DNA of 64,000 nucleotides from Macrostomum lignano (GCA_002269645.1 NIVC01002494.1:1-64000), one strand, 5' to 3'; positions 1 to 64,000 are shown, counted from the first letter of the stretch. The notes: a model not told the origin generated them from the sequence alone. Program-made: numbers and translations.

Positions 1-463
1 TTTATTGCTCAATAGTATGTAGAAACCTTGAGACAGTGGAATCAATGAGCAGCTTGAGCACATAGGCTAAAATTTGAAAGTTATTCAATTAGGTTAGCTT
101 TCCCTATTACCATTTATGCCAATATCCATTATCTATATAATTCTTTTGCTGCCAATTTTGTGTCGGCTGCCGATCAAGCATCGGCGCTCGAGCGCGATAA
201 AGAAAATTACTTAAATAAGCCGCGATTAATCAGCCCAGCAAGGCAACCGCTTGAAAGCCTATCAAAGCTTGTCAAGGTGTTGATAATAGGAACAAAAGAA
301 TAACAAAGGTCACAATTTATCCACTCTCAATTTTTTATCGGTACACTTGTTCAACTGATGCAGCCGATTAAATAGAGCGAGTAATTGGCAGGCCAGTTCG
401 ATTGCCCCCCTGCACCTTAGGCGGGCAATCAAGGCATTATTGATAATCTGGTTATCGCTAAAC

Positions 464-24313
<23,850 letters not shown>

Positions 24314-25579
24314 TTTAATATTGAATGAAGCGTCTTTTAAAATGCTACTGCCCAGCAGTTTATAGTAAGTAGTATATATAGCAAACATACCTACCATTTA
24401 TACACTTAAAACTGTTTGCACTTCAGTTCTCGGCACCTCTCTTCCGTGTATTCAAGCAGGTTTAGTATAAATAATAATAGGAAATTGATGCATCTGCTAT
24501 GACATTTTTTGTCCTCGCCTGTCATACGTTTTAATTGTGTATAATTATATTTTTGTGAACTAATTGTGAGATAAAAGTGCGCAGCTGCTCTGTGTGTGTT
24601 TCGCTTCAATTTTTTATTTGGCACAAGCCGGGCAGAAAGTCCAGTTTTGGTTCAAGCAATTTCCCCATATATTATCCGCTTTTCACCCACCCGTTTGCGA
24701 GGCAATCTCCAGTTTTGTTATAATTTTATTATTGCATTTTGCTGTTGTCCGGTCTCCTCGATTTGTTTTAATAAATAATTTAATTATGATTCATTTTTGT
24801 CCCAATTCAAATTGATGATGATAAGGATGATTTGTATCATTGTGCTGCTTGGGTTTACAGCCGTCTATTTACTCATAGTGCTTAAGCTTATATTCTATTT
24901 TTAGTTTATTAAAAATATTACATTGGCAATTATTTTGTTGTGTTTAGGCATTTTTATTATTATTACTCTATAACATATTAGTGCATAAGCTGCTTTATTC
25001 TATTAGTTTCTGTTCGCTTTCATGTATAATTAACTAATTGTAATCCGTTACTATTATTAATACTATGCATAGACTGGCACTTATTAACCCCCAACTAGCT
25101 GTAAGACAGTTATTTGTTGATTTAAATGGCATTTTTCTCATTCATTTGTTTGTTTGCTTGTATTAGTCTGGCAAGGCAAGCGCAATGTCGCTCTCGCACA
25201 TACACACTGAGGAAAATGCAACTATAATATAATACCAATGCTTTTTTATATCCCAATATTGTCCTGCATATTTGAATCCGCTTTTTAGTCCCTTAGATCT
25301 TCATCAACAGCATCACCAGTTGGCCATTCGATGTTTTCGTTTGCTATTGTGTTGTTCTGTTCACGTTACACTTTCTGCTACTGTTACACTCCCGCTGCGT
25401 GCCCCCCGCCCTCAGCTGTTGCACAAACTCGCAATTGTGTTTTAGTCAGCCTGTTCTCTTATCTCTCGAACAAATCATGCCTCGTCTTATTATAATAATT
25501 GTCACAGTTCAATCGGCTGAGAGTGCGGTCTTAAATTTTATGGCTTTTGCGCGTCGCGTGACTGTCGATTTGTGCAGTT

Positions 25580-26025
25580 TGGAAATGTACATTGCGATGT
25601 ACAGCTGGAATTGTACATTGAGATTTACAGTTAAGAAATGTACATTGTGATGTACAATCTGGAAATGTACATTGTGATGTACAAATTGTCAATGTACATT
25701 GTGATGCACGAGTTGGAAATGTACATCGTGATGTACAATTTGGAAATGTACATTGTGATGTACAATTTGGAAATGTACATTGTGATGTACAATTTGGAAA
25801 TGTACATTGAGATGTACAGCTGGAATTGTACATTGAGATGTACAGCTGGAATTGTACATTAAGATGTACACAACTGGAATTGTACATTGAGATTTACAGT
25901 TAAGAAATGTACATTAAGATTTACAGTTTGGAAATGTACGTTGTGATGTACAATTTGGAGATGTACATTGTGATGTACAAATTGAAAATGTACATTGTGA
26001 TGTACAAATTGGAAATGTACATTGT
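25580..26025. repeat. 27-bp quasi-palindromic minisatellite
   Basis: Unit TGGAAATGTACATTGTGATGTACAATT with two TGTACA palindromes. Confidence 0.92.
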
Positions 26026-26356
26026 GACTTATTGCGTAGTGCAGGCCGACTCTCGGTTGGTTTTTTGGAAACTATAGTTACAAATTTTATATTTCCTTTC
26101 TTGTCAACCATGCCACAGCAGTTGCGCAATCTCTCTCCATTTATTTGTGTCTCCCCTGTGCGTCTGTGCGCGTGTACAAAAAGTATATAAATTATTTGCA
26201 AAACGGGTTCTCTGTCAGTGAATGTGTAAGCAAACTTTATCCGATAAATAGCTTAATAAGCGAGTTGCAGACTTTGCTGATTTTGTCAATTTATTTCTTC
26301 AGAGAAATTTTGTTTAATTTGAAAATAGTCAGTGGTTTGAGCCATCGTTGTGTCTC

Positions 26357-26488
<132 letters not shown>

Positions 26489-26520
26489 GTTCAGGTGCGG
26501 CACAAAGCTCCTCGCGGTCA

Positions 26521-27399
26521 CTATTTGATGAACATCTGCGTTGAGCTGACTGTGGAGCAGTCGTTTCGATTCGAGATGACGCAGTCCGTTCCGTTGTAGA
26601 TGAAGGACAGACAGGCGCTGTTCTGGGCGCACAGAACGGCGCACTCCAACAGGGCTTTCAATCCCGAAGTGGGCGTTTCCACCGCTGAGCAGCTGGCGCC
26701 AGTGATGGAAACCTTGTGAAACACCGTGTCTGGAATGTGCCGGGGGGATCTGCTGGTCTCAACAGATTCTGTCTCTTGTGATGCACTTGAATTGAAAGCT
26801 ATGGAGTTTGATTACCGAAATAGGCAGATTGGTTAAAGAGATCGGCAGATTGGTTGCTAAGATCGGCAGATTAGTTGCCAAGATCGGCAGATTGGTTGCT
26901 AATATCGGCAGATTGGTCATCGAGATTGGCAGATTAGGTATAGAGATCGGCAGATTGGTCATCGAGATTGGCAGATTGGTTGCTAAGATTGGCAGATTAG
27001 GTATAGATATCGGCAGATTGGTCATCGAGATTGGCAGATTAGGTATAGAGATCGGCAGATTGGTTGCTAAGATTGGCAGATTAGGTATAGAGATCGGCAG
27101 ATTGGTCATCGAGATTGGCAGACTAGGTATAGAGATCGGCAGATTGGTTGCTAAGATTGGCAGATTAGGTATAGAGATCGGCAGATTGGTTGCAATGAAA
27201 GTATGATGATCACATAACGATTTCGATGATTTAGAATTTCCAAGTGCTATGCAAAATTCAGCAGATAAGGTACATGTTAAAAGTACAAAAGTGCATGAAA
27301 AGACTCGCTTGAACTGGCGGATTGAACTTTCAGTACGCAGAAGCTGGCGATGAAGTACAGGGCCAGCAAGACGGGTGTGATTGAGACAGGCCTCTCCAT
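26521..27399 (-). CDS. Small secreted PAN/apple-domain-like protein, about 97 aa. Exons 27399-27315 (donor uncertain) and 26729-26521
   Basis: Exon 1 is signal-peptide-like (MERPVSITPVLLALYFIASFCVLKVQSA). Exon 2 follows a TTCCAG acceptor and has the PAN/apple pattern ECAVLCAQNSACLSFIYNGTDCVI. The only phase-compatible donor (GTTCAA) is weak. Minus-strand GTAAG donors at 27935 and 28036 suggest 5' UTR exons. Confidence 0.6.
26810..27195. repeat. 21-bp minisatellite in the PAN-like gene intron
   Basis: Units such as ATAGAGATCGGCAGATTGGTC with several variants (IEIGRLV pseudo-ORF). Confidence 0.92.
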
Positions 27400-28189
27400 A
27401 CCGCTTCGGTTGCTGTGCTTGTAAGCTTTGTGCTCTGCGAGGCAATTGCAATAATTCTGCTTCTGCAGCAATTTGTAGCGAGTATAGATATACTCAACAA
27501 TCGCCTCGCCCCCGGCGTATTGATCGCTTGCAGTTTCACTTCGGGGGGAGGTGGTTGGGATGCCGTATCCATAACAACGAGAGAGCTGTTTTGCTGCTCA
27601 TAATCCCCCTGCTTTTAAACTCCTCCCGCCTTTTCCATTAGAAGGCTTGGAATCACTTGGAACCAACCACCTCCTCCATCCCAGATGGCGCAATTGTTTC
27701 TGCTCAGCGCTCTGGCTTCAAGAAGCAGCCAAGCGATTAGCTGAGAGCATTGTTGTAAAAAACGACTTTGATTCAAGAGCTCTGCGCTTTTTTCTGAAAA
27801 AAAATTCCGCCAAAACAATGAAGCCTTGCTTAGGGATTTAACAATTAAAGCGTCGTGAGTGGTGCGTGAGCAATGGTAGATTGCCTAGTCGCGCACAGTG
27901 TCTATGGCCATTGTTTAACTCTGCAAAATACTTACTCTAGCGCATTGTCGCTGAGACCGGCATGTCATTGTTTATCACTTTTATATTGTCATTTTTAACA
28001 CTTTGAATCAGTTTGCGCGAGCCCGCGAAGGCTTACCGCCCTTAGTGCAAGAAGGGGGGCTGTCTGGGTGTTGACTGTCTTGTGGGGTGGTGGGTGCGTT
28101 GTACTCGCCGTGTTTGCCCTGATCAACGTTAGATAACAAAACGACATGGCACCAATTCCACCTCATATATTGGAAAAGGGAGTACGACG

Positions 28190-28320
28190 TTTGCTTGCGG
28201 GAAGTTTGCTTGCCGAACTTTGCTTGCCGAACTTTGCTTGCCGAGCTTTGCTTGCGGAATTTTGCTTGCCGAACTTTGCTTGCCGAACTTTGCTTGCCGA
28301 ACTTTGCTTGCGGAATTTTG
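28190..28320. repeat. 14-bp tandem repeat
   Basis: Unit TTTGCTTGCCGAAC, about 8 copies. Confidence 0.88.
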
Positions 28321-29995
28321 ATGTCTACTTCCTAGAAATTCCGAAATTCGCAATCACAATTGCAAGGTTTTAATTTACCGAATTATTTTCTTGTCTGCTT
28401 GCTTGTTTTGAGTGCTTGTGAAGTTGGTCAGTCAATTATTACCTACTACAGATGCTTTGCAAGTGGATTCTTATCAGCATCGACGTAAACTGACTTGACA
28501 CTAAGCTATCAAACTATAGGCTTATAGAGTTTCATTCTAAGTATGAAATGACTATTCGATATGTGCATTGTTCGAAATTGTGTCCAATTTTTGTTGAAAA
28601 TGTATTCCCAGTAAAAAACTAAATTATTCCATTTTTGCATTAGGGCTTTTCAAATCCGCCATATCCTCATACAAAATCATAACACTATAGGCGACTTCCA
28701 CGAATCTTAGAAAATGAAAATTGTAAAATACAAGACCTCAAAAATAAGTCATTTAAGGTTCCGCAAGAAATTAGTGACCAGCCCCCACGAATGCAGAAGA
28801 CAGCAAATTGGCCAAGCGAGAGCGCGAAAGCAAAGCGGAGCGCACAAAGCGAAGCGGCCTCCGACGAACTATATACGACAAAGGAGACAAGACAATTTAA
28901 AAGGAGATAAATTGGAAATTAAAATTAAATGTCAACGCGTAAGAAAAAAATTTTAGCAAATCATAACAGTGAGCGCACCGCTGAAACAGCGTGCTAAATA
29001 GCCAGCGGAGGCCGGGGAGGGGCTAAGTACAGCCACGGACTACTTAAGTAGAAGGACGTAACACTCTAAAATGGTGCAAATTTTTTTGAAGGCCGATTTT
29101 TCAAACTGCTGCCATTTTTTTTTCTTTGCAGATAAAGAGCTGATTCTTTCACCAGGTTGCACAAGTTGCGAGCACCAATGCAAATCATTGCAACTGTGGC
29201 TGGCAAACCTCGGCAAGCAAATTTCATAGACCCAAAACTATATACTACAAATTTCATAGCCCATACATCATCCAGGAATGTATCAAGCTAAGGACTACTA
29301 GGAACACTTCGTTATAGTCTAGTCTAGTAGTCCTTGCAGAATGTATTTGCACTTAATGTAACCCTGCCTTTACCTAGTATAGGACCAATCAAGTAGCTAC
29401 GTGTAGGTATTGAAATTGTATTAATTCAGTAAAATTATAGGTCTGCTTTGATCAACAGTTGGAGTTGCTTCGTGTACACAAACTTTTACAAATTAAATTT
29501 CACTAAATTAAACTAATTTGATAATATGAGCATCTAGATTACGTTTATCAGTCTGCGTTGAGGTTTTTGGTCTGCATCATGCGTCTTTGTTGATCGTGTC
29601 AAGCCATATATAATAGCTTGAATTCCGATACATGCATGCAAGGAGATAGTTAAACACTGCATTTGCATAACTCATGTAGGTTTCGAGCTATGTGGCTAAT
29701 TTTTACTCGCTAACGCATCTGACATCGTACAGTTTGGAGTCTGGACGTTCTAAATTTGTAAGCTAGCATATGGACTTAATTTAGCCTTCAGATATAAAAT
29801 TTTGGATAAATTGGTCGTACAGAATATAGCTATCTGAACGTTAATATTTTCTATAGTTACTTTTAAATGTTTGCAGTCTACCAAATTTAATTACACTTTA
29901 ATAATGTCAATACAGAAGTTGCAGAGCCTTTGTTATAACTCTAATGTTATTGTGATTTGAACAATTTTAAATTTGTGAGACATTTGTGAGACATA

Positions 29996-32900
29996 CGGGT
30001 CGTTCTCAAAGCTAGGTCACAACTTTTTGTTATTGCAAAAAAAGTTTATACATCGACCAATAATCGTACAAAAAAAATTATTTCGACAATTTCTGTAAGA
30101 AGCTGCTACTAAAACCACAAGAAAACTTGAAATTGAGAAGAAATCAAGGCTATTTGTTATTCTTTGTTGCGGAAAATAAACGACAAAAATATTAAAGAGA
30201 AAATAAAATTTTCTTCTATTTTTATTTTAAATATGCAGTTAAATTTCTTTTGCAAAAATAAAAGAACAAGAAATTGACAAAGGAAATGTTTTTGAGCACA
30301 GCATTTTGTTACTCTGCTCTAAATCCCAGACATTTAAAATTATCGTGTGCGAAAAAGTGCGAAATTATTATAGCATGCACTCGAAAGGACTTCGATCAGT
30401 TTAATTAATCACTGAATTAAGAAGTCTAAATAAGTCTTGAAAGGTTGAATTAAAAATCAAGTTTTCACTATGTATCTTTTCAAAGTCAAGATGATTCGAC
30501 AAATAAAGAATGTTCATTTTCACGGTGAATAGAATTGTTCATTTTTACATTAAATATAATAAAATCTAACTAATAATAGAAAAAGTCAGGGAACTATCCT
30601 TGAACACCAAAAAGCACATTGTGGATTTAATATCAACTGCATGTTCCTTAATAAAGGAATTCGGATTCTAGTATATATTTGATTATTTGCAGCATAATTT
30701 CTGAAAACTATAACTTGCTTGATTTTACTTTAAGTACTTATTACATTAATACTTATACCAAAGCTACATGTACTTAAAATAAAAAATTATAGTTACTTAT
30801 TAGACATTTTACTCCAATTAACTTAAAATAATTCAAATTTATTTTAATTAATTCATTTTTTGAAACTTTTTGGAAAATAGACAAAATTGAATTATTTAAT
30901 TACCAAAAACCTACTAGCTTAACTAAAATAGCAATTAGTCTTTAAGAAAAGATTTCACTTGTTAATTGAGAAAAATGAGGATGTGCGAGGTGTAAAAATG
31001 CGAAAGAGCATGCAGGAAACAGAGACAAACAAAAATGTAGGTAAAAGACACTGCACATGCACATAATATGATAACCAGACATAATGCGCACACTCAAACA
31101 CCAGTAGCAATGACGCCCAAGCTTTTGATGATCACAAGCGAAAAGGCAAAACCCAGCCATCAATCAAAGAAGTAGACTTTAGCACGCATCTTGAGTGCAT
31201 CACGCATTTTTTGCAGAGAAGCTCGAAAATTAACATTGTATTCTGTGCACAACCACCAACTGCGACAGGGTCTGCCGGGGGATTTGTGGGCACGCGGTCG
31301 CGGATCCAAATCGGAGGAGTCGCTGACCATTCTGAAATTACAAGCTAGTACATGTAATTTTGTGTATTAATATATTTAGCCCGCTTTATTTCTATGCTCT
31401 CGTCCGCCTCTCGTTAATGCATCCCCAGACTCATGCAATAATCAAACTTATGATCGAACTATGCATGGCTTCCGTCCCTCGCTTTGAATCTCTCACCTCC
31501 CCATAGTTCCATCAACCTTACCGTAGTGGCTTCCTATGCAAAAATCATCCCTCCGCATCTTACACAGGCTACTTCAGGCTGTAGACTGTACTACACTATT
31601 AATTAGTTGCGCTAAGGAATCTACATGTATTTGCTCGCAGCGCAGCGCGCTGCTCAAATAAGGTTAGATCCATCTAGATATTCTAGTAATTTCAGGTTTG
31701 TCCATAGACTAGAGCTCATGAGATGAGAATTCCATTAACTAGTACATTTAATATGAATGAACTGCGTATGTGTGTGCTGTGCATACATATGTATAATATA
31801 CGAGTAGTTTATGGGCCAAATTATTGTGTGGCACAATTCTTGGCATCACTCAGCAGGCACAAGATGCAGTTAAGCAGCGCACGAAAATTCTACAAAAGAA
31901 ATTGAGCCTGGTTGAGGTGATGCGAGGAGGCAGATCCACACAATCTCAGTGAATACACCAGACTGCACCAGATATGAGTCCAGTCGAATGTGCGCACTGG
32001 TCTAAGCAGCACACGCATGTCCTCCTGACAATGACGGCACCTAGCTTCGTCCAAGCCTTGCCAGCTTCACTGACAGCGTCAATACTACCATGCAGTGCCA
32101 CCTGCAGCACCGACAACGGCAATTCCTCCAGTTAGCCCACAACAGTGGCTAAACTGAGGGACAGGGAACCTACCCGCAGAAGACACACACATACACACAC
32201 AGCACCGGCAGCAGCACTCTGACAGCATAACCTAAAGCTCCATGAGCTCAGTTTTCAAGCATTGAAGAAGCAGAAGCAGTCATCTTGAATCCAGGGATCA
32301 GGAAGAGTGTTGCATGTCCGACATGTGCTGTTTCCGTGGCAAAAGGTGATGGAGCAAATTAATCAACACTTACTATCTAGCTCGTATTAAGACTAAAAAA
32401 CTGAGGCAAGCTGGGATTAAACCAAGGAAAATTTTTTACTATACTTTTTTACCATATCACTTGTTAATTTGTAAATTGTAAATAATTGTAATTGTTAATT
32501 GTAAATAGTGGTTACTTTTATAGTATAGTAGAGAGGTACTCTATTTAAATGCAGTAAGAAGTGAAACAAATTTATATATTTAATTATTAAACTAAATTAA
32601 TTCAAGGTAAATAACTAATTTAACCAATTTATTAGGAGTATTTAATATTATAATAAATTGATTTTTATACCTTACACGAAATAAGCTCTACATTCATTTC
32701 TTAGCTTGGGGCCCATCTGTATAAGGTCAGTTTCTTCAAAATGCTGATTAATTAATTAAGGCCTGTTGTCTTTACTTAAATTTATAAGGGCATCTTAGAA
32801 GTTAATATTACTATATAATACATGTATAATATTATTACTATATTATAATAATATAGTTGCAATTTTAATGACTATTGAATAAGTCTAAATGCTTCTCCTA

Positions 32901-35900
32901 TTGACTTTAAATATATGGTATCTTTCCCTTCAGAAAAAATTAGCATAGAATGACTTGATGAAAACAAAAAAAATCATTTCGAGATACACATTTGCTGATC
33001 ATTCAGGTCAAATTTCAAGGTCCAGTTTTGCACATGTTTCTCTGTAGCTTGGTTACAAGGATTCTAATAAAAATATAATAAATATGTCCAATGAACTAAC
33101 TGATACATAGCCAAATTGAAGTATTTTCAAAAACAAAAAAAATCATTTGCTCAGTTTACTTTACTGGATATCTGTGTAAAATTTCAGCTCAAAAGGTGCT
33201 CCATGGAGAATGCTAGTGTGGTTACAGGATATTTATTTTGTGCTTCAAAGTAGGAGTTTATTGCGATGCATGGTTGCTTTTAATTATTATTATCAACAAT
33301 AGTGCTCTATTTCATAACAATTTTTTACAAAAAGATAATAAGACATGTTTTTCTAATTATCTGCATCAAAATGTATCATTTTAAGCGCACATTCTAGACG
33401 TCAACTGAAAAATACATTTTGTGAGATGAGAAGAGGCTATCCCACAGGAAATGCTAGGCGTACAGTTAAGCGTCTATAAAATAATTTATAGTGCAGTTTA
33501 TTAAGCTTTTAAAAAATCTTAAATTAAATTTATATAAGCTTTCATTTTAAATGTAATATAGCAAGGTTTCAACACAACAACAACTTTTTTTAGCTACGGA
33601 CATCTTGTACTATCAAAAATTAACATCGGTGAAATGATTGAATTTGAATTTTTTCATCGCTAATTATCGCTTAATACCGCCAGATGATTAAAAACACTTT
33701 TGCTTGATAAAGTTCAACCCAAAAATTATCTTTATTCACAGATAAAAGTGTCCTATTATTTTCAATATGGCAGTAACAATAGTAAATGTTCGGAAAATTG
33801 TTAAAATTTTTGCTCCTCCTAGAATTTGCGAACGACCCGGGTGTATATAAAAGCTGGCACTGGCACATTGGACACATTGGACACCCCTTTTTATAACAAA
33901 ATTAGATATGAAAATGCAGAATAAACTTGCGGAGTTACTTTAAATAATTTTTAAAAAATGATAATATTAGAAATGACATCCTTGCTTTCGTGATAGATGA
34001 TTTGTTAAATATTCTTTGTATTATCGTTTTTTGTACATGTTTAATTTGGCATTCGATTTTTTAAAATAATCGCACATGTATGCAAAAACTGCAGCTTGCA
34101 ATGCTATTACACTGTGATTTTACTACCCCGAAGGTTCTGTACTACAGGCGTACCGATTTAATGCTAAATATGCCTGATATATAAAATGATCAAACTAATA
34201 GTCAGAACTCAATTTTCCATAAAATGATGAAGCATTCTGCTCTTATCAAAAAACCACAACTTATTTTGTTAGGATTACTTCATGAAGAACGAACTTTGGA
34301 TATTTTAAGTTGCAAGTATTTCTATATTAAAAAAGTTAATACATTGGCAGATTATTTGATGAAAAAATTGCACCCAAAAAGTTTTTTTACTTTGTAAGAT
34401 GATGATTAAATTGATAATTTCCAAGCTTCTTCTTTTATTATTTCAATTACTTTTTCTATGATTTCAACCAACAAAAAAGGAATAGCTACTCAGTGAAAGT
34501 TCAAATTACAGTCTCTTCTTTATATACAATCCTTGTAAGAAAACCTTTTATTATGAATAATTTGCCAAGTCATGATATTTAAGAAATTGTGCTAATCATT
34601 TAAATTATGAGTTAAAAAATTCAAGCATTTAAGTAAAAAATCTACCTTACAGACCAAGAAGTCTTTTTACTGAAAAGTTATGTGACACTTTGAATAAACA
34701 ACATATAAACCATCTTCACATAACATTTATTGTCATTTATTTCAGGCCTAAATCCTTTAGCACATAAATATTCTGCACGTATGTTGCAGGGTATACTTAC
34801 TTCTTCTAAAATCCTACAAATGCCACAAAGTTTTAATAGGCAGATTTATTAGTATTGTTTATATTAATATTTCTATATTTATGAGAAGTGTCCCAATAAG
34901 AACAAGTTCCCAATCAGTAAAACACTATTTTTTAATTCTAATGTCCAAAATTATGGCATTCTAAGGGACCAAGTGATAGGTTTTAAGCTACTATTAGCAC
35001 CTGCATGTTTTATTTATTTAATACCTACACTTTCCTTAATGTCTATAGTTTGCCTAATTGCCTAATTGCTAACCCTAATTCTAGCCTTCTTGGCTTACAA
35101 TTTTGCATCTTCACAGCATATTATTCAATTCAAGCCCTACTAATTTTATTAATTTTATTAGCCTCTCTTAATTTTATAAAATAATAATTTTCTTTAGTGT
35201 AACTGCTCCAAAAATTTAAGTGGTGTGCCGAAACACCACTTGCACCATTACAGCCCTGTCTATAATTTTTTTGTGCTAATTGGTTGACCACTTTCAATAA
35301 TTTTCTTGGGTCAAGAGTGTGATATATGCATATTGCAGCATGAATTTTTTAAAGAATCCCTAATTTTATACAAGGAATCATACATATTTATAGAAAGTTA
35401 GCTCTTAGAGTAGAGATAAAGTACATAAGACTATTAATAGCAACTTTTCATACAATTGCTTATGGTAATGACTTCTATTGTTATAAAGTTACAAATAAAT
35501 AAAAAGTTACATTGCATTAAAACTGTACTTTATGAGTTGTAAGCCTTTCAACTCAGAGTGCACTTCAATTGCTTTAATATACATTGCTAGATATTATTTA
35601 GCATTTCTTTGTTATTTATCATTTAACTCATTGCATTATTTAATTGCTAATTTCATTTGCTCAGCTGCAATATTTATAACTTTTTTATTAATGCCAATGT
35701 TTGTTATACTTTTTCTCCCCATTTTTAGTGTTTGTGGTATTCTTTTGTCAAATTTTAATTTTTCAGCTGTATCTATCTTTACAAAAAATTGTACCTGTAA
35801 ACTTATGGTTTTTTGCTTACAATGGTACTGTACTAAATTATATTTATTTCCTTGTTAGATTCTCTAAATTGAAAAAGTAATGCACTGCTTTATTATTATC

Positions 35901-36614
35901 CATATTGAATATTAAGGAGTTAGTATTCCTTCCTTGAAAAAGATTCTAGAGTTGGATTCTATTTGATAAGAGAATAAATAATTTATTGAGTTTTAATGTT
36001 TTTAAAACATTAATTAATTGCATTTTGATGGACATCATAACTTAAAAAATTATTCGTTTTTTTATTTAAGACACGGGGGATTTTAAAAGTCCATATTAAC
36101 AACAAATCAAACATTAACATTATGGGAGAGAGAGAGAGAGAGAGAAGGATTAGATTCACTTTCACCATTGCTGTTGATTTATGGAAAGGCAGTAAACAAG
36201 CCAGAGCAGCTGCAAATTGTCAAATATGCCATGTCCGGCTATAAAATTCTGCAACTAGTCTGCTGCTCACTTTTTCCAACGTTTATTGAGAACAAGAAAC
36301 GGCATTTAATGTTTCTATGTTTTCTGTAAGTGCACCAACTAGGTAAATGAAAATGACGTACCGAAAGTAGTTCGACAATAAAGCAAGATAAGAAATGAAT
36401 TTAAATGTAGAATAAAACTTGTTGATACTACCAATCTCATGGTTGTTAAAAGTATATAAAAAAGTGCAATTATAAATAAATATTTACATTTTCATTCGAA
36501 AGCCAAAGTAGATTTATTTAAGCAAAACAACGATCAAAACTCGATTTTTGTTAACATAAGGGGTGTCCAATGTGCCAATGGTGCCCTGCTTTTATACAGA
36601 CCCCGAACGACCCA
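29996..36614. mobile_element. TA-flanked TIR DNA transposon relic (element A), superfamily unassigned
   Basis: Left end TA|CGGGTCGTTCTCAAAGCTAGG (29996-30016). Right end, after removing element B, reads in reverse complement TA|TGGGTCGTTCGCAAATTCTAGG (33818-33838 plus 36614); TA at 29994-95 and 36615-16. Confidence 0.65.
33839..36603. mobile_element. Non-autonomous Mutator/MULE-like element (element B) with 10-bp TSD
   Basis: Perfect direct repeat CGAACGACCC at 33829-33838 and 36604-36613. TIRs of about 60 bp: GGGTGTATATAAAAGCTGGCAC...TTGGACACCCCT versus reverse-complemented GGGTCTGTATAAAAGCAGGGCAC...TTGGACACCCCT. Long TIRs plus 9-11 bp TSD are MULE hallmarks. Confidence 0.8.
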
Positions 36615-37674
36615 TACTATAGCTAGATACACAAAGATACTAGACATGCGAGAAAGTAAATTTAGCTAGCCTTTAATTAAGAATTTGATAAATAATATAC
36701 ACCCTTAAGAGGCTAAGCATAGCGCGCTGTCTACGTCTTGTCAAATGGGCTGTTTGCTAGACCTAGTGATGTCAAACTGAGTCTTCAATGGTCAACCGAC
36801 AACCTGCCAGGCCCTAGACTTATAAACTACCAACATCACCTCCATCATATTAAATCACGTATCCCACTCTGCTTGGTCATGCCAATAGCTAACTGATTTA
36901 CATGTCCAACAAATTAAGTTGACTCAAGTTATGCCTAAATTTAGGCCCCTTCTGGCTACCCTAATCTGTCAAGTAAAACGGGGTATGATATGATGGCAGA
37001 TGGGCCTATCAATCAGTTACATCTGCCTAGGTGGTTAAACTATGCGAAATTTAATATAATCTTGTCGAGGTTTAATAAATAGGCCTTACTAGACCTTAGA
37101 TAGGGCCAGGCCTACTAGATCTAAGCTAGATTATAAAAAAATAACTAGGCCCCTCCCCTAGTTTACTAGCCTAGCATGCATACTATATAGCAGTGCATAG
37201 GTTCAACTGATTTTGAATCAAATGTTACAAGCACTGATATTTGCATAATGATTTATGAAGTTTTAAGCCTGTAAGTACATTTTTCTATGCTTTATTTATT
37301 AAATTTATAGTAGGCCTTAACTGAAAGTAAGTGTTATAAATATGATTAATTATCAATAAATTATTAGGCCTGCTAATTACTAATATATTAGGCATAAATA
37401 AAAAAAATATATATAAGCTTATATTCAAGTTGTTCAAATAACATATATTTGAACAACTTTTGAACAGCTTTGAACAACTATACCTTAGGCATAAGGTAAA
37501 ATAAAATAGTAATGATAATTTTGTTATAATGTCTAAAATATAATAAGTATTGAATTTCAACTAGTTTCATTTGAAAAAAAACACCTTGACAGAGTTTTTG
37601 TTTTTCTAAAGTGATTAATATTGTAGTAGTGCTTTAATACAGTACGAATTTTGAACAATAAAGGTATGTTTTCT

Positions 37675-38424
37675 CCATACTCAGGAAGGTGGCCTACACG
37701 CGGGAATTTTCCCGCGTGCACAAGCCACGCTAAAATTTTGGCATGCAAAGTTGGCGTGCAAATAAGGGTCTCAAGCCACGCCTAAATTTTCGGCGTACAA
37801 GTTTTTTACTTGGCGTATAACCTTGGCGTGCAATTACAAACTGACAGTATATCAACAAGTAAGATATAGATGTATACACTATATATATAAAATATATAAA
37901 GTTAAACGTGAACAATTGAATTTGAATATTGATTAAACCAACTAATTGAGGCTACAGCCTAGCCTACAGCCAGGCCTACACTCTACAGCCTACATTAAAA
38001 TTAAAATATCGAATAACTTTTAAATGCTTTTATTTTGTGACTCTTGTAGACTTTTAGTTTATTTGTTTCTTAAAATGTGAAGAAAAAGTTTTTGATACTT
38101 ACTATGTTCTTTGTAGCGAATTTCCTTTTTTATATAAACTTTGTTTAATGTAAATAGAAAATTTATTTAAAAATAGTATCTAATACGGTTAATATTCAAA
38201 TTTTAACAATTTACTGTAGGGTAAACAGATGGTGTAACCACTTTTGGCATACAGGATTTTGGTATACACAATTTTCAGCGTATATGATTTTTGGTATTCA
38301 AGATTTTTGGCGTGCAACAGAAACGTCATGTTAAGGGTTTTAAAAAATTGGCATACATTGGCTTGCACCAAGGATTTTTCTATAAATTGATTCCGGCGTG
38401 CACTTGCTACCTTCCTGACTATGG
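37675..38424. mobile_element. 750-bp hAT-type MITE
   Basis: TIR CCATA(C/G)TCAGGAAGGT; perfect 8-bp TSD TGTTTTCT (37667-37674, 38425-38432). A related end appears at about 39954-39970. Confidence 0.85.
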
Positions 38425-39493
38425 TGTTTTCTTAGAAACCAAACTCGTGCAAAATACAAGATAAATATTTTGTTTTAATGCACTGAATATATTTGTTTTA
38501 TTTGTTGTATCAAATAATTTTGTTTTACTGTGCGAAATAAATTGGGGAATTATTTTTTGTTTTAATCATATGGGGGGGAAACCACTATATATAGGAGCAA
38601 TTTTCTAGCAAATATACTCAACTGTCTTACCGTCTCTGACTTGTGAGCAAATTCTTGCAAACAAAAATAAGCAGTTCAATCTAAAACTTTCAAAGTCTTT
38701 CCAGTTAAAATAGTGACTTATTCATTTGCAAAGTCTGAGGCACGATTCCAGGAGATTTGCTAAGAAAAGGGAATCGGGGAACAATTCACAGAAGTATTAC
38801 AAGAGAGAGATGCTGTGACCTTCTAGTCTCGGTAAACGCCCGATTAGGACTATTCACTAATACATATACTAGTACTAGACTGCTCAGGCCATAAGCTACC
38901 AGAATGCTACCAGAAAGCAAGCCATAAGCTACCAGAAAGCAAGCCATAAGCTACCAGAATGTTACCAGAAATGCTACTAAGAATGCTACCCAGAAATATT
39001 TAAATGAAATTCTAAGAAATAGTTAAGGAGTAAAAATAGAAGTGCAATCAGGATAACTTTAGTTAAGCAGACGGGAACAACACCTGTACAACTTTGGTGG
39101 CAGCTCTTAGGGTAATAAATTCTAGCACCAATAGTTAGGAGTTTAGAAAGACAGAGCCAGAAGGCCTGTCACAATATCTATATGATAATGTTCTAATCAT
39201 AGTATACCCTTTCAGCAATGAAAAACTAAAAAATCAAAGCTTGCACTAAGTTGAAGTTTCTTGTAAAACAGTTGGAAGCTAGCCAAAATCATTGATAATT
39301 TGAAGAAGGTCTATAGGGACACTGCTCCATCAGATTGAACCATTTACTACTAGATTTAGGCTTTTAAAAATGACTATTAGTTTACATGTAAAGTGTGGTA
39401 TATAAAGTGTACTTGCTCCTTTTCAAATGTTCAATTCAATTCAAACAGTGCAAAAATTTTTTTTCTAAATTTACAAACAATATTTTTCTGAAG

Positions 39494-39795
39494 CATATAT
39501 ACCCAACCTCAAAATTTTATCCATCTGGTGCAACTTAGTTTTGTCCAGATTTGCAATTTAGTTCTTCCCAATTGCAACTTAGTTCCTCCAATTGCAACTT
39601 AATTTTCATTTTGTATATGACTTGCCTTTTTCTATTTTTTTCTCTGTTTCTTTTCTCTTTTCTCCCTCTCTCTCTCTCTTCTCCTTCCTTTCTTCCAATT
39701 TTTTATTTTTTGCATTTTTAATTTTGCAACCTTGGCCAATGGCTATTTTACCTGTCTAGTTCAGATGGGTCAGATGGGTGTTAGGCATTTATATA
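39494..39795 (-). mobile_element. Short inverted relative of the 40222-42776 hAT element
   Basis: Shares both ends (CCCAACCTCAAAATTT...GCAACTTAGTTTTGTCCAGA; GGGTGTTAGGCAT) in opposite orientation; TSD not readable. Another partial left end at about 44826-44905. Confidence 0.6.
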
Positions 39796-40221
39796 CTAAA
39801 AAATTAAAATATTACAACAATTGTTATTTATTAATATTAAATTTAAAAAATCAAAATTTAAAATAAGTTTCTTAGCATGCACAGCACTTTTTTACTTGGC
39901 ACACAGTGTACAATTAAAATTTTGACTAGGGATTTGTTGTGGCACACATAGCGCACCTTCCTGACCATAGAATACCCACTGAGTCCTATGGCTATTATGG
40001 CTTGAACATTGGGTTTAATGCACTGGGTGTGCTATCAACCTGCTAAACTGCTTGAATACTGATTCAGAAAACTTTTATTAGCGCTTAGTGACTAGGGATG
40101 AAACATGGATATTTCAATACAATCCCAAGTCTTAGGTCTAATCCAAGGAGTGGCTGCCACAAAGTTCAGTGGGCCCCAAGAAGTTCTATGTGGAAGGGTT
40201 TGCAGCAAAAGACTTGGTGAC

Positions 40222-42776
40222 CATACATGCCTAACACCCGTCCGACCCATCCAAACCGGATAGGTGAAATGGCAGCTGGCCAAGGTAGGTCGCAAAATTG
40301 AAAATGCAAAAAACCAAAAATTGGGAGAAGAAAGAAAGGAGAGAAAGAGAAAAGGAAAAGAAAAGAGGGAAGAGAGAGAAGGGGAAAGAGGAGAAAGAAA
40401 GAGAAAAAGGCAAGAAAATTCATTTACAAAGTGAAATTAAGTCACAATTGGGAGGAACTAAGTTGTAATCAGGAGGAACTAAGTCGCAATTGAGAGGAAC
40501 TAAGTCACAATTAGGAGGAACTAAGTCGTAATCGGGAGGAACTAAGTCATAATCGGGAGGAACTTAGTTGCAATCGAGAGGAACTAAGTTGCAATCGGGA
40601 GGAACTAAGTCGCAATTGGGAGGAACTAAGTCGCAATCAAGAGGAACTAAGTCGCAATCGAGAGGAACTAAGTCGCAATTGAGAGGAACTAAGTTGCAAT
40701 CGAGAGGAACTAAGTCAAAATCAGGAGGAACTTAGTCGCAATCGGGAGGAACTAAGTCGCAATCGAGAGAAACTAAGTTGTCTTGAATCCCATATTCTAA
40801 ATCGTCTTAAAATCCTCTGTAAAGCCTTTCAAATACCATATCTTGTTTTCCCTGTTTGCAAAAACTGACTTGCATTGTCCAGACTCAGACTCTCATGTCT
40901 CCTCTGCACTCTCACCGTTACTCTCTTCTCCCTCCTCCTCTCTACCTCTTTATTTATCTCTTCTCCCTCGTGTTTCGTCTGTACCCTCTCATGTCTCCTG
41001 TCTCCTCTCTTCTCTCTTATTTCTCCCCTCTTCTCTCCTCTCTCATATCTCATCTCTATTCACTTATCTATCGTCTCTCCTATACCCTCTCTCTTCTCTT
41101 TTCTCTCTCCTCCCTGCTCTCGTTTATCATATCTTGTATACCCTCTCCTTTCTTATCTCCCATCTTTCTTGCTTCCTTTCTACCATCTCGATTCTATCTT
41201 CTCGCCTTTGTCTCTTCTCTTCTCTAATCTCTAATCTCTTCTCTCTCTTATTTTCTCAATCATATCTTTTCTCATTGCATCTTTCATCTGTCCTCTCTGC
41301 ACTCTTACCTTTACCCTCTTTCTTTCTCCTCACTACTTTCTTCTCTTAACTCTCTCATCTCTGATCTTTCATCTCTCTCCTCTCTTTTATTTCAGCTGTA
41401 TGCTCTTATTCCTCCTTTCTTCTCTCATCTCTCCTGTCTCCTCTCTGCTATCTCATAACTCCTCTCATATCCTCTCTTCTCTTCTCTTCTCTCTCCCTCT
41501 TCATTCCCACCTTACTCTCCTCTTCTCTCCCATCTGTCATATCTAATCTGTCCTCTCTCATATCTACTCTCTTTTCTATTATCTCTCCTCTATTTGTTTA
41601 CTCTTCTCTATACTTTCTCTTCTCTGACTCATTTAATGTGCCAAATCCATCAAAATCCTCTCCGTAAAAATGAACTCTATCAAAATCTCTTCATGAGACT
41701 GAACTTCATCAAAATCCCTTTTGATAAACTACAAATATATCTTTTCCTCGGAGGACTCTCACTTCTTTGGCCATCAGTCTCAGTCTCTGAATCTGAGTCC
41801 AAATGAATGGCTGTGTTGTGGTTGGATCCGCGCTTCAGTACCAGCATCAGTTGATGGTCAAGATTCTATAGCAATATATTCAGTATGAGCAGTGCGCCGT
41901 CGTACAAATTCTGTCTCAAGACTTCTAGTTTCTCCTTTATTTCAAAAACAGCTTCTCAGCTGACATTACTCGAGAAGAGTAATGTCGTTGCATCTGCACC
42001 ATGAATTTCAATTTTTTGCATTCTGCATAGATAGAAATCTATTAAAAGCAACAACCTCTGGATTATGCACTGCCATTAACAGTCCCTCTCTGTGTGAGCT
42101 TGCTGAACATTGGGATGGTGGTGCTTCTAGTTCCCTTGAATGTGCTGCAGCTGCACCATCACCTGATCCCCCAGGCTGCACTTAAGATTGCTGGTAAATT
42201 TCTTCTAATATCCAATGTGCGCCACAACAATCATTAACTTCTCCAGGAGTTACATGACCAAGTTTCCATCGTGTAAAGAGCAATGGCTTTCGTTCTTCAG
42301 CTGCAGAAAGGGGACACTAGTTGATGGAATAGTCTTTATGGCCATTTTCATCCCATTTATGTGCAAGATTCAATATATAGTCAGGTGCAAGTCTATCTTT
42401 AAGTGAAGTATATAACGAGTCAAAGAATGTACACCTATATATATATGAGTGCATGAGTTTCTAACTCAATTTTAAGTTAGTTTGCCAGACATACAGTACA
42501 GTATATAGGGAGTATAGCCTATAGGGTACAGGTTATAGTGCAGTTTAGTACTGCATAAGTGAATAAGATAAGTGAATGATAAATCAATCGGGAAAGAGAG
42601 TGAAGGTAGGAAAAGAGAAGAGAAATGAGGTACTTTCATTTTTCAATAAGCACGAGCACGCAACGTGTGCTACCCCCCTCCCCAGTCTTTCAGTGTGGTG
42701 GCGCATAAGTAAGTCACAAATCTGGACAAAACTAAGTTGCACTGGACAGGTGAAATTTTGAGGTTGGGCATGTATG
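40222..42776. mobile_element. 2.55-kb non-autonomous hAT-like element carrying cargo
   Basis: TIR CATACATGCC(C/T)AAC; perfect 8-bp TSD TTGGTGAC (40214-40221, 42777-42784). Contains a 20/21-bp subterminal array (GAGGAACTAAGTCGCAATCG, 40447-40780), a CT-rich tract (40885-41615) and a decayed coding-like segment. Confidence 0.88.
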
Positions 42777-43526
42777 TTGGTGACCATCTTCTATGATGTT
42801 GAGGGAGTGGTAATAGTGGACTTCTTAGAAAGCCAGATAACCATTAATGCCATCTAATATGTGTTGCTTCTGCAAAAGTTCTAATTTTTTATAGATTTTT
42901 TGTAATATATTAGTATATTCCAGTGCTGGACAACATTCTGGCATTTCTAGCACTTTTAGTACTAAAAGTTTAAAGTGGCTCTTTTTTCTAGTTCTTTTTT
43001 AGAATGCTAGACTTGGGTAATAGAAGTTACTTTTTTATAAGTCTGGTCCTCTGGTATTTAAAAATGAAATTTTAGGTGCCAAACAGCTAACTTAGCAATA
43101 AATATTTCCCAAAAGTGCAAAACTTTCACCAAAATACTTGTATAATTATACAAAGATAAGAAAGAGATGATCCTAGATTAAATGGTTTTTACTTTTTAAG
43201 TTAAAGCATGTTTTAGTATTATATACTAATAGAATCATAGAATAGAATAGCTGCTATAAAACTACAGCATAATACAAGTAGGATAACAAGAATGACCCAA
43301 ACAAACTAAAGTTGCCTAAAGCATTCTACTCATTGTGATATATCTATTGGACAAAAATTGTCTTCATAAAAAATTCTGAAAAGTCAGAAGCAACATTTGA
43401 AAATTGGCCTCCATCTTTTTTATAAATCCTAAGTGTAATTTCCTGATATTCTACAAATCCTTGTTTTGTAAAAGGTTTTGTTTATTCACTCAAATTTTGG
43501 ATGCAGTAATAATAAAAATATTTATA

Positions 43527-43939
43527 AGCAAAGTGCATAAAAGAGGCACTTAAGGGGTCTTTTTCAAGCATGTTTTGGAAATGCACTTGTATACATATTT
43601 ATGCCACACATGTACACCTTATGCACCTCTAATTCACCTTTCATGCACTTTCTGTGCCCTTTTAGCACCTTTCCTTCACCTGCTGTGCCTCACTTGTGAG
43701 CCTGCTGTTTACCTTTTGTGCACTTCCAGTGCCCCTTATGCACCACACCTTTACTGCCCCTACTGCTGCAACCAATGAAAATTAAGAATTCACCTACTGC
43801 CTAACCACTTCACCAATTTTACAACTTTTATGCCTCTTTTCAAAAATATTGATGACATTTAGGCAAAAAGGTGCACTCAGGGCATTTCTAAAGCACACAC
43901 AAAATAGGCCACTAAAGTGCCTCTTTTGTGCACCTTGCT
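43527..43939. mobile_element. MITE with 31-bp TIRs
   Basis: Left AGCAAAGTGCATAAAAGAGGCACTTAAGGGG versus reverse-complemented right AGCAAGGTGCACAAAAGAGGCACTTTAGTGG; TSD unclear. Confidence 0.7.
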
Positions 43940-44029
43940 CACCTTTTATGCCTCTGCAGGTGCATAACTTTTCTAACGGGCCACAAAGTCATCCCCACAA
44001 TCAGCAGCCCTGATGATATGGTCTTTGTC

Positions 44030-44221
44030 CAAGGGTGTAGGGAGGGGGGATAGGGGGATGTATCCCCCCAAAGAGCCTGACCAAAACTTTCTTGTTGCCC
44101 TTTGTTGCTATACACGCTACCATGTGACTCTGTCATGGTAGTTTTACCTTGGTGTATCCCCCTGTAGAAAATTCACCTTGGTGTATCCCCCCCCCATAGG
44201 AAATTCCTGGCTATGCCCCTG
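44030..44221. mobile_element. 192-bp hAT-type MITE
   Basis: Ends CAAGGGTGTAG and reverse-complemented CAGGGGCATAGCCAGG; TSD TCTTTGTC/TCTCTGTC (7 of 8 match). Confidence 0.72.
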
Positions 44222-45039
44222 TCTCTGTCACTGTTGCTTACAATAGCGCACTGCCAAGGCTGTTGTTCCATGATATCTTCATTGAATTCTGCTTCAAATT
44301 CACTGATTCCATCTTCTTCCAGCTAAGTGTTTGAATTGAAGTTCTGCTTGTTCCTTTTGAAGAAGACTTTGTTCAAAATTGGAGGTAAAATGGTGTATTA
44401 GTGCTAATAGAAAAGTGAAAATAGGCCTATTAGATGCTAATTGGGCTTAACATCAATTCTTGATAAAAATTGCAAAAATTTGATATTGTTAAACACTTTG
44501 AATTTTCCCTCAAAAACAACATCTTTAGGAGTATGGCTAGGGCCTAGTAATTGTTTAAAAATGGTTGTTATTTATTGGGATACTAGTTCCATAGGCTTTA
44601 AAAATTTTAGCTAAGGAAAATTGGTTTGAATCTATTACTAGGCATTTTAATAATAAAATTTGATAGCATATTTTTATAGTATAGAACAAAGAATCAACTT
44701 TTGTTCTTTTATATGATATATTCTTTATAAAGTAAGCTATTTTAATTTTAAGAAATATTGATTAATAATAAGATAAAATATATTATATGTATATTTAAAA
44801 TAGCAAGAAGATTAATAGTGTTAACATATACATGCCCAACACCCAGCCAACCTGGCTTATTTGGCCAGGTGGCAAGAGGTCTGGCCAAGGTAAGTTGCAA
44901 AAATGCCAACTCAAAAATATAGACATAGTGCTAATTAGATGACAAGACAAGGCATTGTTTCTTTTTATATCTGTACAAAACTTTTGATTCAAGTATTTCT
45001 TCTACTATATTATTCTACTTGTTCAAAATTGACTCACAG

Positions 45040-48000
45040 GTTCAACACCCCAGATAAGTTTGTTATTCAGCCGCACAATGGCCAGGAAACACTTATTATT
45101 GACAGGCAGACAGGCGATATGTCAATCACTAGTAAGTAGACAGTATTTTTTACAAGCAAAATATTGATAAGCCTAATTCACAAGCAATCAGTGCAGTGAT
45201 GTCTTTCCGTGTTTCATCAGATGTGCGGATCAGCTGGTTTCCTGGCTCTCCTACAATTGATTGACATTAAATTTTTTGCTGAGCGCTGATTTACCAACTT
45301 TCTGTACTGTTTAACGAAATTAGGGGGTGTTTACTAATTAACAGCAGTGCCAAATGATGTGTACATCCGTGTTTCATCCGATGGAGCAGCCTTTCATGGC
45401 TTCCAATAAGTGACAACATTCGATATCTGCTGATGTCACAACGCTGCTCTGAGAATGATTTAAGTCCCCGATTAGAATTCCCTATCTCACTCTCGATAAT
45501 CCCGATCTGTAATCCCGAGTTCCTTATCTCACTCTCGATAATCCCGATCTCTAATCCCGAGTTCCTTATCTCACTCTCGATAATCCCGATCTCTAATCCC
45601 GAGTTCCTTATCTCACTCTCGATAATCCCGATCTCTAATCCCGAGTTCCTTATCTCACTCTCGATAATCCCGATCTCTAATCCCGAGTTCCTTATCTCAC
45701 TCTCGATAATCCCGATCTCTAATCCCGAGTTCCTTATCTCACTCTCGATAATCCCGATCTCTAATCCCGAGTTCCTTATCTCACTCTCGATAATCCCGAT
45801 CTCTAATCCCGAGTTCCTTATCTCACTCTCGATAATCCCGATCTCTAATCCCGAATTCCTTATCTCACTCTCGATAATCCCGATCTCTAATCCCGAGTTC
45901 CTTATCTCACTCTCGATAATCCCGATCTCTAATCCCGAATTCCTTATCTCACTCTCGATAATCCCGATCTCTAATCCCTAATTCTCTATCTCACTCTCGA
46001 TATTCCCGATCTCAATTTCGAATTCCATATCTCACAAAAGAAAGAAAGAAATGCAAAGATCAAGCAGCTAGCAATTTAGAATTTCCACTGCCGCTCATTC
46101 CTAATCCTAATCCCACAACCACTCGCCAACCCAGTGGACTCATCCGCTGTCTCCCGCCTCATCGTTGGTACACCACCGACGACAATCTACGGCCTGTGGG
46201 GCGTCCTGCAGCTGCTGTCTGGCCCTCACCTGTTGATAGTGCAGGCCCGTCGGCATGTCGGCAACCTGCGCGGTCACAGTCTGTGGCGTGTAGAGTCTGC
46301 GGACATTTTGCCGTATTGCCGATCTAGCCTGCATTTAACTGAGACTGCCGCGGCTGACAACGAGATTTACCTGCAGCTGGTTCGCGAGTCCCTGCGCACG
46401 CCAGGTTATTATTTCTCCTACACCACAGATCTCAGTCGCAGTCTTCAAAGCGCCTGTCGATACGCGGCGGAATCGGTTGACTACACGGCGACACCGGCGG
46501 CCGCTGCTGCTGTTGTTGATGCGACACCGTTGTGCGATCGAGCCGACGATCGATTTGTATGGAATTATAATTCTCTGATCAAGCTGAGACGCTTTCCCAG
46601 ATTTGCTCTGCCAGTTGTGCACGGCTTTGTCTGCGTCAGGACTGTGCCGTTCAAGGTGAGGCCTTTCTAATCTCCAGGCATCGCAAAACAACCTCTTGGC
46701 CAACTTTCGTGCACATACAAGTCCAAAATTAGTGTGGAATGGAACCAGAAGTTGTGGCGCGAGAGTCATACTGATCTGCTCTGCTCCCTTCCTCAGAAGA
46801 ACCCTAGCATAGGTTTAAACTTAGGACCGCTTTAGTAAGCCTAGTTTCGTAATTTTTTATTTCAAAAAAGATATTTCAATTGCATAATAATGATTCTGAT
46901 CTTGCTACTGTTAGTAGCACTACTATTAAGCAAGTAAATTAACGGTATAATAAACCGAATCGCCGCCAGGGCCGGACCATAGACTACGCGCTGATTAGCC
47001 GGCGCTCCCGGCACAGGGCCGGAGTCCGCTACTACACACGCGGCCTCGACGAGGATGGCTACGCGGCTAATTTTGTTGAAACTGAACAGATTCTGTCGGT
47101 GCCTTCGTCAGCTGGGACTAATCAAACAGCTAATCCGAATGCTCAGGCTCTGTTCAGCTTTGTCCAAACTCGCGGCTCAGTGCCATTAATCTGGTCTCAG
47201 TATCCAAATTTATTGTACAAGCCAGCGCCAACTATTAGTCAAGATTGGGATAAACAGTTCGATGCGTTTGTTGCCCATTTTAGCGATCAGGTGAGCGCCT
47301 GTTTTGCTTGCCATCTGACAGTAGTTTGACTTAGGGGTGGGGGCGGTGCCGCAATGATGTGATTATCCGTGTTTCATCCGATTGGAGCTGTCACTTTGAC
47401 CTCCAATGATTGACATTTTTAATAACTGAGCACCTTGCAAAAATATGGGAGATTTGTCGCTTAGTCTTATGCTATATATGAGGATAAATGTTCTTCTCTA
47501 GTTCTGATTCTCAATCCTAAGAATCCCAATTCTTAGTCCCAAACACCGATTTTAAGAATCCCAATCATTTGTCCCCAATACCGATTCCAAGAATCCCAAT
47601 CATGAGTCCCAAATACCGATTCCAAGAATCCCAATCATGAGTCCCAAATACCGATCCCAAGGATCCCAATCATGAGTCCCAAATACCGATTCCAAGAATC
47701 CCAATCATGAGTCCCCAATACCGATTCCAAGGATCCCAATCATGAGTCCCAAATACCGATTCCAAGAATCCCAATCATGAGTCCCAAATACCGATTCCAA
47801 GAATCCCAATCATGAGTCCCAAATACCGATTCCAAGAATCCCAATCATGAGTCCCAAATACCGATTCCAAGGATCCCAATCATGAGTCCCAAATACCGAT
47901 TCCAAGAATCCCAATCATGAGTCCCAAATACCGATTCCAAGAATCCCAATCATGAGTCCCAAATACCGATTCCATGGATCCCAATCATGAGTCCCAAATA

Positions 48001-51000
48001 CCGATTCCAAGAATCCCAATCATGAGTCCCAAATACCGATTCCAAGGATCCCAATCATGAGTCCCAAATACCGATTCCAAGAATCCCAATCATGAGTCCC
48101 AAATACCGATTCCAAGGATCCCAATCATGAGTCCCAAATACCGATTCCAAGAATCCCAATCATGAGTCCCAAATACCGATTCCATGGATCCCAATCATGA
48201 GTCCCAAATACCGATTCCAAAGATCCTGTTCCTAATCCTTAGTCTCAGCCTAATCCTAATAACTCTTATCCCCTAATCTATCTATAATCTAATATATAAG
48301 TCTAATCTATAAAAGATAGATTAGGCCTGATTTATAACTCAGCTGTCAGTCTTCCAATGATGTCAATCCGTGTTTCATCTGATTGCAACTACTATTAGCA
48401 ATATGCTGCAAACTTATCATTTGCTGCTGATGGAGGCTGCGCAATGCATAAATATTGTTATTTTTTGCTGACTAACAATATAAATATATTAGCCTAATTT
48501 CTTTCAGGTGTTCACCCGTTGCTATGGCAACCAGGTAATTGTCAATTTATTAGACGCCGTAGGCAAAGAACGCGAACTGTGCGCCCAGTTCAGCCGGATG
48601 TGCAGCCTGACAGAGGTGACTCGCCGTTTTGATGGTCTCCGCTACGAGCACTTCGACTTTCATCGCGAGTGCAGCCGGTTGAGATGGGACCGGCTTAGTC
48701 TGCTGCTGGAGCGGACTGAGCCAGACTTTGACTCTATGGGATATTTCCAGGCCGCTCCTGATGGTGAGCAACCGGGATGTGCACTTGTGTTTCTTATTAT
48801 CACAGAAAATTTTTATATATGCTCAGCTATCTGATAGTTTATTGAAAACACTTTATATAATGCCACTTTTGGACAAGGCTCCCAATCCAAGAATCCCACA
48901 GTTCATCTCAATTCCAAGAATCCCACAGTTCATCTCAATTCCAAGAATCCCACAGTTCATCTCAATTCCAAGAATCCCACAGTTCATCTCAATTCCAAGA
49001 ATCCCACAGTTCATCTCAATTCCAAGAATCCCACAGTTCATCTCAATACCAAAAATCCCACACCCCATCTCAATTCCAAGAATCCCACACCCCATCCCAG
49101 TTCCAAGAATCCCACACCCTATCTCAATTCCAAGAATCCCACACCCTATCTCAGTTCCAAGAATCCCACACCATATCTCAATTCCAAGAATCCCACACCC
49201 CATCTCAATTCCAAGAATCCCACACCCCATCCCAGTTCCAAGAATCCCACACCCTATCTCAATTCCAAGAATCCCACACCCTATCTCAGTTCCAAGAATC
49301 CCACACCATATCTCAATTCCAAGAATCCCACACCCCATCTCAATTCCAAGAATCCCACACCCCATCCTAATTCCAAGAATCCCACACCCCATCTCAATTT
49401 CAAGAATCCCACACCCCATCCTAATTCCAAGAATCCCACACCCTATCTCAATTCCAAGAATCCCACACCCCATCTCAATTTCAAGAATCCCACACCCCAT
49501 CCTAATTCCAAGAATCCCACACCCCATCCTAATTCCAAGAATCCCACACCCCATCCTAATTCCAAGAATCCCACACCCCATCCTAATTCCAAGAATCCCA
49601 CACCCCATCTCAATTCCAAAAATCCCACACCCCATCCTAATTCCAAGAATCCCACACCCTATCTCAATTCCAAGAATCCCACACCCCATCCTAATTCCAA
49701 GAATCCCACACCCCATCTCAATACTAAAAATCCCACACCCCATCTCAATTCCGAAAATCCCACACCCCATCTCAACTCCAAGAATCCTACACCCCATCTC
49801 AATTCCAAGAATCCCACACCCCATCTCAATTTCAAGAATCCCACACCCCATCCTAATTCCAAGAATCCCACACCCCATCTCAATTCCAAGAATCCCACAC
49901 CCCATCCTAATTCCAAGAATCCCACACCCCATTTCAATTTCAAGAATCCCACACCCCATCTCAATTCCAAGAATCCCACACCCCATCTCAATTCCAAGAA
50001 TCCCACACCCCATCCTAATTCCAAGAATCCCACACCCCATCTCAATTCCAAGAATCCCACACCCCATCTCAATTCCAAGAATCCCACACCCCATCTCAAT
50101 TCCAAGAATCCCACACCCCATCTCAATTCCAAGAATCCCACACCCCATCCTAATTCCAAGAATCCCACACCCCATCCTAATTCCAAGAATCCCACACCCC
50201 ATCTCAATTTCAAGAATCCCACACCCCATCCTAATTCCAAGAATCCCACACCCCATCTCAATTCCAAGAATCCCACACCCCATCCTAATTCCAAGAATCC
50301 CACACCCCATCTCAATTCCAAGAATCCCACACTCCATCTCAATTTCAAGAATCCCACACCCCATCTCAATTCCAAGAATCCCACACCCCATCTCAATTCC
50401 AAGAATCCCACACCCCATCCTAATTCCAAGAATCCCACACCCCATCTCAATTCCAAGAATCCCACACTCCATCTCAATTTCAAGAATCCCACACCCCATC
50501 TCAATTCCAAGAATCCCACACCCCATCTCAATTCCAAGAATCCCACACCCCATCTCAATTCCAAGAATCCCACACTCCATCTCAATTTCAAGAATCCCAC
50601 ACCCCATCTCAATTCCAAGAATCCCACACCCCATCTCAATTCCAAGAATCCTACACCCCATCCTAATTCCAAGAATCCCACACCCCATCTCAATTCCAAG
50701 AATCCCACATTCCCTAGCTAAATCCCTCTGACCACGTCATCCACAAAACTGCCTTTACTGCCTTCAGTGTATTTCTAGTCCATGTACATCTTCGTGTACG
50801 GTACATTACTGGTTGCGTTTGCGCCAATAGCAGGTTGTTGACATCTTGCTACTGAACTGACAGGACCAATCAAAGATGCCGAATCATACATGCGCAACCT
50901 CCAAAATTCGGTCGGCCTTGCGACGTAGTTTTTGGCCAAAAATGCGACTTACATGTAAAAAAACAACGAAAAATTAACGTAACTTTGGGTAAACGGCAAG

Positions 51001-54000
51001 AGTAACTATGACTGTCTTATTAAGTCAAAATGCCTCGTCAGCTACTTAGTACTAATACTAAGTAGTGGGCATTTTCGGGTGGGCATTTTTGCGACTTCCT
51101 TGGTTGGCCGCCAAATCGGTCGGCCGGATCGGCCGACTCGGCCGACTGTTGCACATGTATGTGCCCGAATGGCCCATCTTATTAGTGTCTGTGGCGCAGA
51201 ATAAGTGCTGGACTGAAGTAATAATACTAAACATGGAAACCAAAAAACATAAATTGTATTTGGATAAGTTTTCAACGATTTTGGTTCAGAAAACCTCCCC
51301 AAATGACAGCGTTTAAAAAGAGCGTTGCAAAACAATGAGCAGAGATAAAGGCTTGTTTATGCTAACAAGAAACTTATTGCCTGCAGATTAGCTAATAATC
51401 ATAAAGAGAAGCATAAGAAAAAATGGCCATAAAGCAATATGAAAGATGCGCGCCTGACAAAAACCTGAATATATAGGAAAGAGCAACTAGCCTAAAAAAC
51501 TGGCTTTTTATAACAAAGAAAGTGCGTGTTTAACAAAGAACTCGACTAAAAAAAATTATGCTATTCGTCAAATATACAACTGTTTGTTATGCTGCAAGAC
51601 TCGATAAGTTTTAGCAAGTGGGCCGTTGGTTCGATCGAGTCACCGCTGCATGCCTTCAGCACAGACAATGAGTGACGTGGATTATTAAAGCTGGTTGCAA
51701 CATTTGGTCCCAACTTGTGTTAAGCTGGCGCTCACCTGTTTGAGCAGGGCAGTCCGTCATCAAGCCAGCTGCAGGTTGCTCAGGTACGACTCCAGCCTGT
51801 TAATCTCATTTTTCAAAATTTCCTCTCGCTCGCGAAATCCCATGTAGCGACTCAGGGCCTCCTCCTCGGCTGCCGCGGCGGCAGCGGCCCCGGTGAACCG
51901 GCGGTGCTGCGGGCCCTGGCTGACGGAGCGCCGGCGGCCGCCACCTCCGCCCAGGTCCCCTGCGCCGGGCCAGTCTTGCTGAAGACTCCGGGCCAGGGAC
52001 TCCACTATCGAGTTGCCTGCGGGGCGGGGGAGGTGCAGACTGCTAGCAGTGCTGGGGCGCCATGTCAGGTGGATCGGGAGGAATCTGCAGGCTGCATCTG
52101 GCAGTGCTGGGGCGCCATGTCAGGTGGATCGGGAGGAATCTGCAGGCTGCATCTGGCAGTGCTGGGGCGCCATGTCAGGTGGATCGGGAGGAATCTGCAG
52201 GCTGCATCTGGCAGTGCTGGGGCGCCACGTCAGGTGGATCGGGAGGAATCTGCAGGCTGCATCTGGCAGTGCTGGGGCGCCATGTCAGGTGGATCGGGAG
52301 GAATCTGAAGGCTGCATCTGGCGGTGCTGGGGCGCCATGTCAGGTGGATCGGGAGGAATCTGCAGGCTGCATCTGGCAGTGCTGGGGCGCCATGTCAGGT
52401 GGATCGGGAGGAATCTGCAGGCTGCATCTGGCGGTGCTGGGGCGCCATGTCAGGTGGTTCAGGATCTGTTTACAGAACCAAAAAGACCAATATTGAACGA
52501 AAACACGCGTCAGAACTCAGGCTCAGGTGTGAGTCATGACGAGCTCCTCACCCTGCTTCATGGCTCCATCTCCATCCTCTGGCCCAGTTCTCTGCAGGTC
52601 TCCGGGCCGGCCCTTGCCCAGCCCGTAGCGCTGGTTCAGGAAGTACAGGCTGGTGTTGTCAGGCGTCCACTGCCCGACCTTCAGCCTGACGGCCACCTCC
52701 TTCTCGTTGTAGTCCTTGCGCAGCTTGTAGTCGGGAAAGTGCTGCTCAATGATGCGATTGCACTTGTCTACGCTGAGCTCGCTCGGCCCTTGATCTCGAA
52801 GATGCAGAATCGCATGGCCTGCGTGCCTCCGAGCTTTCTGGTGAGGATTTTGTTTTTAACGGCAAACACGCAGCTGGTGCGGTTGCAGGCGGCCTTGACG
52901 CGCGTGTCGCTGAACATTTTCAAGCTGGCGTCTGTGATCTGCAGCAGGTACTGCTTCTTGTAGCTTAGTCCGGCGTACATCTCTTGCAGTTGGTATTTGG
53001 ACTTTTGTGCAAAAATAAAATAACTACGCTCGTTAAGAGTAATCTTCCGAGTTCTTGTCTGTTGCTAAAATTGCTTATTTGACTTGAAATTTTCGATTAT
53101 TCTGCTAGCTTACGCGACTTTTACCATAGACAATACTCGATCTAGCTTTTATCTGTGAGTCAGCAAAACAAGTACGAGATGTCTTTTATCGATGTGTTTT
53201 AGACAAATTATAGTTAATAACGATTTAAGCTTGGTGATCAGAGGGGGTTTAGTGGAGCTCAAAAAGAAAGATTCAAGCTCGTACTATTAATATTCAGAAA
53301 GAAAAGAATGTGAAGCGGATTCCCTATGGTTTGTTAGTTGAAAAGGACTTCCACAGGCGAGGTTCTGGCTCTGTGGTTTAGGTTTAGCTGACGAAGAGTG
53401 CTGAGTAGGAAGTCAGTAACCGGTCCTGGCCTATTGCGGGCACACTGCTCTTTTCAGTACACGCGCATTTAGAAATATTAAGCTGCGAGTTAACTTGTCG
53501 CTGTGACATTGCCATCCCCTCTCCTCCCTAGGCTCCCCGCAGCGCACCCAGCACTCGGTATTTCGCGTCAACTGCATCGACTGTCTAGACCGCACCAATG
53601 TTGCCCAGTGCCTGCTGGCTAGGCGCGCCCTTGCCCGTCAGCTGGCCGATCTTGGCTATGCCGCTCTGTTTGCTAACAACGCTACTAGCAGTAATAGTAG
53701 CGAATCCAAAACCGATCCGGACGCGGAGTCTCTAGAATCGGTCATCAAGCTTGCCTGGTCGGACAATGCCGACGAATTGTCTTTGCAGTACGCCGGCACC
53801 GGCGCTTTGAAGGCAGATTTCACTCGGACTGGCCGGCGCACCAAATCCGGCGCCCTGCGCGACGCCTATTTTAGCGCAGTACGCTACGCCAGGAATAATT
53901 TCTACGACGGCTGGCGACAGGACGCTATAGATTTGTTGCTGGGCAATTACCTGCCGGAGCGAGGCGAGTTGAGTCCGTTTGCTCAGGGTCGCGATTGGAA

Positions 54001-55324
54001 AGTCTGGCTGTTGCCGTCAGTGCTGCTGTTTGGATTAACTATGCTCACTATGGGCGCTCTGCTGCCGCCAGGTGAGCTGTTAGTTGCTCTTCTATTAAGG
54101 CTCATTATAAACCTGAAGCGATTTGAGGGGTTGTCAGACCCGCTGATGGAATTTGAGGGGTTGTCAGACCCGCTGATGGAATTTGAGGGGTTGTCAGACC
54201 CGCTGATGGAATTTGAGGGGTTGTCAGACCCGCTGATGGAATTTGAGGGGTTGTCAGACCCGCTGATGGAATTTGAGGGGTTGTCAGACCCGCTGATGGA
54301 ATTTGAGGGGTTGTCAGACCCGCTGAGGGGATTTGAGGGGTTGTCAGACCCGCTGATGGGATTTGAGGGGTTGTCAGACCAGCTGATAGGATTTGAGGGG
54401 TTGTCAGACCCGCTGAGGGGATTTGAGGGGTTGTCAGACCAGCTGATAGGATTTGAGGGGTTGTCAGACCCGCTGATGGGATTTGGGGGTTTGTCAGACC
54501 CGCTGATGGGATTTGGGGGTTTGTCAGACCCGCTGATGGAATTCGAGAGGTTGTCAGACCCGCTGAGGGGATTTGAGGGGTTGTCAGACCCGCTGAGGGG
54601 ATTTGAGGGGTTGTTAAAGCCGCTGAGGGGATTTGAGGGGTTGTAAAACCCGCTGAGGGGATTTAAGGGGTTGTCAGACCCGCTGAGGGGATTTGAGGGG
54701 TTGTAAAAGCCGCTGAGGGGATTTGAGGGGTTGTCAGACCCTCTGATGGGATTTGAGGGATTGTCAGACCCGCTGAGGGGATTTGAGGGGTTGTCAGACC
54801 CTCTGATGGGATTTGAGGGATTGTCAGACCCGCTAAGGGGATTTGAGGGTTGTCAGACCCTCTGATGGGATTTGAGGGATTGTCAGACCCGCTGAGGGGA
54901 TTTAAGGGGTTGTCAGACCCGCTGACGTGGATTTGAGGGGTTGTCAGACCCGCTGATGGGGATTTGAGGGGTTGTCAGACCCGCTGACGGGGATTTGAGG
55001 GGTTGTCAGACCCGCTGATGGGGATTTGAGGGGTTGTCAGACCCGCTGACGGGGATTTGAGGGGTTGTCAGACCCGCTGACGGGGATTTGAGGGGTTGTT
55101 CAGACTCGCTGAGTGGGTTTGAGGATATCAGCCACATGGACACAGCAAAGCTAGCTTAATTCTTTAACGTTCCAGAGCACTGGTCGGAGCAGATGTTATT
55201 CTCGCTATTCTGGTGCACATCTGTGGTGTTGGCAATATTCGGCATTTTCTACTACGGCGAAGACTTCGTTGACCGGCCCCGATTGGGCCAGAAATTCAGT
55301 CGCCAAAAACGATCAACTGTTTGA
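45040..55324 (+). CDS. SACM1L: SAC1 phosphatidylinositol-4-phosphate phosphatase, 5' incomplete. Exons: 45040-45131, 46135-46655, 46970-47290, 48508-48763, 53532-54071, 55176-55324
   Basis: Phase-consistent GT-AG model. Motifs [51 protein letters not shown]...RWDRL, catalytic [44 protein letters not shown], two C-terminal TM segments and [11 protein letters not shown] short phase-2 first exon is expected but was not found. Confidence 0.95.
45186..45291 (+). ncRNA. Box C/D snoRNA copy 1 (28S guide), SAC1 intron
   Basis: Stem AATCAGTGC/GCGCTGATT; box C GTGATGT 45196-45202; guide TCCGTGTTTCA 45206-45216; D' CAGA 45218-45221; C' TGATTGA 45258-45264; D CTGA 45279-45282. Confidence 0.85.
45343..45448 (+). 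ncRNA. Box C/D snoRNA copy 2 (28S guide)
   Basis: Box C ATGATGT 45354-45360; ATCCGTGTTTCA 45365-45376; D' CCGA 45378-45381; D CTGA 45430-45433; external stem AGCAGTG/CGCTGCT. Confidence 0.8.
45465..46035. repeat. 42-bp minisatellite in SAC1 intron
   Basis: Unit TCCCGAGTTCCTTATCTCACTCTCGATAATCCCGATCTCTAA, about 13 copies. Confidence 0.95.
47345..47434 (+). ncRNA. Box C/D snoRNA copy 3 (28S guide)
   Basis: Stem GGTGC/GCACC; box C ATGATGT 47354-47360; ATCCGTGTTTCA 47365-47376; D' CCGA 47378-47381; C' ATGATTGA 47406-47413; D CTGA 47426-47429. Confidence 0.87.
47515..48228. repeat. 35-bp minisatellite in SAC1 intron
   Basis: Unit TCCCAATCATGAGTCCCAAATACCGATTCCAAGAA, about 19 copies, lying between snoRNA copies 3 and 4. 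Confidence 0.95.
48347..48439 (+). ncRNA. Box C/D snoRNA copy 4 (28S guide)
   Basis: Stem CAGTCTTCCA/TGGAGGCTG; box C ATGATGT 48357-48363; ATCCGTGTTTCA 48366-48377; D' CTGA 48379-48382; D CTGA 48427-48430. Confidence 0.83.
48883..50710. repeat. 27-bp minisatellite in SAC1 intron, about 68 copies
   Basis: Unit AATCCCACACCCCATCTCAATTCCAAG; source of the 667-aa and 611-aa pseudo-ORFs. Confidence 0.97.
50987..51050 (+). other. Degenerate 64-nt fragment of 28S rRNA (helix 69 / R2 target region)
   Basis: GGGTAAACGGCAAGAGTAACTATGACTGTCTTATTAAGTCAAAATGCCTCGTCAGCTACTTAGT aligns without gaps to the eukaryotic LSU consensus GGGTAAACGGCGGGAGTAACTATGACTCTCTTAAGGTAGCCAAATGCCTCGTCATCTAATTAGT, 52 of 64 identical. 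No flanking rRNA similarity seen. Confidence 0.85.
51760..53152 (-). CDS. Nested antisense gene of unknown function, about 250 aa. Exons 53152-53114, 53001-52552 (one +1 correction near 52787), 52016-51760
   Basis: Canonical GT-AG junctions (CAG/GTAAGC, AAG/GTGAGG, CGCAG) that are phase-consistent once one C is restored in CCC 52787-52789. Host-like GC3-rich codons. Reads [24 protein letters not shown]...[31 protein letters not shown]...[21 protein letters not shown]. The start could be the ATG at 52980 or lie upstream. Confidence 0.72.
52044..52458. repeat. 55-bp minisatellite in the nested gene intron
   Basis: Unit GAATCTGCAGGCTGCATCTGGCAGTGCTGGGGCGCCATGTCAGGTGGATCGGGAG, about 7.5 copies. 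Confidence 0.95.
54118..55105. repeat. 30-bp minisatellite in the last SAC1 intron
   Basis: Unit ATTTGAGGGGTTGTCAGACCCGCTGATGGA and variants ([10 protein letters not shown] pseudo-ORF). Confidence 0.95.
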
Positions 55325-55689
55325 TGCCTTTTTCTCTATTCGTTATTTAAATGTTCTGGTGCTGGCAATTGCTATTCTCACAGGTCCGTATCATCAGTGC
55401 CCTCATTCCTGTTCCTACTGTGTTGTAAATTGTGCTAATGTATTGTATATTTCGAACAAATAAATAAAATGCAAATTTAAACTCAAATTCTGATTTGTTT
55501 TTGCCTGCGATACCCATCTGCACTATCATGAGTCTTGAAGAATTCATTTTTTATTTTAACTGTGTATTTACGGTGTTTTTCAAATTTAATTTAAGCTGGG
55601 GGCCAACTAAGGCGTGCTAACAAGACATGCATTTATCTTTTGTGACAAAAATTTACTAAGTTGATTATCTTGATTCCGGACGGTCATGC

Positions 55690-55890
55690 AGATAACCATC
55701 CTTGAGGATCATACAGATGACCATCCTTGAGGATCATACAGATGACCATCCTTGAGGATCATACAGATGACCATCCTTGAGGATCATACAGATGACCATC
55801 CTTGAGGATCATACAGATGACCATCCTTGAGGCTCATACAGATGACCATCTTTGAGCATCATACAGATAACCATCCTTGACGATCATACG
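55690..55890. repeat. 25-bp tandem repeat between SAC1 and Twist 3' ends
   Basis: Unit GATGACCATCCTTGAGGATCATACA, about 8 copies. Confidence 0.92.
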
Positions 55891-56149
55891 CTCTAGACGG
55901 TCATAATATGTACGTTCACAGTGAGTGGGTCAACACTACGACTTTCGACTATGTATTATAGATGAAACGTAACTGGTGTCACTAAGGTCAGCTAAATCCA
56001 GTAATATTAGAGTCTTTGGGGGGTTATATTCTTGGGGTTGAACTCAATAGCAATGGCAAAATTTACACTGAATGAGAGCAAAATTTGGTCACATGATCAG
56101 TCACATGCCTACCCCAGTAGCAATAACCCGTGTGAGAGCTGAAGATTCC

Positions 56150-58219
56150 CTACTTGAGCAGTCCAGTCGACTTCCAGGCGTCTTCCATTCGCCAGACTCC
56201 GAATGCGTAGCCCAACCGGTCGCCGCCGCCGGCTCCGCTGGCCGCTGCAGCGGCCGCCGCGGCGGCGGCAGCCGCAGCCGTGGCAGCTGACATCGGGCCG
56301 CAGCAGTCCATAGCCGATGCTGCAGTCGTCGGTCCGCTGAAGAAGCCCGGCTGGTGCTGATGATGATGAGCAGCTGCTGACAGATGATGGAACTGCTGAT
56401 GGTAGTGATACGGGTGCTGGTACTGCTGGTCGTCCGCGTCCTCGCCGCAGCGCAGCACAGTGGACAAGAAGTCGATGTAGCGAGTGGCCAGTCGGAGAGT
56501 CTGGATTTTCGACAGTTTATCGGACGGCAGAGTCGGTATAATGCGCCTGAGCTCCTCGTACGCTCTGCGGGTTGGGGGAGAAAGTGTAGCAGATTTTGTG
56601 CTAGATTTGTCAATCGTTAAAATACGATAATCATAAGATCCTGCAGGATGTTGTAGGATTATAAAATATCTTGCAGGATCTTGTAGGATTATCAAATATC
56701 TTGCAGGATATTGTAGGATTATCAAATATCTTGCAGGATATTGTAGGATTATCAAATATCTTGCAGGATATTGTAGGATTATCAAATATCTTGCAGGATC
56801 TTGTAGGTAGGATTATCAAATATCTTGCAGGATATTATAGGATTATCAAATATCTTGCAGGATATTATAGGATTATCAAATATCTTGCAGGATATTGTAA
56901 GATTATCAAATATCTTGCAGGATCTTGTAGGATTATCACATATCTTGCAGGATCTTGTAGGATTATCACATATCTTGTAGGATTATCAAATATCTTGCAG
57001 GATATTGTAGGATTATCACATATCTTGCAGGATCTTGTAGGATTATCACATATCTTGTAGGATTATTTATCAAATATCTTGCAGGATATTGTAGGATTAT
57101 CAAATATCTTGCAGGATATTGTAGGATTATCAAATATCTTGCAGGATATTGTAGGATTATCAAATATCTTGCAGGATATTGTAGGATTATCAAATATCTT
57201 GCAGGATATTGTAGGATTATCAAATATCTTGCAGGATTTTGTAGGATTATCAAATATCGTTCTCGGGGCTCCTGTGGCCACCAGTTTGCAAACAGCCGAT
57301 CGGCCGATGCAGGACGCGGGGTTGAAATGAACTCACTTGTTCAAGGACTGTGTCCTCTGCCGCTCCCGCACATTGGCCATCATCCTCGCGGAGCTGCCGC
57401 TGTCATCGTAGGCGTCAGACGCTGCCGAGTGCGACGCGGCGTCTGAGCAGCCGCTCCGCTTTCTTTTTCGGCTGCTGGAGGCGGCGTTGCCAGAGCCTCT
57501 GGCTTCCAGCTTCACGCACAAGCTTGAATCGGTTCCAGGCTCGGCTGTTGCCGGCATCAGGCCACGACTGTGTCGCTGGTTTGACTCCGTCTGGGCAAAT
57601 TGGATTTGTGTAGAGCGAATGTCTTTGTGCAGGTATATGAAGTTGGCTGAGATTCTGAGGTGCGGGTCTCTTGGGTTGGCTGAGATTCTGAGGTGCGGGT
57701 CTCTTGGGTTGGCTGAGATTCTGAGGTGCGGGTCTCTTGGGTTGGGTGAGATTCTGAGGTGAGGGTCTGTTGGGTTGGCTGAGATTCTGAGGTGAGGGTC
57801 TGTTGGGTTGGGTGAGATTCTGAGGTGAGGGTCTGTTGGGTTGGGTGAGATTCTGAGGTGCGGGTCTCTTGGGTTGGGTGAGATTCTGAGGTGAGGGTCT
57901 GTTGGGTTGGCTGAGATTCTGAGGTGAGGGTCTGTTGGGTTGGCTGAGATTCTGAGGTGCGGGTCTCTTGGGTTGGGTGAGATTCTGAGGTGAGGGTCTG
58001 TTGGGTTGGGTGAGATTCTGAGGTGAGGGTCTCTTGGTTTGGGTGAGATTCTGAGGTGCGGGTCTCTTGGGTTGGGTGAGATTCTGAGGTGAGGGTCTCT
58101 TAGATTGGGTGAGATTCTCCTGGCTGACTGTGTGAGTTGCAGCAGTCGCCATTGGGACTCACCCCGCTCACACTCAGTCCAAGGCTGCCGCTATCGCCGC
58201 GGTTGCAGACAAGATCCAT
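56150..58219 (-). CDS. twist: Twist bHLH transcription factor, about 241 aa. Exons 58219-58163, 57590-57337, 56564-56150
   Basis: b[53 protein letters not shown] and C-terminal WR motif [16 protein letters not shown]. Donors GTGAGT, acceptors CCCAG and CGCAG, phases 0 and 2 consistent. Exon 1 ([19 protein letters not shown]) rests on splice signals only. Confidence 0.93.
56620..57258. repeat. 30-bp minisatellite in Twist intron 2
   Basis: Unit CAGGATATTGTAGGATTATCAAATATCTTG. Confidence 0.95.
57645..58108. repeat. 33-bp minisatellite in Twist intron 1
   Basis: Unit GAGATTCTGAGGTGAGGGTCTGTTGGGTTGGGT and variants, about 14 copies. Confidence 0.94.
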
Positions 58220-58934
58220 CAGCCGAAATTTTCTTCTTCACAGCAGCTTCTCCCTCGGATCACTTGGCGCCTCTGCGTGACCTCCCGGACTAAAAGCGGT
58301 GGCTGCTGCTGCTGTAGTAAAAACGATTGATGCGCTGGCTTCCTTGGAAAAAAGCTTCAGGCGTTAGCCGGGCCGCGCGCGCTAATTCTCGGGGTCTCCA
58401 GGAAACAGATGCTTGGGCAGCTGTTTGCCATTTTTAAGACTTGCGTGTCAGCCGCTAACCCCCCCCCCCTTCCCAGAAGCGCCGCGGGTGCCCCGCTGTC
58501 GCCAGACTGTCTGGCGGAGGTTCCACCGCCGGGGCCTCCCTCTGTGTCGTCGGCCAACCCCCGGCGGGGGCCATTCTAAGAAATCGAGAGTATGGGGTGA
58601 TGGGGAGATTCTCCCCCGTGACGCCCAACCCCAACCTCCCCGCCGGGGTGGGCAGAGGCGGGAAGAGGAGAAATGCGTTAACGAAAAATGATGCCCGAAT
58701 GTGGCTCGGGAAATATCAGGCTACCCATATGCTACCTGGGGAGGGCTTGCATAGCATCTGCATTGACTTTTTGCACAAGCCTGTCTTGAATTCTGTAATC
58801 ACTTTGACTGTCCACGCGTTTGGTGTCTGCGGGTTTGCTGTTAGCCTGCCTGAAATTGGCCAGCGGCAGATTGCGGAACCGGCTCTTTCAAAGTCTATTA
58901 GGAGAGTACTAGCAATTGCCGAGCAGCAGCTGTG

Positions 58935-60122
58935 ACACAAGAGTGAATTTATCAACGGTAGGTGCAACTAAAGCTGTTTCACAAGAGTGACGATTTAAAC
59001 TAGATGTGTGACACAAGAGTAAAGTCATGAACTACATGTTTGACACAAGAGTAAAGTCATAAACTAGAAATGTGACACAAGAGTGAAGTCATAAACTAGA
59101 AATGTGACACAAGAGTGAAGTCATAAACTAGATGTGAGACACAAGAGTGAAGTCATAAACTAGATGTGAGACACAAGAGTGAAGTCATAAACTAGATGTG
59201 AGACACAAGAGTGAAGTCATTAACTAGATGTGTGACACAAGAGTGAAGTCATAAACTAGATGTGTGACACAAGAGTGAAGTCATGAACTACATGTTTAAC
59301 ACAAGAGTGAAGTCATGAACTAGAAATGTGACACAAGAGTGAAGTCATAAACTAGAAATGGGACACAAGAGTGAAGTCATAAACTAGATGTGAGACACAA
59401 GAGTGAAGTCATAAACTAGATGTGAGACACAAGAGCAAAGTCATAAACTAGATGTGTGACACAAGAGTGAAGTCATAAACTAGATGTGAGACACAAGAGT
59501 GAAGTCATAAACTAGATGTGAGACACAAGAGTGAAGTCATAAACTAGATGTGAGACACAAGAGTGAAGGCATAAACTAGATGTGAGACACAAGAGTGAAG
59601 TCATAAACTAGATGTGAGACACAAGAGTGAAGTCATAAACTAGATGTGAGACACAAGAGTGAAGTCATAAACTAGAAATGTGACACAAGACTAGAGTGAA
59701 GTCATAAACTAGATGTTTGACACAAGAGTGAAGGCATAAACTAGATGTGAGACACAAGAGTGAAGTCATAAACTAGATGTGAGACACAAGAGTGAAGTCA
59801 TAAACTAGATGTGAGACACAAGAGTGAAGTCATAAACTAGATGTGAGACACAAGAGTGAAGTCATAAACTAGATGTGAGACACAAGAGTGAAGTCATAAA
59901 CTAGATGTGTGACACAAGAGTGAAGTCATAAACTAGATGTGAGACACAAGAGTGAAGTCATAAACTAGATGTGAGACACAAGAGTGAAGTCATGAACTAG
60001 ATGTGAGACATAAGAGTGAAGTCATAAACTAGATGTGAGACACAAGAGTGAAGTCATAAACTAGATGTGTGACACAAGAGTGAAGTCATAAACTAGATGT
60101 GAGACACAAGAGTGAAGTCATA
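58935..60122. repeat. 32-bp minisatellite upstream of Twist
   Basis: Unit GACACAAGAGTGAAGTCATAAACTAGATGTGA, about 37 copies. Confidence 0.96.
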
Positions 60123-61126
60123 CACTAAAGGCATCTTATAGTGAGTTTTGTTGGATTGTATTGTAGAATTCAACTCATCGCCCCCAAAACAGTTTTGTTA
60201 TAAACACAGCAAACTACCGGTAAAAAAGGCTCCAATTACGACAGGCCGCACCGGTGGGTGGTCCGGCCCGTCATCAATTCCGCGTCTTCTACGGCGCTAG
60301 AAAATAAAAGCAAAAACATGACAGACAATTGAAGGCCGCGGCTTGCATTCCCAGCCCACCCACCCCCTTTTCTTTTCAAACTGATTCGCGAATAAACAAA
60401 CACCGGCTGGAATTCGGGAGACAGACAGATTTTCTTTGACTCGATGGTCATTTTTCCCTTTGTCCACTGGCAGCAAAAAGCCAAGCCTAGGAGGCCGGAT
60501 CGAGGCTGTTTGCTAGTTAGTTAGCGCCTGATCAAGTGTCAGGTCTTCAAGCCTTCCCGTTGCACCTCCTGCCCCAATGTCGATGCACGAATTTCAATTG
60601 CCTTAACTTTTTAGTTCCGTCCGTTCAAGAGCGCGCGGGGGGACAAAGGCTGACTTGGCTTTTTTCATCAATGGAGTCAATTGGACACCCTTGACCCGGA
60701 CACTCTGTGGGCGGTCCGTCCGGCAGAGGATGATGCAACGGAAAGGCGATCAGATCTTTCATAGCGGATTCTCTTGTCAGCTTCTGAATAATTCATATTT
60801 TGCTGGAGGGCAATCGGTTTCATTCTCCCCCCCCCCCGTGTTTTCAGACACCCCGCATGGCAACTTGACGTGAACTGTTGCCACAGCTGGAGCCGCGAGC
60901 AGGGAAAACACGGGGCGGGAATCAAGGAGATTTAATGGATCATTTTGCAGCCTAAGCTACACCGAAATCCCAGCTGTTTCCTGATGCAACGAAGAGCTGA
61001 CGATTAAAAGAAGCCCGCCCCGTACGGACACATGTCGGTATCGCGAATGTAGATTTTTATGGCTAAAAAACGACAAATTTCGATGGGCAACACGCCGAAT
61101 GGCAGTAGTCTGTGTTGGTTGTTCTA

Positions 61127-61495
61127 GGGGGGCCGTAGCCCAGCGGTAGCGCAGCTGCTCTGGTGTGCCAGCGACCCAGGCTCGATTCCAAGTGCAGTCA
61201 CATTAATTTGGGGCTGAATTGGAATCTCGGCTTGGCTCTGCTCGTGCAATTAACGGCCTTGAGAGCCACCCCCCAAGGCGCAGTGAAGTGTACATGCCTA
61301 ACGATAATATAAAGTTAGGGCCGCTGTACACTCCTGTGTGAGTGTGTGCCTGCGTACGTATCCGCGCGCTTGTATGCCTGCTCAGGGGAGTCGGCGGAAT
61401 GGGCAGTAATGCCTCTCGCCGGTTGTGTGCCTATGTCGCTTAAAGTGCGCCAGGGTGCACACAACCCCCCTGCCTCTAATAAAAAGTTGGTTGTT
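61127..61495 (+). mobile_element. tRNA-derived SINE-like element
   Basis: Pol III A box TAGCCCAGCGG (61136-61146) and B-box-like GGCTCGATTCC (61179-61189) at tRNA spacing, no intact acceptor stem, followed by a ~300-nt body ending in AATAAAAA. 3' boundary uncertain. Confidence 0.55.
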
Positions 61496-61674
61496 CTGGT
61501 TGAGAAAAATTTACACACTTCTAACCAAGGTGTCTCAGTAGGTTTAATAATTTGTTTATTTAAATCCACACCAGACAACTCGCATTGAAACTTCGGGTGC
61601 ATGAAAGTGCGTAACAGCTGAGGCAACAATAGGTGCAGAGAAACTCTTCAGCAGTCAAAATACTTCAGCGACTG

Positions 61675-62080
61675 ACCTTCAGCAATCAATAATCTTCATC
61701 AATCGATAATCTTCACCAATCGATAATCTTCACCAATCAATAATCTTCACCAATCGATAATCTTCACCAATCAATAATCTTCTCCAATCGATAATCTTCA
61801 CCAATCAATAATCTTCACCAATCAATAATCTTCACCAATCAATAATCTTCACCAATCAATAATCTTCACCAATCAATAATCTTCATCAATCAATAATCTT
61901 CACCAATCAATAATCTTCACCAATCAATAATCTTCATCAATCAATAATCTTCAGCAATCGATAATCTTCACCAATCAATAATCTTCAGCAATCAATAATC
62001 TTCACCAATCAATAATCTTCAGCAATCAATAATCTTCACCAATCAATAATCTTCACCAATCAATAATCTTGATCAATCAA
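61675..62080. repeat. 17-bp minisatellite
   Basis: Unit CCAATCAATAATCTTCA, about 23 copies. Confidence 0.94.
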
Positions 62081-62334
62081 CAGCCTTTATCAAGCAACCT
62101 TGGACAAGTGCAATCAGCAACAGAAGTACAGAAGCAACTAAAAAGCAAGAAGCAACTGAAAGGACCAAAAGATGTGCTAACAAATCGCCTAAGCAACTTT
62201 CCGACAGACGGAACAACAAAACAACAACAGAGGCAGAAGCAACAAGCCATCAAATACAACAACAGTAAAAGTCTCCGTTTCGTCCAACGCAGTTTCAAAA
62301 GCTCAGAGAGGCTGGGCGATTGGGCAGCGCCTCA

Positions 62335-64000
62335 TCAGCAGGTCTCCAGCAGCTGCCGTCTCTTAGCGGGCCTCATCGGGCTCCCAGCCGGGCAGCGGAA
62401 CGCCCGGCCGAACTCCACGGAGTCCTTCAGCATGCCGTTCACCCGCCGGCGCGCGGTCGGGTGCTCAGCGTCGGCTTTAAACACGGCGCCCTCCGCGGCG
62501 TCGGAGCCCCAGGCGCAGAAGTCCTGGGCCGCACGAACAAAAAACAGGCGCTCGGCTGCGTTGCTTGAACCGGCGCCACCGGCTGTCATGACAGCGGGCA
62601 CGGCGTCCTTAGTAACGAGTGTCCGCATCCGGTAGGCCCGGTGCGCGGCCCTCAGGCCCAGCCAGTCGGCCAGGCGCTCCCATCGGGTTGCGCCGCCGTT
62701 TCGACATTCGCCATTTCGTCGCTCCAGCTTGGCGTAGTTGGCCAGGGAGTGCCCGAGCTCGTGCCCCAGCTGGAGACCCAGGCCACCGTAGATGGAGAAG
62801 GCCGGATAGTCGGGTCGATAGGCGGGAGACTGCAGCAAAGACAGGGGCAGCAAGATGACGCTGAACCGCTCCTGGCTTGCAGTGCTCAGAGTGTACGCAT
62901 TGGCGATGAACGGGTCCATGCGCTCGATCGGGTCCTCCGCTCCCCTGCTGCAGCTCAGCAGCGAGTCCAGCCTCTGTCTAGCGCGGGATTCTAGCGCCAG
63001 GCCCAGCGCCGCGGCCTCCAGGGCGCCATTGCGGGATCGGATGACCTCCCGTGCCGACCGATCGGACAGGCCCCAGCTCTGGCGGCCGTAGCCCAGATAC
63101 ACGGGGGTTGAGTGCAGCTTCTCAGCCACGCGAGCTCGCTCCGCCGCAGAGCCGAGCGCCGGGGATTCCAGCGCGAGTTCGGCCATAGACGAGCGAATGT
63201 TGTCGGCAACGTTGGCCGCGGTGGGCAGAGCGGCCGAGGTCAGGTAGCGCTGGTGATAGAAATGCGCCACGGCGGGTCCGAGCAGCTGCGTCACCAGGTG
63301 CAGGCACTGCCGCCTGATGTACAACTGCTGGCTGTTAGAGCTGGACATGGAGCTGGGGCTGGGGCTGTCGTCAGTGTGCTGGTGCTGGTGTAGGTTGAGC
63401 AGGCTGCCCTGCAGTTCCACTACGGCATCCAGGGTGAGGAAGGCTTGCACCTGGGCGATTGGCAGTTTGCCGAGATGCTTCAGCAGAGCTTCGAGTCCCT
63501 TTAGTCGGTGATGCATCAGCTCGAACGATTCCGGAAGCTGGAGCTTCATCGTCTTGAACAGGTGACGCACGTACATCGTCCAGTTGAAGGCGGAGGCCGT
63601 GTCCAGCTCAGCCAGGGTGCTGCTTGACATCTCGCCGTCGTTTTTTGTCGGTGCCTTGGGCTCGACAGTGTCGATTAATTCGGCGACATCGACAGCCACA
63701 GCGCTGGCGACGATGGCGCTGCGCGCAGGAAAGCCGGCGCCGCGGAGCAGGCGCAGGGCGCGCCGGAGTTCAGCCGAGTTGCCGGCGTAGCCGAAGCGTC
63801 TCTGGCGGATGAAGCCGGCTCCAGAATCTCCAGTCTCCAGGCGGAACGGGCCGGTGAAGCCTGACCTGGCGTGAGCGGCCAGCAGCTGCTCGAGGCTGCC
63901 CGACTCGCGCCGGTTCCGGGCCAGCCGATGCAGCAGCGACCTCAGACTCTCGCGTTGCTTAGCAACCGAGCTCCGGTGCCAGGACCGGCAGCTGGCGAAG
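62335..64000 (-). CDS. Divergent M13 family (neprilysin/ECE-like) zinc metallopeptidase, 5' end outside the window
   Basis: Frame is open from the window edge (63999) to the stop at 62335. ANAY (NAFY-like), LLQSPAYRPDYPAFSIYGGLG, HELGH, ERLADWLGLRAAHRAY, LFFVRAAQDFC, HPTARRRVNG, AFRCPAGSPM match M13 C-terminal hallmarks. Confidence 0.85.
   Translation of the reverse strand, partial: FASCRSWHRSSVAKQRESLRSLLHRLARNRRESGSLEQLLAAHARSGFTGPFRLETGDSGAGFIRQRRFGYAGNSAELRRALRLLRGAGFPARSAIVASAVAVDVAELIDTVEPKAPTKNDGEMSSSTLAELDTASAFNWTMYVRHLFKTMKLQLPESFELMHHRLKGLEALLKHLGKLPIAQVQAFLTLDAVVELQGSLLNLHQHQHTDDSPSPSSMSSSNSQQLYIRRQCLHLVTQLLGPAVAHFYHQRYLTSAALPTAANVADNIRSSMAELALESPALGSAAERARVAEKLHSTPVYLGYGRQSWGLSDRSAREVIRSRNGALEAAALGLALESRARQRLDSLLSCSRGAEDPIERMDPFIANAYTLSTASQERFSVILLPLSLLQSPAYRPDYPAFSIYGGLGLQLGHELGHSLANYAKLERRNGECRNGGATRWERLADWLGLRAAHRAYRMRTLVTKDAVPAVMTAGGAGSSNAAERLFFVRAAQDFCAWGSDAAEGAVFKADAEHPTARRRVNGMLKDSVEFGRAFRCPAGSPMRPAKRRQLLETC

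Follow-up and report, generated by a model that had tools for sequence, protein, structure and literature searches.

Box C/D snoRNAs are stable RNAs of ~70-120 nt associated with fibrillarin, Nop56, Nop58 and Snu13. Their consensus places box C (RUGAUGA) near the 5' end and box D (CUGA) near the 3' end, joined by a terminal stem, and beside D or D' an rRNA-complementary antisense stretch of 10 nt or more; real snoRNAs commonly carry degenerate internal boxes. The methylated nucleotide of the target pairs with the fifth nucleotide upstream of box D or D'. Processing that depends on splicing is disfavoured in vertebrates when the snoRNA lies far from the 3' splice site. Among the described members, SNORD126 is listed as guiding human 28S-Am1323 (Am1310) (PMC9941101); formerly deemed an orphan, it was later shown to methylate 28S conditionally (PMC9226514). 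The main text of the Drosophila Nm map paper makes no mention of SNORD126, SNORD18, A1310, A1323, A1326, A982 or A992.

Here we analysed a 64-kb stretch of the Macrostomum lignano genome (assembly GCA_002269645.1), called the window below. A preliminary description had proposed that it holds four paralogous intronic box C/D snoRNAs, two per intron, with one common guide against the conserved LSU sequence TGAAACACGGA. Boxes, terminal stems, the guide and D' register of SNORD126 and recovery by a covariance model built from environmental relatives point the same way. We put the probability at roughly 80% that the four elements (e1 to e4) are mutually paralogous box C/D snoRNA genes, lying in sense orientation in two introns of an M. 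lignano SAC1-like gene. The literature that we searched contained no report of M. lignano snoRNA genes.

Results

The host gene encodes a SAC1-like phosphoinositide phosphatase. Its product showed ~100% identity with an M. lignano protein and a Syja_N domain (PF02383) at E 1.4e-75, and the spliced product matched PAA52869/PAA57388. There are two SAC1 paralogue groups in the M. lignano genome, and the snoRNA host belongs to the more divergent one. Three near-identical copies of the host gene were found (98-99% identity): that of the window, which equals locus L004 and has the same element spacing, and those of loci L001 and L003. According to the gene model, all four elements are intronic and sense to the host. 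The positions of all features are given in Table 1. The start of e3 is 54 nt past the 5' splice site, and 69 nt separate the end of e4 from the 3' splice site; e1, e2 and e3 are ~700-1100 nt from the 3' splice site. This large distance in three of the four copies speaks against their being snoRNA genes. The 35-bp minisatellite that one pair had been said to bracket is real. Since the window contains at least 20 minisatellite arrays, spread all over it in an extremely repeat-rich genome, having an array between e3 and e4 is nothing peculiar to the snoRNAs.

Table 1. Coordinates of the predicted snoRNA elements, their parts and the host gene in the 64-kb window (R1, covariance model described in the text)
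Feature	Position	Strand	Details
e1, box C/D snoRNA, 104 nt	45187..45290	+	predicted from boxes, stem, fold, model R1
e1 terminal stem	45187-45194 / 45283-45290		ATCAGTGC/GCGCTGAT
e1 boxes	C 45196-45202; D' 45218-45221; C' 45258-45264; D 45279-45282		C GTGATGT; D' CAGA; C' TGATTGA; D CTGA
e1 guide	45206-45216	+	TCCGTGTTTCA
e2, box C/D snoRNA, 93 nt	45347..45439	+	predicted from boxes, stem, model R1
e2 terminal stem	45347-45352 / 45434-45439		GTGCCA/TGTCAC, single C-U mismatch
e2 boxes	C 45354-45360; D' 45378-45381; C' 45410-45415; D 45430-45433		C ATGATGT; D' CCGA; weak C' GTGACA; D CTGA
e2 guide	45366-45376	+	
e3, box C/D snoRNA, 90 nt	47345..47434	+	predicted from boxes, stem, fold, model R1
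e3 terminal stem	47345-47349 / 47430-47434		GGTGC/GCACC, 4-nt spacer
e3 boxes	C 47354-47360; D' 47378-47381; C' 47407-47413; D 47426-47429		C ATGATGT; D' CCGA; C' TGATTGA; D CTGA
e3 guide	47366-47376	+	
e3 internal hairpin			TGGAG..CTCCA
e4, box C/D snoRNA, 91 nt	48348..48438	+	predicted from boxes, stem, model R1, SNORD126 register
e4 terminal stem	48351-48356 / 48431-48436		CTTCCA/TGGAGG; CAG/CTG can extend it
e4 boxes	C 48357-48363; D' 48379-48382; D 48427-48430		C ATGATGT; canonical D' CTGA; D CTGA; no clear C'
e4 guide	48367-48377	+	
Host gene, SAC1-like phosphoinositide phosphatase	37248..55324	+	window copy = BOX15_Mlig019972g1
Host coding exons	37248-37270, 45040-45131, 46135-46655, 46970-47290, 48508-48763, 53532-54071, 55176-55324	+	gene model
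Host intron, coding exons 2-3	45132..46134	+	e1, e2, 42-bp minisatellite; GT..AG borders
Host intron, coding exons 4-5	47291..48507	+	e3, 35-bp minisatellite, e4
42-bp minisatellite	45478-46035		13.3 copies; downstream of e2, intron 45132-46134
35-bp minisatellite	47519-48220		20.1 copies; between e3 and e4

The sequence TCCGTGTTTCA occurred exactly four times in the window, always on the plus strand (45206, 45366, 47366 and 48367). The combined motif TGATGT-N2-5-TCCGTGTTTCATCNGAT was also found four times, against 0.00 expected from 100 dinucleotide shuffles. In every element, box C lies 3-5 nt upstream of the guide, and a single T separates the guide from D'. Box C reads RTGATGT throughout (GTGATGT in e1, ATGATGT in e2-e4) and the terminal box D is always CTGA; the invariant guide with its T, the D' box and the terminal CTGA put forward in the preliminary description were seen in all four. 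The last base of box C is U rather than A in all of them, as it is in 26 of 40 environmental relatives. D' is canonical (CTGA) only in e4; e1 has CAGA, and the other two have CCGA. A C' box TGATTGA is present in e1 and e3, with a weak one (GTGACA) in e2 and none that is recognisable in e4. The non-canonical D' boxes of e1-e3, the lack of a recognisable C' in e4 and the final U of box C count against a snoRNA identity. Terminal stems of 5-9 bp are present in all four elements (with one mismatch in e2), and the stem sequence of e4 is unlike those of e1-e3. A strict scan of the whole 64 kb for box C, box D and stem returned e1 and e4 only, compared with 0.33 hits expected in shuffles.

Pairwise identity among the paralogues is 60-70%, e4 being the most diverged. 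The earlier view that everything outside the motifs has diverged proved too strong: e1-e3 also have in common the GTGC of the stem, the C' box with the bases following it and an internal hairpin, and TGATTGACATT is found in both e1 and e3. Because the sequence upstream of box D differs among all four copies and among the relatives, we treated the box D-side regions as non-guides; judged by this variability, they probably guide nothing. Across the three gene copies, e3 is identical in all three, and boxes and guides are unchanged except for e2 of L001, in which a 44-nt deletion takes out C', box D and the 3' stem. Purifying selection was also sought by comparing the three gene copies, and at 98-99% identity this comparison had no power. 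Neither the remainder of the window nor the 30-kb stretch with the other SAC1 paralogue (L002) showed a further copy. Two candidates were rejected. A minus-strand guide with one mismatch at 40099-40109 has no C or D box (R1 12.7 bits, E 1.4) and was attributed to chance, and the best R1 match in L002 (12459-12519, E 0.55) had no terminal stem on inspection.

A metagenome scan for ATGATG..TCCGTGTTTCANCYGA yielded 94 stretches (L005-L098), ~85 of which are C/D shapes of 55-76 nt with C' TGATTA, D CTGA and terminal stems of varied sequence. In the 40 distinct relatives, all eight stem pairs have changed on both sides, with a covariation of 0.94 compared with 0.04-0.17 for slid controls. The covariance model R1 (alignment A2) was built from those 40 environmental relatives only. 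Applied to the window, R1 recovered e4, e3, e1 and e2 (E 1.1e-5 to 1.6e-3), with no other match below E = 1; this test is partly circular, as the environmental set was fetched by a window-derived pattern, and what it tests independently is C', box D and the stem only. The matches to e4 (33.8 bits, E 1.1e-5), e3 (full length, 32.3 bits, E 2.6e-5) and e1 (29.0 bits, E 1.6e-4) were accompanied by one to the 5' half of e2 alone (24.9 bits, E 1.6e-3). In e1 the minimum-free-energy (MFE) fold closes the terminal stem (z = -2.6), and e3 reached z = -2.3; the MFE folds of e2 and e4 gave z scores of only -1.2 and -0.2. Taken alone, MFE folding is weak evidence for the elements. The introns in which the relatives reside belong to genes that are unrelated and not ribosomal (those of a P-type ATPase and an EF-hand protein and an SF3B3-like gene), and one stretch (L059) has two copies in one apparent intron, with no exon-length open frame seen between them. 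Since the 94 environmental loci yielded no tblastn match to SAC1 proteins, the association with a SAC1 host is not common to the relatives.

The 11-nt UCCGUGUUUCA that precedes D' is the complement of UGAAACACGGA, a 28S sequence conserved universally (the conserved sequence, not M. lignano's own) and a primer site for eukaryotes at large, flatworms included. LSU primers reading TGAAACACGGACCAAGG are in use for fungi, protists, nematodes, kinorhynchs, cestodes and trematodes. From the fifth-nucleotide rule and the guide/D' register, we infer the middle A of GAAAC as the target and predict its 2'-O-methylation. The human counterpart of this predicted target is 28S-A1310 (newer numbering, A1323), and the U18/SNORD18 site is found three nucleotides 3' of it.

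A comparison of e4 (AAUCCGUGUUUCAUCUGAU) with the Rfam SNORD126 consensus (AGUCCGUGUUUCAGCUGAU) revealed agreement in the guide and in the single nucleotide that separates it from D'. Because this register gives the target homologous to human A1310, we assign the four predicted elements to the SNORD126 type, as its putative flatworm representatives. Rfam returned nothing for the whole window at gathering thresholds, and chance-level matches only for the whole region in E-value mode. The best score was that of e4 with SNORD126, 13.8 bits (E 1.8) against a gathering threshold of 55, and e3 did not match SNORD126. Two environmental relatives matched SNORD126 over their full length with E 3.8e-4 and 1.1e-3 (34.4 and 32.8 bits), these intermediates between the elements and SNORD126 having been fetched with the window's own motif.

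Discussion

If the elements are snoRNA genes, they would be transcribed within the host pre-mRNA, and the core C/D proteins would bind the kink-turn made by boxes C and D together with the terminal stem. The snoRNAs would then be released by splicing, debranching and exonucleolytic trimming, and an extra endonucleolytic cut may be needed for copies in the same intron. Fibrillarin would 2'-O-methylate the middle A of GAAAC in 28S. Such a system would be redundant, with four copies in each of three near-identical gene copies, the e2 of L001 being already without its 3' half.

Several features of the elements would also fit snoRNA pseudogenes, most or all of the four being inactive young duplicates of a working guide elsewhere in the genome. 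In e1-e3 box D' is degenerate, and e2 and e4 have a weak C' or none; the e2 of L001 has already been truncated, and three copies are far from the 3' splice site. Furthermore, the host is not related to translation, and in Drosophila the C/D snoRNAs that are not expressed lie mostly in such host genes of miscellaneous function (PMC11014333). Nevertheless, at 60-70% identity all four elements keep box C, the guide with its T, the position of D', box D and a pairing stem, and the stem of e4 pairs despite its different sequence. The retention of boxes, guide and stem amid divergence is the pattern expected under selection rather than decay, and a search of the 64-kb window and the 30-kb paralogue locus turned up no other copy. 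We regard inactivity of these copies as improbable. Far more improbable is a mere chance motif or a set of dispersed-repeat fragments devoid of snoRNA function, although the genome is extremely repeat-rich and ~160 kb of it were inspected: the shuffles gave an expectation of 0.00, all copies are sense and intronic with none in the rest of the window or in L002, and the full C/D architecture is common to ~85 independent environmental sequences. An assignment to U18/SNORD18, with the A homologous to human 28S-A1313 (yeast A649) as the target, finds some ground in guides that overlap by 10 nt (GAAACACGGA) and in one environmental relative that scores weakly with SNORD18 (26.3 bits, E 0.18). However, D' of SNORD18 directly follows GUGUUUC (consensus GGUCCGUGUUUCUGA), while three more nucleotides intervene here (GUGUUUCAU-CYGA), which shifts the fifth-nucleotide position to the A three nucleotides upstream. 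The window has no SNORD18 match even at E up to 10. In addition, one environmental stretch (L069) carries a true SNORD18 (44.5 bits) and, 600 nt away, a separate element of the SNORD126-like type, so the two are distinct genes. Orthology with SNORD18 thus appears very unlikely.

Compatible with four snoRNA genes would be another product, made in addition to or instead of single snoRNAs. With two snoRNPs per intron, exonucleases would halt at both, leaving a lncRNA with snoRNA ends and neither cap nor poly(A) tail, of ~1.09 kb for e3-minisatellite-e4 (47345-48438) and ~0.25 kb for e1-e2 (45187-45439). In each of the two introns, both C/D elements have kept box C, box D and the terminal stem intact, and in mammals two snoRNAs per intron are the stated condition for a sno-lncRNA (PMC11028025). 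Nearly all of the intron 47291-48507 lies between the e3 and e4 caps, which are 54 nt and 69 nt from the splice sites. By contrast, intronic snoRNA clusters in rice and Drosophila are described as yielding individual snoRNAs (PMC2780460). The e3-e4 spacing varies over the three gene copies (1001, 1421 and 1736 nt, or ~20, 32 and 41 units), and as such arrays fill the whole window, the minisatellite body looks like neutral repeat DNA. We consider sno-lncRNA formation unlikely, though not negligible. In a more elaborate form, the e3 and e4 snoRNPs would cap a stable nuclear sno-lncRNA whose minisatellite body (~20-41 units, varying with the gene copy) serves an RNA-binding protein as a multivalent platform or sponge. 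This is a speculative and quite doubtful proposal; if true, it would for the first time extend sno-lncRNAs beyond mammals and to a body of tandem repeats.

Returning to the reading as snoRNA genes, the novelty implied by the preliminary description did not hold up: the guide is that of the known SNORD126, and the same type is widespread in environmental eukaryote contigs, with non-ribosomal hosts and paired copies (L059). The predicted elements are ordinary members, not annotated before, of a snoRNA family that is both known and widespread, and their SAC1 host and pairwise arrangement in the introns are small departures from it. The analysis adds four predicted snoRNA genes to the annotation of a flatworm that serves as a regeneration model, as well as one specific predicted 28S 2'-O-methylation site. 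Together with the environmental relatives, the elements suggest that the SNORD126 type is not confined to vertebrates, being widespread, moving between unrelated hosts and poorly captured by the current Rfam model. With such a reach beyond vertebrates, the counterpart of human Am1310, a methylation that varies in human cells, may be old. The understanding of snoRNAs in general is unchanged by these elements.

Comparison with known systems

The closest described system is the vertebrate SNORD126 (Rfam RF01168). Since the antisense element UCCGUGUUUCA and the single nucleotide before D' agree, the predicted target is the same. Both also have the C/D/C'/D' boxes in the same order, reside in an intron of a protein-coding gene that has nothing to do with translation, and lack a conserved target for the antisense region on the box D side. 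The flatworm copies are longer (90-104 nt compared with ~77 nt), the extra length coming from an extended D'-C' spacer that contains an internal hairpin. They further differ in having CCGA or CAGA as D' in three of four copies, a guide duplex of 11 bp rather than 12 (A or U replacing G before UCCG), another host gene and four copies in two introns of one gene instead of one. The environmental relatives resemble them in the guide and in the boxes, with ATGATG(T) as box C, CTGA as box D, a CYGA-type D' and a TGATT(A/G)A-type C'. Their terminal stem with its 5' spacer of one nucleotide, sense orientation, intronic location, varied hosts and tandem copies are likewise similar. They differ in a shorter span between boxes C and D (55-76 nt) and in a canonical D' CTGA, except for CCGA in L079. 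SNORD18, with U18 and yeast snR18 (RF00093), is also box C/D and pairs with the same 28S helix, but its D' register is off by 3 nt, giving an A1313-equivalent instead of the predicted A1310-equivalent target. Finally, the rice and Drosophila clusters (PMC2780460) and the mammalian sno-lncRNAs (PMC11028025) likewise have more than one snoRNA per intron, and it is the variable-length 35-bp minisatellite between the copies that sets one of the two flatworm introns apart from them.

Box C/D architecture of the four elements

The 64-kb window contains the 11-mer TCCGTGTTTCA at exactly four sites, all of them on the plus strand (45206, 45366, 47366 and 48367), and one more site with a single mismatch lay on the minus strand at 40099. 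The extended motif TGATGT-N2-5-TCCGTGTTTCATCNGAT was likewise present in four places, whereas 100 dinucleotide-preserving shuffles gave 0.00. The four putative box C/D snoRNA elements (e1 to e4) have their parts in a common order. After the 5' stem strand comes the C box and, 3-5 nt further on, the 11-mer, which a single T separates from the D' box. A spacer of 25-44 nt follows, then in some copies a C' box, then a CTGA D box and the 3' stem strand. Where C' could be placed, it was 12-14 nt from D. Free folding closed the terminal stem in e1 (z = -2.6) and e3 (z = -2.3) and was uninformative on it in e2 and e4. A strict scan of both window strands for a C box together with a D box and at least 5 bp of stem returned only e1 and e4, compared with 0.33 candidates per shuffled window. 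Overall identity among the paralogues was 60-70%, with e4 the most diverged. The antisense region on the box D side is treated as presumably non-functional, because it is different in each copy and in the environmental relatives described below.

Table. Elements, host gene and arrays in the window, and hosts of environmental relatives (coordinates refer to the window unless a metagenome stretch is named)
Feature	Position	Strand	Details
e1	45187-45290	+	C GTGATGT; D' CAGA; C' TGATTGA; terminal stem ATCAGTGC/GCGCTGAT
e2	45347-45439	+	C ATGATGT; D' CCGA; weak C' GTGACA; stem GTGCCA/TGTCAC, one C-U mismatch
e3	47345-47434	+	C ATGATGT; D' CCGA; C' TGATTGA; stem GGTGC/GCACC
e4	48348-48438	+	C ATGATGT; D' CTGA; C' none seen; stem CTTCCA/TGGAGG
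SAC1-like host, coding exons	37248-37270, 45040-45131, 46135-46655, 46970-47290, 48508-48763, 53532-54071, 55176-55324	+	
Intron with e1 and e2	45132-46134		elements sense
Intron with e3 and e4	47291-48507		elements sense
Minisatellite, 42 bp	45478-46035		e1-e2 intron
Minisatellite, 35 bp	47519-48220		e3-e4 intron
Minisatellite, 27 bp	48886-50709		following host intron
Further array	54113-55124		at least 15 others across the window
P-type cation ATPase, SERCA-like	L014 260-285, L076 5258-5283		position of the snoRNA; ATPase in flanking exons
RSE1/DDB1/CPSF1-propeller protein, SF3B3 kind	L059 3772-3796, 6669-6693, 6964-6988	-	three snoRNA copies
EF-hand protein	L025		recognisable flanking exons
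DEAD-box helicase	L022		next door

Host gene, gene copies and proposed biogenesis

Open frames joined at GT..AG borders gave one continuous coding sequence, whose product carries a SacI homology domain (Syja_N, E 1.4e-75) and the catalytic motif CIDCLDRT and is essentially identical to the M. lignano proteins PAA52869 and PAA57388. The window corresponds to contig NIVC01002494.1 of assembly GCA_002269645.1, since the elements of gene copy L004 are spaced identically. This host belongs to the more divergent of two M. lignano SAC1 paralogue groups, with 43% identity to an annelid SAC1 compared with 50% for the other group. Within their introns, e1 and e3 start 55 and 54 nt, respectively, 3' of their own 5' splice sites, and e4 ends 69 nt before the 3' splice site. 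Inside the long host intron 48764-53531, public annotation places a gene of 95 aa on the opposite strand (52768-53055, minus), which a GC-rich 55-bp minisatellite (52046-52464) adjoins.

The four elements would be transcribed together with the SAC1-like pre-mRNA, core proteins would assemble on their C/D kink-turns, and splicing, debranching and exonucleolytic trimming would free them. The distance of e4 from its 3' splice site would favour the splicing route. Elements e1 to e3 are far from theirs; they would rely on their terminal stems, which in e1 reach 8-9 bp, and might also need an endonuclease to cut between copies that share an intron.

Two more copies of the gene in M. lignano (L001 and L003), 98-99% identical, have all four elements, ordered alike. 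Their boxes and guide show no change, with the sole exception of e2 in L001. There a 44-nt deletion (L001 16071-16140, corresponding to window 45399-45442) takes away C', box D and the 3' strand of the stem, so that this paralogue is disabled or the assembly is in error. None of the snoRNA elements was found at the locus of the other SAC1 paralogue (L002).

Environmental relatives and their hosts

One scan of metagenome contigs with the pattern ATGATG-N3-18-TCCGTGTTTCANCYGA yielded 94 stretches. About nine of these were GC-rich, with a long ORF continuing through and no D box, and were set aside as probable bacterial coding sequence. Such matches (L015, L017, L030, L082 and similar) share ATGATGAACATCAAC..CG.TCCGTGTTTCAGCTGA, followed by no D box or stem; they look like conserved bacterial coding sequence carrying the motif by chance, that is, false positives of the scan. 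In the other stretches, about 85, a C' box (mostly TGATTA) and a terminal stem are present, and the CTGA D box is 55-76 nt away from the C box. We aligned 40 distinct relatives, requiring a stem of at least 5 bp. All eight stem pairs had changed on both sides, and the covariation score was 0.94, compared with 0.04-0.17 when the partner column was slid; the selection required the inner five pairs, so the percentage paired is not independent, unlike the diversity of pair types. A covariance model made from this alignment found e4 (33.8 bits, E 1.1e-5), e3 (32.3 bits, E 2.6e-5) and e1 (29.0 bits, E 1.6e-4) in the window, matched e2 in its 5' half only (24.9 bits, E 1.6e-3), and returned nothing else below E = 1. 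There is some circularity in this result, since the window's own motif had served to retrieve the relatives; the C' box, D box and stem columns lay outside that query.

In the 20 loci searched against Rfam, none of the relatives reached a gathering score. Two examples gave full-length matches to SNORD126, at 34.4 bits (E 3.8e-4) and 32.8 bits (E 1.1e-3). The SNORD126 gathering score is 55 bits, against 34 for the best environmental relative among the loci searched. The SNORD126 model was presumably built from vertebrate sequences, and it misses the relatives found here. In one stretch (L069), a SNORD126-like element (165-237) is followed 600 nt downstream by a bona fide SNORD18 (806-874; 44.5 bits, above gathering), both on one strand. 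Two methylations three nucleotides apart thus have neighbouring guides, a hint that these may have arisen from one ancestor or share a host.

No SAC1 exon was found near any of the 94 stretches; the hosts that could be recognized are unrelated genes. The snoRNA of L014 is flanked on both sides by same-strand ATPase exons. In L059, two of the three copies, 295 nt from each other, have same-strand exons on either side, and no open frame as long as an exon was found in between; one intron apparently holds both. Members of this family have passed from one host to another, unrelated one, and they form tandem duplicates. Together, these hosts and the L059 pair indicate that a non-translation host and two copies per intron are normal for SNORD126-like snoRNAs. 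The preliminary description took snoRNA hosts to be typically ribosome or translation genes and did not know SAC1 as one: it is indeed a non-translation gene, but it is not unusual, as the relatives also sit in such genes. Intronic snoRNA clusters are known in rice and Drosophila (PMC2780460), and the rule in animals that an intron carries a single snoRNA is predominant rather than absolute (PMC11028025).

Alternative readings

Two snoRNPs per intron could protect the RNA between them (PMC11028025), and a sno-lncRNA of ~1.09 kb comprising e3, the minisatellite and e4 is possible and would be compatible with four intronic snoRNAs. Against a role for the intervening RNA, the spacing of e3 and e4 in the three gene copies is 1001, 1421 and 1736 nt, so that the array varies in copy number (about 20, 32 and 41 units of the 35-mer). 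Similar arrays also occur throughout the window, at least 20 in all, and the 42-, 35- and 27-bp arrays of three host introns have an AATCCC(G/A/C)A-like core in common.

The degenerate D' and C' boxes and the truncated e2 of L001 might suggest that e1 to e4 are decaying duplicates. This reading is contradicted by the paralogues themselves, which are otherwise down to 60-70% identity and have kept all essential parts. Within the limit of 160 kb of sequence, a chance motif or a dispersed repeat is excluded. Boxes, stems, sense intronic placement and guide register argue for the original proposal of four paralogous intronic box C/D snoRNAs with one shared 28S guide.

Guide register and relation to known snoRNAs

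The ribose that becomes methylated belongs to the nucleotide pairing with the fifth one upstream of box D or D'. Counting upstream from D', the guide U at position 1 is unpaired with 28S, A at position 2 pairs with U, C at position 3 with G, and the U's at positions 4 and 5 with the first and second A of GAAAC. The predicted target is therefore the middle A in the 28S sequence UGAAACACGGA, equivalent to A1310, within a putative 11-bp duplex. The guide of U18 (SNORD18), GGUCCGUGUUUC, is followed directly by UGA, which puts its fifth position at the A following the C of GAAAC-A. SNORD18 is the guide for human A1313, which makes A1310 the second A of GAAAC. The target sequence is a pan-eukaryote LSU primer site, cestodes and trematodes included. 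Human 28S-Am1323 (Am1310) has been assigned to SNORD126 (PMC9941101), long held to be an orphan (PMC9226514), and the site is variably methylated (PMC8677024; PMC10939407).

Even with E allowed up to 10, SNORD18 did not match the window, and the D' register rules out a U18 identity for e1 to e4. By contrast, the Rfam consensus of SNORD126 reads ...AGUCCGUGUUUCAGCUGAU... where e4 has AAUCCGUGUUUCAUCUGAU: the two agree in the antisense element and in having one nucleotide, an identical one, before D'. The same guide with the same D' gap makes the guide of e1 to e4 one of the SNORD126 type. The finding is thus real and was correctly interpreted, but it is ordinary: judged from their sequences, e1 to e4 are probably paralogues, previously unannotated, that belong to a box C/D snoRNA type both known and widespread, and the kind of host is unremarkable.
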